Assembly: GCA_026770705.1 (NCBI GenBank)
Contig: JANJGN010000021.1
Span: forward strand, 42,966,001 to 43,030,000
Length of the DNA stretch: 64,000 bases
Reading direction: 5' to 3'
Source: Isurus oxyrinchus
Lineage: Eukaryota
In this document: positions 1 to 64,000 of the stretch, piece by piece
How the letters are laid out: each line of letters opens with the position of its first letter
How positions within the stretch are numbered: position 1 is the first letter of the stretch
Translations under genes and position numbers: made by a program
The notes under the pieces: model-generated
Database searches by the model: none
Seen by the model: the letters and a program-made list of their open reading frames with translations, nothing else
What the model was told of the DNA's origin: nothing

Positions 1-321
1 GATTGACACGGGTGTTACGTGCAACATCCTGAGCCTCGCAGACCTGTGTAAAATTGCTCAAGATGGTGACATGAAAATAAAGGTAAAGTTGCGGCTATAT
101 GATAGAACAATGCCCACCCCAAGAGGCAAACTAAGCTCAGAGTGCAATGCAATGTGAAGAAAGAAGATCTACAGTTCCAGAAAGAGACACTAAGCAAAAT
201 CCCCTCGTATCAGCTGAACAAATCAAACTATGGGGCTGGTAACTCTCTATGTACCAGCATAGATGTGCAGAGTTTTGCAAGGCACCAAACCATTCACCGT
301 TGAACAGATTATGAACATTCT

Positions 322-1009
322 GGGCAGAATTTTCTGCCTGTCGGGCGGGGGGGCCTGACCCAATCTCCGGCGGGCGGGGAGCCAATCCCCGCCGGAGAAG
401 CAAACCCTGCTGTCATTTTATGTGGGTGGGCCAATTAAGGCCCGTCCAGCGTGACACCCGGCGGGAAGCGATCTGCACTTCCTGTGCAGGTGGGGATGGG
501 GGATTCCCCAAAAGCGAGAGTGCACTTTTTTGCGCATGCGCACAAAAGAACGCACATCTCCCTGAGGCTAAGTGCTGCCTCAGGGAGAACGCTGACAGTT
601 TTAAAAACATCAAAAATAGAAAACAAAAATCCTTAACATGTCCCCCTCATGGGACATGTTCAGTAATTACACTAAAACTTTATTAAACTTTTTAAATCCC
701 TACATGAAACCTCATCCCGCAGTGGATGAGGTTTCATGTTTTTTCTACTTGCTGCTGGGGCTCCTGGCCTTCCCGCCAACCTTAAGGTTGGATGGACAGG
801 TCCTTTAATTGTTTTAATGATCCTGTCAATGGCCTCAATTGGCCATTGACAGCTTGGCGGGCCCACAGCTGATTTGGCTGTGCCCCCGCTATCCTGAAAA
901 TGTAAATGGGACAGGTGACATCGGGGCTTTCCCCCAAGGTCATCCCATGTCATTTTATGCGTTGGGAAGTTAGCCCTGTCCCCTGCTTGCTGACGGCAAA
1001 ATTTAGCCC
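322..1009. mobile_element. Non-autonomous PIF/Harbinger-type MITE inserted in the Gypsy pol
   Basis: Ends GGGCAGAATTTT / AAAATTTAGCCC with 3-bp TSD TCT (319-321, 1010-1012). Internal sequence resembles the MITEs at 17281, 41134 and 56950. Confidence 0.85.
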
Positions 1010-3886
1010 TCTGTTACTACTGTAGCGCTGAATTTCAAAGATGTTTTCACAGGTCTTGGATATCTGCCTGGCGAATATCATCTTGAAGTAGATGAGAGTG
1101 TGAGAACAACTCAGCATCTTCCGAGAAGAGTTCCAGTTGCCCTCATGTCCAGCCAAAGACAAGATAGAGCAGCTTGAAAAGATGGGAGTAATCAGCAAAG
1201 TGACAACTCCTATAGAATGGGTTAGCAGCATGGTAGCAGTGAAGAAGTCTGGAAAGCTGAGAGTGTGCATAGATCCAAAGGACCTCAATAAAGCTTCGAA
1301 GAGATCCACTATCCCAAGCCAAACATGGAAGAAATTTAGCTGCAACTTGCCAAGGCAAAAGTTTTTATCACCCTAGATGCAGAAAATGGATTCTGGCAAG
1401 TGAAAGCAGCAGCAATTTCCTGACTACGTTCTGGACACCATTTGGGAAGTACGGATGGTTGCGTATGCTGTTTGGCATTTCCACTGCTCTGGAAGAGTGT
1501 CAACGCGACAGCATGCCAATGATCTTCCACGAATGGAAACAACTGTGGATGATCTATAGATGTTTATCGATGTGGAGTTATGATGGAAGAAACCATCACA
1601 GACAATGATCAGAATCCAGAGAGACTCCTAAGGAGAGCTCACCAGGTGAACCGGAAGCTGAGCAAGAAAAAACTGCTACTCAAAATGACCAAAGTCAAGT
1701 GCATAGGTCAAGTGTTGACACCGAAAGGAGTTCACCTTGATTATAATAAGGTGAGAGCTGTAGCAGAGATGCAGCAACCAACAGATGTGAAGGTGGTGCA
1801 ACGATTTGTTGGATCTGTGAACTACCTAGCAAAGTTCTTGCTCAATTTGTCATCAGAGTGTGGACCTCTACACAAGCTCATTGCAAAGGATGTTCAGTAT
1901 TATTGGGGCTCAGAACAAGAAGCAGCTTTCACTCGCGTTAAACAACTAACGACTACAACATCAATGTTGACATACTATGATGTCAACGAGCAGCAGTGTG
2001 ATGCAGATGAGACTGGACTTGGAGCAACCTTCATGATGCAAGGACAACCCGTTGTGTTTGCATCAGGAGCATTAATGCAAACTGAATGAAATTATGCCCA
2101 GATTGAGAAAGACTGCTTCACTATTGTCTTTGGTTGGGAAGATTTTAATCAGTGCCTGTTTTGGGGAGACAAAGTGATGGTGGAATCTGACCACTTCAAA
2201 GCATCTTTCTCAAACTGCTTCTATCTGCTCCCAAAGCAGCTGCAAAGGACATTACTTCATTTGCAGAGCTATCATTTGGAAATGAAGTACAAGCAAGGGA
2301 AGGAGATGTACATTGCCGACATGCTGTCAAGGGCCTCAATCTGTTTGAAATGTGTTGATGACCCTAGCACAGAGTGTGAAATCTTCCACGTTCAATGGGA
2401 AACAACTGCACAACATGCTGTGGAAGTCATCAACCCAGCAGAGACATTGAATTTGACAGACAAGCGTCTTGCTCAGATCAAGCAAACCACACAAGATTCA
2501 ACTCTCCAATTGATACAGGAATTAGTGATGAAAGGATGATCTGATACCATCAAGGACACACCTGTTGCTATAAAAGTATCAGGCATACAGAGATGAAGTG
2601 ATTGCCCAAGGTGGCACCTTATATAGAGTCACTATCCCTAAGGAGATGAGAAAAGAGATGTTGAAGTGCATCCATGCAAGCCATTGAGAAATTGAGTCTA
2701 GTCTGAGGAAGGCATGAAAAATGCTTTATTGGTCAAAAATAAGCAATCAGATTAAGGACCACATCAGGCAGTGCAGTGTTTGTAATGAATATCATGCTAA
2801 GCAAGCTAAAGAGCCACTCGTGACATCCCAGACAGGCCATGGATGAAGCTTGGAGTAGACCATTTCACTCTGTTTGGAACTGATTATCTCATCACTGTTG
2901 ACTCATACTCAGATTACTGGGAGTTAGGCAAACTGACATCAATGACTGCCAGTGAGATTGTATAATGCCAGAAAGCATACTTCAGTCATCATGGCATTCC
3001 TGACATTGTTATGAGAGACAATGGCCCTCGGTTCACAAGCGAAGAATTCAGACACTTTATGAATGATTGGGAAATAAGTACTGCACATCTTCTCCACACT
3101 AGCCCCAGTCAAATGGAAATGCTGAGGAGCAGTGAAAATTGCCAAAATTGCTAAAGGCATGGAAAGTAGTCCAGTCCAGTGACTAATATCTCACTGCACC
3201 CAACCTACTCTTCCAATTGTTAAAAAACAACTGTATTCAGAAGTAGTAACATGAGAAAGTGACAAAGCTAAAGTGAAACGAGAGCCAAATTTCACTTTGA
3301 TAAAGCTGCCAAATCATTGCCAGAGTTGGAGAACTGATCAGGGTGTAAACATTCAATGTGTTCAAAAAAAGTCAGCCCCCTTGGCAACTTGGAATCTGTG
3401 TAAAAAGCAATTGTTGCCTTGATCATACACGGTGAAAATGAACGCCCAGATATATTGCCAAAGCTGCAGACAAATACATGCAATTGGAGAAACTGCTCCT
3501 TCGCAGCAGTCAGCTGACGAGGAAGAACTGATTTTGGCAACTGGACAAAGGATGGAATGACCATCAGTCGCAGAGGTCAACTGCTCTCCAACAAATACAA
3601 CTGATCAGCAATAACATTCTCCAAAGAGGCAAAGCCACCTCAGGAGCCAGCAGGCACCAGACAAACAACCAAAAACAACCTGCAGATGCACGCGTATCAT
3701 TAGAAAACCTGAACGCATTAAAGATTATGTATGTAATGTATGTGTAGGGACAGACAAAACTGAGACAGCTTTGAATGAACGGTTTTCTGTTCATGCTTGA
3801 TGACTCTCTCTGATTGTGTATGTTGGTAACTTGCAAATGCAAATGTGCATGCAATGCAATTTTTTCTTTTTATGAAAAGGGGGAAG

Positions 3887-4033
3887 TGTGGAGAAACGCC
3901 TTTGTGCACAGTTGCCTGTTGTACACTGTGGCTTGCCATAGTCATGTGATCTCTGAGTCATGAGACCTCTGATGTCATTCCTTTGTGAGTAAAGGATTGA
4001 GGCAGGAGCCACTTTATCCAACATGTGGAACAA
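3887..4033 (+). repeat. Probable 3' LTR of the Gypsy element
   Basis: Polypurine tract GAAAAGGGGGAAG (3874-3886) followed directly by TGTG; 3' boundary approximate. Confidence 0.6.
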
Positions 4034-5863
4034 CTATAAGACCATTGCTTCTCATGTTCCTCCCTCCTATGCTGCAGATACATGGCCTTGCATGCCCTTC
4101 CTTCCCCCTGCAGACTTACTGTGTTTAAATCACTGCTCATCATACATTCTCCACAAAATTACAAGATACCTACGGAGAGGGAAGGTCATTCAACATAACT
4201 TAATATATCCAGAAAACTCTTATCTCTGATACATTTAGTTTTTAGTTCTGCGCCACCACTATTATTGAATTGATTAAGTCCAAGCAGCCTTCATATTTGA
4301 AGGCAACGAATATTGGGTTGTTTGCCAGAGGGCACAGCGGCAGTGGGAGGGGGGAATATGGGGGGAGGAGTGAAAAATGCAGTCACTCTCTAAGTCTTGA
4401 ATTGGTACACCACTCCTGTTTCTCCTGGCTCCACAGCAACTTCCCCAATTACCTCCCTCCTGATCGCACACTTCAATAAATCCACTCTGCTGGTCCCCTT
4501 TAAGGGTAATCTTCATGTTCTTCTTTGCCAGCTGCATGGGAAGCCATTTTGTGTCCACAGTTCACCACAGTTCACTATGTAAATGGTAATGAGACATGAG
4601 GCCCAAAATTAGGTGTGCCTCAAGTATTGAGGGATTGTTTCCTATGCATCCGGTTCCATGAGGTTTTACTTGTTATAAACCTTTTCAAATTGCCATCTCA
4701 CTTGATCGAAGTCTCGACTTATTTCTTGGCAGTCCTCTGTGTGGCAGGGGATGAGAGAGGCACGTTGTTCATATGTTTCTCTTGAATATTTTGAGGATGT
4801 TAATATTCAGAATATTTTCAATCTTGTGCTTAACCTCAGCTTCAAGCCCACTTGTATCTTCTAATATGCTCTCTTTTTCTCTGAAAGTCTGATGTTACTG
4901 TAGCACTGAACAAGCATTTAGTCATTCTTTTTCAACACGTCAAATTGTCAAATTTCTTTGCCCCTTCATTTTCCCTTCCTCCTACAAGCAATTAGATTAT
5001 AAAGCCAAAACTTGCTGTCACCTACTCACACCTTCTGATTACACCTTCTCTTCTGACCTATTGGTTTCAACCTGGGCCTTGCGTGTGTCTTAAATGGTGT
5101 TTTTTTGCTTCATACAAATGCAGAGTACTTTGTGACACAAATAAGTAGAGAAATACGTTTTGGCCCGAATCTTCTGGTCTCTGGATAGTCGGAGACCAGA
5201 ATCGCCCCTCAAGACATGCTACAGGACCCCTGGGATGTGCCAGCAGAGTGCCCCGTGGGAATTGCGCAGGAAGTTTGAACTGATGACGGGCAATTCTCCT
5301 TCTCTCGGCAAAACTCTTCAACTCGAAATGAGAGTCGGAGACTTTGGACGGTTCCAAGTTTCTTACTTGAATTGTTACCCAGGAAATGTTAGACAGAAAA
5401 TCCCTAATGTAATTCCTGGGTGTCATGAAAATATAATAATTCTCACAATTATTGTAATTTATCATAAAGATAGGTTAATAGTGGGTTTGGATTAGTTTCT
5501 TTGTGTTATAGATGCCTGTGTGTGATTTTTAATTGAATTGCAGACAGCTAGTCTGGGTGCTTTGACGTATCAGAGGGAAACTAGGGCCAGAATTTACCCA
5601 ATTTTGCACTAAGTGTGGTAGCGGGTGGCTAAAACAGCATGCTGCCCGCCAACAACGATGGTGGATTTTCATACCGTATCGTCCTGTGCCCGTCTCATTA
5701 TTTACGCACTCCCGGGAAGCACGCGGTTTCCATAGCAGGCAGGGTCCTCATTCATCTGCCCGCCATCACCCTGCCATTGCATCACGCCGGGCGCCATGTT
5801 TAAAGTCCAGCCACAGGCACAGTATGCTCAGTTCTTTCAGCTTACCACTGCTGCCCAGAAGAC

Positions 5864-7351
5864 ATGACCCTCTAAGGCAAGAAGAATGCAGCACCCCAGT
5901 TGAATGTCAGTTTGACTACTGGATGCCATGGAGGCCCACCAGGATGTCCTGTAGCCTCGCTTTGGCTGCAGGATGGGCAGCAACGTGACCAATCTAGCTT
6001 GGGAGGCAGTAGTAGCAGTGGTCAGTGCCAACGCCCTTCAGAAGAGGACAGCCACCCAGTGCTGCAAAAGGATGAACGATCTCCTCTGTTCTGCCAGGGT
6101 AAGTCATTCTTTTCATCACTCTCAACTTTCACACTCTCAAACCTAGCATACATCTACAGGGCCCTCAGTCACTGCCAGTTCAAGGGACATCATTATTCAC
6201 TCTCTCACGCTCACCATTATTGTCCTCATCCCATCCATGGGACCATTCACCAGCCATGTTTATCATCTGGTCCAACTTACACTCTCTATCTCTATTCATG
6301 CAGGACAAGCTGGCACACAACAAGAGGGAGAGGTCACAGACTGGTGGTGGAATGCCCAAAATCCTCATGGAGTTTGAAAACAGCCGTCCAGGATTTGGAC
6401 CAGTCCTGTGCTGACGGTGAGGTTGGCGCTGCTCTACCAAGTGAGGATCCAGCAGCGCAACATCCATCAGACAACCATATGGTGAGTGATGTGTCCTCTT
6501 TCACAGGCCACTGCCATACACTAATTTTCTCTGCTTGCTTTCGTAGGCAAATCTGCCAAACAGCCGACAGAGTCCATGACCCAGGGCACCAATCAATTAT
6601 GGAAGAAACCTCTGAAGGGGAATCTGGAGGCACCCTCCTTGAAGTCACATCACAGCACTCACCCAAACCCTCCACCAGCACAAAGACACACACTTCGGTG
6701 GGACCTAGCTTCAGAATAGCCTCAGGATCACTCACTGGTGAGGACCTCGCGCTGTCTGATCCACAGCAGGTGGCGGCAGGGACTTCCCAGGTGTCAGGCT
6801 CTCAGAGGGCTGCTGGAGACCAGAATGTTGCTGAGTCCGAGTCAGATGATGAGCCTCTGGACTCGGTCATGTCACAGTTGCTGGAGCTGCAAAGGCAAGC
6901 TCGTGAACATCAGAAAAGGATGTCTGCTGCACTCGTCAGAATACAAGGCACGGTGGAGGAGTCTGGCCTTCGTCAGTCTGAGGTGATAGCACCGGCATGT
7001 CAATGCACTAAGCTCAACACTGGTAGGATGGCAGCTGCCGTGGTGACCTGGGTCCAAGATTTTGCTTCTGCACTGCTGTGCAGACTCAACTTCATCGCTG
7101 ATGCCAGAGTTGGCCTCCAACAGTGTGTACACGAGGGGTGCCGGGCAGCTCGATCTCATTCCAGCTATCCCTGCTCCTCAATGAGTCAGCGTTGGGCCCC
7201 TAGGCACCCACAGGGAGGATGGTCCACAGGTGCACACTCCAGGCCCATCCATCCAGATGACTCCGAGAGTGTCCAGCCCTTCCAACTCCCATCTTCCCAT
7301 CTTCTGACCAAAGTGATGGTCCGGCCTCACACTCCCTGGACACATTACTGA
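5864..7351 (+). pseudogene. Harbinger Myb/SANT (trihelix) DNA-binding protein gene, spliced, degenerate
   Basis: LAWEAVVAVVSANALQKRTATQCCKRMNDLLCSAR, then a GT..AG intron 6099-6303, then DKLAHNKRERSQTGGG. Second intron probably 6482-6546. In-frame stops present. Confidence 0.8.
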
Positions 7352-7809
7352 TGCCTGCACCTCGGCGGTGCTGGTCATTGCTGCCAGAATGTAGTGGGCA
7401 GGTGTCACAGAATTCTCTCATTGTCTCTGTGTTCCCTGAGCACCTTTAAGGAAGGGCTGGTCCCCATCTCTTCAGCATCTGTGCCACTGATGCTGTGCTC
7501 CTGAAGAGCTCAGGTGTTGAAAGTGTGCAAAGCATCAGATGCTTCTAAAGTTTTATGCCTGCATCTCTATTATATGACCCTGCTCATGGAGCGCAAGCGA
7601 GCTGCCCTCAGCCAGACAGAAGTCAGACATTCTCAGAGGCTACGTGAAGATTTATGGAGTATCCTCACTGCATGTCGTCATCATCCTCCTGCAGTTGAGT
7701 GACTATTAGGGCCTCTACTGTCTCCCCATGACAGGAGCATTCTCACAGAGGGTATTCGCACTGCCATAAGCCAGACAGGAGTCAAATGTTCACAGATGCA
7801 ACGTGAGGA

Positions 7810-9058
7810 TCTATGGGGTCGCCTCACTGCATGTTGCCATCATCCTCCACAAATCTAGCACCTGTGAGGGTTACCTGACTGCGTCTGCCTTGTCTAGCCA
7901 GTGCGAGGGCCTCATCCCTGCCAAAGTTATCTCCAAGGATCTCCTTAGCCTCATCCCCATCGGTGTCATCCTCATGGGAGGAGACGTGCAGCCCCTCCAT
8001 CTCTTCCTCAGCCAGCTCATCTTCTCATTTGAGCAGACACTGATGATGTGTGACACTCTATTTTGCAGGGCTCCACCAGACTGGCCCAAGTACTGGAACC
8101 TCATCTTCAGCATCCCGATGGTTTGCTCCACTGAAGTTGCAAGCTGCAGCATGAGTTTCATTATACCGTCACTCTGCTGCAGTCTGAGGCTGCTGCACGG
8201 GTGTCATCAGCCACGGCCTCTGCGGGTAGCCCTTGTCTCTGAGGAGCCATCCCTGCAGCTTGTGTGGACCCTGGAAGACTCCAGGGATCTACAGCATCTG
8301 AGGATGTAGGAGTCATGCACACCCTCTGCAAACCGTGCGCACACCTGCAGGATGTGTTTCTGGTGGTCGCACACCAGATGCACATTCAGCGAATGGAAGC
8401 CCCTTCGGTTGGTGAAGTCCACCATGTGTTGTGATGGAGACCTGAGCACCAGATGAGTGCAGTCAATCGCACCCTGCACCTGTGGGAATCCCAAGATCTG
8501 GGCGAATCCAATCGCTCTTGCATCCTGGCTGTCCTGGTCCCTGGTGAAAAGCACAAAGTTGTGTGCCCTCACAAAGATGGCATCCATGACCTCATGGATG
8601 CATTTGTGGGTGGAGGCTTGAGAGATCCCACAGAGGTCACCAGTGGAACCCTGAAAGGAACCACTGGCATAGAAATTAAGCCCCTGCTGTTACTTTCACA
8701 GCCACTGGCAGTGGATGCCCTGCATGCCCCAGTGGCGCCAATTCCTGCAGTAAATGGCAGATGTGAGCAACCAGTTTCCTAGACATTCACAGTCTTTGGA
8801 GACGCTGGTCATCTGCAGGAATGACAGGCGGCCTCTATAAACCCTGGGTGTCACTAGGCACAGACCTGCAATGGCTCGCTGTGGCTCTTGGGCGGAGTGT
8901 GTGGGAGCCCCAGCCAACCCTTTTTCCTGAAGTTGCTGCTCCTGCCTTTGCATAGCCAGGAGCCTCTGTCGCTCTCTCCTCCGTCTTCTTAGCACTCTGT
9001 AGGCCATCAGGCATAGAGTTAAGTCACCAGACACGATGATCCTGATGTGCTCCTGCAG
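7810..9058 (-). pseudogene. Harbinger DDE transposase (HARBI1-like), degenerate
   Basis: GFPQVQGAIDCTH, NRRGFHSLNVHLVCD, GVHDSYIL, VEQTIGMLKMRFQYL motifs spread over several frames. Confidence 0.9.
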
Positions 9059-11470
9059 GATGAAAGAGAGAGACACTTGGTTAGCATGGGTGTACTAAGA
9101 ACCTGTCCTGGTTAAGTGTGACGGCCCCTTAACGCTTCCTGGAGAGTGCTGGCAAGCACTTGGATGGCCAGAGATTAGTGCACTGCATGGCTGCCCTGTT
9201 AGCTTGAACCATGGTGGAGAGTTAACCAAACTGGGATGCTGACATTGCAAGGAGCTGTGAGTGCCTCCAGAAGTGACTGCTACATGGCCAGCAAGGAGAT
9301 TGTACAACGTGTGCAGTCTAACTGTTCTGCAGTCCACTAAAATGCTCATGAATTTGCAGTCTGTGCTGGGGCAGGGCTGGGAGGGGGGCAGCTCTGGAGA
9401 ACTTGGTGACACTTTGATGCCTCTGCATTGCTTGAGTGGGCAGATAGGCTAGGAGCCAACCCCAGTCATATCAATGTGGCTGCACCTGAACTGTCTCGGT
9501 CGCAGAGGAATGGTCACTTTCTACAGCTTTTTCCAATGTGTGGCCACTTCCCTCGCCCACCCTACCCCCTCCACCCCGAATGCTTATGTGCTACAATTCA
9601 ACGGCAGGGCTGCTCTTACCCCTCCCCTCGTCACCAGTTGCCTCAACAGCAAGGCTGCACTTGCCCCCGCTCACAAGTCACCTCAGAGGCAGGGCAGTAC
9701 TTGCTCCCTGCTCCCCCTCACCCTCAAAAGTCACCTCCGAGGCAAGGTGGCACTTAACCCCGACCCCCTGGTGTCCCTGAAGTTTACAAAGTAACAGGTG
9801 ACCCTGGCAAACTCTGCAGAACGTTGCTGTTCACTTACTTCCAGTTCACCCAAAGTGCAGGCCGCCAAGTGCACGTTGCTTTTGTGCTGTTGTGAAACAC
9901 ATCAGCGTGCTTTCCCGCTGACATGGACGGACGATCCAGCAGGGGTGCAGGAACCTGTAGGGATGGGCTGATGATGATATGCTGATGTATTAAATGAGGT
10001 TCCTGATGACAGGAAACGTGACCTGCTGTTGGCAGCCTGAGCGGACAATCGTGACCTGCCTTCCCACCATCGTGAAACCAATCATGCCATATTTTCTGCG
10101 CATGCCACCTATCATGCCTGCTGCCCTGTGGGCACGGAAAATTCCACCCTAGGTTTGAAATGCTGAATATGTTAACATGGTTGAAGTTTTAAAATGAGAG
10201 GTGTGAAGAACATTTGCATTTTTAGACAAACCCAAGTAGTGAATTTCAAAGAGATGGTAAAGTGTTACACCTAGCCAACAGAGGCTAAGCCAAACACTGT
10301 GTTTATTTTTCCCAAAGATTACTGATAATATGAGTGCTAGGAAAGATTTATATTATGGAAAAAATAAAGTTGCAAAGACATATTGGAACAATGGGATTTA
10401 CATTAAAAAGGGAGAAACCTGTATAAAGGAGATGAAGTTATGTGTAAGAAGAAGGCATTCTAAGGTCCAACAAGTGTGAAAAGTCTCCAACCTCTATGTA
10501 CCAAGCTGCTGTCTTCAGGAACTGAAGCTAAGAGAATTCATTTTAAATATTGTGTGCTTTGCCTGGGTCTGTTGAAATCTATGTTGTTTTACTGTTGCCT
10601 TGAAAGAGGTGTAACTGGAACCTAAATTAATTGGGGGATTTAGGAGTTATTATAGTAGTGATTTGTAGACCTATGTATTTATTATATTAATGAATGTTTA
10701 ATTTAGTTTTGTAAATTAAGCCTCTAAGACTTGGTGGTCTTATTACTACTGAATTCAAGGCATGCATCTCAAAATAAAGCTACAAATTGCAAAACAGTTG
10801 TGGCAGCTGTTTCAAGTTTCCCTCTGGGACTTGAGCAGCTCAGCATTTACCATCCACTGTTCCATAACATGGGTAAGTATATAACTGAACCCCAATCACT
10901 CATGTTGACCACCTCAACTCTCCCCTCAATTGCCCAACTCCCCGCAGACCTGACCTAACTCTCCCCCACCACCAACAACCTCAAACATCATGTCTCTCCC
11001 CAGACCCGACCTGACTAGTCTCTCCCACCCAACTGCCTCCCTGCTTACTGGACTACCTTCCCAATTTTCCCCGACACCCCTAACCTAACCTCACCACCTT
11101 ATCCACCTACCATCCTACCCAGCTACCATCATACCCCTTGCTCACTTACCTTACTCACGCTACCCCCTTACACACGTACTATCTCTCTGTAGCTTTTCAA
11201 AGAAACTTTGAGATATTTAAGCTCTTGCCAGAATACAGCATCAAATGCCATAAAAGGGGGGCATGGCTTCTGCGTGGAGTCTCTCCACTGCTCCCTTCAA
11301 GGTTCCCTGCAATGACTCAGTTCTGTAGGATCTTCCATCAGATGGTTGCCCAGAAAAATTGGAGGAAGGTAAGTGGGTATTATTTTGTCTGATTAAGGTC
11401 GGAAATAGGGATTCTGAGCCTAAATGGAAGATTTGGGCCTTTACGTTGATCAGATTTTGCTTTCAAATTT

Positions 11471-14400
11471 AGAGGCGATGATGCAGTGGTATTGTCACTG
11501 GACCAATAATATAGAGGCCCAGAGTAATGCTCTGGGGACCCAGGTTCGAATCCCGCGGCAGATGGTGGAATTTAAATTCAATAAAAATCTGGAATTAAAA
11601 GTCTAATGATGACCATGAAATAATTGTTGACTGTTGTGAAAGCCAATCTGGTTCACTGATGTCCTTTAGGTAATGAAACCTGACATCCTTAGCTGGTCTG
11701 GACTATATGTGACCCCAGACCTACAGCAATGTGTTTGACTCTTAATTGCTCTTTGAACAAACTGCTACAAAGTCACAGAAAAGGAATGAAACCAGACAGA
11801 CCACCCAGCATCGACCTAGGTACCAGAAGTGGCAATTGCAGCCCTGTCAACCCTGCAAAGTCCTCCTTACTAACATTTGGGGGCAAGTGCCAAAATTGGG
11901 AGAACTGTCTCATATCCTAGTCAAGCAACAGCCAGACATAGTCATCCTCACGGAATCATATCTTACAGTTAATGTCCCAGACACCACCATCACCATCCAT
12001 GGGTATGTCCTGTCCCATCTGCAGGACAGACCCAGCAGAGGTGGTGGCACGGTGGTGTACAGTCGAGAGGGAGTTGCACTGGGAGTCCTCAACATCAATT
12101 CTGGACCCCGTGAAGTCTCATGGCATCAGGTCAAACAGAGGCAAGGAAACCTCTTGCCGATTACCATGTACCACCCTCCCTCTGCTGATGAATCAGTGCA
12201 CCTCCATGTTGAACATTACTTGGAGAGAGCACTGAGGGTGGCAAGGATGCAGAATGTACTCAGGGTGGGGGACTTCAATGTCCATCACCAAGAGTGCCTC
12301 GGTGGCACCACAACTGGCCAAGCTGGCCAAGTCCTAAAGGACATAGCTGCTAGACTGGGTCTGCAGCAGGTGGTGAGGGAACAAGAGGGAAAAACATACT
12401 TGACCTCATCCTCACCAATCTGCCTGCCACAGATGCATCTGTCCATGACAGTATTGGTAGGAGTGACCATCGCACAGTCATTGAGAAGATGAAGTCCCAC
12501 CTTTACATTGAAGACATCGTCCATCATGTTGTGTGGCACTACCACCATGCTAAAGGGGCTAGATTTTGAACAGATCTGGCAACACAAGACTGGGCATCCA
12601 TGAGGCTCTGTGAGCCATCAGCAGCAGCAGAATTGTACTCGAACACAGCCTGTAAGCTCATGGCCCAGCATATCCCCCACTCTATCACCATCAAGCCAGT
12701 GGATCAACCCTGGATCAATGAAGCATGCAGGAGGGCATGCCAGGAGCAGCACCAGGCATACCTAAAAATGAGGTGTGAACCTAGTGAAGCTATAACACAG
12801 GACTACTATCATGCCAAACAACAGAAGCAGCAAGTGATAGACAGAGCTAAGTGATCCCACAGCCAACGGATCAGTTCTAAGCTCTGCAGTCCCTGCCACA
12901 TCCAGTCGTGAATGGTGGTGGACAATTAAACAACTCACTGGAGGAGGTGCCTCCACAAATATCCCCATCTGCAATGATGGAGGAGCCCAGCACAGCAGTG
13001 CAAAAGATAAGGCTGAAGCATTCACAACAATCTTCAGCCAGAAGTGCCAAGTGGATGATCCATTTCGGCCTCCTCCGGAGGTCCCCAGCATGACAGATGG
13101 CAGCCTTCAGCCAATTCGATTCACTTCACTTGAAATCAAAAAACAGCTGAAGGCACTGAATACTGCAAAGACTATGGGCCCTGACAATATTCCAGCAATG
13201 TACTGAAGACTTGTGTTCCAGAACTTGCTGCGCCCCTAGCCAAGCTGTTCCAGTACAGCTACAATACTGGCATCTACCAGGTTATGTGGAAAATTGTCCA
13301 GGTATGTCCTGTACACAAAAAGCAGGACAAATCCAAATCACCAATTACCGCCCCATCAGTTTACTCTGAATCATCAGTAAAGCAATGGAAGGGGTCTTCA
13401 ACAGTGCTATCATGCAGCACTTGCTTTGCAATAACCTTCTCACTGATGCCCAGTTGGGTTCCGCCAGAGCCACTCAGCTTCTTACCTCATTACAGCCTTG
13501 GTTCAAACATGGACAAAAGAGCTGAACTCCTGAGGTGAGGCAAGAGTGACTGCCCTTGACATCAAGGCTGCATTTGACCAAGTGTGGCATCAAGGAGCCC
13601 TAGCAAAACTGGAGTCAATGGGAATTGGGGGAAAACTCCCCGCTGGTTGGAGTCATTTCTAGCACAAAGGAAGATGGTTGTAGTTGTTGCAGGTCAGTCA
13701 TATCAGCTCCAGGGCATCATTGCCGGAGTTCCTCAGGGTAGTGTCCTGGGTCCAACCATCTTCAGCTACTTTATCAATGACCTTCCTTCCATCGTAAGGT
13801 CAGAAGTGGGGATGTTCGCCGATGATTGCACAATGTTCAGCACCATTTGCAACTCCTCAAATACTGAAGCAGTCCATGTCCAAATGCAACAAGACCTGGA
13901 CAATATCCAGGCTTGGACTGACAAGTGGCAAGTAACATTCACACCACACAAGTGTCAGGCAATGACCATCTCCAACAAGCAAGAATCCAACCATCACTCC
14001 TTGATATTCAATGGCATTACCATAACTGAATCCCCCACTATCAACATCCTGGGTGTTACCATTGACCAGAAACTGAACTATATGGACTAGCCATATAAAT
14101 ACTGTGGCTACAAGAGCAGGTCAGAGGCTAGGAATTGTGCGATGAGTAACTCAACTCCTGACTCCCCAAAGCCTGTCCACCATCTACAAGGCACAAGTCA
14201 GGAGTGTGATGGAATACTCCCCACTTGTCTGGTTGAGTGCAGCTCCCACAACACTAAAAAAGCTGGGCACTGTCCAGAACAAAGCAGTCCACTTGATTGG
14301 CACCACATCCACAAACATTCAGTCCCCCCACCTCCGACTCACAGTAGCAACAGTATGTACCATCCACAAGGTGCACTGCAGTAATTCACCATTGTTCCTT

Positions 14401-14733
14401 AGACAGCACCTTCCAAACCCACGACCACTGGCACCTAGAAGGACAAGGGAAGGCAGCAGATAGATGGGAACATCACCATCTGGAGGTTCCACTCCAAGTC
14501 ACTCACCTTCCTGACTTGGAAATATATCACTGTTCCTTCACTGTTGCTGGGTAAAAATTGTGGAACTCGCTCCTTAACAGCACTGTGGGTGTACCAACAC
14601 CTCATGGCCTGCAGCGGTTCAAGAAGGGAGCTCACCACCACCTTCTCAAGGGCAACCAGGCATGGGCAATAAATGCTGGTCCAGCCAGCGAATCCCACAT
14701 CCCATGAATGAATTAAAAAAAAACAAAAACAAA
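11471..14733 (+). mobile_element. Near full-length CR1/L2-group LINE (APE + RT, no ORF1) with a tRNA-like 5' head, degenerate
   Basis: APE motifs NIWG, PDIVILTES, GGGTVVY, GDFNVHH, SDH; RT motifs GVPQGSVLGP and FADD; 3' tail AATAAA...ATGAATGAATT followed by an A-rich run. Exact clade not determined. Confidence 0.9.
11479..11553 (+). promoter_or_regulatory. tRNA-type internal Pol III promoter (A and B boxes) at the LINE 5' end
   Basis: A-box-like TGATGCAGTGGT (11479-11490) and perfect B box GGTTCGAATCC (11543-11553). Confidence 0.75.
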
Positions 14734-14744
14734 GTGTTTCTTAC

Positions 14745-14846
14745 CAGTTTGTATTCTTTCCAGTCACGGTGGAAGTCTATGTTTCCATCTTCACGATGCT
14801 GGAAGATTGTCCATCCCCCTCCATTGATCTCCATATGACAGAACAC
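14745..14846 (-). CDS. ANGPT2: Angiopoietin (ANGPT2-like) coding exon 6, fibrinogen-like domain
   Basis: [34 protein letters not shown]. Acceptor ctgtag, donor gtaaga, 102 bp. Confidence 0.93.
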
Positions 14847-16000
14847 CTACAGAGAAGAAATGGGAGGTAGTAATTCAAATATTTTTTGCTGGCATTTTGA
14901 AAGGAGATTTTTAATTTTTTAATTGCTTTCTCAGCACATCCTTCACTCTGCTGGTCTCCAGAGTTGTATTAATGCAGATTGCTTTTCACTTTCAACACCT
15001 ATGTAATGCATTCCCATCAATTTTGACAAGACTTTTAGTCAATCATTGGTCAACTTCATTGTGTTCCTTGGGAAGAGTATCTGGTATCCGTTATTATGAA
15101 CTGAATTCTTCTCAAACAGTAAAATGCAAAGTGGAAATTATTGAGTAGTAAAGATGATTTACTTCAACTGGTATAATCAGCACTTCATCTCATTTCTATT
15201 CACTTTGATGTCAGAGTATCATGTAATAATTGCTCTGCATTAGTGATTTGCCTGAAGGTATATCCTCTGCTCATTTCTTCATGCCACGTTGTCTGTACTT
15301 TCCTCTTTAGATGCTCATAGGAGTCTCCCGTTTTTAATTTCAATTAGCAATGTGCAACATGACAGAGGGAAAAAATACATGAGGCAGTTTCCTGTTGCCT
15401 TCCTGATTTGTGCTTAAAGGAAACACAAGTCTTCTTTCTGAAGGATCCTCCACCTGTAACAAGCTTTGTCTTTTGTGTTTCTAGCTCTCCTGTCATCACC
15501 ACCGAATATTTGCTGGTTCTGCTATTGGCCATGGCTCACAATCCTGAGCAGGCCCTTACCTGGGTCTGGGGCAACTCACAAAAGGGCAAGGATGAATAAC
15601 CCCAAGGGCTCAAATGACACTGCTACCAAAATTATTGCCATAAGAGTGTCAAAAACAAATCTATTATCTGGCTAAAATAGTTAAAATTGTAAGTATTATA
15701 ATGACCAATGTTATGAATAACTCTGATATGTCACACTGCCTATGACATCTCACTAATATTGCCTCACTTTAACATTACTGTACAGGACCACCTTTTCAGT
15801 TGTCACAGAGGAAAGACAGCAACCAAATGTGCCGCAAAAGCAAGATGCTTTCACAATCTGTCAAAAAATCTGGGCCTGCAGCTCAATTATATTTTTAATC
15901 TCAGTTATGCTATTCAATATTCAGTTATACTTCCTCTTACTTCTGGCCTACTTTTCATTTGTTTGCTAACCTATTCAAAGAGATTTGAATTGATGACATG

Positions 16001-17276
16001 TGTTATGATCCTAGTCCAGACCCCCAAGTTTTTGGTAAGATCTGGTTGGGGACCAATAACATTTTGTTTAAGGCAGACAACGTTTGAGATCCAAGACACT
16101 TGCTAAGAGGACAAAGCCACGTGATTCCATGTGTTTTGAACAAACAAAAATAAACTTTACTATACAAGGTCAGAAAGGTAAAACAATATACAATATCCAT
16201 CATATAGTCTTACATTCAGGGTTAGTGTGAGGTATGTGTGAATTAACAGGCAAACTGTGATCGAACACACCACTCTGCACAATAAATAACAAATGCGACC
16301 AACACAGATCCCAAGGATTCCCAGCAACCTACCCAGACATCCATAAACACTGTGAGTCAACCAATCTCGTTGAAACGCTGTCTCCCTCTTGAGGGACTCC
16401 AAACTTTTCACTTTCAAAGATCAAGCCTCTGAAATCTTTTAAAGACACTCCAGCTTGGACTGCCTGAACAACTACACACCTCCCAGGGTTTCAATCTCAT
16501 CTCCTGAGACTCCATTTCCCTTGATTTCTGAGTCTGTACTCCAGCCCTTACTTACTGGCGCAATTTCAACTCTTTAATAGCTGGCTAGCTTCACTGGACT
16601 GGGGCTGCCACTGGGTTTCACAAAGTCCCAATCTCCACAGCTACACCCAGCTATAAATGGCTCCCAGGGTTTCTTCTTCCCAGCATGGAGCCAGTGACCT
16701 TCTGCCACCTTCTCAGCTCCCCAGGACCTCTCCTGAGCCCTGAGCTCTGCACTGAGCTATCAAATGGATCCTGGGACTTCTCATGAGTCCCAACTACACA
16801 TAGCTAGCTATCAGCAATACTTTTGCTGCCTGGAGCCTGCTAACAGCAGCACCTTTTCGGGATGGCCTTTTCCCCTGCTTCAGAACTTTCACTCCCCAGC
16901 AAACATACAGATAAATTGAAACCCTAGAACTATCTTATACTCTACCCATCTCCATGGTGATGTAACCTTCCAGGGTTCACTGAATGCGTTTAAATTAATT
17001 GTAGCTCTAACTCCCAAAATAAAACAACTCTCAGCTGCATTTCTTTAGAAGCAGTGTAGACACCTTTCTGCCAATGCTCCAGCTAAGTAAGCCCACCTGT
17101 TGTTTATGATCGTGGCTTTCAAGCTGTTAACCCCTTAAATCAACATGGTCCCAACCTTTTAAGCGCCAATAGTCTTCAAGCTGCTTTAGTTGCATTTATC
17201 CTTAACTTTAATCTTCCCAGAACTAAAAATTACCCCTAAAGCATTACAATGAACCATGAACTAGGTACTTATAATA
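16001..17276. mobile_element. Probable solo LTR
   Basis: Starts TGTTATG and ends TTATAATA (degenerate inverse), flanked by 4-bp TSD CATG (15997-16000, 17277-17280). No coding remnants seen. Confidence 0.65.
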
Positions 17277-17280
17277 CATG

Positions 17281-18005
17281 GGCCTGAGTCTTACTCTCAT
17301 CGGGTGCACACGATCGCGGGCCCCAAAGTGGACGCGAAATGTGCTTCTGGTCACGATCGGCCTCCAAATGCAATTTCACGCTGCCAGTGTGAAATGTACA
17401 CTGGAAAAGCCCCAGTGCCATCAGGGAAGGCAGAAAGAGGGCGGGTGCTAACAAAAATGAGGGTGTGGGTGGACACTTATAGCGAGTTCCCTGAAGGCAG
17501 ACAACTGCTGCGGAGCTGCAGACCTGTACATATTAAATGACAGGAAAAAAATACAGCAAGCACATTCAAGTACCTGACAACAGAACTCAATAAATATCAG
17601 TCCCCAGATATCATTTTTTAATTATATTTCTCCCCAGACATTTCATCCCGCCCTGGTCAAGGTTTCAGTGAAAGTGTGAAGGCTGTCAACTGTCCACTGC
17701 CACCTTTTGAAGGGCAACTAGGCATGCGCAATAAATACTGACCCAGCCAGCAAAGCCCACATCCCATGAATGAATAAGAAAAAAGTGAATGGGCCACATA
17801 AAATCGATTACAGTTGCCTCCTTAATGGGCTTAATTGCCCACTTGATTGTCGGCAGACCTGCCTTCAACTGCCGCATGTACCTGCCGAGCGAAATATTAT
17901 GTGAGTGCGTGATGACGTCGGGATGCACACCCAATGTCTTCTCGCCTGATTTCACGTGTTGTCTGGTCGGGCACATGCCCGCACAGCCAACATAAAATTC
18001 TGGCC
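17281..18005. mobile_element. Harbinger-type MITE
   Basis: Ends GGCCTGAGTCTT / AAAATTCTGGCC, TSD ATG; homologous to the 322-1009 family. Confidence 0.8.
17686..17785 (+). mobile_element. 5'-truncated 3' tail of the LINE family at 11471-14733, inserted in the MITE
   Basis: GCCACCTTTTGAAGGGCAACTAGGCATGCGCAATAAATACTG...CCCACATCCCATGAATGAATAAGAAAAAA matches 14632-14723. Confidence 0.85.
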
Positions 18006-18239
18006 ATGATCTTTGACTGAAAACTGTATAATTTGGACCAGAAGTTTCTCTTGTAATTCTGCTTGCAGGAGTTGATACGATATTTTCTGCTTCAATAAAC
18101 TGGTCAAGTAAAGAGTATAAGGTTGATTTATAGACATTAATGTTTTTCTTTTGTGTTCCCATCGTTAATTAATGAAACACATGGGAGATCTGTTATAAAC
18201 ATACATTGCCCTCCTGTATTCCCATCATGTTTGGATATC

Positions 18240-18535
18240 TAATGACACAATGGTTTACGTCCAGCCTTAGAGTCAGGGGCTCTGGGTTTGAGACCCACCC
18301 AAGGACTTGGTGACCAAGGAAGGTGTGTTCATAATACGACCAAATAGGTTGAATACCAATTGGCAAATTCTTCCAACACATGCCAATAGCAGGCAGTAGG
18401 AGCAGGAGAGATTTCTGGTCAGCCATATGATGGAAAGAACATTGGATTGTCTACCATTACTATCCATAGCTTCAGACTACAATATGCATTCATGTTGTTA
18501 CATCAACTTGGATTCCCTGAGTGAACTGTAATACA
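18240..18535 (+). mobile_element. tRNA-derived SINE-like repeat
   Basis: B-box-like GGGTTTGAGACC; body similar to 48445-48730 (AAGGAAGGTGTGTTCA, ACACATGCCAAT.GCAGGCAGTA, ATGGAAAGAACATTGGA). Confidence 0.65.
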
Positions 18536-18574
18536 TGCAATCCCCTCATTAGTCAGTGTTAGCTGTTGCTCATT

Positions 18575-18980
18575 CATACCTTTGGGGACTTGAACACAAA
18601 ATCCAGCCTGACACTTTAGTGCAGCATGGAGGGATTGTACCACTTTCAGAGGTGCTGCCTTTCAGAGGAGACATTAAACCACAATCTCTTCTGCCCTCCT
18701 AGATGGACAAAAAAGATCCAATGGCGCTATCTGATGAAGAGTGGGAATTCTCTCCCCTTTCCTAACCAATAATAATCCCTCACCCAAAATCACTAACACA
18801 AATATCTGGTCATGATCATCTTGCTGTTTGTCACACTTTAAGAATTGCTGTGTGCAAATTGCTTGCTTTTTTCTGGAAAATAGAACAGTGATGGCTCATG
18901 AAAAACATTTATTGACTGTAAAGCCATTTGATATATCTTGAAGTCATGAAAGATGCTATATAAATGCAAGTCTTTCTTTC
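18575..18980 (+). mobile_element. DeuSINE (SacSINE1/AmnSINE1-like)
   Basis: Deu-domain-like GAGGTGCTGCCTTTCAGAGGAGACATTAAACC...AAAAGATCCAATGGC and tail TGAAAGATGCTATATAAATGCAAGTCTTTCTTT; recognised from memory of the family consensus. Confidence 0.7.
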
Positions 18981-20740
18981 AATGAAAGAACCTGAGGTTA
19001 TAGAGCAGTGTTAATGCACTATGTTGCTGTTGTAAATAGAACAGAATATGTTTTAAACAGCATTACTGTTCCCTTGTGCTCCTATAATTAGTCAGGGGAG
19101 GATTGTGAGGTGTGTTGTAAACAGCCTTATTGCTCTCTCATGTCCTTATCATTAGCCAATGGAAGCGACAAAGTTATGGAAGAAACAGCATTAATGCTCA
19201 CTCATGAATCTGTTGTTAGACAGTGGAAAAGTTCAAAATGAATTAACGGAATTACTGCTCGCCTGTGTTGCCCCACCATTAGTCAGAGGAGAACTGTGGA
19301 GTGAGACAGTATAAATTGTTTTTACAGTTACTCAAGGAAAATCAGTGTTCAGGAAAGTTAATTTGTTTTTTCATCAATGGATGTTCTTGAGAGTGGTAAT
19401 CATTACTTATTGGTTAATGGACTCAGAACACTAAATTTTCTTTTCTATTGTGAATCACTTTAATCTTTTACCTAAGGTTACCTCATGGGAATGTTCACTT
19501 TATTACCTATAATTACTTAATAAGCTGTCAAGTTAGAAGCTGTGGGAGGCATTCTAGCACTAGTTATACTGTAGTTCACATGCAGTATGATACACCTTTT
19601 TATGACTACAATAATTGTGAAACCCAATTTAATTTTCTTCCACTGACTGAACTGAATATGCATTGTTACATAAATAATTTGTATGCTTGGCCTTCAGCTA
19701 AGCTTTGATTCAACTTTGCACATTTCACTACAGTTTAGTAGTAATCGTGATCTGCCTAAAGGCAGGTCCTCTGCACAATTCTCCATGCATCACAGTTTTG
19801 CACCTCCACTTCAGTTGCCCGTAGGAGCATTGCTTTTTCATTTCAAGTTGACTATCATCATTTATTCTTTTTCTCCCTCTTGGTCTGCATCCATCTAATC
19901 TTCCTTCAGTCACCTCTTTCCCACAACTTTTCTCAATGATGTTCAGTTTCTTCAACATCTTGAGAACTTCTTCATCGCTCTTGTATTCTCCCACAACTGA
20001 CCTGCTTCATTCTTCTCCAGAACCGCATTTCACAGCTTTCTTGTCTTTAGGTGTATAGTATCCTGGTTTGATCAGTAAACACCAAAATCCACTTGATGTG
20101 ACGCATAGGACAGGAGCGCATTGTACACCATACTGTGAGTCAAAACCATAGAAACTGAAGATCAAATCGATAAATGAAATGCATCACTGCTTCACTCCTT
20201 TGTGCTAATGTTCTGCTATTCCTCAAAATTAGTTCAAACAGGTGAAAAGTTACCTCAGTTACAACTTTAAACAATACAGACTAGAAGGTTGCTAGGTCAA
20301 GTATCAGTCAATGCTGACTTAGGTGATATCAGGTGGTCAAGGATAATATGAATCTTAAAACTCCTGAGCTTGAGTGGAAACATTTAGCAAAGGTTTTATG
20401 CTGCTAATCACTCTTCAGCATCTCCTGTTGGTTATTTTACTCAACATTGGACTTAGCTTGATGATGTTAAATTCAATGGCTTGGATTTAAATTACCAGCA
20501 AGTTTTAGACAGGAAACCGCACCAACATGTTAACTTTTAGGCTGGGATTAGGGGTGTGGGGAAGCAATGGAAAATTGTGTGACCTGGGTTCTGACCATTG
20601 ACACAAACAGTTTTTCACTCAGACTCAAAATAAAATTGCAGTTAGTTCCAATTACTTCATCAGGACCCAACATCCAAATGGAAGGAGGTACCTTCGCAGC
20701 TCTGAACGAGTCTCCTTGAGAAGTCCTGGCAGCTCCAAAG

Positions 20741-20975
20741 TGTCACCTAAAGGGTTAATAGAATGGTTATGCTAATCAGTAGGGCACATGATGATGTGGC
20801 ACTGACGTCAGGCAGTTGTGTGTGAGGTACTGCAGGGAGCAGACTGGCAGCCCTGGAGGGAGATGTGTCTTCCCTGTAGCTCACTATGTACATCCTGTAA
20901 ATAGGGTGAATAAATTAGTTTTTGAAAAGATACCCTCATGGGCCTGTGGCTCTTCCTTGCTAGAATCCTGGTAGC
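20741..20975 (+). repeat. 5' LTR of Gypsy element
   Basis: Colinear with 24760-25009; possible iMet primer-binding site TGGTAGCAGTG at about 20969. Confidence 0.8.
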
Positions 20976-23900
20976 AGTGCAGTGGCACCAATTTAGTCCA
21001 TTGTTGGTGTCATACGAGGAACACCTTTATGACTGTGATCTTGCTTTGGCAAGATGCCTTGTCAAGCATCCCTGTGACACACTTAGGGTAGTGATGGCAG
21101 CATCACGAGAATAGTCAATACTCCTACCCCAATTGTTTTCAAGGCTTGAGGACCTACACAAAGATTGCTACTGGAAAATGCACTGCAGGAAATTTCTACA
21201 ACGAATCCAGGTTGGTCCTTTCCCTTCCTTTGTGGGGCTGGATGCGAATTGGATCATCGATACCCATGTCTCCAGGGCCTCAGAAGACGCCTAGTACTCG
21301 CTCCTGAACACTCCAGGTCCAAATTCGGTAACCCCACCTGTGCCAAAGCCAGCCAAAAGAGTACAAAAGGCAGGAAATCGCTCCAGCGCCATTTTGAAAC
21401 ATCTGCACTGTGGCATGAGGTGACAGCACAAATGGCACTATTGCCCAGCAAGGGGCGCAGAGTCTTTCAGATGCGGCAGACCGGAATATATCCAGCACTT
21501 CTGCTTGGTTAGAATGTCCAACAAATGGAACAAATGACAACAACACTAGCAATTAGTACCTCGCTCACACTTTCAAGGCAAACCTCTCCAGCATTCCCAG
21601 AGCTCTGGTCTGATAAATTAGAAACCAGAGGATTCCCAACATGCTTCAAGTTTGACACAGGCCCAGAGATGGCTGATCACCTTGCATGGCTCTGCACAAT
21701 TTCTCTTCAGCCTTCCAATATGAAACTCCAGGGGCTGGGACAAACAAACTTACATGTTAAGGGTCAGATTACTGCCACATTCAACGGTAAGGGGTGACAA
21801 TATCTCAAAGACCCTTCATGCTACAACCAAAGCATTTGCCTACTTAGCAGGAACGTATGTGTAGCATTAGGCATCATACAGGAAGTCAATGAGATTCTTC
21901 CATTGGACACCAGGGTCATCTTCTGCCAGGAATCCTCATGACTTTTTCAAGGGCTGGAGAAGCTGAAGCATGAATATTATATTTCTCTGCTTCCAAACGC
22001 CATGCCAGTGAGTCTGTTCACCCACTGAAGGGTGCCGAACCCACTATTGCCAAAGGTTAAGGAGAAACCTGACAGCATGTTACATAAGGGTGTCCTTTCC
22101 CCAGTCGCACAACCAACCTGCTGGTCTCTGGCATGGTCATCATTCCCAAACCTAATGGCCGCCTCTGGCTTTGTGTGGATCATGTGCAGCTTAGTAAAGC
22201 AGTGCTACAGGAAGTCCACCTGATGGTGTCAGTAAACGACAGTTTGGCCAAGCTCGCCATTAGTGTCCTTTTTAGTAAGCTCAATGAAAACAGTGGGATT
22301 TGGCAAATATCCCTCACAATGAATCTGGGCTCCTGACAATCTTTATCACACCCTTTGGTCAATTTTGCTCTAACTGCCTCTATTTTGGCATTTCATCTTC
22401 TCCCAAGATATTCCAACGTACCATGTCAACAATTCTTGAGGGCAAACAAGGAGTTAACTGCCATATGGACGACATCCTCATACGTGGTTCTACAAGAGCC
22501 GAACAGGAGTATAGGGCAAGAGAGGTCCTCAAGGTTCTCTAGGAAGCAGGTCTCACGCTGAACGACAAGTGTGAGCTCACCAGGGTCAACATAAAATTCC
22601 TAGGAAACACCATCCAATGGCGTGGTATTCTGATTGATCCTCAGAAAACAAAGGCCATCACTGAGTTCCCCCAACTGATATGCATCACCGACATTCTCCA
22701 TTTTGTGGTGATGCTAAACCAGGTGGGAATGTTTATCCCTAACTTGGCCCGCTCATGGAACCCTTGAGAGATCTCCTGCAGAATGACTAACGTCGATTCT
22801 GGGGTGTGAGCCAAGGCCTTTCAATCCAATAAAGATTGTTTAGTTTCCTCGAATATCCTGGCACACTACGACCCTTAGTTGCCTACGGTCATCGCCACAG
22901 ATGCTTCCTCCCTGGTGGTGTTCTCCTGCAGCTGTAAAAGAACGGTGATGGGAAACCTGCCTATTTTCCACTATGAGCTCTCACAGAAACAGAACAAAGG
23001 TATGCCACTGTTGAGAAAGAAGCACTGGCGGTTACATGGGCTGTCGAGTACTTTTCCGATTATCTGATGGGGCTATCCTTCCAAGTGGAAACATACCACC
23101 AGCCCCTCATAACACTCCTCAAACCTGCAGAGATGATTAAGATGCCTATCCATATTCACCTCCAGTTGATGCAGTACCAATATACAGTTGTCAACACCCA
23201 GGCATGTCACAAACCACAGCTGATGCTCTCTTTAGGGCCATGGTCGACCACGCAGTCACCCTCAGTTCCACATTAGTGTCAGAAGGAGAAGCATTTCCTC
23301 TGCCGGTCTGAGTCTCCTGCCCATATCCGCCACGAAGCTCCAGGATGTTCAATGCACCCAAAAAAAGGCTGCCAACTGTGTTAAAGTGCAGGAGTTCTGT
23401 CTCCAAGTGTGGCCCAAATACAACTCAACTGATCATTTTCTTCAAAAATACTATGAGCAATGAGCCCATCTGACGTCCTCGTTTATGACCATTGTTTGGT
23501 CATTCGATGCCCCATGCGACAAGATTTCTTCACAGACTCCACGGAGGTCACCTCAGTATCACTAAATGAAGAGCGAGAGGCCTACAATCAGGGTGGTATA
23601 TGGGCATCACACAGTGGCCCAGGATTTTGTCCAATCTTGTCACACCTGCCGCATTCGCACTTAGCACCAATGGAACCCTTGTGGTGTCTGCCTTTCCTCA
23701 CCACCCATGGCAGAAGTTAGGCCTTGACCTTTTTGACTTCCATGGCATGACACACCTCATGGTTATTGGTTATTATTCTCTTTGGTTAGAGATAACAGCC
23801 ACATCAGAGTCTGTCATCAAAGTGCTACAGACTGTATTTTACCCCCATGAGCTCCCAGATGAAATATTTTCAGATAACGGGCCCCAATTCACCAATGACC

Positions 23901-24759
23901 ATTTTTGACAATTCACCATTCACAATGGAATCTCTCATGTCACAAGCTCTCCTTTTCACCCACAAGCCAATGGGGGTGCTGAGCAAGCATTCCGGACCAG
24001 TAAAGACCTAATAACCATGAATTCAGATTGGCGAACAGCTCTCACCCAGTATCAGGCTATTCTTCTAACCAATGGATTATCTCCAGCTGAACTCCTTATG
24101 GACCATTTTATAAATTTGCAGGTTATCTATTGCCAGCTAACCTTCAGCCTAATCTCACCCCCGCTGACCATAACACAATGAGGGTGAAGGAGTTACACCA
24201 CCAGGAAAAACAACATCCATGGCACAATACCAGACTCAGAGTGAAAGCTTTGCCACCTTTGACATTGGGCCAGTGAGTTTGGATCCAGGAACGAAATGCT
24301 GAAGGCCTCATCCTCACTAGGATGGAACACCTGCACTTGTATTTAGTCCAGACGCCATCTGGTATCATCCGAAAAAACAGATGAGCCCTTGTGGCACTCG
24401 GTCCCACCAGACCACGGGGTTTCCACTACCATGAACCGTAGACCGAAGACCCTCAAAAAACTCCACATGCTCCGAGGAGTGTTGACCCACCCCAGGACCC
24501 ACTCCCAGTCCTCTGACCTAATGGAGCGATTACCAGGACATGCTCTGGTAGGGTGGTGAAGGCTCCCCAGAGTCTAACTCTGGAGAAGCTGAAGATCACT
24601 TTGGAGGGGTTGGGATAGTGAGACTGATGAGAGGGGATGCTGGGGGGAGGTGGATGGAGAAGGAGGCAGTAATGTAAATAGTTTAAAAACAAAGGTCATG
24701 TAAATAATTAAAGATCTTCATATTGTTATTAAAAAGGAGATAATGTACTTGGATGGAGA

Positions 24760-25009
24760 TGTAGTATAAAGGATTAATAGAATAGGTATTCCAATGTATG
24801 GAGCACACGATGATGTGGCACTGATGTCAGCTAGTCATGTGCAAGGTACTGAAGAGAGCAGATGGGCTGCCCAGAGGGCAGATTTGCCTTCCCTGTAAGT
24901 CACAATATACATATTGTAAATAGTGTAAATAAGTGAGTTTTTAAGTAGCTACCATAATACACCTGCAGCTCTTCCTCGCTAAAATCTTGGCCTAGCACGT
25001 CTTACAGCA
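24760..25009 (+). repeat. 3' LTR of Gypsy element
   Basis: Preceded by purine-rich GGATGGAGA; starts TGTAG, ends ACAGCA followed by the TSD. Confidence 0.85.
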
Positions 25010-25239
25010 CAAAGCAGCTAAGCAACTATGGGCATTTTAGCAGCCTAAAGGCTGGCTTCCCATAGCTTTAAAATCACCCCCCACCAAAAATCTTAAGCCC
25101 ATGCATGTGTGGACATCAGGGAAAAGCAGGTTGGGATCCTTTGGAATATCCTCTATGTCGTTGACTGATATTCATTGTTTAGAATGAATGGATATTCAAG
25201 GGAGGTGGGATGAGATTTCTGACATTAATTTTTAAAAAA

Positions 25240-25572
25240 TACAAATATTTTCACATTATTATTATGTATCTGTTCATGTGAGTGAGTCCTCTGTGGGGGC
25301 ATTTTTTTATGTATTTTCAAAATCTTTATTTTTGATTTTAAAATTCTTCAACTCCTTGAGGCAGCTCCCTGCCTTCAGGGGGCTTTCAGTGCGCACTCCC
25401 CCACACCCACCCTGGCAGTGCTGAACTTCTCAGTGGGCCTTTCATGCTGGCTGTTATTTGGCCAGCCAGCGTGAAATCGCGGTCAGGGGCCGATTGCAGG
25501 TGGCGGGCCATTTCATGGCTGCTCCTGGGCTCACCCGCCATGCCCTGCCCGATGACCCCAAAAATCCTGCCC
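25240..25572. mobile_element. Truncated Harbinger-type MITE, opposite orientation to 41134-41727
   Basis: GGCCAGCCAGCGTGAAATCGCGGTCAGGGGCC is the reverse complement of the MITE core; ends AAAATCCTGCCC. Confidence 0.6.
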
Positions 25573-27669
25573 CAAGGGTGTGAAATTCAATTGCCCTGAT
25601 TTTTGGCCACATGGGCCGCAGTTTTCAGTGTGATTGTGTGCCTCTTGCTTTCCACCCCACCTTCCCTCACACCAACCTTCCCCTTCTGATTTCTTTGCTT
25701 CCAGACATCCAAGAGCTGCCCTACAGCAATCCCAGGAGGAAGAGGCACAGCAACAGCACAGTGTTAATGAAGAGGTCATTAATGTGACAGTCACTGCCAC
25801 CACCTCAGATACGAGCATTGCACATAATTTGAATGTTAGTATAGAATTACGACCAGCATGTGTAGAATCGCCTGGGCATGAGTGGGCTGCAGCCAGGCCA
25901 GGGGGAACAAATGATTCAGTTGCCAGCTTACCAGAGTGCATGGTGGCAGATGTGTTCTGCTGCAGAGGACTCATGAGGACACTGTAGGGAAAGTATACAG
26001 GAGAGTTGATGGGCATGCATTGGCTGGCCTACCAGACAGCTTCCTGTCATTGTCGAGGAGTATGGCTCCAAGTTGGCAGAGCTTGCCCTCTCTGCTGCCT
26101 CTGCTCCATCTCTCTGTCGTGCTGCAGACCCAGAGGCACTGTCACTGTAGCCCCTTTACCTGTTGCCACCTTTGTGTGGATAGGTCACCAAAACCTCTGT
26201 CTTCCCCGTGACAATGCAGCAACACTCTCCAGCAAAGGCACCAAAACCCCTCCAAAAAATACACCCGAGCACTTTCAGACACTTTCCAGTGGAAAAAAGT
26301 TCCATAAATTTCACTTAGCCGCAATCAGGATACCTTTTAACTAGCACTACTACAGGGCCTAACTTGTTGCTTCAATTTTTTTTGTTCAAGAGTGGACAAT
26401 GCAGGATGATACTAAGATCTGTATTGTCTAATTGGTTGGACTGTGCGATGTCAGGATAGTCACTGTTTCTGTGTTCTTGGGAGCACACAGAGGAAGCAGC
26501 TGCTTGCACCCCTAATTTTGAAGAATGCCATGTGGGCCACATAGGTTGTGGCTCAGGACAATGCCAGTGCCAGGACAACCAAGGTAAGTCTGCATATACT
26601 GTCATTAGAAGTGACACAGCGTGAATGAACTCTTCACCTCGAAACACCAAATAGATTTCCACCAAATGTTCTTTGGTAAGTTAGGCAAGACCACCTTACA
26701 ATATAAAATGTCTAAGAATTCCGCAAAGTAAGTCATTAGAAAAGCTCTTTAAAAGATTGATCTCCACTCTGCTTTGAAATGTAAGATTTGCTAAAATTAG
26801 AAATATTGATCAGTGCAATACAGATTTATGTTTATTGTCCAATGATACTTATTAAAAGTACAGTTAAATCTAAATGTTACATGCATTATGTGTAAGGTTT
26901 CCTTGTGTAAGAAGGACTGTATGAAGTGTTCCTCTAATGCTTCAGGTGATTTACCAGGTCATTATAGTGGCACAATCTGAAACTAATGGATGTTCAGCAT
27001 GAGCCTGTGACTGTAATGACTGAATTCACACCAGTGTGAAAGCCAACCCGACACACAATGGTTTGAAGCTGGCACAAGCTCAAACGCACTGCAGTGTAAA
27101 CGCAGCTGGAATATAAGCCCCTGCTTTGTTGCCAGGCAACCAACTTTTTTTTGTGTCAGAGACCATTCACAGTGGCACCTGTACATTATGCATCACAAGG
27201 CTGCTGTCTCTGGTTTGCATGTTTTACAGTGGTTAAATCCCCGGACTGCAGGGTAAGTTGATACATCTAATGTCAGCATTGGCTGCGCTGAGGAGTTAGT
27301 TTACTGATAGTAAACTCAATGTTGAAGTATTAAACGGCTTAAAAAATACTGCATCCCTACAGGCTGAGAGATCCTCAAAGCACTCAGTTTATGCTTAAGG
27401 CCTTGAAAAGCAGTTTGATTTAATTTCATATCTATCAGTTCAAACAGAAATTATTTTGGCTCAATGCTTCCCAACAACGTTTTCCTCACCAATCCCACTT
27501 TATAGTGTCAGATTATAGGGTTTTTCTTACTTAATTTGGGGTAGTTTCTCTATTTTCAGTTTCAAAGTAAATTGGTAACACCTGTATCCTAGCTTCTGCT
27601 AACACTATCCTGAACCGAGCCAAGGGAGCAAAGCAAGGTAATTTCATTCTAGTTATTCCTTCCTTTCTG

Positions 27670-28145
27670 TTAATTTGAGCTCATCCAAAACTCCGCTGCC
27701 CATATCCTAACTCATACCACCCGTTCACCCATCAGCCCTATGCTTGCTGATCTACATTGGTTCCCAGTCAGCAAAGCCTCAATTTAAAACTTCTCATCCT
27801 TGTTTCAAATCCCAATATGGCCTCTCCCCCTCCCTACGCTTGCAGTTTCCTCCATTCCTGCAAGCGTCCAAGATCACTGCAGTCCTCTAATTCAGACCTT
27901 TCGCACATCACTGATTTACTTTACTCTATCATTGGCATCTGTGCGTTCAGTTCCTGGGCCCTAAACTCTGGAATTCCCTCTCTCTCCTCCTTTGAAAAGC
28001 TCCTCAGACCTAAACCTTTGACCAAGCTTGTTGTCACCTAATATCTCCTTATGTGGCTGGATGTGAAACTTTGATAATACTCCAATGAATCACCTCGGGA
28101 TACTTCACGAGGTTAAAAGTGGTATATAATTGTGAGTTGTTGATG
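27670..28145 (+). mobile_element. L2-type LINE 3' fragment
   Basis: IQNSAAHILT...SPISPMLADLHWFPV-like ORF2 C-terminus followed by a GGTATATAAT...GTTGTTG tail. Confidence 0.7.
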
Positions 28146-30484
28146 TTACATTGCTCATTTTTTCATTATGCAAACTAGTTTCTAGATTATTAATCCAGAG
28201 AATTAGACTGTTGATCGATGGAGGCAAGTTCAAATCTCACCAGGGTAGTCTGAGATAATAGCTCCCATGAAACACAATGGAGTATTTTATTACATTAAAG
28301 GTGTCATATAAATGCAAGTTGCTGTTGTTATTGCATGCAAGTGGGCCAACTGAGATTGGGAAATCATCATTCAGAAGATTTTAGGCAAATACACTCATTC
28401 TCCCACGCAATAGTGTTGTATAATAGGGCTTCAATGTTTCCAATATATCACTTCTAATACTAATTTTCTCCAGTTACAGCATTTTCTATTAATTCTGCGA
28501 TTGGTCCGGTAGCCAATTAAAGACTTTTAATAGCTCAAGATTATAATTGCACCTATCACAGGGACTGGCTATATAAAGACTAGGAACTTTCTGCATACAT
28601 TCAGTCACAATAATAAAAACAATGCTGACGTAAACAATCACTCTTTATATACCTCCTTTCTGTGATACGTGCAATTATACTCTCAGGAGCATTTCAACGT
28701 TCCTTTAATTGGCTACTTGGACTATCACTACTTTAGAATGGAATTAACAGAAAGTGCTGTAAGCTGGAGAAAATTAGCAACCCACCTTCCCCAAAACAAC
28801 TATTAATACTTCCTTCCCACATAGAACGCCCACGGCTCATTGCATTTTCTTTTTAAAAGAGGATATTGTTTAAAGACACAAACTCCCCACATAAAACCTC
28901 ATTGTAAAATAGATAAGAAAAATGAGAAAGGAGTGACTTCAAATTGTGCTTGATTTTGAAATTATGATGAGCAATCTCTTTCCCTTCAAATGGGATAAAT
29001 TGTTCCTTACAATGGTTAGTGTCAATGAAACCATCATGGGGGCTGAAGTGATATCAGTGATGCATTGATCTGTTGACCTGATACCGGAGGGTGAGTGATT
29101 TGGACAGATACACACTGATGGCTGTGAGGTTTGGTGACTTGAATAAAATAAATGGATTACTTCTCTAACAATTTCTACATCTATCTTTCTACTCATCTGA
29201 GTCCCTATCCTCTCTCTGGTTTTCAACTAGCAAAATGTCCTCATATCTTTAACCTCACACTTCAGAATTCCATTGCCATTGCCGATAGATATACACCTGA
29301 TCTGAATCTAATGAATGGCAATGGGCATTGTAAACTACAGCTTTTGCATTTCTGAAAACATTGTGAATGGTAATTACTGTATCAGAACTGAATGCAATGG
29401 CTTAATGTTACAAGAGGTTTTTTTAAGCATTACAATGGGTTAGATCTCAGTTTAGGTTTGCATTTTTTGCTGTTAATATTAACCATTCTCTACTTTGGGA
29501 GGGATTATAACTAAAACAATGGTGGATTATGAATACTTGGCTGCTCCGATACACCTTTGATAACCGATTGAAGAACAGCATTGGCACAGTTCTGGCAAAT
29601 GATTGTGTAAACATTTTCTCTTAATGCTGGCAATGCCGCTTGGCATGGGAAAAGCTAAATTTGTGAACAAATAAAGGGACACAAAAAATATTTGTACAAT
29701 TTGGCTCAGTCTCCATATATTTCCAGTATGATGGTGACTGCGTTTTGTTCAGGAAATTATTCTTTTTGAAGGCTGTAATATCTTGGAGTTCAGTGCTATA
29801 ATAATGAACAGCTAATGAATTGTATTATTTCAGTGAGACACAGTGATCAGAATCACAAACCTGGCAGTCTGTCGGTAGAATGGAAATGATGGCTGGTGCA
29901 ATATTGAAGCCATGTTCCTCATATTTTTATTAAATGCTAAAAACATTATTTACAAAGCTGTCTAAATATACCTCATGGATAAACATCATTATTGCACCAT
30001 CTTTTCCATCTAGTTGGATTCTTTAGTCCTGAAATACAAGATTTTAAAATTGTAGATCAAACAACAGCTTGAAACAATTTTAAAATATTTCAAATCATCC
30101 CTGGTTTTGAAGTTATATTCTTTCCTTCTTTGTGATCTTGCTTTACATGTGGCATTGATTAACTAAGATGGCAGGGAGGTAACTTAATAGAAGGGCTATT
30201 TCTGCCCTTGTGTCACGTGCTGTAGAATGATAAGGTGATTTCCCCTAAGTTTTGCTTTCATTCAGGTCACAAATCATCTCCCTCCATTTGGTTACACATC
30301 TGCAACAGGTTTTGAACAAAATTGAGAACTACTGTGAGGGAGCAAGGACACAAATCCATCCATCCACTATTCTACCACTCCAATACAAATTATTAGCAGA
30401 CCAGAATAGTATATCACTGGTGCACACCCTCCATGTCAATCTTGGCTCATTGTAAATACTCTCATCTCTGCATCAAAATATTCA

Positions 30485-31710
30485 AGTTCCACTCCAGAGT
30501 GTTGAGCGCATAATCCAGACCAAAACTTCAGTGCCGTACTGATGGAGTGCTGCACCGTCAGAGGCATTGGCTAACATTTTATGTTCCCCTCCCCTGGTGG
30601 GATCTGAGGCGGTGGTGGGGGAGAACATGAAATTGCATGGACGGGATCCCACCCACCCCAACCTGGTCATGATTTTACGCTGGGGCAAGCTGGGCGTTGG
30701 GTGGGCTGCCAGCCCTTGCACCAATTAAGGCCCTTAAGTGACCACTTAATGGCCACTCAACGGTCTTTTCCCACCCAGCCTCAATTTGTAGTCTGGCAGG
30801 TGTATTAGGGGGGCAACTCAAAAATTCAATCTCGGGCAGCAAGTGAGTGGGGGCGTTCTCCCCTTAGGCCCCAGTGACCTCCGGACCTCCCTCCCCCACC
30901 GACCTATCCCCCGAGACCCCGATTGCACTCCTCGTGACCTCCCAGGTCTTCTCTACCCACCCCACCCACCACCCCCTCCACCCACCCCACCCCTCCCCCC
31001 CCATCCCACACCCGATCACTGCCACTTAACCTGTCCTCTGGTTCCCGGCAGTTAGTTCCAGACAGCTAGCTGCAGTGCCACTGTAACGCTGTTCTTCAAA
31101 TGACAGGAGAACTGCTGGCCAATCTGATAGTCCGGCAGCTCTCCATGGTAGGACTTCCTCCTAGTGATGGGCAGAAGTCCTGCCTTCTGCCAATCAACGC
31201 TTGTTAGAGCATGAAACGGCATCTGGCTGCTGGAGTTGGCAGAGGTATTTTGGCCAAGCCCCCACCATCCTGAATATCCCGGCCATAATCTTTCAGGTAC
31301 ATTGTTAAAGCAACATACCATCTGCCTCCTAAGGTAAAGGTAATATGGCATTCTTTGAAAGTTAGGCAAGGGAGTTAAAGAGAAAACAACTTTGATTTAT
31401 ATTGTGCCCTTCAGAATCTTAGAACACCCCATAGCGTTTTGCAGACAATTATGTATTTTTGAAGGGTTGTCACTATTATAATGGTGAAAATGTCCTGGTC
31501 AGTATTAATCCTGTAATCAATTTCTCCCAAGAGCAGGCTTACTGGTCATTTATCCTATAGCTCTTTGAGGGAATTAGCTGTGTACAAATTGGTTATAGTA
31601 TTTCCCGATATTACAGTTGTAATTATACTTCAAAAATAATTCACTAGTTGTGAAGTGCTTCTTAATACCCTGAAGTGATGAAGGGTGCTACATAGACCCA
31701 AATTCTTTAT
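30485..31710. mobile_element. DeuSINE fragments interrupted by a GC-rich TIR-like element
   Basis: CAGTGCCGTACTGATGGAGTGCTGCACCGTCAGAGG at 30530; DeuSINE 3' part at 31540-31710; MITE-like core with C-rich tract 30570-31260. Confidence 0.45.
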
Positions 31711-31921
31711 TTATTGTGGTTTTCCATTCTAAGCCCTAACGATGTATTGAGGCTGGTCAATTCAATCCAGAATCCATTGCTCACATTACTTCAACCTTGC
31801 ATCTGAGGGAGTTCATCAGAAAAAGAAGTAAAGATATAAAAAGAGATTGTAAAATCAAAAGCAAAAAAAAAGTTTCAGAAACAATACTTCTTGGAGGGAA
31901 GAGAGATTTCCTTCACCTTAC

Positions 31922-32043
31922 CTTCACTGTTTCTGTTGTGTTGGGGATATGGAGTGTATAGACTCCATTTGTAGTAAATCCTGACTTGTACGCTTCAGCA
32001 CAATCTTTAAAAGCGACTTGATCTTTTGCAACTCGTTGTATTT
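31922..32043 (-). CDS. ANGPT2: Angiopoietin (ANGPT2-like) coding exon 5, start of fibrinogen-like domain
   Basis: Not in the ORF track; read by hand: (E)IQRVAKDQVAFKDCAEAYKSGFTTNGVYTLHIPNTTETVK. Acceptor atcatag, donor gtaagg, 122 bp, phase 1/0. Confidence 0.9.
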
Positions 32044-35000
32044 CTATGATAAAGAGCAACAGATGCCTTCATTTTATTCCAACTGGTTTATAAAGTGAGT
32101 GTAGCATTTCAAACACATGTTCAACTTTGGGCCAATGCTGCATCTTGTTTGAGGACATCGTAGCTGAGACAGCTTTAATGTTATTTATTGTATCTCAAAG
32201 AAAAGGACACTATCGGCCTTGTTTCACCAAGGAGGAAGGGGTGACAGGGGGATTCATAATCTAGGATGAGGGCAGATCTGTACTTTCTACTCCCTAGTTT
32301 AATCCTTGGTATAGGCTTGAGGTAAGGACAAGTAAGCGAAAATAGGCCCAGAAGATGCACTAAGTACCCAGCAGTGTCCTTTTTACACTTTTCCACATGA
32401 AACAACATCTGTAGGCTATTTCAACACTGGAATAAATCAGTGAAAACAGATTCACATCCCCAACAGCTCAACATATGAGCAAGTTTTTTATTTATTAAAA
32501 TAAACAAAAAATAGTTCTGACAAGGTAGCTGTGTATCTATCTATTACCTCCTGGGGCCACCATTGCTGATGCTCATAAATGGTACATTGACAGGGGAATT
32601 AAATATTAATTACTGCCCCAGAGTCCAGTGGGGAATCACCAGTTTGGTGCTTCAAGGCAGATCACAGATGTTTGTATCTGACATTCCGTTTAATTTTGCA
32701 CTGCTGATCACATTGCGGAGGAGGGGAAGAGAGAGAATGATAAAAAATAATTACTAAATTTACATCTTCCATTTCTTTTCATAAATATCTCTTTGAGGGC
32801 TGAAAGTTCAGCTCCAGTGCTTTTTGCATCTATTGTTCAAGTACCCTTATTTACATATTTATGAATATTATTTATAGCCCTAAAATATGCAAACTACATT
32901 TCAATCTGTTTATCTCTATCTCATGACTCATGACTCTTTTCACAAGGTGAAGAAAAAAGTCACATTTTCACTATAATGCATAGTATCAAAGTGTATGCTG
33001 CACCGTTAGACAAACCAGAATGTCTGTGACACATTGGAGTGGCCTTATGGTGGGCATTATATCATTAACAAGTGAGGATACTCTTTGAATATTTCTCAAC
33101 ATTCAACCTTTCAGGCATAAGTTAAAAGTTGCTGTGATATATTCTCATCAATTCAAAGATGATTCATTGTCCCCTTGTGAGATACAGAGGCATTGTTAGT
33201 TACTGTTTAGGGAGAAGGGACATGACTCCTCAGGATTCCCACCAATAATACCTTAGCTCTTTATGCCAATTACTAACTGGGTTCTTGCTTAGGCAATATT
33301 CCAATTGAAAACTACATCATAATCTAGTGTTTCATCTAAATGAACAGAATTCTGATTGTCAACACAACTTTCATCAACTTGCCCCCACCCCACCATGTTT
33401 CAAACCTAAAGATGCTGTTGGCACAGTGATGTTGTCCCATTCAATGACTTTGCTTGGTGGGAAACGGAAAATTATTACTGGCATTTCATTTACTGTACAT
33501 AGTACACACTGTTCTCCAGCCGACATGGCACCTCAGCGTTTCAGAGAGTGACTTGGGTCAGCTCACTTCAGACTTTTAGTCTCCCATCTCCCATGAGCCA
33601 ATGGAGATTTGTACCTCACTTGAAGTATAACCGGCTTTGGAAGAATTGATCAGTGGCAGCAGGGCTGATTGAGCTACTTAATACAGGCAAGTGGACAACT
33701 TACTTAAAGACTCCGATCCAATTTACCTGCTTTATGTATATAGTGATTTGACAAAATTGCATTAGCCAATCCCAACAAGAGACTATAATTTCATTAAAAC
33801 AACTGCAATGGCATCCTCAATGATAAATAACTGAGCCACACTAATCAAGAAGGCCCCAGTATGATCTATGGTCTGTGCTGAATTAACTGTTCTCAGAGAG
33901 GACAACAGTAAATGCCTACAAGTGGCCTTAGTACTTTTGGGTTAGAGAGGGCCAGAATTTCCATTTCATATTGAACATTCGCAACACCTGTCCAGGACAT
34001 GGTGAAAACATGATGAATTGATTTTATCTCAAAAAAATATAAATTGTCAAACATATTGTCACAGAAAAGCAAAGTTGATAATTGATCAGTATCACTGAAA
34101 ACAATCAAATTAATTGATATAATTCCAATTTTCTAGGCTGTTTCAGAGAGGGACTGAAGGAAGTAGAGAGAAATATAACCTTAGATGATTAAATAATACT
34201 TGCAATGCAAAAGTCCTAGAGTTCTTGTAGTGCCTATTGAGAACAACTGGCCAGAGTTGGGCACTGGATATGCAGGCGTGGGAAGATATTCTGGAGCTTT
34301 GCTTGGTTATCCTCAGCAGAGTTTCCCCTCAGGTGTCAAATCAGTTCTCCCTATTTGCGAGAGAACCTCAGCATCCATTTTTGTAGGCCTCTGATCAAAC
34401 GTGTCAAAATGTATCTGTAGTAATTATGGTTTTATTTTGTATGCAATGTACCTTTAAGAATCAGACGTGTTAAGGAAGATCACTTGATCTGTAGTAACCA
34501 ATAGGAGAATAGCTTATGCTACCTCAGCAGTCATTATAGAGATGGAGTTGGAAGCACACGTGTAGTTGCTGCTGAGTATGTTGTAATTAAACTTTATGTT
34601 TCCACCTAAGAAGCATCTGCAGATTAACTCTATCATTAATAGTAGAAACTCGGCCACCCTTACAACAGTACCATAAAATTTCTTACTGTTATCTTGTGTT
34701 AGACAGGAGTGCCAATAATGTTGGAAACTTAGAGCACAATGTGTCATCCTTTGAATTCAGGCCAGTGATTAGGAGTTTTACCTTGCTTTCTCCAAGCTGA
34801 AGAGTCTGGTTTGAAGCATAAAAGGCACAGGACCACGAGAGCACACAATGGTGTTTCTTCTGAATGAACATCTGGTATGGCCCCGGTGTGCAACAGCATG
34901 GAGGAATGTAGGAACAACCTGTTTATGGGTCATCCTGAAACAAGGCTGAACATTGCACATAATTTCAAATTTCATATGATCTGGGAGTGCAACCAATTTC

Positions 35001-35089
35001 CCCACAACTGGAGATGTTTATGGCATAGAGGTAACTCCCATACTCAAAAAAGGAGGGATACAGAAAGCAGGCCAGTTAGCTTAATATTT

Positions 35090-35785
35090 AGAGTCATAGA
35101 GTTATATAGCACAGCAACAGATCCTTTGACCCATCGTGTCTGTGCTGGCCATCAAGCAGCTATCTGTTCTAATCCCATTTTCCGGCACTTGGCTCATAGC
35201 CCTGAATGCTATGGCATTTTAAGTGCTCATCTAAACACTTAAATGTTGTGAGGGTTCCTGCCTCTACCACCCACTTAGGTGGTGTGTTCCAGATTCCAAC
35301 CACCCCCCGGGTGAAAAAAAATGTCCTCAAATCCCTCTAAACCTCCTGCCCATAACCTTAAATCTATGCCCCCTGGTTATTGACATTGCTGCTAAGGGGA
35401 AACATTACTTCCTAGCTACTTTATCTATGCCCCTCATAATTTTGTATACCTCTATCAGGTCCCCTCCCAGCCTCCTCTGCTTGAAGGAAAGCAACCCTAG
35501 CTTATCCAGTCTCTCTTCACAGCTGAAATGCTCCAGCTCAGGCAACACCCTCTCTAGTGCAAACACATCCTTCCTATAGTCTGGTGACCAGAACTGCACA
35601 CAGTACTCCAGCTGTGGCCTAACTAGTGTTTTAAACAACTTCAACATAACCTCCCTGCTCTTATATTCTATGCCTTGGCTAATAAAGGCAAATATCCCAT
35701 ATGCCTTCTTAAAAATCTTATCTACCTGTGCTGCTACCTTCAGGGATCTATGGACATGTACACCAAGGTCCCTCTGATCCTCTGT
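35090..35785 (-). mobile_element. CR1 (HER1-like) LINE 3' fragment
   Basis: LFKTLVRPQLEYCVQFWSP...RRLGGDLIEVYKI on the minus strand plus 3' UTR. Confidence 0.9.
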
Positions 35786-37545
35786 ACTTTCCTTCTGCCA
35801 TAGGGAAAATGCTAGAATCTATTATTAAGGAGGGTAAAAGTGGGGCACTTAGAAAATCTTAATGCAATCAGGCAAGTCAATATGGTTTTGTCAATATTTG
35901 ATTAATTTATTAGAGTACTTGAGGAAGTAACAAGCAATGTAGATAAAGGAGAAACTGTAGATGTTGTGTACTTGGACTTCCAAAAGGCATTTGACAAGGT
36001 GCTGCATCAAATCCACTACACAAAATAAGAGCTTATGGTGTAGGGGTAACATATGATCATGGATAGAGGATTGGTCAGCTAGCAGGAAACTAAGTGTAGG
36101 GATAAATGGATCATTTTTGGGTTGGCAAGATGTAACCAGTGGAGTGCCACAGTGCTGGGACCTCAATTATTTACAGTCTATATCAATAACTTGGATGAAA
36201 GGACCAAATGTATGGTTGCTAAATTTACTGATGACACAAAGATAGGTAGCAACGTAAGTTGTTGAGAAGACATAATGTGCTGTAATTTCGACTAGCGTCA
36301 GAAAGTGCTGGTGCACAGGAAATAGAAGAAATAATACCTACTTACCTAGTCTTGAAAATTACGTTGCCACTTCCATTCGCTGGAGCTGCTTGGGGTCCTC
36401 CTCGCAGGCCCCAGTGAAGTGTAGCACCAATGGATTCAAGGAGGCCACGCCTCGTTTTTACAGCACTTGCTGCTGTAAAGCAGGTAAGTTTAAAGGGCCA
36501 AGGAAATTGACAGACCAAGGAGAAGGCAAGTGCCTAAGGTAAGTGGATAGAATTGGTGGGTGGGATGTCTGGGGGCAGTCCAGGGGGCCGAAAGGGGGTG
36601 GGTCAGAGGCCTGGGGGGGTCAAAAGTCTACGGGGGCGGTCCAAGGTACCGGGGGGTGGGGTCCGTGGTACCGGAAGGTGGGGTACAAGGTAGGGGTGGG
36701 TCCGAGACATGGTGGGGGTCCGAGGTACAGGGGTGGTGCTTGAGGATGGGGTCAGATGTTGGTTGGAGGTCTGGGGCATCGTGGTGGGGGGAGGGCTGAG
36801 GTCCGGGGGCTGGGGTCGAATGTCCGATGGGGGTGTGAGATCTGGGGGGTTCCAGGGTCAGGAAGGTCATGAGAGGGATCCTTGGTTTGGAGGTATGGCT
36901 GGGTGGTAGTCAGAGGTCTGGAAGGTTTGGAGATCCTTGGGGGTGCCCAAGGAAATTGAGAGATATTGCAGAACCCAGCAGTACAGAGTGACCTGGGTGT
37001 CCTGGTCCATGAATTGCAAAAAAATGTTAGTATGTGGGTACAGGAAGTGATTTGGAAGGCAAATGGGATGTGTTGTTTATTGCAAGGGGCATGGAATATA
37101 ATAGGAGGGAGATTTTGCTACAGTTGTACAAGGGCACTGCTGTGTCCACATCTGGCGAAAAGTTTTGGTCTCCTTGTTTAAGAAACAATGTAATTGCATT
37201 AAAAGCATTGCAGAGAATATTCACTTTACTGATTCCTAGGATGAAGGGAGTGTCTTATGAGGAAAAGTTGGACAGGTTGGGCCTTTATCCATTGGAGTTC
37301 AGAAGAATGAGCGGTGATCTTATTGAAACATATGAGAGGACTTGACAAGCTGGATGCTGAAAGTAGGTTTCCCCTTGTGGGAGCGACTAGAGCTAGGGTG
37401 AACAGTTTAAAAAGAGGTCTCCCATTTAAAATGGAGATAAGGAGATTTTTTTCTCTCAGAGGGCTGTTAGTCTGGTGAATTCTCTTCCTCAAAGAGCAGT
37501 AGAGGCGGGGTCATTGAATATTTTTAAGGCCAAGTTAGATAGATT

Positions 37546-37960
37546 TTCTTTTCCCACCTATTTCCATTATTTTTAAATATTTTAAAATCTTTTATGCTCT
37601 CCCCACCCCCATTAGAGCTATACCTTGAGTGCCCTACCATCCAATCTTAATTAGCACATTCGTTTAGATAATATCACCAACTTTTAACTTTAACACCTAT
37701 GTGTTCTATTGTACCATTGTTGTTGACATCTTTTGATGATCTGCTTCTATCACTGCTTGTTTGTCCACACAACCACCTCTCTCTCTCTCTATCTCTCCGC
37801 CCCCCCCACACACACCTTAAACCAGCTTATATTTCAACTTTTTCTTGGACTCGAACTCAAGTTCTGTCGAAGGGTCATGAGGACTCGAAACGTCAACTCT
37901 TTTCTTCTCCGCCGATGCTGCCAGACCTGCTGAGTTTTTCCAGGTAATTCTGTTTTTGTT
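37546..37960 (+). mobile_element. Young Penelope-like element 3' fragment (pseudo-LTR)
   Basis: 11-bp TSD TTAGATAGATT (37535-37545, 37961-37971); homologous to the 3' UTR downstream of the GIY-YIG ORF at 46981-47286. Confidence 0.85.
37860..37898 (+). ncRNA. Minimal hammerhead ribozyme motif, variant core
   Basis: AGTT-CTGTCGA-A-GGGTC-atgag-GACTC-GAAA-CGTC-AACT: stem I, stem II, GAAA and GUC site; U at the normally invariant A6. Activity untested. Confidence 0.6.
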
Positions 37961-38138
37961 TTAGATAGATTCTTGACTGACAAGGGAGTAAAGAGGTAAA
38001 GGGAGTAGACAAGAAAATAGATTTGAGGCCACAATCAGATCAGCCATGTTTTATCAAGTGAGGGAGCAAGCTCGAGAGGCCAAATGGCCAATTCCTACTC
38101 CTAATTTGTATGTTCATATGAAATGGGCTATATCTGCT

Positions 38139-38357
38139 ACAAAAACAGAATTACCTGGAAAAACTCAGTAGGTCTGGCAGCATCGGCGGAGGAGAAAAGA
38201 GTTGACGTTTCGAGTCCTCATGACTGTCGAAGGGTCATGAGGACTCGAAACGTCAACTCTTTTCTCCTCCGCCGATGCTGCCAGACCTACTGAGTTTTTC
38301 CAGGTAATTCTGTTTTTGTTTTAGATTTCCAGCATCCGCAGTTTTCTTTGTTTTCAA
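38139..38357. mobile_element. Palindromic Penelope pseudo-LTR insertion
   Basis: Perfect inverted arms 38139-38224 and 38234-38319; TSD CTATATCTGCT (38128-38138, 38358-38368). Confidence 0.9.
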
Positions 38358-38688
38358 CTATATCTGCTATCATTGCTGGCTCTTTGCTAGATTAACCCAA
38401 AACAAACAGCACCATCTCACTCTCTCTCTACAGCTGAACGTCTCATCCAGCTTAGTAAATGACTTTTGGAAAATGCTCAAGATCAGACAAAGTGTCATTC
38501 TCCTCTTTACCGATAAGAAGTCTTTGTTCTTTATTTCTTAAGAATGGAAGGTGTTGTGATTAGGGAATCATAAAATGCGGACAAAACCACCTCCTGTCAC
38601 CCCACAATTCTGTCCGCTGGCACAACATACAACCATATTCAACGACAGGGAGACCAGTATGAAATTTCAACATGATCTTATCACTCAC

Positions 38689-38921
38689 CGTTGCCATGGG
38701 AAACCATATTCAGCAGGTTGTGAACAGTCTCCATTAGTAAAACCTGCTGGCTCTGTAGGACGCTGTTGTTCTGCGTGGCTACACTCAGCTGCTTCTCAAG
38801 CTCTCCGATAATTTTGCTCTGCTTCATCAACAGGTCCTGCATCTCCAACTTCTCTGCTTTTATTGACTGAAGCTCCGTTTCATGTTTACCTTCCATTTCC
38901 AGGACTTTCTTCTCCAGAAAG
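38689..38921 (-). CDS. ANGPT2: Angiopoietin (ANGPT2-like) coding exon 4
   Basis: FLEKKVLEMEGKHETELQSIKAEKLEMQDLLMKQSKIIGELEKQLSVATQNNSVLQSQQVLLMETVHNLLNMVSHGN. Acceptor tttcag, donor gtgagt, 233 bp, phases fit both neighbouring exons. Confidence 0.93.
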
Positions 38922-41133
38922 CTGAAAGGCAAGAAAATGTCATGGAGAGGATCAATGTCCCTGCAGTTCACTGCATAATGATTTATATATTAAACACGTA
39001 TATTCTGCAAGAGAGGAATCCAGACTTAATAATCCATGCAAGCATTCCTACCATCCCTAAAAGCATTCAAAATTAGAAAACTTTATTCGTCACTTTTTTT
39101 TTGCCAGCAGTCATAGCCATCGCTGTAATTCAAAATGGTGTAGGGTCTCTTGCATGTGGGAAATTTGTGGAGAGGGTTAAAGGCTTCAACACTCCCATCA
39201 CCAGAAGATTCTCTTAGTAGTCTGATCATTGTGCATGACATTTTGTCATGAAATCAGGTGGCTTCCCGCAGCTTATTTTTCTTTTTCATTTTAGTTCGTA
39301 TAAGACTGATTTCTATCACCTTTCTCCACTTTCCCCTATTGTGTTTCCCTGTGCCATGTTCCATTGTAGAACCCAAGATGCTTGGGCATGAGGACAAGTG
39401 CTCGTAGCCGAGTCTTTCCCGCAGTTTTCCTTCTCTCTACTTGTAATCGTCAAGGATGAATTTGAGGATTAATCTTTGGGAATTACAGGCCTGAACATAA
39501 GTCTGTGTTCTGCATTGTGGAGTCACCATAATGGCACAGAAAAAGTGTCAGACTTATTCATGCCCTTGGGCAAGTTTGTGAGATGTGTCTCAAAGGAGCA
39601 GGAATAGACCATAGTCTGAATTTTCAATTTAGGGTTGGGAACCCAACAATGGTATAATTTCTGGGTCCTCACCCTGCTTAGCGTTAGCATTAGTGACATG
39701 ACACAATTTTAAAGCGCAAAGGGATTAATTGGCCCGGGGATGGGTTTGGCACCCAAATAATGGCACCAGGAGTGGCCGAGAGACAGGACCTAGGAACTGA
39801 GGGCCCTTTGAAAAGGTGAGCGGCAGCCATGACTGGGTTTTACATTCACTGGTGTAATGAAGCAGCAGCAGCCATAAAGGACCAGCGCTGACACACGCAG
39901 GTGTCCACGGACGGTACCAAGGTCCATGTTGCCTCCCTTGAGGCTTTAACCAGTGCAGTGGCAGACAGGAAAGAAATCTTGTTCCCAGCATCTGAAAGAA
40001 GAAATGTGCTCAGAGACTACAAAGAGGGCCGAGGTGGACGTGGCAACAGAAATCAGTAACCGGGGAGTGTCCAGAAGCATGTGGGTCTAGCGTAGAAAAA
40101 GATTCAATGAGCCAAGGTCTGCAAAAGTGAGAATCAAGTGAAACCTGACTGACAGGCCTCTATCTCTGTCTATCTGAGCATGTACAGCAGCTGAACAGAC
40201 TTAGTGCCCATAGTTTTCCCTAACACTGTCAGATCAAGTGGCCAGTTGCATTACTGAGATATCAGCAACTCTCACATATGGAGTGCAAGTGAGCAGGGAC
40301 CATCACTGCAGAATGCAACATCTTACGTGAATGTCATGCTGGAATAGGTGAAGGAGGGCAGCCTGCTCAGAAATCATTCTCTGCTCATATTGCTGGGAAA
40401 GAGAGGGAAAACTCTTCGGAAATGTCTGAGACAGGTCGTGGTGGTGTGCTGGATTGCCACACTCTGGGGCTGGAAATCACAAGTGTGCCATCGCATCAGG
40501 CTGCGGGCCATGGTGAGACAGGAAGACATGAAAAGCAGGGACATTTGATAGCTCAATCTACAGGTGAAAGGCATGGAGGAAAGTCCATGGAAATGCCCGC
40601 TGTAGCTAAACAACTGCTGTCATGTAAGGCGTTGGTTCTGCTGAGGTACTTGCTGAGGAGCTGAATCCTCATCAACATCTTCTTGCTCCTTTCCCAAAGA
40701 ACCAATTATAGAAATGGCAGAGAGCATTCCAGCCCAGTCCGGCCTTCTTGGCAGGAAGAAATGTTCCAGACCCAGCATCATCACATCATTCCTCCACACC
40801 TTCCAAGAGCACAGACACCTTGGTTGGGCCTCAAGCAAGATGAGAATGGGGAGGACTGGGTGAGTAGCACTTCTCAAGTGAGCAGGAGGAGGTGTGCCAC
40901 CCTGCTGCTGGTAAAATTGCAGTGGGGGTAGGGGTATATGGGCAGGTAGGCAGCAGGCAGGGTATGCACTGAATTTTACATGTTCCCCTCTCGCCCACCT
41001 TCAAACCAGCCGATGGGGAGCATAACTCCAGCACATGGAGTTAAGAGGGAGGTAGCAGGAGGGGCCTGAGTTTGCTGTGGTGCTATGGTCTATGTTGTGG
41101 GTGAATGTTAATGATAGAGACCCCATTCTCTAT

Positions 41134-41727
41134 GGGAAGGATTTTCCCCTTGTCGGGTGGGCCCAGGGGTACCTGCGAAACGGTCCGCTGCCTGTGATTG
41201 GACCCCCGACCGTGATTCCACGCTGGCTGGGCAGTTAATAGCCAGCCAGCATGAAAGGCACGCTGAAATGCTCAGCACTGCCAGGGTGCGGGCAGGAGGA
41301 GTGCAAGTGCTAAAGTTTGTGCACTGAAAGCTCCCTGAAGGCACAGAGCTGCCTCTGGGAGCTGGCGAATTTTAAATACAAAACTAAAATTTTACAAACG
41401 ATATAAACATGTCCCCACATCTGACTCAATCACATGAAGAGGGATATGTAAACAATGATGTTAAAAAGTTTTTATTTTTTTTTAGTTACCGTTGGAAACC
41501 TCTTCCACGGGCGGATGAGGTTTCCTAAAAAATGCACCTGGCCTATTCACCCACCCACCGACTGAATGGTTGAGCATCAGTTAATTGCTTGAGGGCCTTA
41601 ATCGGCCTCTTAATTGTCGGTGGGCACACTGCCGCCTCACGAACGCCCGCCAACTGAAAGTGCTCGATGACGTTGGGATGCTCCTGATCAGGTGGGGCGC
41701 ATGCCCGCCGGGTGAAAAATTCTGCCC
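41134..41727. mobile_element. Harbinger-type MITE
   Basis: Ends GGGAAGGATTTT / AAAATTCTGCCC, TSD TAT. Confidence 0.85.
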
Positions 41728-42278
41728 TATGTTTTTGTGTGGCACTGGGATTCTTCAGATTTTTATGTTTGTCTTGCTGGATGATTTATCTCTTTGATGG
41801 ACAGTGAGTTACAGGGTTATCTATCATTACGGCTGTGGGTTGTCCAAGCGAAACATTGTTGAATTAGCACAACCCTTGCAGCCATCTAAGCCTGCCAATC
41901 ACTGTGAGGCCTGGGACGGCCTGGGCAGCCATCATCTGTAGCTTGGGCACTGAGCACCTCTAGAGCGCACCCTTCGTCCTCCTTCACCAAAGATGAGTGG
42001 TGTTCCATGGTCCTTGTCTTCATCCAGCTCTAGTGGTCTTTGTATAGTCATATTGTGCAGCACAGAGCAAATAACCACATTGTGACACCCTGGCTGGCTT
42101 GTACTGGATGGCACTACCCGACTGCTTGGGTTTTGAAAATGCAATGCTGTACTGACTAACTGGCTTGCCATAGTCATGTGACTTTGCCTTGAAGCACTCT
42201 GCCTCTGGGGGCAGATATCTTAAGATCAGTTCAATAAAGACCTCTCACAGACACACACTAAAGAAGATTACTGTCCTT

Positions 42279-43401
42279 TGTGAAGATGGATTTAAAAAAT
42301 ATATTTTTGGGAATGTGGTAGCATTGTATAAGGAAGGTTGTAAGTGTAATTAAACTGGGGGAAGGTTAGTAAAGACAGCTAGTCTGTGGGAGCAGAGAAA
42401 TGAAAGGTAAAGGTGCTAACTGCATGCATTTGTAACAAGAAGCTCTGGTGAAGTTGAATGTACGTGTAAATAGGTTTGGTTTGAAGTTCTGTTGACGGGT
42501 CATTCGGACTCGAAACGTTGGCTGTGTTCCTCTCCGCGGATGCTGCCAGACCTGTTGAGTTTTTCCAGGTATTTTTGTTTTTGTTTTGAAATTTGCATTA
42601 TAAATAGGAACTTGACTTTTCAGCTGTTAAGTTTCAAAGGGAGTTTAAAAGTGTCAGGGACCTTTACAACTTACAAAGGCTTCATAGATAAAGAGGGAAG
42701 ATTGTTAAATTATATTTTACCTGAAAGTGGAGGCAGTAGGAAGACATGAAAGTTGTTTATATTTTGGAAAAACATGAGTTCAAAGGGGTGCTTAAAACAA
42801 TGGAGCCTAAGATCATGGGGAAAAGGATATTTAAGGAATATGTTTAGTTGAGTTGTGTTGTCTGTGTGGGGGAGATGTCCTGAGACCAGATCTGTGTTGA
42901 GAAAACTTGTGAATTTGAAGCAGCTATCCAGGGCCAGAGCCAGAATAGTCTTTGTTTTCAGAAAGCAATCTGTTTCTGAACTTCTTTCGGTTTTCCACAG
43001 CAGAGCGGAAGAGAGTGAGAAGTGTGAGGTATACTTTATTACAGTAGCTGCAGTCTTGCCTTGTATAAAATTACTGGATTGCTGTGGTTAAAAAATCTAT
43101 AAAAAATATCTATATTGCCAAATAGTTTGCCTGCATGTTCTGACCTAGTGGGTTTTTTGGGGGGATTGTTTTCTAAGGCTGTTTAATTGTGTAATTTTAA
43201 TCTTGTGTACTTAAGTATTTTTTCATTTTTGTTAATAAATCTTCTAATTTTAAAATCCTCAAAGTGTTATTGAGGTTTGCGCTTCTGGGATTAGTAATTT
43301 CCCCCTCATTTCCAAAAACAAAAAAAAAGTTATGATCAGTAAGACAAGCTCCCTCTGGGATTTGGCCTGCTCAATGAAAAACATTGTCTGTGGTCATAAC
43401 A
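42279..43401 (+). mobile_element. Probable solo LTR inside the Harbinger transposase
   Basis: TGTG...CATAACA termini, near-TSD CCTT/CTTT, AATAAA near 43234; related to 5504-10869. Confidence 0.6.
42485..42590 (+). mobile_element. Short PLE pseudo-LTR with hammerhead motif, inside the solo LTR
   Basis: AGTT-CTGTTGA-C-GGGTC-attcg-GACTC-GAAA-CGTT followed by GATGCTGCCAGACCTGTTGAGTTTTTCCAG. Confidence 0.75.
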
Positions 43402-45910
43402 CTTTATCCTTGAAAGACCGACCAGTCAAGGCAACGCAAGTGCAATTTCAAGCTGCCAATGGTTTGTTCAATGCAAGTTCATGTTCAGAGATGGTTTTGG
43501 TTGTAGTGCTTCTTTGCATCTGTGTATGTGCACTGTAAGGGCATCAGAAGCCACCGTCTCAGAGGTTAACCCTTATCCCCCAACAGCCACCTACAGAGTC
43601 TGGATGTTGGCCTGAAGTGTTGCGGCGCCAGGCAGGATAAAGGAAGCATGATGGTTATCAGAGAACCGAGCGCAGACCTGCAAGATGTGCTTCCTGTGGT
43701 CACAGACCAGCTGCACATTCAATGAGTGGGCGCCTTTACTATTCAGGAATCTGGCTGGCTGGTCTATCAGAGCTTTGATGGCTATGTGGGCACAGTCAAT
43801 AATGCCCTGAACCTGAGGGAATCCAACGATGGTGGCAAAGCCCACGGTACCTCTGTCTGCGCTGGTTCATCTATCTTAAAATAGATGTAGCCTCCACCCT
43901 CCAGAAGAGGCATCCAAGGCCTCTCTGATGACCTGATGAGCTGCCAATTGAAAGATGCCACCCAGGTCCACATCTGATCCTTGGAACAACCTCAGATGAA
44001 TAAAAAATTTAGGGCAATACTGACCTCGAGGCTGCAGGTAAGGGATTATCATGAGGGCCACAAGGCATCAGGTGATTGTGGACCAGAGTGCAAATGGCAG
44101 GGACCATCTGTCTGAACAGGTGCAATATCCTATGGCACCCTGTCATTTGCAAATAGCTGGTTTGCTTGTGGTACACCTGACATGTTGGGTTGCGCCGCCT
44201 TCCCCATGTGGTCCCGTTCTGCACTGCTCTGGCCTCTTCCTGACTAGGAGGATGCACCTGCTGAAGCTGCTCCTCACTACTCTGTCAGAGTAAACTGCTC
44301 CTATTTCAACTCCCTCACCTACCACTCATTCAGCAGGGCTACCTCTACCAACATATGCTGTCCAAGTGATGCCTGTGGCTTCATGACCCCCCAAGGAGTT
44401 CCACCATCTCACTGTTCACAAACACAAGCTGTTCAGCACCAGCAATATGGCAACTCTGTGCCGCTGGTTGAGCAGCTGAGCATAATTTTCTGCTTAAGTA
44501 CGTGCACCGATGCATACATGGCTCCTCTGCGTGTTCATGACAGGTTCACTCTGACAAGTCCTGGACACTGTGTTCCCCATGCCTGCTGATTGAAAACTTC
44601 AAACTGCTCCTCTGAGGCCTGAAAATGTGCTCAGCAAACAGTTAATTGGAAGCCTGTGGGTTTCCAGCTCCCCTCCTCCCACTAAAAATGACCTTGTGTT
44701 CTGGAGGCATTGGGAACATGATTTTCAATGCATACCTGTACCCACACTCGACCCCCATGGTCATTTGAAAATTTAACCCCATTTGTCCTATTGAGTCTAT
44801 GAGTGAAGACAATGCCAATTTACAGTGACGTGAAATTTGATTTGACATGATGATAAGAGGCACAACATACCTTGTATTTGTTTTGTGCAGAGTTACAAGT
44901 GTATTGTAAGGCAGTAAAAGTTAGAGTATTTAGAGAATGTAAAACCACAGAAAAGAAAAGGAGGCAGTTTATCATTGTCATCTAACCCATGTTGTCCAAA
45001 TGCAGTGAAACGCATTCCAACTGGTGTTATTCTTTGTGAAATGCACATGAAAACATAGCTTAAACAAAGAGAGTCTGAAAGGACCAGATGTTCAGTATCA
45101 CGAAAGTAGCTCAATTTCAAATCGACAGTAGGATCATGTTACCCAGGCTGAAGCAATACTGAATCAACTAACTTCTAATGCACTTATTTCATAGAGTCAA
45201 TAATATATACTCTAAACTTGTCAATTATGACCTAACTGCAGCATTTGAAGCATTAGAAGTAGTTAGGAGTTCTAATAAAAAATTATGATTGTGAATGGAG
45301 CTTGTAGCACTGAGGTGAATCCACCATTTATATTTGCGAGTTAAAATGGGCTAAAGCTGCGGTTCTTGACAAAATGAACTGCTCTGAATGGTCTTTTGTC
45401 TAATGGAAAGGCAAAGGGTTCATAAATTATCAGCCAGCCACGCAGCAGATTCTGCCTGGCATTGAATTATGCGTGTGCAGAGGTCTGTTGGAACGATATA
45501 CAAACCATGATTTAGCTAGGAACATGGGAACAAGTGCACTAGGCCATTCACTCCCTCATGCCTATTCTGTCAATAAACCTCAACTCCATTTACCTGTCTT
45601 TAATCCATAACCCTTACCAAACAAAAAATTATCGACCTCAAGTCTTGAAAATTTCAACTCTTCCAGCATCCACGGCTTTTTGAGAAGGGGGATTTCACAT
45701 ATTCACTACCTACTGTGTGACAGAGTCGAGCCTCAAGTACTCTTTCATTTTAGTCCTATGGCTTTTTGAATTATAGGTTGCACTGAGCTCAGGAGAATAA
45801 ATCTCAGGGGCCCTTTGTTTCTGTCTATTTTATCTGGAAGCTCTTCACCTTGCCTCGCAGTTTGAGTTTTTGGCTGCATCATTGACAATGCCAGCTGCAT
45901 TTAAACGCAC

Positions 45911-46032
45911 CTGTTCTTTTCATGGAGTTTGGTAATTTCCTGTGTCTGCACCATGATTTCTTTCTCCAGTTTGTTTGTTGAAAGCGAATTCTCCAACAGC
46001 TGGATTTCAAGCCGCGATGTCTGATTCAGAAC
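45911..46032 (-). CDS. ANGPT2: Angiopoietin (ANGPT2-like) coding exon 3
   Basis: VLNQTSRLEIQLLENSLSTNKLEKEIMVQTQEITKLHEKN(S). Acceptor tttaag, donor gtgcgt, 122 bp, ends in phase 2. Confidence 0.93.
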
Positions 46033-46261
46033 CTTAAAAATAACGCAAGTAATCATTGAGAATGAAAAGGAACTGTTCTCATTTGAGCCAGGATTAATAC
46101 CTGTGAAGCTTTGGGGTCCTTCTATATTAAACAAAAAACTTGTAGCAAGTGCTGAATACAGCCAGGTGGCTTTGCTAATCTACTTTTTTTTTAATTGCTC
46201 GCGTTTGCACCACTTGAAAAATAGACAGCAACCTTCTTAGTGGAACTCAATGAAAACGTGA

Positions 46262-46400
46262 TGAAATACTGTGGATGCTGAAAACCTGAAAGAGAAACAG
46301 AAAATGGGTCATATGGTCTCGAAATGTCAACTCTGTTTTTCTCTTCACAGATGCTGTCAGAACTGCTGAATTTTTCCAGCATTTTCTGTTTTTCTTTCAA
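46262..46400. mobile_element. Older partially inverted PLE pseudo-LTR remnant
   Basis: TGAAAGAGAAACAGAAAATG is inverted relative to CATTTTCTGTTTTTCTTTCA, around GGGTCATATGGTCTCGAAATGTCAACTC. Confidence 0.65.
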
Positions 46401-46680
46401 TGCAAACGTGTATTTGTTGCCATTTCAGAAGTCATTTGGGATACTGATTTGGAGGCAACTAAATACATTGGAGTTGAGTGAGCTACAACTGAAAGGAGAC
46501 CAAGTATCAGAAAGAGAAAGAGACAGTCAAAGCAAATATAAAACAACTTTGATATTTTACCAGAGATCTAGCCACATAAATTTCAGAGTTTTCTGCTTCT
46601 GCACTTGTTATTCCATAATTTTGTAACTGGGTAGCAAACTGTGGGCTAATAATAGCTTAAGTACAGACACTGACCATAAT

Positions 46681-48138
46681 GGTCCAGGTCTTCTGGTCAG
46701 TGGCACTGCTGGGCACATTGCTGCTGCCTGAAAAGCTTTCTGCGCCCCAGGGTTCAGTGGGTGGGGGAGTGGATGTGTGGGTGACTGGTGGTCAGGTGGG
46801 CAGTCGGGTCAGATGGGCAATCGGGTTGGGTTGGGGGTAGTTGGGATGGGCTGAGTTGGGAGATAGTCGGGTTGGGGGGTGCTGCTGTCAGTGGGGTAGC
46901 TGAGTCTGGTTAGAGGGGTAGCCAGGTCGAATCAGGCTGGTCATGGGGGTAATAAGCTAAAACACTAAGACTCCTTTCAAGTGAAGCAGCATTTCTCTTG
47001 CACTTCCCTCAATTTAGTCTATTGCATTCGCTGCTCCCAATGTGGTCTCCTCTACATTGGAGAGACCAAACGCAGACTGGGTAACCGCTTTGCGGAACAC
47101 CTTCGGTCTGTCCGCAAGCATGACCCAGACCTCCCTGTCACTTGCCATTTCAACACACTACCCTGTTCTCATGCCCACGTGTCTATCCTTGACCTGCTGC
47201 AATGTTCCAGTGAAGCTCAACGCAAACTGAAGGAACAGCACCTCATCTTCCGACTAGGCAATTTACAGCCTTCTGGACAATATTGAGTTCAACAACTTCA
47301 GATCATGAACTCTCTCCTCCATCCCCACCCCCTTTCCGATCCCCCCTTTTCCAATAATTTATAATTTTTTAAAAAATATTTCTTTCTTTTCCCACCTATT
47401 TCCATTATTTTTAAATGTATTTCCATCAATTATTTTATTTCTACCTTTTAGCCTATTTCGATCCCTTCCCCCCACCCCACCCCACCACCATAGGGCTATC
47501 TGTCACTTGCTCTTCCTGCTTTCTACCCTTAATGTCATCATTAGCACATTCTTCAGCTAATGTCACCACTGTCAACAATCCTTTGTCCTTCTGTCTATGA
47601 CATCTCTGGCAATCTCTTCTTTGCCTCCACCAATCACTGGCCCTCTATCCAGCTCTACCTGTCCCAACCCCCTCAATAGCTTATATTTCAACTCATTTCT
47701 ATATTTCTTAGTTCTGAAGAAGAGTAATACAGATTCGAAACATTAGCTGTATTCCTCTCCACAGATGCTGTCAGACCTACTGAGTTTTTCCAGCTATTTT
47801 TGTTTTTGTTTCGGGAGGGTGGTAAGGTTGTGTTAGGGGGTTGGTTCTGATGCTCAGTTCAATTACACTGGCTAATCACTGAGTTAGGCTAGGTATCAAC
47901 CACCATAACATTTCCATGGTAAGCATCCAGATATGTTCTGTGTATCTGGCCCAAGTCTCTGACACTGAAATCAGTATTGGAGACTTTAGTGGAGGGTCCT
48001 GGACAGTGGAACTCAGCTCATCGGAGATTTAAACACATTTCAGTACATGTGCATTTGCCATAAATTCTTCAGAGTCCCAAAGCGCAACAGCAACTTAAGT
48101 CAAGATTTTGCTGCTCTGGACATGGGATGATTGGAGCC
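46681..48138. mobile_element. Harbinger-type TIR element related to 5162-11439, interrupted by a PLE
   Basis: Degenerate ends GGTCCAGGTCTTC / GATGATTGGAGCC, TSD AAT; G-rich tract mirrors the C-rich tract at 10885-11150. Confidence 0.55.
46970..47812 (+). mobile_element. Penelope-like element 3' part: GIY-YIG endonuclease plus pseudo-LTR
   Basis: ORF 46981-47286 NLVYCIRCSQCGLLYIGETKRRLGNRFAEH; hammerhead motif with canonical CTGAAGA core at 47710-47748. Confidence 0.92.
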
Positions 48139-48444
48139 AATATTTCCAATTGTCATGAATTTACATCCTGTGTCAGGATTTTGTCACACAGTGAGACTTA
48201 GTGTTGGCTGAAAAATAGGGTCAATTTTACCACTATCCTCCTTAATGGGTAGGTTGAGGTCAGATCAGGTGTAAAAAAAACTTTAAAACCTCTAATCCAA
48301 CCAGAACTCACTCTGTTCTGGGTTTAATGGCAACGAGATAGAGGAGGCATCCAACCCAATCTCATGAGGCATATTGGCCATTTAAAAACAGTATTATAAT
48401 GAGGCAGGGAGCATCACCTTTAAGACCCCTCAAAGATTTGACCA

Positions 48445-48730
48445 TGGACGTCTTGTGGTGCAATGGGTAACTTCCCTGCCTCTGAGCCAGAAGCTCTGGG
48501 TTTGACTCTCACCTCAAGGAAGGTGTGTTCAAAAAACAGGCAAACAAGTTGAGTATAAACCTGCAAATCCTCTGACACATGCCAATGGCAGGCAGTAAGG
48601 GTGGGAGAACTTCCATGGAAAGAACATTGGAGCTTCTAACTTCCCTATTCATAGCTCTGGACTACAGCATGCATGTAAAAGTGCATGTTGCCACAGCAAC
48701 TCGGAACTCTCTGAGTCAAATGTAACACAT
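48445..48730 (+). mobile_element. tRNA-derived SINE-like repeat
   Basis: A-box-like TGGTGCAATGG and B-box-like GGTTTGACTC; homologous to 18240-18535. Confidence 0.7.
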
Positions 48731-49444
48731 TACCGCCACAGATTTAACTCTGGCTAGGTGGATTTATTTACCCCTGTGTTGAAACAGCCTCTATATTTTA
48801 TTTCATCTGGAAAATTGAGGGCAATGATCCATCTGGGATCTTAGTGCATCTTCTGGGCCTATTTTCACTGATCTATCCTCACCACAAGCCTGGCAGCTCA
48901 AGGGAGGTGAGAACTGCCTTGTGGAAAAGGTTAGTTCATTTTCATGGACCAGGTGGAGCGGGAGTGCTTCTTCCCAGTCTCCAAGGCTTATCAGCTTCCT
49001 TGCGATTGGGACCATCTCCACCACCCATCTCTGATCTGAGATTGGAGTTGGGGATCATACTGGAGTTGGAGATCACCTACCACCTCTACCTACCACCACT
49101 ATCACCCATACTCCCACAAGTTTCCTAGCTGCTCCTGACCCCTTCTCTGGAATGTTCATCACCTAATTGGAAGCAGATCTGTTGAGCTCCAGGAAGAGAT
49201 GATCTGGTCAAAAAAAAAAACACTCTATAGAATTAAAACTTCCTGGGCTTCCAGTTTTCCTGACCAAAATGTTGCATTCCCCCTGTCAGAAGACCCACCC
49301 GTGACATTATAGGGCCAGTGTCTGCTTACATTATTTGTAATGGGTAACACTGCCATGTCTGTTTTCAGACTTCCCAATACTACTGTGGCCTGACTGCCAT
49401 TTTTTCCACGCAATTTTGTGTAGAAAAGTCTTATTTTTAATTTA

Positions 49445-49870
49445 AAGAAGAAAGGCTTTCATTTATACTGTACCTTTCCCGTCCTGAAATCAGCCCAACC
49501 AATTAATGACCTTATAATGCAGTTAATGATGTTTTGTTGGCAGAGATACAACAATTAAATTGTGCACAATTAGGTCCCATAAGCAGCAACAAGACAAATG
49601 CCCTGATAATTTGTTTCGGTGGTGCTTATTGAGGGATAAATGTGCTGGAACACAAGAAGTACTCTTCTTATCTTCTTCAGAAAGCACTCTGAGATTTTTA
49701 ATGTTCACCTGGAAGATCTGTCAAAGTGCCAGTTTAATTTCTCGGTCAAAAGACAGTACCTTCAACAATGCAGTGCTGAAATGTTTGCCCAGATTAGGTA
49801 CTCAAGTCCCAGTGATGGCACTTGAACCCATGTACTTCTGATTCAGAGTTAAGTCCTCTACTACTGGGTC
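49445..49870 (-). mobile_element. DeuSINE, degenerate
   Basis: Reverse-complement similarity to 18575-18980. Confidence 0.6.
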
Positions 49871-51179
49871 AACTTTCGATTTAAGTATTTATTTTAACTA
49901 ATTTCAGCCTCCTTCAGCTCCTGAGCCTTTCCCCACTCTTGACTGACCCTACTCTGGCACATAACAAAGCTCTTCCATCTATTTTGGCCTTAGCTCTGCT
50001 TGTCTTGTCTGTTTCCCTTTGGCCTTTTCTGATTTCCTGCTTTTCTTGCCACCAATCCAACACATCTTGAATCCGCCACAGATCTTGGCCCTTCCCTGGT
50101 GACCTGCTTGTTGTTCTGCCCGCCTGCTTGGGTTCCTTGACCTTTTCCCTCTTGCTCCTGGCTCTACCATACTACCCTGCAGCTGTTACCTCTGACTCCC
50201 TCAGCTCCCCTAACCTGTTTCCTATCCCCAACAGGTTCCACTGCATCTTCTAGTCTTCCTCTGGTGATTGTGTTTATTTTTAGATAAAATGTACATTTTG
50301 TCCACACAACATTTTGAAACATTTGTGTTTTCTAACATCACGTCAACCAACACACTTCAGTATTACTTCATCTGCCATATATATAAATGAGACAGTGCTT
50401 TGTAAACTCCTGGATTGTAAACAGATGTAATTGTAACCCATTTTCCTTGGGCAAAGCTGCAGGACTTCCATGAATAATGACTCATTTACGCCTATGAATA
50501 TTCAAAGAATGAATCTGGAAATTTCTAATTGTGTAATCCTAAAGTTCTTCCATATTCACCAAGCTCATAAAGTGGAAAATCATGAATCTAATAGAAGATA
50601 ATTAGCTGCAAGTATGCAACATAGAAAATAAATGGGAGCTTCCCGAAAAATAAAGGACAAGTCAGAAGTACAATACTCAGCTAATAAATGATGATGCAAG
50701 GAAGGTAAATGTTTACCTTGAGTGTGATTCACAAAGAAGAAATTGTGGTCTTAACTGTACAAACAGAAATTAAACAGTCTTTCATTCGGAAAACAGACGG
50801 TAGTCAGAGTGTGCTATGCAAGGAGCAATTAGTGGTCAGGAATATGCACAATGTGATCTTTTTAATCCTATAATCTGGATCTTGAGCATTTGCAATTTAA
50901 GGCTATGGCTTAGAGGCTTCAACTGTAAGTGGTTGCAATCAAAAGTGCTACTGCTTCAATGCAAGGGCGGCAGATATATCCAAACTTGCCCAACTAAGAA
51001 TAAATCCAACCTGGTGCATTCCAGTTTCGGAAACAACGTCAACCCTTACTTATTCTTCAAATTCAAATAAATCTCAAAACTGTTTTGAAGTTTGCCACAT
51101 AATTAGTTGAGAACCACAGAATATTGAGAGCCGGTGAATGATTTTTCTTTAATGCCACTTGGTTAAGTGAAAGGATTAC

Positions 51180-51335
51180 CTGTGTTTCCACATCAGTGAG
51201 CTTGCGAGTCTGTTCCGCAGTTTGAGTCAGGAGATTAGTTCCTATTTCTAACATGGCTGCCGTCTGGTTCTGCACCACATTCCTCTGGATCTCCACTATC
51301 TCAGTCTTCACGCTGTCCTGAATATAGTTTTCAAG
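51180..51335 (-). CDS. ANGPT2: Angiopoietin (ANGPT2-like) coding exon 2, coiled-coil region
   Basis: Translates LENYIQDSVKTEIVEIQRNVVQNQTAAMLEIGTNLLTQTAEQTRKLTDVETQ. Acceptor ttgcag, donor gtaatc, 156 bp, phase 0/0, as for ANGPT1/2 exon 2. Paralog assignment is less certain than family assignment. Confidence 0.93.
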
Positions 51336-51479
51336 CTGCAATGAAATGATATAAATGACTTTATATAAGCTCATTTAAGATTCAGTATATTAGAAAATGT
51401 ACCTGGGTTTCAAGTTGCAATGTGACAGAAAAAAAAAATTTGAAAAGTTTAATGGACTTACTGGTGCTGAAGAGAATGT

Positions 51480-51810
51480 CTACAACACCACCAATTGGTT
51501 TTAAATAACACCTTTAATGCAGTAAGATGCTCCAAGGGGCATTATCAGTCAGAATTTGACACTGGGTCACATAAGGCAATGTTAGTGCAGATAACCAAAA
51601 GTTTGCTCAATGAAATAGGTTTAATGGAGTTTGTTAGAAGAGTAAAGAGAGGAAGGAGTGTACCAAGGTTTAAGGAGGGAATTCCAGAGCTTTGAGCTTT
51701 TGCAGCTGGAGCATGGTCGTGAATGGTGGAGTGATTAAAATCGGGAATGCTCAAAAGGCCAGAAGTGGAGGAGCTTGAGTACCTTGGAAGGTTATAGGAC
51801 TGGAAGAGTT
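51480..51810 (-). mobile_element. L2-type LINE 3' fragment
   Basis: Reverse-complement similarity to 27840-28145 (CTCTGGAATTCCCTC). Confidence 0.6.
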
Positions 51811-52239
51811 TTCTTGTTTTACGATCAGAAGCCCTTTTGATGAGGGATTTTCACCTTTGGGGCCTCTTTCAAAGAGGCAGCATTGATATCAAAGCTCTTT
51901 CAAAACAGGAATATCAGCACCAAGAACTCTTACAAAGAACTGAGCAATGAATTTCTATAGGGGGGATTCTACAATTCATTCACCTTACCTTCAGCAGAAC
52001 AGCTGCTGAAACAACAGGAATAGGCATAAATTATGCATGCAGTATATTTCAAAGTTTGCCACTGTAGTTATGATGGGCTAGTTGGAGATCCAGTGCAGAA
52101 ATTCATCCCCTAACTGTCAAAGGTTCTGACAATCTCCCTCCACAATGACAGCTTGCATTGCTTCTTCGGGAATTCCACAGGTCTTGTACTGAATTTATAG
52201 TGGGAGGCTGGGAGTTCCCATAGGAAATTCCTCCCCAGT

Positions 52240-53572
52240 AATGTATAGATGATTTCAATTTTTGAGTGCATCAGGGATTGTTTCTTAGATCAATAGGTTG
52301 TAGAACCTACCTGGGAGCAAGCTATTTTAGGTCTAGTAATGTGTGATGAGGTAGGATTAATAAACGATATCGAAGTTAAGGATCCCCTATTGGATAGCGA
52401 TCACAACATGGTAGAATTTCAAATTTAGTTTGAGGGCAAGCAACTCAGGTCTCAAATCAGTGTCCTCAACTGTATTGAGGGTTATGCACTATTTAGAATT
52501 GAGGATTGGTTAACACACAGAAGACAGAGAGTTGGGATTAATGGGTCTTTTTCGAGTTGGAAAGACGTGACTAGCGGAGTGCCACAAGGACCTCAATTAT
52601 TTACTATCTATATTAATGATGTGGAGGAGGGAGCAGAGTGTAATATATCCAAGTTTGCTGATGATACAAAAATAGGTAGGAGGGCATGTTACGATGAGGA
52701 CTTAAGGAATCTGCAAAGGGATATAGATAGGTTGAGTAAGTGGGCGAAAACTTGGAGATGGAGTTTAATGTAGGAAAGTGTGAGGTCATGCACTTTGGCA
52801 GGAAGCATCAAAAGGCAAACTATTATTTAAATGGAGAGGGACTCCAAAAAAGTGCAGTACAGAGGGATCTGGGTGTTCTTGTGCATGAAACACAAAAAGT
52901 TAGCATGCAGGTGCAGCAAGAAATTAAGAAGGCAAATGGAATTTTGGCCTGTATTGTTCAGGGGTTGGAGTTTAAAAATAGGGAAGTCTTGTTACAACTG
53001 TACAGGGTGTTGGTGAGGCTGCACCTGGAGTACTGTGTACAGTTTTGGTCTCTGTATTTAAGAAAGGATATACTGCCATTGGAGGCAGTTCAAAATAGAT
53101 TCACTTGGCTGATTCCTGGGATGAAGGCATTGACTTATCAAGAAGCAGGTTAGGCCTTTAGTTATTAAAGTTTAGAAGAATGAGGGGTGATCTTATTGAA
53201 ATGTATAAGATTCTGAGGGGGCTTGACAGGGTAGATGTTGAGAAGATGTTTCCACTAGTGGGGGAATCTCGATCTAGGAGACATAGTTACAGAATAAGGG
53301 AACATTCATTTAAAACTGAGATGCAGAGGAATTTCTTCTCTCAAAGTGAATGTCTGGAATTCTCTACCCCAGAGAGTTGTGGAGGCTGGATCACTGAAAG
53401 TATTTAAAGAGGAAGTAGATATATTTTTGAAATATTGGAGAGTTGAGAGCTGTGAGGAGTTGGCACGAAAGGAGTTGAGGTCTCAGGCAGATTAGCCATG
53501 ATATTGAATGGTGGGGCAGGCTTGAGGGGCCGAATGGCCTACTGCTGCTCCTATTTCTTATGTTCTTATTTT
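52240..53572 (+). mobile_element. CR1 LINE fragment with internal deletion
   Basis: APE end (DSDHNMVEF) joined to RT SGVPQG, KFADDTK, LEYCVQFWS and a 3' tail. Confidence 0.9.
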
Positions 53573-54699
53573 TTGTTTCTCGGTCTATTGGTTATGATTT
53601 TAATTTGAACATTTTAGTTTAAGACAGTGAGTGCTCATTTTATTTTATATTTCAGGCAGAATAATCAAATGTCTAATTCAAATTATTTTATTGACCATTT
53701 TTCATTAAAAAAAATCATAACAATAATTATTTGCTGTGCTATTGATTGACTTCCAGTCAACGAGATAGTATCTCCACAGTGGCATTGCAAATATTGTCAA
53801 TGCAAGAGAAACAAATGAAATTAAGCTGCTGGAAACCATTGATGGGAATGAGAGTACAGATCAGTGGGGCTACAAATAAATCTGAATCTGTCCCTTGAGA
53901 AACCTAGCTTAGCTGTTTACATTTAGAGCAATTGTTAGCTCGTTTTGGACAGTGCCCAGTTGTATCTCACTAAAAGAAGAAAAAGATATCAGGCCCAGTT
54001 CTCCAAGTCTGCTGCGTGCTTTTGGCATGCACCAATTTCACCCCCATAACCTACTTAAGAATCAGCCAGAGGTTAACGGAGTTGTCAAGAAATTTCCTTG
54101 GTACATTTGTTAAGCAAAGTCAATAGCTATTAATAAAACTTCACAGACTCATCCAATTCTGTTTGTAGCATTGGCAAAAATATGAAGGAGTTCTACCATT
54201 ACTTATTGAAAAATTCTTGTGTGGAAAACCAAATTTCTCTTGTCCTTCAACCTGCACAGACTGCATTTAATTGGTAACAAAACGAGTGATTAGCAAGGAA
54301 GGGGGGAATGGAGTTGTTCTGGGAACAAAATCTGAGCGCCAACCTGCACTGGTACTTCTGGTTGTGTGGTGTATTGGGCACCCAAAAATGGATAAATATC
54401 AGAAATATTAGAAGAAAAGGCAGACAATATATTAACCAGTAAAATAAATCTCTGATTAACATATACAGTTAACTCAGTACAAAATATTAGGTCTGTTTGT
54501 CAGACTGGCGAACAGAAGATTCCTGTTGTGCTTTTCATATCCCTATAGCTTGCAGAATTTGCTCTTACAGCATTTTCACAGCATATAACCTATAAAACTA
54601 CAGCACTATGCCATTACCACATTGAGTATCTTCTTTAGATCTCTGTATGTTGTTGCTGCACAAAACTCACTTGTTTGATATACATATTGATTATTTAAT

Positions 54700-55320
54700 A
54701 GATAAAAGCAAAATACTGCTGATGCTGGAAATCTGAAACAAAAACAGGAAACACTGGAAAACTCAGCAGGTCTGACAGCATCTGTGGAGAGAGAGAAAAA
54801 CAAAGCTAATGTTTCGAGTCCGCATGACCCTTCTTCAGAGCTAAAGAGAAGTGGAAATGTGATTCAGTTTATACTGTTTAAGGGGGTGGGGCTGGTGGAG
54901 CTGAATAGAAGCCAGCGATAGTTGGGGACAAAGGAGGGATTGACTAAGATGTCATGTAGGGGAGACCACATTGGGAGCGGCGGATGCAGTAGACCAAATT
55001 GAAGGAGGTGCAAGTGAAGTGCTGCTTCACTTGAAAGGATTGTTTGTGCCCGTGGACGGTGAGGAGGGAGGAGGTAAAGGGGTAGATGTTGCACCTTCTG
55101 CAATTGCCTGGGAAGATGCCATGGGAAGGGGATAAGGTATTAGGGTGATGAAGGAGTGGACCAGAGTGTCCTGGAGGGAATGGTCCCTATGGAATGCTGA
55201 CAGGCAGGGGTGAGGGGAAGATGTGTTTGGTGGTGGCATCATGCTGGAGTTGGCGAAAATGGCGGAGGATGATCCTTTGAACTCGGAGGCTGGAGGGGTG
55301 AAAAATGAGGATAAGGAGGA
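54700..55320 (-). mobile_element. Penelope-like element fragment with internal deletion
   Basis: Pseudo-LTR 54700-54860 plus GIY-YIG-region remnants (LSAFHRDHSLQDTLVHS) on the minus strand. Confidence 0.85.
54804..54842 (-). ncRNA. Minimal hammerhead ribozyme motif, canonical core
   Basis: Minus strand AGCT-CTGAAGA-A-GGGTC-atgcg-GACTC-GAAA-CATT-AGCT; stem III palindrome ACGT appears decayed to ACAT. Confidence 0.65.
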
Positions 55321-55989
55321 CCCTCGATTATTGATTATGATTGTTGAAATGATTATGAAATATGATTATTTCAAATCTTTCAGGTACCAGATGCTTAAAA
55401 TCAACTGAAATGGTGGGAATGTGGTGGGGCCTGAGTTGCATAGAGCATTACCATGCCTTTCTGTTTCGGAAGCTGGATTTGAATCCAATCCCTGAAACTG
55501 GAATGAAAGCCTCTCTCTGAGTTCAGGCACTGTCAATGTAGCTGAAAGAACCTTCCAGATGTCCTCATGGTGCACAAATCATTCCATAATTCAGTGCTAA
55601 TTGGCAGTCTCACTCAAGAAAGCCCTGAGGACCAGTTCTGGGGAAAATAATGATGCAGTAGAATTCATTCTTTTGAGATTGTTGTGAAGGAATATTTTGT
55701 AACCAGCAATAATAGAGTGGCTCCCTGTATCTGACCTGTGTGCTGATGCAACATATTTAGTGGGCTCTGGGGACTGGGCTCAAAATCTAGAAGAAAACCG
55801 ATCTTCACCTGAAAGAGTATTAAAAAATTCTTAAGGGATAAACATAGAGAAGCTCGACAAGCAAGCTGAGAAACCAACTCTGTGACAAGAGTCCGGAACG
55901 ACTCGAGAAATACACCATGTGTTACAGTATTGCAGAATGCAAATATCTGCACCTTGTTTCTGAATTCTTCAGTACAGTTTATGAACTTT

Positions 55990-56232
55990 ACTGCAGCTTA
56001 TTTGAGCCACTCACTTCCTCCGAATAAGAGGTGTTGCCATGGGAACCAGTGTGGGTACCAGCCATGCCTGCCTTTTTTGTGGGAAGTGTGAAACATTCTT
56101 TATTCCAAGCCTATACAGGTCCGCCCCCTCACCTCCTTTTCCAGAATATCGAAGCTTTTGGCATAGATTTGAAAATATAATCAACTTTGCTTCTCATTTC
56201 CAACCCCCCCTCACTTTCACATGGCCCAGCTC
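55990..56232 (+). mobile_element. Penelope RT fragment
   Basis: RGVAMGTSVGTSHACLF and INFASHFQPPLTFTW motifs. Confidence 0.75.
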
Positions 56233-56234
56233 CA

Positions 56235-56417
56235 TTCATATGAACAAGGAGCAGGAGTAGGCCATTCAGCTCCTCGAGCCTGCTCAGCCATTCATTAAGA
56301 TCATGGCTGATCTGATGGTAACCTCAAATCTGCATCCCGCCAACCTGGAATAACCTATCACCCCCTTACTTACCAAGAATCGATCCGCTTCTGCCTTAAA
56401 AAGTATTCAAAGACTTT
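56235..56417 (-). mobile_element. CR1 LINE 3' tail
   Basis: GGAGCAGGAGTAGGCCATTCAGCTCCTCGAGCCTG; matches 62080-62250. Confidence 0.8.
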
Positions 56418-59400
56418 GGGGAAAACTGTCTGTACCCACTGGCGTCGGGTGAGTTTGGTGGTGTGAGCAGACAATATGGCAAGAAGGCCAAAAATTGGTT
56501 TCACGATGTTGTGAAAGCAGTTTGCGATTGTCTGCTCTACCCACAGATGGCAGGCCACGTATCCCGCCATTGGACATCAGGAGCCTCATTGTAATATATT
56601 TCCATTATTTCCATTTCATTATAAACATAGCCCATTGGAATCATTCCCCACCCCCGCCCCCCCACCCTGCTGGATCGTCCACCCGATGCGTTTCATACAT
56701 ATAATAGGTGTGCACTTGGTGGGCTGCACTTAGCGGGGAACTGGAGGTAAGTACAGAGTAACATTGCGGAGCACTCGCCCAGGTCGCCTGGTGCACTTCA
56801 GGGTTGAAGCGCATTCAGAGGAGGCGGCGGCAAGGGCTGCCCTGCAGTTGACGTGACTTGGGGGGATGGGGCAAGGGCTGCCCTGCAGTTGAAGGTACCG
56901 CACAAGCACATGCAAGAGTTGGATAACGAGGGAAGCGGCTACACATTAGGCGCAGAGTTTGCCCTCGGCGTGCAGGATTAGCAGTGATGGGCAGGTGCAG
57001 TCAGGAAGCTGACCGCTGTCCACGATTGGCAGCACTGCGCGATTTTACACGGGCGAGCCAATTAAGAGCCACCCAGTCTGATACGCGAACGGTGGAACTG
57101 AGCCCTGCCTGTGGGGCCGGGGCGGGGAGTGTGAGCAGCCTAGCGCGAACTTCATGCATGCGTGCGAGAGAGCACAGAACAATCTCCCTGAGGCACTGAG
57201 CTGCCTCGGAGAGATGAAGAATATTTTGAACAAATTATTGATCATCGGAAAAATTTAATGAAACATGTCCCCTCATTCCCCTCGTGTGACTCTCTCACAT
57301 GAGCAGGGACGTGTTTTTAATTAAAAAATGCAGTTTTTATTTTATTTATGTTTGCTTTTGGAAACCTCAACCCATACGTGGATGAGGTTTCAAAAAAATG
57401 CAAAGGCTGCTTGGTCTTTTTGCCTGCCCACCAACTATTAGGTTGGATGGGCAGTGAAAATTTAAACTCAATTGATAACTTAATGGCCTTAACAGGCCTT
57501 TTAATTGTTGGTGGGGCGATGCTGACTCCGTTGCGCACCTGCCGACCGAACTACCGTGCGACTGCACATTGACCTCAGCACGCTCGGCCAACATCATTGC
57601 GTGTCATTTCACACTCAATCTGGTCGGGCACACGCCCACCCCACTGAGCTAAAAATTCTGGCCTAGGAAAACCTTGTATAAAGTGACCATTCTTCTGCAA
57701 CGAAGACAATTCAGGCACAGCCAGATTGATATGATTGGAGTCAGGCCTCTAGCTTCTCCACCCACTCAAGCAACGCAGAGGCATCAAATTGACACCGAGT
57801 GCTCCAGAGCTTTTTACCCCTTGAGCACAGACTGCAAACTAATGAGCATTTTACTGGACTGCAGAACAGTTGGACAACTGGGCACTTGTACAATCTCCTT
57901 GCTAAAGCTGACCATAGAGAAGTCACTGGTGAGGCGCACACAGCCCTTTGCAATGTCATCATCCCAGTTTGGACCAGCCTTCTTGATAGTTCAAGCTAAC
58001 AGTGCAGCCTTACAGTGCAGGTTAGGAGAATGTCTGTGCCTGAACTGAGAGCACAGCATGCAGTCCAATGGGCAAAGCTGCTGCTAATTGGTCCAGTGGA
58101 ATGGGCGGAGGATGGTGGGGTTTTGGGCAGCCACGCAATGCACTGATCTCTGGCCATCCAGGTGGTGGGCAGCACCCCGTGGGATGTGTTAAGGGGCCTT
58201 CAGACTCAACCAACACAGGTCCTTAGTACACCCATGCTAACCCATGCATCTCTCTCTTTCATCCTGCAAGAGGAGTACATCAGGATTGTGGAGCCTGGCG
58301 ACCTAACAGAATGCCTCGTGGCTTACAGACAGTGAAGAAGACTGAGAAGAGAGCAACTGAGGCACCTGGCTGCACAGAGGCAGGAGAAACACCCTCTGGA
58401 AGAATGGATGACTGGGACTCCCGCACATGCCACCAAAGAGCCACAGCGAGCCATCGTTAGTCAGTGCCTAGCTATACCCAGGGTCTATAATGCCGTCTTT
58501 CATTCCTGCAGATGATCAAGAACCAGTGTCACCGAGACTGTGCATGTCTAGGGAACTGGTTGCTCACATCTGCCAACTGCTGCAGGATTTGGCACATGGG
58601 GAAATGGAGGGCATCCACTGCCAGTGGCCGTGAAAGTGATCACACCACTCAATTCTATGCTAGTGGCTCCTTTCAGGGCTCCACAGGTCCACAGGTGACC
58701 TCTGAGGGATCTCACAAGACTCCACTCACAAATACATCCATGAGGTCACGGATGCCAGCTTCGTGAAGGCACACAACTTTATGCATTTTGCTCGGGACCA
58801 CGACAGCCAGGATGCAAGAGCAATTGGATTTGTCAAGATCTCAGGTTTCCCACAGGTGCAGGGTGCGATCGACTGCACTCACATGGCGCTCAAATCTCCA
58901 TCACAACACGCAGTGAAATACACCAACTGCAAGGGAATCTATTCGCTGAATGTGCAGTTGTTGTGCGACCTCCACAAATGCATTCTGCAGGTCTGCGCAT
59001 GGTTTCCAGGGAGTGTGCCAGACTCCTACACCCTCAGTTGGTCTCAGAGCCCTGAAGTCTTCCAGGGTCCACAGAAGCTGCAGGGATGGCTCTTCAGGGA
59101 CAAGGGCTACCCGCAGAGGACGTGGCTGATGACACCCATGCGGCGGCCTCAGACTGCAGCAGAGTGATGCTATAATGAGGCTCATGCTGCAACTTGTAAC
59201 TTGGTGGAGCAGACCATCGGGATGCTGAAGATGAGGTTCCGGTACCTGGACTGGCCTGGTGGAGCCCTGCAGTGCAGTCCGCAGAGGGTATCACGCATCG
59301 TGATCATTTGCTGTGCCCTTTGCAACCTGGTGCTGCAACAGGGGTTGTAGCTGTCTAAGGAGGAGCTGGAGGAGCTGGAGGTGTCCCCTGATGAGGAGGA

Positions 59401-60205
59401 TGCGATGGGGATATGGGCGAGGAGGTCCTTGAAGGCCACGATGACGGGGATGAGGCCCTCGCACTGGCCAGACGAGGCAGTCATGCTTGGGAGGCCCTCA
59501 TAGCTCCTAGATTTGCGGAGGATGATGACGACATGCAGTGAGGAGGCACCATATATCCTCACATTACTTTTATGAACATTTGACCCCAGTCTGACTTTGG
59601 CAATGCACATAGCCTCTGTGATAATACTCCTGTCATGGGGATGCAGTGGAGGCCCAAATAGTCCATCGATTGCAGGAGGATGATGATAACATGCAGTGAG
59701 GACTTTTCATAGATCTTTGCATAGCCTCTGAGAATGTTTGACTCTTCTCTGGCCAAGGGCAGCTCATTTGCACTCTGTGATCAGGGCTACGTCATAAAGA
59801 TGTAGCCATGAAACTTTAAAAGCGCCTGATCCTTTGTCCAACTTCAGCATCTGACCCCTTCAGGAGCACAGCGTCACTGGTCACAGATGCTGAAGAGATG
59901 GGGGCCAGCCACACCTTAAAGGTGCTGAGAACACACAGAGAGAATGAGGATCAATGATCTCCTCCGTTCCCCCAGGGTAAGTGACTCATCTCATCACTCT
60001 CAACTCACACACTCACAAACCCATCACACATCCACAGGGCCCTCACTCACTGCCAGTTCAAGGGACATCACTGTTCACTCTCTTACACACAGACCTTCAT
60101 TGTCCCCATCCCATCCATGGGACCATTCACCATCCACACATGCCAGGCATACTTATCATCTGGCCTGGCAAGTGCCATGCTTACACTCTCTCCATCTCTA
60201 TTCAT
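56418..60205 (+). mobile_element. PIF/Harbinger element, same family as 5585-10149, opposite orientation, truncated and rearranged
   Basis: 56418-56700 matches the reverse complement of 9900-10149. Transposase 58270-59560: GFPQVQGAIDCTH, YSLNVQLLCD, FRDKGYP. Confidence 0.88.
56950..57663. mobile_element. Harbinger-type MITE inside the Harbinger element
   Basis: Ends GCGCAGAGTTTG / AAAATTCTGGCC, TSD TAG. Confidence 0.8.
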
Positions 60206-60865
60206 GGTGGTGAAAAAGGCATATGGGACACTTGCCTTTATCAATCGAGGCAGAGATTGCAAAAGTAGGGAGGTCATGTTGGAATTGTATAGAACCTTGG
60301 TGAAGCCACAGCTGGAGTACTGTGTGCAGTTCTGGTCGCCACATTATAGGAAGGATGTGATTGCATTGGAGGGGGTGCAGAGGAGATTCGCCAGGATGTT
60401 GCCTGGGATGAAACATTTAAGTTATGAAGAGAGGTTGGATAGACTTGGATTGTTTTCTTTGGAGCAGAGAAGACTGAGAGGCGACCTGATCGAGGTGTAC
60501 AAGATTATGAGGGGCATGGACAGGGTGGATAGGGAGTACCTGTTCCCCTTAGTTGAAGGGTCAGTCATAAGGGGGCATAAGTTCAAGGTGAGAGGCAGGA
60601 GGTTTAAGGGGGATGTGAAGAAAAACTTTTTTACCCAGAGGGTGGTGATGGTCTGGAGTGCACTGCCTGGGAGGGTGGTGGAGGCGGGTTGCCTCACATC
60701 CTTTAAAAAGTACCTGGATGAGCACTTGGCACAAATTAACATTCAAGGCTATGGGCCAAGTGCTGGTAAATGGGATTAGGTAGGTAGGTCAGGTGTTTCT
60801 CACGTGTCGGTGCAGACTCAATGTGCCGAAGGGCCTCTTCTGCACTGTGATTCTGTGATTCTGTG
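60206..60865 (+). mobile_element. Young CR1 LINE 3' fragment
   Basis: Open frame VVKKAYGTLAFI...LVKPQLEYCVQFWSPHYRKD...GYGPSAGKWD*; tail (CTGTGATT)n. Confidence 0.93.
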
Positions 60866-61975
60866 TTCTTTCAATGCCGCCTTACAAACCGGTACATCCA
60901 ATTCAACTTCCTATTTGTTCAACTGAGGTTTCCCTTCGCTTGTTTGGCAGAACCCTCAACTCTATCCATCCCATTTTCCCCACTTATGTTCTCATCCCTT
61001 CCCTTCGCTCTCAGAACCACAATAAGGTTCCCCTTGTCCTCACCTTCCACCCCACAGCCTCTACATTTAATAGTTAATCCTCCACCAGTTCCCTCACCTG
61101 CAGCATGGTGCCACCACCAAACACACCTTCCCTTCATCTTTTGGCATTCTTAAGGGAGCATTCCCTCCACGATACCCTGGTACACTCTTCAATTACCCCA
61201 AACACTTCCACCCTGTCCCACAGCATCTTCCCATACAAGCACAGAAGGTCCAATAGCTACACTTTTACCTCTTCTCTTCCCATCATCCCGGGCTCCAAAC
61301 ATTCTTCCCAGCTGTCATGCAATTTATTTGTCTTTATTTTACCTTATTTGCTGCTCAAGATGCAGTCTTCTCTACAGCGAGGAGATCAAACACAGATTGG
61401 GTGATCATCTTGCTGAATACCTCTGCTTGGTCCACAAGTTTGAACCTGAAATTCTGGTGGTCTATCATTTTAATTCTCTGCCCTCCTCCCACTCTGACCC
61501 CTCTGTCCTTGGCCTCCTACCGTCTTCCAATGATGCTCATGAAAATTTGAGGAACAACCTCCTTTACAACTTTCAATCTCAACGTTGAGTTCAATGATCA
61601 GATCATAACCACTGCTCCTATTTTTTTCAGACAGCAGATGCTGGTAACAATTCTGTTGCTGCTATTTACTGCATCTCTAGATCCCATCTCCTGTTTCTTC
61701 ATCTGTTTTATTACCATCCCTTTCTGTCTTGCACCACTAACAGTTCTGGCATTTAATCATTCATGCACTCCACCCTAATGCACACCTTCCTTTTTTGTTC
61801 TTACCTCAACTCTCCATCATTCTCAGCCTCCATACTTTCTTAAAACCTGTCACATCTCTATCTTCTTCCAGTTAAGGTGAAAGGTTAATGACTTTAAATG
61901 TTAACTCTGTTTCTGTCTCTGCAAATGCTCCTGATCTGCTGAGTATTTCCAGCATTTTCTGTTTTTATTTCTGCC
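60866..61975 (+). mobile_element. Old Penelope-like element, RT C-terminus to GIY-YIG and pseudo-LTR
   Basis: KVPLVLTFHP, LAFLREHSLHDTLVHSSI, LFYLICCSRCSLLYSEEIKHRLGDHLAEY; degenerate pseudo-LTR 61870-61975. Confidence 0.8.
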
Positions 61976-62071
61976 ACAGCAGTGCTGGGACACCACAGCT
62001 GGCCTCCGTTCACCTGGAATTGTCACATTGGGGAACCAGATAAACCAGGGTTGCTCAATGCTGCAACCTCA

Positions 62072-62740
62072 AACATATGTAGGAGCAGGAGTAGGCCACT
62101 CAGCCTCTTGAGCCTGCTCCGCCATTCATTGAGATCATGGCTGATCTGAATATAATCTCAACCCCATATTCCTGCCTACCCCTGATAACCTTTCCCCTCC
62201 TTGTTAATCAAGAATCTATCTAACTCTGCTTTAAGAATATTGAAAGACTGCTTCCATCGCATTTCAAGGATGAGAGTTCCAAAGACTCTGTGAGAGAAAA
62301 AAGCTCTCCTCATCTCTGTCTTAAATGAGTGACCCTTTATTTTTAAATACTGACCCCTAGTTCTATATTCTCCCACAAGAGGAAACATCCTCTCCACATC
62401 TGCCCGGTCAAGACCCCTCACAATCTTAAAGGTTTCAATTGAGTCACCTCGTACTCTTCTAAAATCCAATGGATACAAGCCTAACCTGTCCAGCCTTTCC
62501 TCATAAGACAACCCGCCCATTCCTGGTATTAGTCTAGTAAACCTTATGTGAACTGCTTCTAATGCATTTACATCCATCCTTAAATAAGGAGACCAGTATT
62601 GTACACAATACTTCAGATGTGGTCTCACCAGTGCCCTGTATAGCTGAATAACCTCCCTACTTTTGCAATCAATTCTCCTCACAATAAATGATAACATCCT
62701 ATTAGTTTTCCTAATTACCTGCTGTACCTGCATACTAACC
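62072..62740 (-). mobile_element. CR1 LINE 3' fragment
   Basis: ORF 62176-62733: LYRALVRPHLKYCVQYWSP. Confidence 0.9.
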
Positions 62741-63797
62741 TAATCTGTTGCCCAGATGTTTGCCCGCGTGCAGATCTCAAACACTGTGTACATGAGATGC
62801 TTCTTGTGTAAATATGCAATAGAATTAAGGAGAAAATACAACCCTCTGTAAATAAGATGTAGAATAACTAGACTACAAGGCAGCCCAACTTTATGAAGCT
62901 CTTAAATTGTATGTAAATGATTGAGAATTTAATTAACTCAACCTGACAACATATCTATGGATTTTAATACAAAATGCAGTGTAGTAGTCCTTTCATTTAC
63001 ATTCTGTAAACTAAGGAGAACTGCATTTTGCAATGTATTGTGATTTATTTCCTAAACTTAAATGTTCATAACTGTGCAGTCCTTTTATTATTTTATAGTT
63101 CATTTTTCTTTTAATGATTGTCTATAACTATGTTACAAATTATGATTACTTGTTTATTTGTATCGTCATCACAATTCGGCACCAGCTGCCATGATTACTT
63201 TTCAATAAACCAATTGTCTATCTATCTAAATACATGCATCTGGCGTGGTTCCTCGCAATCCTTCTCTAAAACCACCAAATAGAGCGAATGATCAGAGGGA
63301 TATCTATATAGCAATGCATTATGAAATATCCCTGGAGAAACAGAAAGAGTTGGAAAATGGAGCACGAAGAAGTGGCAAAATAGTGAATTAAGTCAAAAAT
63401 AAACAGCAGGAATTTGCAGCTGGTTTTGCTAAATGACTGAATACTTAGAGTCCATTTCAGACCCTACAACCAGATTATGGGGGTGGGCCTAATTATGGGC
63501 TGACTGCACAACAAATGTTTGCCTGAACACAAATCCTTCCAGGCTACTTCATTGCACATCAGATACTTTCTGAATGCTCTGAGATGTTAGTGCTGGCACC
63601 CAAAGTGCAACCTGCTGTAAATCCTGATGATTGCATCAACAGTCCCATTGCCTTTTCAAAAGAGACAACATTTGATCAGCTCCAAAAAACAAGATTGCTG
63701 GAGATGAATTCAATCTCCCTCACAGAGACACAAAGCTAGCAGGAAACAGCCATCAGTAGCCATTTCAAATTGTTATAACAGCAGGTGTGGGTCCAAG

Positions 63798-64000
63798 TTT
63801 TTCTTTATTCTTTAGTGGAGTGTGTGCATCACTGGTAAGGCCAGCATTTGTTGCTCATCCCTAATTGCACTTGAACTGAGTGGTTTACTCACCCATTTCA
63901 GAGGGCAGATAAGAGTCAACTATATTGCTGTGGGGCTGGATTCACATGTAGGTCAGGACAGCAGATTTCCTTCCCTGAAGTTCATTAGTGAACCAGATGG
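63798..64000 (-). mobile_element. SINE sharing its body with the 5' end and its tail with the 3' end of the LINE at 11471-14733; runs off the window
   Basis: Reverse complement: CCATCTGGTTCACTAATG...ACAGCAATATAGTTGACTCTTATCTGCCCTCTGAA (matches 11645-11757), then TCAAGTGCAATTAGGGATGAGCAACAAATGCTGGCC...GAATAAAGAAAAA (matches 14646-14720). Confidence 0.85.

Follow-up and report, generated by a model that had tools for sequence, protein, structure and literature searches.

The sense strand of a LINE family in the genome of Isurus oxyrinchus carries fewer T runs than chance would leave, and this deficit is probably best explained by selection for Pol III (RNA polymerase III) read-through. Pol III probably made full-length transcripts of the source elements. 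RNA polymerase III is thought to make non-coding RNAs only. One copy of the family lies in the window, that is, the whole stretch of 64,000 nucleotides analysed here (Table 1). A sequence-only reading of this window had pointed out the near absence of TTTT from the LINE and had proposed selection for Pol III read-through of the entire coding region.

Table 1. Features of the LINE copy and of other parts of the window, in window positions
Feature	Position	Strand	Basis and remarks
Decayed full-length single-ORF LINE copy, very probably of elasmobranch Zenon type, with SINE-type head	11471..14723	+	Collinear full-length copies, 80-89% identity
tRNA-like head	11472..11560	+	Weak Rfam tRNA match, folding of copies
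A box, type-2 Pol III promoter	11479..11489	+	Sequence and column counts; one step decayed in the window copy
B box, GGTTCGAATCC	11543..11553	+	Exact in the window copy
Non-coding body, common with the short SINEs of the genome	11561..11757	+	Head-match comparison
969-codon single frame (family level) coding for a basic leader, an AP endonuclease, and a reverse transcriptase	11758..14657	+	Majority letters of 28 copies, Pfam
AUG after an A-rich spacer	11786..11788	+	ATG in 22/26 copies; opens a 35-codon frame out of frame with the long ORF
Sole TTTT	12564..12567	+	CpG columns of 28 copies; TTTCG decayed to TTTTG after insertion
TTGTT, one of the only two 4-of-5 T motifs of the family	13684..13688	+	Family columns; the other, at 11631, is also TTGTT
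3' tail, common with SINEs, no terminator of its own	14647..14723	+	AATAAA 14668-14673; GAATGAAT 14706-14713; A tail 14715-14723
3' fragment of the two-ORF CR1 family	52240-53572	+	Control family
SINE copy of the same system, body and tail	63798-63998	-	Cut by the window end
Lone tail fragment of the same SINE system	17700-17784	+	
Diverged transposase remnant, DDE_Tnp_4 (Harbinger-like)	8207-8689	-	Near the 491-codon frame below
Diverged transposase remnant, DDE_Tnp_4 (Harbinger-like)	58706-59167	+	
491-codon stop-free frame	5876-7351	+	No Pfam match
Broken RT/RNase H region of an LTR-type element	1553-2539	+	PF17919, weak PF17917
Further CR1-like pieces	35405-35818, ~60300-60779, 62176-62739		By eye only

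A first look at the 4.98-Gb genome gave 57,123 candidates for DNA of this LINE. The window copy is dead, with six stops and eight frame-breaking indels, and the T runs were therefore tested at the level of the family. From 69 loci, 28 full-length copies were aligned; two loci that adjoin tandem arrays (L012 and L018) were left out. The mean difference of an aligned copy from the column majority is 7.8%. A distant protein was used to choose a second set of 30 copies. When a sister family in the genome was sought with this distant protein, all of the 30 loci retrieved turned out to be the same LINE family. The majority letters give one 969-codon frame that encodes both an AP endonuclease (PF03372/PF14529) and a reverse transcriptase (PF00078), with the catalytic motifs GDFN, SDH, YRPISL, GVPQGS, and FADD in frame. 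There is no ORF1 and no second long frame. A poly-A tail is found in the window copy and in most of the aligned copies, and no convincing target-site duplications were seen among the 28 copies. Fragments that cover the entire element exist in four sequencing runs, as assembled contigs only, which carry no strand, start, or polymerase information. Fragments with the variants of the family are contained in two metatranscriptome runs (X19 and X20), one of which is labelled as a coral metagenome. Tandem arrays with a unit of ~56 bp lie directly after the element in L012 (1-1430), L018 (1-1420), and L308 (500-1300). The unit derives from the 3' region of the LINE (window 14561-14607), so that the arrays are a LINE-born satellite.

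Consensus sequences of elasmobranch Zenon elements, which belong to the CR1 group, have been published (CarCar, ScyCan, RhiTyp, SquAca, and HypSab; Stuart et al. 2026, PMC13343379). Like the LINE family, these elements are ~3.3 kb long and have an endonuclease, a reverse transcriptase, and a poly-A tail but no ORF1, the absence of which is general among Zenon elements (PMC13343379). By eye, the opening 400 letters of CarCar_Zenon-1 closely resemble those of the LINE family, and on this likeness the family is very probably the published elasmobranch Zenon family. Canonical vertebrate CR1 differs in having an esterase ORF1. The reverse transcriptase of the family is only 28% identical, over 433 aa, to that of a two-ORF CR1 of the same genome, and the family is therefore not a canonical CR1.

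The T runs of the window copy are as few as had been reported. A count finds a single run of four or more T (T4) between 11471 and 14723, and 16 runs of four or more A, or 15 when the tail is omitted, where about 15 had been given. The several sense T4 runs noticed in the CR1 fragment number seven. That the one TTTT is a decayed CpG, as had been suspected, is borne out by the 28 copies, which have C 15/T 13 at column 12567 and G 19/A 9 at column 12568. In the window copy alone, the T4 deficit is weak: one run compares with 5.9 expected from a base shuffle (P 0.011), 3.45 from a dinucleotide shuffle (P 0.11), and 1.5 from an order-2 Markov model, into which the TTT deficit is already built (P 0.57). 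At the family level, T4 is absent from 3281 columns, where the base shuffle expects 4.2 (P 0.013), and T3 occurs six times; there are 14 A4, 11 C4, and 9 G4. The second set of 30 copies has the identical six T3 sites and again no T4.

Synonymous shuffles of the ORF keep both the protein and the codon usage fixed. Here T3 is found four times where 12.7 are expected, a count that none of 5,000 shuffles reached, and T4 is found zero times where 2.1 are expected (P 0.083). Runs of A, C, and G match expectation in the same shuffles. Since composition is kept, A-richness or low T content is ruled out as the whole cause. CpG decay inflates the expectations for T3 and for codon junctions, and therefore a CpG-stratified shuffle was used as well. 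It expects 10.5 T3 for the four found (P 0.0006) and 1.1 T4 for none (P 0.29). CpG-to-TpG decay, which draws T-ending codons away from T, is real, and allowing for it lowers the expectations, but it is rejected as the full cause, as the signal of T3 and of terminator motifs remains while that of T4 is lost. All four TTT of the ORF are Phe codons. The junctions between codons behave as read-through selection had been expected to shape them. Leu, Ile, Val, and Phe codons of the form NTT stand before T in 0/23 cases versus 43/203 (Fisher P 0.010), and codons ending in T stand before TT in 0/21 cases versus 202/771 (P 0.004). TT is also depleted (78 versus 96 expected). On the antisense strand, 14 T4 and numerous partial terminator motifs remain, which rules out causes that act on the double strand, such as AA/TT bending, photodimers, or sites of the element's own endonuclease. 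The purge thus affects T alone among the bases, and only the sense strand.

Human Pol III terminates partially at T3VT2, T2VT3, TVT3, T3VT, and T2VT2, according to the available part of PMC3141230; T2GT2, like T3, is described there as almost inactive. In both copy sets, the family sense strand has no T3VT2, T2VT3, TVT3, T3VT, T2AT2, or T2CT2, and no T4. With the motif ranking of human Pol III, there are zero active terminator motifs where 8.2 are expected, and 0/10,000 shuffles are as low. The CpG-stratified shuffle of the ORF expects 4.4 (P 0.0034). Two motifs with four T in five letters survive in the family and both are T2GT2, an outcome with a chance of about 1 in 9. The count of two was obtained before the ranking was known, and their identity afterwards. 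At the family level, the non-template strand thus contains no internal terminator, as in a type-2 Pol III unit. The part of the earlier proposal that invoked selection for Pol III read-through is supported by the T3, junction, and motif tests; its own measure, the T4 count, is not significant by itself against codon-matched controls. With P values of 0.08-0.29, those T4 counts are what could be expected if a T-poor coding sequence had been picked post hoc. Such an accident is nevertheless highly improbable, given the P values of 0.01 to <0.0002 in the T3, junction, and motif tests and the position of the family outside the range of 121 relatives.

A two-ORF CR1 family of the same genome and of similar age was used as the control (14 of the 20 retrieved copies). 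At the family level it is 4.3 kb long and has ORFs of 323 and 1003 codons. The comparison with another LINE of the same genome, which the sequence-only reading had asked for, turned out in its favour. CR1 has T4 and T3 runs close to expectation (10 versus 11.4 and 44 versus 42.6) and no junction avoidance, and its ORF2 contains 32 active motifs versus 27.7 expected. ORF1 is short, and its zero T4 versus 0.9 expected are too few to inform.

Relatives were collected as 160 loci from metagenome and genome contigs, 121 of them with a frame of at least 500 aa. Viral contigs yielded one weak locus, which was excluded. None of the 121 is free of T4, and the ratio of active motifs to expectation has a median of 1.01 and a minimum of 0.73. 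The T content of the LINE family (0.20) is at the low end among relatives. Eight relatives with a T content of at most 0.245 carry 7-25 motifs, and the one of equal T content and of the same clade as the family (L202) carries eight. In a quick tree of 58 rows, made without a named Zenon reference protein, the family falls into a clade with SH-aLRT 97 together with single-ORF proteins of lepidopteran, crustacean, sponge, and brittle-star origin; CR1 of the same genome stands apart. The proteins of one related clade (P0011, P0012, and P0014) have 1.6-1.7% Phe, which is low like the 1.9% of the LINE family, and are candidates for a similar T purge. ARAGORN found no tRNA in 60 loci of relatives. 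No pair of A and B boxes was found upstream of the 121 ORFs, of which only 70 have at least 300 nt of upstream sequence. Loci L201-L280 are LINEs of animal type, found in contigs whose genomes carry bacterial or archaeal labels, and are probably host DNA that entered the bins.

These relatives also bear on a mutational origin of the deficit, in which the reverse transcriptase of the family, or some strand-biased process, erodes U runs without any selection. The variants shared among copies show no filter against new T runs, which agrees with such an origin and counts against the Pol III reading: new T3 are not avoided (16/221 versus 47/586, P 0.77), nor are new active motifs (7/221 versus 26/586, P 0.55). 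The low T content of the family would fit it too, and the control CR1 is copied by a different reverse transcriptase. However, runs of A, C, and G are as expected, composition and CpG decay were controlled, and none of the 121 related reverse transcriptase elements has such a deficit. Moreover, in-frame TTT of Phe codons is kept and every out-of-frame TTT is gone. A purely mutational origin is accordingly improbable, if less so than plain chance.

The 5' end of the element has the anatomy of a tRNA-derived SINE (SINE2) head, with an A box, a B box, and a weak Rfam tRNA match (17.8 bits in copy L078, below the cut-off of 29; E 0.69). From 5' to 3' the head consists of the A box, an anticodon-like arm, a second hairpin, and the B box. 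The arm and the hairpin come from the folding of 14 copies, which has no covariation support. Within the window, ARAGORN found zero tRNA and Rfam gave no match at the gathering score. The A box was named by the box consensus of type-2 Pol III promoters. Non-CpG columns of the B box are 89-100% conserved across the 28 copies. The head may resemble a serine tRNA; a search for the donor, in which 13 of 30 tRNA loci were scanned, met only Cys, Lys, and Val genes. The hairpin between the anticodon arm and the B box (window 11518-11537) has a different sequence in the dogfish (SquAca) consensuses, where, by eye, its counterpart resembles a repeated anticodon arm and could still pair.

The head is an integral part of the LINE. 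Of the 39 loci that were retrieved by the junction of body and ORF, 33 extend to 45 nt or less from the 5' end. Among the 30 copies selected by protein, 12 begin in the head, and the truncated remainder has no other 5' end in common. The head opens all seven elasmobranch Zenon consensuses of the PMC13343379 supplement, and no TTTT was seen in their first 400 letters, which were compared by eye. By contrast, three hagfish and coelacanth Zenon consensuses are headless and have T4 runs within the first 400 letters (also by eye). A SINE that lies beside a truncated LINE by chance is ruled out by the junction loci, the protein-selected copies, and the published consensuses.

A head of this kind could also have been captured by an ordinary Pol II LINE as its 5' UTR, with U runs avoided because of Pol II termination, U-rich decay, or immune sensing. 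The depletion of TT and T3 goes beyond what the terminator rule needs and counts against the Pol III reading. This depletion, with TT rarest in the ORF's 5' half, would suit a Pol II LINE, and so would the termination of mammalian Pol II at T tracts that lie close to promoters (PMC11610936, in the part available). The same part of that paper reports little T-tract termination in gene bodies, however, while the purge covers the whole ORF. In addition, the intronless CR1 of the same genome retains T4 and T5, and divergent shark consensuses have preserved the B box (by eye; the ray is least clear). We regard a Pol II LINE with a captured SINE as unlikely.

The ORF was under purifying selection. 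Variants common to at least 8 of 58 copies comprise 33 synonymous and 21 other changes, compared with 527 and 1764 among singletons (P 4e-9). Shared variants are thus mostly synonymous and singletons are not, which means that the source elements needed the protein. The first in-frame AUG is codon 284 (12600), and none lies upstream of the endonuclease; for most close relatives a Met start is listed. The AUG at 11786 is out of the endonuclease frame in 31/32 copies and is visible by eye in the published shark and ray consensuses as well. The body contains AATAAA (11580-11585) and several short upstream AUG frames. One form of the Pol III reading, counted within its probability, is a split of labour in which the copied RNA is a Pol III product and the protein comes from capped transcripts that Pol II makes of the same elements. 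The AATAAA near the 3' end of the element speaks for this form. Against it, a capped RNA would present 11 upstream AUGs, lack an in-frame AUG ahead of codon 284, and carry an AATAAA at +110, and the purifying selection seen in the ORF is most readily accounted for if the messenger is the copied RNA itself. Such a split would be an uncommon outcome in our estimate, about as doubtful as the captured SINE.

Head, body, and tail link the LINE to short SINEs of the genome. Among the best 29 other head matches, 24 are SINEs composed of head, body, and tail, and five continue into the ORF. The SINEs are 360-385 nt long and consist of head, body, and the final 75 nt of the LINE, so that head and tail are common to both. 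The first T4 in the flank, found for 26 of the 28 copies, lies at a median of 59.5 nt downstream. SacSINE1 and LmeSINE1 are Deu-domain SINEs, known from sharks, chimaera, and coelacanth, that have a tRNA head with Pol III boxes, a conserved body, and a LINE-type tail (PMC5499810, PMC2746220, and PMC3747384, in the parts available). The short repeats with head and tail fit this plan, with SacSINE1 compared by description only, and the body is likely the Deu-type domain of SacSINE1. As far as the available parts of these sources go, SacSINE1 and LmeSINE1 are non-coding, ~460 bp long, and assigned to an L2-2_CM or CR1-4_DR-like partner; SacSINE1 is described with an L2 partner (PMC5499810). Here the partner LINE itself bears the tRNA-like head. 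It is no SINE, being 3.25 kb long with a selected ORF; only its derivatives are short and non-coding. Persaeus, a lepidopteran Zenon derivative, is likewise a short non-autonomous element made from two ends of a Zenon LINE. Unlike the SINEs here, it is without tRNA homology and without a Pol III promoter in the available account (PMC6740152). Bipartite LINE derivatives are similarly built from LINE ends; in the available part of PMC5786205, which describes them, LINEs count as Pol II units and SINEs are said to be unable to encode protein.

If the source elements were indeed Pol III units, TFIIIC would bind the internal A and B boxes and Pol III would start at the head. The 3.3-kb transcript would be completed only by variants free of T tracts, synonymous sites would be purged across many rounds of copying, and Pol III would come to a halt at the flank's first T tract. 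The RNA may then undergo AAUAAA-dependent polyadenylation, which is known for some mammalian SINEs (PMC8466645, in the part available). The endonuclease-RT made by the element would copy the RNA from its A-tailed 3' end and would also mobilise the SINEs of 360-385 nt, which have the same head and tail. Copying would proceed without ORF1, as described for Pol III templates in the available part of PMC2666806; the absence of ORF1 is general to Zenon and thus lends no support to the Pol III reading. Translation is the weakest step. Cap-independent, non-AUG, or recoded initiation is our guess because there is no in-frame AUG upstream of the endonuclease, and Pol III RNA is considered a poor template for translation in the available part of PMC6023835. 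Head and purge are a single evolutionary event, and the link between them has n = 1. The fullest form of the reading is an autonomous SINE-LINE, a 3.3-kb element that would have been transcribed by Pol III from its tRNA promoter through shark and ray history, and whose uncapped RNA would have been translated without an in-frame AUG into the enzyme that copies both the element and its SINEs. This we put forward tentatively, at a little under an even chance. R2-type LINEs are translated from uncapped RNA without AUG and are a possible precedent with a single ORF. R2 RNA is part of a Pol I co-transcript, from which a ribozyme releases it, and R2 is not known to have an internal Pol III promoter.

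The family appears to be already published and its Pol III anatomy not. The words 'tRNA', 'promoter', and 'polymerase' have zero occurrences in the main text of PMC13343379, where the head, the T purge, the missing AUG, and the link to SINEs are not remarked. No description of a coding LINE with a Pol III head was found in literature titles and abstract openings; Repbase, Dfam, subscription papers, and supplements could contain one. A Pol III head together with a selected reverse transcriptase ORF and purged stop motifs would break the division by which LINEs belong to Pol II and SINEs, taken to be unable to code, to Pol III. It would also name the real partner, or parent, of shark SINEs. The 3.3 kb of evolved terminator-free sequence would be an independent record of the T-rich motifs that stop Pol III. 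Finally, the family would offer a natural way to test whether an RNA made by Pol III in a vertebrate can serve as a messenger. If it is true that the same RNA is translated, vertebrates would have a natural mRNA made by Pol III, a new kind of messenger.

Follow-up and report, generated by a model that had tools for sequence, protein, structure and literature searches.

SINEs and LINEs are divided by promoter and coding capacity, the former being non-coding with RNA polymerase III (Pol III) as their transcribing enzyme, the latter being protein-coding and transcribed by Pol II. The LINEs tested to date are reported to use Pol II (PMC1874656). At positions 11471 to 14733 of the stretch of Isurus oxyrinchus DNA analyzed here (64,000 nucleotides, hereafter the window), a tRNA-type promoter stands at the head of a LINE, and a preliminary description had proposed an autonomous element without ORF1 expressing its reverse transcriptase (RT) from a Pol III transcript. 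The locus raises the question whether head and LINE form one element or are chance neighbors and, if they are one element, by which polymerase it was transcribed.

All parts named in that description, namely A and B boxes with the B box at 11543, a SINE-like body, an APE endonuclease, an RT, and an A-rich tail, were located on the forward strand, the A box in a decayed form. The tRNA-derived head (11472–11562), recognized with ARAGORN under relaxed settings and by a 5′ boundary at 11472 common with other copies, in better-kept copies adopts a cloverleaf fold that resembles tRNA-Thr(AGT) and has a long variable arm; the G-run preceding the boundary is lost in the window copy. Variants of the A box (11479–11489, decayed here) were compared across 31 LINE and 22 SINE heads, and the B box GGTTCGAATCC (11543–11553), perfect here, shows CpG-decay variants in other copies. 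The head is followed by a body common to the LINE and the genome's SINEs (11563–11757), which is not a Deu, Meta or UCON3 domain, and by a LINE-specific linker (11758–11860) with a conserved ATG at 11786, which does not lie in the reading frame of the endonuclease; read in that frame, the linker encodes an Arg-rich stretch. Both enzymatic domains are broken, the APE endonuclease domain at 11860–12480 (PF03372 and PF14529, E ~3e-6; Pfam matches spanning 11872–12411) and the RT domain at 13200–14065 (PF00078 (RVT_1), E 1e-16 at 13635–14063; upstream limit approximate, from alignment to relatives). The C-terminal part of the single ORF (14066–14659) was delimited by column-wise reading frames in 128 fragments and has the family stop at 14657, which is mutated in the window copy. 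In the 3′ tail common to LINE and SINEs (14647–14714), AATAAA is located at 14668–14673, and the T position before the A-rich tail (14715–14733) holds at least four T in about one fifth of the copies. Because only about 390 nt lie 5′ of the endonuclease, no ORF1 fits into this copy, as had been claimed. The copy is dead, with 8 frameshifting indels and 6 in-frame stops, and diverges by 7.9% from the column-wise commonest letters.

The window also contains a 3′ tail fragment of the same family (17700–17784, forward strand) and a long-type SINE of the same family (63798–63998, reverse strand), which is cut by the window end. Two forward-strand regions (59985–60779 and 62176–62739) are, judged from their motifs, presumably CR1-type LINE fragments, the first of which represents the control family used below. 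Decayed ORFs at 8207–8689 and 58706–59167 (forward) are presumably pieces of Harbinger/PIF-type transposases, and an ORF piece at 1553–2089 (forward) we take to resemble a Gypsy-type RT/RNase H region.

A junction query against the 4.98-Gb genome resulted in 6,955 candidates, of which the best 40 were scored. Among these best 40, 26 of 29 non-self loci reached the head start to within about 45 nt, and 16 of the 29 began at the equivalent of 11469–11473 with unrelated flanks. An exact 24-mer of the head-to-endonuclease junction had 1,430 genome matches, compared with 0 for the reversed control; the junction recurs in many independent insertions and is not unique to this locus. Upon extension, 13 of 20 junction-anchored loci ran from head to tail, as did 2 of 20 RT-anchored loci, most of the latter being 5′-truncated. 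Copies are dispersed, their 5′ truncation varies and their 3′ end is constant, which is the pattern of APE-type non-LTR retrotransposons (LINEs); target-site duplications were not evident by eye in 16 full-length copies, and the copies are old. In a random sample of 400 kb (40 evenly placed 10-kb stretches) the family together with its SINEs made up 6.1%, two head-bearing LINE copies were included, and no sister families were evident. The family was also present (presence only) in assembled contigs of sequencing runs labelled as four organisms, and one contig of a run that bears another organism's label (D) bridges head end, linker, and endonuclease start. A scan of viral contigs revealed no locus of the family.

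To avoid selection for the head, 69 copies were chosen by the endonuclease alone (29 plus 40 of 150). Here, 21 aligned to the head start, 15 of these at the same 1–2 bases, while 33 stopped within the head (in 4 of them the head start is present beyond an internal deletion), and the remaining 15 ended in the linker. Neither another common 5′ sequence nor an ORF1, which canonical two-ORF LINEs of the CR1/L2 type have upstream of the endonuclease, was found in any of the 69, and the only adjacent upstream DNA that copies had in common was that of the head or, in one case, of a duplicated locus. Two findings that would have spoken against the preliminary description, a junction unique to this locus and full-length copies with an ORF1, were not obtained. 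Head and LINE are one real high-copy family, and a chance SINE neighbor is very unlikely.

Several copies deviated in their structure. Eight of the 69 (L033, L035, L041, L053, L057, L265, L269, and L290; flanks unrelated) are 5′-truncated in a stretch of about 12 nt immediately upstream of the conserved ATG (equivalent of 11775–11790), compared with about 1.5 expected (scan-corrected p ~0.006); the cluster may mark a site where the RT drops off or the RNA is cut, or else a second start. Five copies (L056, L058, L059, L254, and L278) have the same head as the others and a second linker type just upstream of this ATG, which points to subfamilies. At the other end, a 56-nt unit including window positions 14554–14607 is amplified as tandem arrays in L122, L124, and L135, and in L122 a 3.9-kb block with a truncated copy is itself tandemly repeated.

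With default settings, ARAGORN detected no tRNA within the window. With relaxed settings (-ps90), a tRNA was called in 26 of 56 family heads, 17 of these as Thr(agt) with a long variable arm, and in 0 of 56 shuffled heads. Picking by the head yielded 29 non-self loci, comprising 7 LINEs, 21 SINEs, and 1 longer two-part form; the genome's SINEs consist of the same head joined to the last ~75 nt of the LINE. The head and the short forms have the tRNA-derived head with A and B boxes that defines SINE2 elements, whereas the long form, with 3.25 kb and an ORF of ~950 codons, lies outside the short, non-coding range of that class. Three types of SINE deletion junctions were counted 23, 7, and 1 times in a biased sample of loci, i.e. 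at least three deletion types of the LINE exist. In a poorly resolved tree of 31 LINE and 22 SINE heads (1 of 53 branches supported; 14 label changes versus 17.3 after shuffling) the two sorts of heads were inseparable, and the tree is silent on the direction of descent. The SINEs probably derive from the headed LINE by internal deletion. An identity of head and body with SacSINE1/Deu was rejected, since the published SacSINE1 head is unlike by eye and the Deu alignment mismatched; a 23-letter Deu pattern matched none of 340 loci exactly, and nothing in the window when 3 mismatches were allowed. The Meta and UCON3 domains were likewise rejected for the body, having no match by eye. A link of the SINE to Squam2 is conceivable.

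In the column-wise analysis of the 128 fragments, a single frame of about 950 codons, encoding the endonuclease and then the RT, stayed open between the linker and 14657; its only frequent internal stop is a codon near 11827 that arose by CpG decay. Outside CpG sites, the variants that at least 15% of copies have in common comprised 27 synonymous and 18 non-synonymous changes, with 28 of the 45 at third positions, and a rough weighting gave omega ~0.27 for these 45 shared variants compared with ~1.4 for private ones. Therefore, the replicating lineage kept the protein under purifying selection. No intact copy was found in a non-exhaustive search covering 150 + 150 scored matches, 17 long copies, and a motif search; the longest open frames had 603 and 531 aa (150 scored matches each), all 17 long copies were broken, and fragment divergence ranged from 2.5% to 19% with a median of 7.4%. 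The proposal of an autonomous tRNA-headed LINE was thereby borne out with respect to structure, recurrence, and purifying selection on the ORF, while the word autonomous applies to past master elements only.

The best protein relatives are 45–49% identical, mostly unnamed proteins including one from Branchiostoma, and many of them sit on 3.2–4.5-kb contigs and start with Met just before the endonuclease. Two 3.25-kb contigs of nearest relatives encode 937-aa ORFs, and the nearest relative with available DNA (L161) has no ORF of at least 60 aa in the 949 nt upstream, no B box, and 6.7 T4 runs per kb. Because the relatives also look ORF1-less, the lack of ORF1 is probably ancestral. In a quick tree, the RT fell into a supported group with Branchiostoma and unnamed proteins, apart from what we take to be the genome's CR1. 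For a comparison with metagenomes, 80 loci, mostly distant LINEs, were collected, 24 without an ORF of 450 aa were dropped and 56 were kept, 4 of these having no more than a weak match to the family protein; no tRNA-like head was detected upstream in 25 near-complete metagenome LINEs (ARAGORN -ps90). The lack of ORF1 is not novel, and the head is the new feature.

The sense strand is strongly depleted of T-runs. In the 128 fragments (205 kb), the density of T4 was 1.0 per 3.2 kb compared with 5.5 expected, and runs of at least four that were common to at least half of the copies numbered 0 for T, 16 for A, 9 for G, and 11 for C. Observed/expected ratios of TT, TTT, and TTTT were 0.76, 0.40, and 0.17 for the family versus 1.08, 1.18, and 1.30 for CR1, the only family used as same-genome control, and the conserved T4 sites number 5 in 2,158 nt of CR1 versus 0 in 3.3 kb of the family. 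The respective minima among the 56 metagenome ORFs, which are more T-rich, were 0.88, 0.75, and 0.34, all above the family values, and T-run depletion at p <0.05 was found in 3 of the 56. In-frame T4 runs numbered 3 compared with 43.8 in synonymous shuffles for the family, and 52 compared with 73.5 for CR1. Weak terminators were depleted, too (TCTTT 0.23, TATTT 0.16). The single TTTT of the window copy (12564) falls on a site of CpG decay, and the same TTTT is present in 15–17 of 70 copies (about one fifth). Because all copies descend from few masters, the absence of T4 amounts to about one observation, and the chance of zero T4 taken as one sequence is below 1 in 300 with base shuffling and 0.02–0.06 with dinucleotide shuffling (5 of the 17 long copies), the synonymous null expecting only about 3 T4 runs in the ORF. 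As in a Pol III unit, the family's sense strand lacks internal oligo-T terminators. Oligo-T has been purged from 3.25 kb, and Pol III transcription is the probable cause.

At the 3′ end, AATAAA is present in 51 of 62 LINE tails. At least four T directly precede the A-tail in 14 of 62 tails (13 of 61 independent ones), compared with a background of 9% at comparable random sites (p 0.006), and 48 of 62 have fewer than four. The arrangement may correspond to that of T+ SINEs, which are defined by AATAAA and a T-run terminator before the A-tail and which, in the report describing them, have working terminators in 23–48% of short-tailed copies and are known only from mammals (PMC8466645); the same report states that T-runs can lengthen after insertion. 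At the 5′ end, no in-frame AUG precedes the endonuclease, the first in-frame ATG being located at 12600. The leader contains about 11 conserved ATGs, of which that at 11786 begins an ORF of 35 codons that overlaps, in a different frame, the start of the endonuclease; the distance of this ATG to the endonuclease was 92 nt in 37 of 59 copies, and it was out of frame in 56 of 59. Rfam searches of the window head and ten loci gave nothing relevant, with no ribozyme or IRES match, and the leader folds barely better than shuffled sequences (z −1.55).

Pol III is favored by indirect signs, because full-length copies have one common 5′ base, because no TTTT is conserved in 3.3 kb compared with 5 in 2.2 kb of CR1, because AATAAA and, frequently, a T-run precede the A-tail in the manner of T+ SINEs, and because no in-frame AUG precedes the endonuclease. 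We assign a probability of about 0.6 to the reading that the masters of this abundant single-ORF LINE were transcribed end to end by Pol III and translated their enzyme from that RNA. The polymerase, the polyadenylation route, the translation mode, and the direction of SINE descent are what we infer from the sequence. In the proposed life cycle, TFIIIC would bind the internal A and B boxes, and Pol III would start at the G-run, read the 3.25 kb purged of oligo-T, and stop at the terminal T-run or at the first T-run of the flank. The RNA would likely be polyadenylated through AAUAAA as in T+ SINEs, and translation of the ORF would likely need neither a cap nor an in-frame AUG, relying on internal entry or on a frameshift from the overlapping 35-codon upstream ORF. 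The protein would then prime reverse transcription at the 3′ tail, as LINE proteins do. Since the promoter is internal, internally deleted forms would be ready-made SINEs. A bolder version, to which we give slightly less than even odds, would be an "autonomous SINE", i.e. a complete Pol III gene with tRNA promoter, terminator-free 3.25 kb, and terminal terminator plus AAUAAA, which translates its own enzyme uncapped without an in-frame AUG and gives rise to SINEs by simple internal deletion.

The main rival, which we consider rather unlikely, is a Pol II LINE with a tRNA-derived 5′ UTR. Its head would derive from a SINE, Pol II would start at the head, or would read through with the 5′ end then cut at the tRNA-like fold, e.g. 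by RNase P; the T-poverty would reflect avoidance of splice or decay signals. Such an element would agree with the Pol II transcription of the LINEs tested so far (PMC1874656), AATAAA plus A-tail is an ordinary mRNA signal, the whole cloverleaf is retained beyond the A and B boxes, and a tRNA-like sequence is reported in RTE-1_DAn, in an account giving no position for it (PMC5786205). However, the CR1 of the same genome is not T-purged, CCCC with an observed/expected ratio of 0.78 compared with 0.17 for TTTT is unlike an avoidance of polypyrimidine tracts, and a leader with about 11 upstream ATGs, none in frame, is ill-suited to cap-dependent scanning. As a third explanation, and a clearly less probable one, the two roles could be split: Pol III would make the template RNA, and the protein would be supplied by capped transcripts that Pol II makes by reading through some of the copies, mobilizing the Pol III RNA in trans like that of a long SINE. 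Thereby, the T-purge would be explained without translation of an uncapped RNA, and many copies would lie within host transcripts because the family and its SINEs account for ~6% of the 400-kb sample; yet the purifying selection on shared variants fits better if the copied RNA makes its own protein, and the AUG problem persists in any transcript. A non-autonomous chimera or chance adjacency, in which a SINE was joined to a truncated LINE and the true master would possess ORF1 together with a regular 5′ UTR, is nearly excluded, since, although such template-switching chimeras are described as common (PMC5499810) and the ends of 8 of the 69 copies fall within ~12 nt directly ahead of the conserved ATG, 0 of 69 copies showed another common 5′ sequence, the flanks of those eight are unrelated, and the nearest relatives are also ORF1-less in appearance (the 937-aa ORFs on two 3.25-kb contigs; L161).

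The locus belongs to a real high-copy, now decayed LINE family that has a SINE-type promoter head and what appear to be sequence signatures of Pol III transcription. A protein-coding retrotransposon transcribed by Pol III would be unusual. If the Pol III reading is true, the combination of a Pol III promoter with an ORF under selection in a vertebrate-type element of high copy number would violate the SINE/LINE rule, and the element would be a natural example of a ~950-aa protein produced from a Pol III RNA, with the leader as a candidate element for cap-independent translation. Deletion from a headed LINE would be a second route to SINE birth, and the T+ design of termination and polyadenylation would extend beyond mammals. 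Confirmation of transcription and translation would establish a new category. The literature searched yielded no account of a coding LINE that is tRNA-headed and of the Pol III type; Repbase, Dfam, and subscription journals lay outside this search, and a consensus may be deposited there.

Known systems resemble the family in single aspects. R2 is a non-LTR element whose single ORF is translated from uncapped RNA in the absence of a normal AUG; it is co-transcribed by Pol I, cut out by an HDV-like ribozyme, and has a restriction-like endonuclease, whereas the shark family has an APE endonuclease and no ribozyme match. Single-ORF LINEs of comparable size are already known, i.e. Zenon, Vingi, and Ingi, the latter two being other LINEs without ORF1 (PMC3894237). 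Zenon, a CR1-type LINE with one ORF from Lepidoptera, and Persaeus, its partner with an internal deletion, are, compared by architecture, like the shark family with respect to a length of ~3.3 kb, one endonuclease-RT ORF, a poly(A) tail, and the repeated birth of short derivatives made of 5′ and 3′ parts (PMC6740152). Persaeus is described there as having no tRNA homology or Pol III promoter, whereas the shark family has the tRNA head on long and short forms. The SacSINE1/Deu-SINEs of sharks are tRNA-headed SINEs with a tail common to a LINE, as here (PMC5499810), but the published head and Deu domain of SacSINE1 differ from the head and body of this family. RTE-1_DAn is an autonomous LINE with a tRNA-like sequence, as is the shark family, but belongs to the RTE clade, and the account of it states neither position nor role of this sequence (PMC5786205). 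B2, Dip, and Ves, which are mammalian T+ SINEs, have the tRNA head, the AATAAA, and apparently the variable T-run just before the A-tail in common with the shark family, but they are short, non-coding, and in that report restricted to mammals, compared with 3.25 kb and a protein-coding ORF here (PMC8466645). SINEs in general are stated to be unable to encode protein (PMC5786205). In the bipartite SINEs Bov-tA, derived from Bov-B, and SINE2-1_ACar, derived from Vingi-2_ACar, LINE 5′ and 3′ parts are combined under a tRNA head as in the shark SINEs; in these two, however, the head was added to an already deleted, non-coding LINE, whereas in the shark family the coding LINE itself is headed (PMC4494074, PMC5786205).

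Follow-up and report, generated by a model that had tools for sequence, protein, structure and literature searches.

The window (the whole 64-kb stretch of DNA that was analysed) contains a decayed LINE and, at its very end, a part of a short element on the opposite strand that resembles the two ends of this LINE. The LINE measures 3251 nt and has lost a further 27 nt by deletion. Its APE endonuclease and reverse transcriptase (RT) lie in one open reading frame, which is broken by frameshifts and by five in-frame stops in the 914 codons examined. No ORF1 was found: the endonuclease starts ~400 nt from the 5' end, and the longest stop-free frame upstream of it has 75 aa and no Pfam match. An APE and an RT in one frame, no ORF1 and an A tail are described as the marks of Zenon (PMC13343379). 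The first 400 nt of the LINE also match, by eye, seven published Zenon consensuses. Based on this 5' match and on its structure, the LINE is assigned to the elasmobranch CR1-Zenon elements, and its host is presumably an elasmobranch. The coordinates of the features are collected in Table 1.

Table 1. Features of the Zenon LINE and of the short element in the 64-kb window.
Feature	Position	Strand	Remarks
Full-length decayed elasmobranch Zenon LINE	11472..14722	+	single ORF, no ORF1, A tail
tRNA-like head	11472..11565	+	from sequence, motif scan and fold
A-box-like motif in head	11479-11489	+	
B box GGTTCGAATCC	11543-11553	+	perfect
5' body common to the short element	11566..11757	+	27-nt deletion after 11757
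APE-type endonuclease	11872..12411	+	PF03372 E 3.5e-6, PF14529 E 3.4e-6 (Pfam)
Only sense-strand T4 run of the LINE	12564..12567	+	last T starts premature TGA
Reverse transcriptase, C-terminal part of domain	13635..14063	+	PF00078 E 1.2e-16
LINE 3' tail	14646..14722	+	A run from 14715
5'-truncated Zenon tail without body	17700..17784	+	87% over 85 nt to 14638-14722
Short element 3' tail	63798..63874	-	last ORF codons, 3' UTR, A-rich end
Short element 5' part, Zenon 5' untranslated body	63874..64000	-	consensus ~176-312
'Linker', actually Zenon 5' sequence lost from the LINE copy of the window	63896-63874	-	22-23 nt

The window holds several other repeats. Five CR1 3' fragments that are 66-73% alike (35169-35818, 36978-37547, 52740-53562, 60213-60779, and 62070-62739) served as the control for counts of T runs. 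A 181-bp near-perfect palindrome (96%) at 38139-38319 consists of two head-to-head copies of a repeat end, presumably Penelope-like, that recurs at 37860, 42485, 46300, 47710, 54731, and 61890; an Rfam miRNA match to this palindrome stayed below the gathering score. Two opposed copies with a transposase reading, which we take to be Harbinger/PIF-like, lie at 7417-9534 and 57666-59948 and are 77-79% alike. A decayed pol fragment, presumably gypsy-like, occupies 1553-2539. A further repeat of SINE size has two copies (18248-18536 and 48461-48730, 67%) and no relation to the Zenon body. Finally, a 318-bp self-complementary stretch (66%) at 28460-28777 is possibly a decayed MITE.

The LINE begins with the only tRNA-like head in the window, which carries an A-box-like motif and a perfect B box and folds with an 8-bp hairpin. 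We take the layout of the head to resemble that of tRNAs with a long variable arm. In this decayed copy ARAGORN found no tRNA and Rfam none among 13 and 1 matches, and none of the 7 segments folded gave a z below -1.8. No target-site duplication of at least 6 nt was found framing the head and the LINE together.

Is the head a part of the LINE? The answer comes from Table S2 of PMC13343379, in which the first 400 characters of the 10 Zenon rows were compared by eye. Seven of the rows are from elasmobranchs and represent five species (great white, whale shark, catshark, dogfish with three rows, and stingray), with consensus lengths of 2886-3314 nt. Within these first 400 nt, all seven begin with the tRNA-like head, the body, and the linker. 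In other words, they start where the head of the window starts and continue into the sequence of 11758-11850. The linker follows the body directly in all seven rows, though one dogfish row has a shorter version. Three rows have a perfect B box and three a variant, and that of the stingray is degenerate. The head was seen in none of the three hagfish and coelacanth rows, where a head placed further in would escape the 400-nt view. The possibility raised by the first-pass annotation that head and body are never linked to APE-RT in other copies is contradicted, as the link exists in 7/7 elasmobranch consensuses. The same annotation had offered the short element as in-window support for placing the head in the LINE family. 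The placement itself is upheld by the linkage in these consensuses. The in-window argument is weak because the window does not include the head of the short element and linkage does not follow from a body in common.

A tRNA-like head appears to be family-wide in elasmobranch Zenon and apparently has gone unremarked. The main text of PMC13343379 contains neither 'tRNA' nor 'promoter' and 'SINE' once, and the passages covered were not found to describe either the head or a short derivative. Titles and abstract openings, a scope that lies outside Repbase and Dfam, yielded no tRNA-headed elasmobranch Zenon or short derivative; either may be catalogued already. According to PMC13343379, vertebrate Zenon is reported only from elasmobranchs, coelacanth, and hagfish. 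Full-length copies number hundreds or thousands per genome, and Zenon makes up 0.7-6.8% of five elasmobranch genomes (Table S4 of the same paper).

Further evidence of the linkage comes from homologous proteins. A search with the endonuclease retrieved 151 proteins, of which 29 have at least 55% identity to it. Two of these 29 also carry the translation of the body; their scores against the translated short element exceed those of all 200 shuffles. Both are gene predictions and perhaps spliced. One of them, P0023, reads body, linker, and then endonuclease (score 78 against 48 for the best of 200 shuffles), and its match to the short element extends through the linker (tblastn E 1e-8 over 63946-63875). 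The other, P0003, is weaker (47 against 41) and marginal given 29 tests. Four other predictions (P0001, P0047, P0073, and P0104) join parts of the Zenon endonuclease to host-like sequence that is unrelated; these fusions are probable annotation artefacts from unmasked Zenon.

The short element lies on the minus strand at 63798-64000. The window stops at a point that corresponds to about position 176 of the family consensus, and both the 5' end and any head of the element fall outside it. The element is present in a single copy within the window, and its label as a SINE in the first-pass annotation is unconfirmed. Its visible 203 nt consist of Zenon 5' and 3' ends only. The 5' part (63998-63897) aligns with 11646-11757 of the LINE with 70.5% identity over 112 columns, including one 10-nt gap that reflects a private deletion in the short element (blastn E 1e-11), and a hand count gives 110/127 positions identical to CarCar_Zenon-1. 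The tail (63874-63798) aligns with 14646-14722 at 56/77 positions (E 3e-7) and also with the truncated tail at 17708-17784 (55/77). In a control with 300 dinucleotide shuffles per part, scored against the whole LINE, the 5' part reached 66 against a shuffle maximum of 28 and the tail 49 against 35, so that each part beat 300/300 shuffles. Both halves of the match to the LINE body and tail described in the first-pass annotation therefore hold. So does the gap of ~2.9 kb between them: the LINE stretch absent from the short element is 11758-14645, or 2888 nt. The A-rich end of the short element is in the same register as that of the LINE, and the sequence downstream of 63798 has no LINE likeness. 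The short element has its tail in common with its partner LINE, a feature expected of tRNA-derived SINEs (SINE2).

The ~25 nt between the two parts had been described as a linker. This sequence is not foreign. By eye, it agrees with the family consensus (CarCar_Zenon-1) at 18/23 positions, the last 10 being identical, and its translation is joined to the endonuclease in P0023. It has no match in the LINE copy of the window, in which the 27 nt missing between 11757 and 11758 include the linker, or in the sequence preceding the tail. A remnant of an old tail was considered as a source and ruled out, as 850 of 2700 LINE positions score equally well. The linker runs straight into the tail, and one T is common to both parts (1-nt microhomology). 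Judged by sequence, the visible element is consensus ~176-312 fused directly to the last 77 nt of the LINE, and the full element is predicted to be ~390 nt long. Since the linker is Zenon 5' sequence, an origin by deletion is simpler than the first-pass annotation assumed. Identity of the element with a Meta domain was considered and dropped: no likeness to the BivaMeta and BivaMD rows in the supplement of PMC4824008 was seen by eye. Motif searches gave no match in literature text, none in 8 bivalve supplement files, and one chance match in 2 hagfish supplement files (PMC7245038).

How did the short element arise? The first-pass annotation offered two answers, namely that the SINE arose from the LINE by deletion or that the LINE captured the head of its own SINE. 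This interpretation is supported, with deletion the likelier of the two. On balance, we think it probable that the short element is an internal-deletion derivative of Zenon that spread as a Pol III-transcribed SINE copied by the Zenon protein. An ancestral Zenon would have acquired a tRNA-like head, with an older SINE as the probable source, before the shark/ray split, because the Zenons of hagfish, coelacanth, and butterflies lack the head. One internal deletion of ~2.9 kb would then have removed the ORF and left an element of ~390 nt, whose head is expected ~175 nt beyond the window end. Pol III transcription is predicted from the presumably inherited tRNA-like head. In other words, the derivative would have been a ready-made SINE because its parent carries the A and B boxes. 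It would have been amplified in trans, with the Zenon protein likely binding the shared tail. The same A and B boxes may also drive Pol III transcription of the parent LINE itself. Since the head needs a source and the outgroup Zenons are without it, the likeliest history combines an early capture of a Pol III element with a later deletion.

The evidence on the order of events is conflicting. No base of the short element falls outside the Zenon 5' end or the Zenon tail. This is automatic under deletion. If instead the SINE came first, and a headless Zenon captured the head and body of an existing Zenon-tailed SINE in place of its own 5' end, a template switch must have hit the body/tail border precisely, to within one or two bases, and the linker has no likeness to the pre-tail sequence that could have guided it. 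Internal-deletion derivatives of Zenon are also reported to have arisen several times in Lepidoptera (PMC6740152). On the other hand, just 1 nt of microhomology at the junction counts against deletion. The headless outgroup Zenons imply that a Pol III element of some kind supplied the head, as a SINE-first order would have it. This order also draws on the report that the lepidopteran derivative, Persaeus, has no Pol III promoter (PMC6740152) and on the suggestion that Ingi-3_AC took up Ceph-SINE sequence (PMC5786205). Furthermore, judged by private sites, divergence is greater in the tail than in the 5' part: the short element has 16 tail differences of its own, whereas the two LINE tails have 4 and 5 (binomial p 0.012 and 0.027). 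In the 5' part, by contrast, it lies as close to the consensus as the LINE copy does (17/127 and 16/114 differences by hand count). An amplified lineage evolving under its own master would explain such an excess, but so would, equally well, an older tail combined with a more recent 5' exchange, which would favour capture. The identity of the short element to the LINE copy does not differ significantly between the 5' part (79/102) and the tail (56/77; Fisher p 0.49), so that divergence gives no direction. Taken together, we regard an origin of the SINE before the headed LINE as unlikely.

A different question is whether the derivative ever spread. A single Zenon copy may have lost its interior during or after reverse transcription and never been amplified. 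Only one copy is present in the 64 kb, and rare deletions are expected in a family with hundreds or thousands of full-length copies per genome. By hand count, moreover, the short element and the LINE copy are about equally distant from the consensus in the shared part, both at ~13-14% (17/127 and 16/114, respectively). Second copies of the junction were sought in collections outside animal genomic DNA: bacterial and archaeal genomes gave 0 matches and the Atlas none, the RT search 0 among 141 candidate stretches, and the protein searches only a member of the query itself (1/5 and 1/10 candidates). The endonuclease search gave 1/1227, an endonuclease piece within an unrelated prediction. These results agree with a one-off event but carry little weight, given the collections covered. 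The excess of private sites in the tail (16, compared with 4 and 5 in the LINE tails) argues against it, as does, with little weight, a common shark repeat that we take to have the same layout. We therefore consider an unamplified single copy quite improbable. Far more improbable is that an independent SINE landed just upstream of the LINE, with the short element being a usual kind of SINE that shares its tail with a LINE. The window has one head only, and a target-site duplication around head and LINE was not seen, as such a reading would have it. However, 7/7 consensuses from five species join the head to the LINE at the same place, which contradicts an independent insertion unless a frequent chimera entered the consensuses of all five species. 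P0023 and P0003 likewise link the body to the endonuclease.

Sense-strand stretches of at least four T (T4 runs) terminate Pol III transcription, and the LINE is poor in them. Its sense strand (11472-14705) has one T4 run in 3234 nt and its antisense strand 15, while the five CR1 fragments of the same window have 15 in 3280 nt (binomial p 5e-4). CR1 is richer in T (27% against 22%), so that composition-aware tests matter, and these are weaker (p 0.01-0.11). A base shuffle of the LINE predicts 5.8 runs, with 4/200 shuffles as low as observed, and a dinucleotide shuffle 3.5 (22/200). Synonymous codon permutation with stops kept predicts 3.5 (96/1000), and codons weighted by four-fold third positions 5.9 (12/1000). 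Runs of three T number 10 against 17.2 expected (7/1000 as low). The only T4 run of the LINE likely arose after insertion because it runs into a premature TGA, and 12 homologous proteins align through this stop. Phenylalanine makes up 20/914 residues (2.2%); each of the 16 long homologues has more (2.3-5.6%). The short element has no run of three or more T in 196 nt, for which 0.1-0.5 T4 runs would be expected, and so lacks an internal Pol III terminator there. By eye, a T4 run occurs within the first 400 nt in none of the seven elasmobranch rows and in all three headless rows.

Several points count against transcription of the LINE by Pol III. The sense strands of LINEs are often T-poor, and the two Harbinger-like pieces of the window likewise have just 1 T4 run per 0.9-1.0 kb. 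No tRNA model matches the head of the LINE. An uncapped LINE RNA would also need another route to translation. It is a tentative proposal, and a rather doubtful one, that elasmobranch Zenon is an autonomous LINE driven by a captured Pol III promoter in its tRNA-like head, is transcribed over its whole length, has been purged of T runs in its 3.2-kb sense strand, is translated without a cap, and breeds SINEs by one deletion.

If the deletion reading is true, it reverses the published model of SINE birth, in which a small-RNA head is added to a deleted LINE (PMC5786205). The LINE would have been headed first, and one deletion would have turned it into a SINE. The donor would be an element of the CR1 group, beyond the RTE and Vingi elements that were the only donors of SINE bodies in the survey of PMC5786205. 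If the parent is transcribed by Pol III, it would be odd among elements that encode protein and would break the rule of thumb by which Pol II serves LINEs and Pol III serves SINEs, and the question would arise of how an uncapped RNA of 3.2 kb is translated. Elasmobranch Zenon would then be a living intermediate between LINE and SINE that makes up 0.7-6.8% of elasmobranch genomes, and part of this Zenon annotation (Table S4 of PMC13343379) may be the short element.

The known systems resemble the elements of the window to different degrees. The elasmobranch Zenon consensuses (CarCar_Zenon-1 and six others) have the same 5' 400 nt, length, single ORF without ORF1, and A tail as the LINE. Shark SINEs are described as tail-sharing only: HE1, SacSINE1, and the CmiSINEs pair with HER1, a CR1-4_DR-like LINE, or L2-2_CM (PMC5499810, PMC3747384). 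By description, the same holds for ZenoSINE and the Zenon-tailed SINEs of bivalves; Zenon-tailed SINEs occur in butterflies and bivalves (PMC6685494, PMC11481361). The first-pass annotation had held that SINE/LINE partners usually share only the 3' tail. Sharing more is less exceptional than it stated, as a bipartite class has been described (PMC5786205, PMC6740152). The Persaeus SIDE of Lepidoptera likewise consists of Zenon 5' and 3' ends, and its 3' part includes the end of the ORF (PMC6740152). Persaeus, however, is reported to lack tRNA likeness and a Pol III promoter, to vary in its central region, and to have 5-bp direct repeats where the break occurred, whereas the short element has a parent with A and B boxes, no central region, and 1-nt microhomology. 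The bipartite SINEs Bov-tA, CoeSINE4, and SINE2_Gav, derived from RTE or Vingi elements, combine a tRNA head with LINE 5' and 3' parts just as the short element is predicted to do (PMC5786205). In these SINEs the head was added to a headless deleted LINE, whereas here the autonomous LINE is already headed. A headed LINE is not without precedent, since RTE-1_DAn and related elements in the RTE clade are autonomous LINEs with tRNA-like sequence (PMC5786205).
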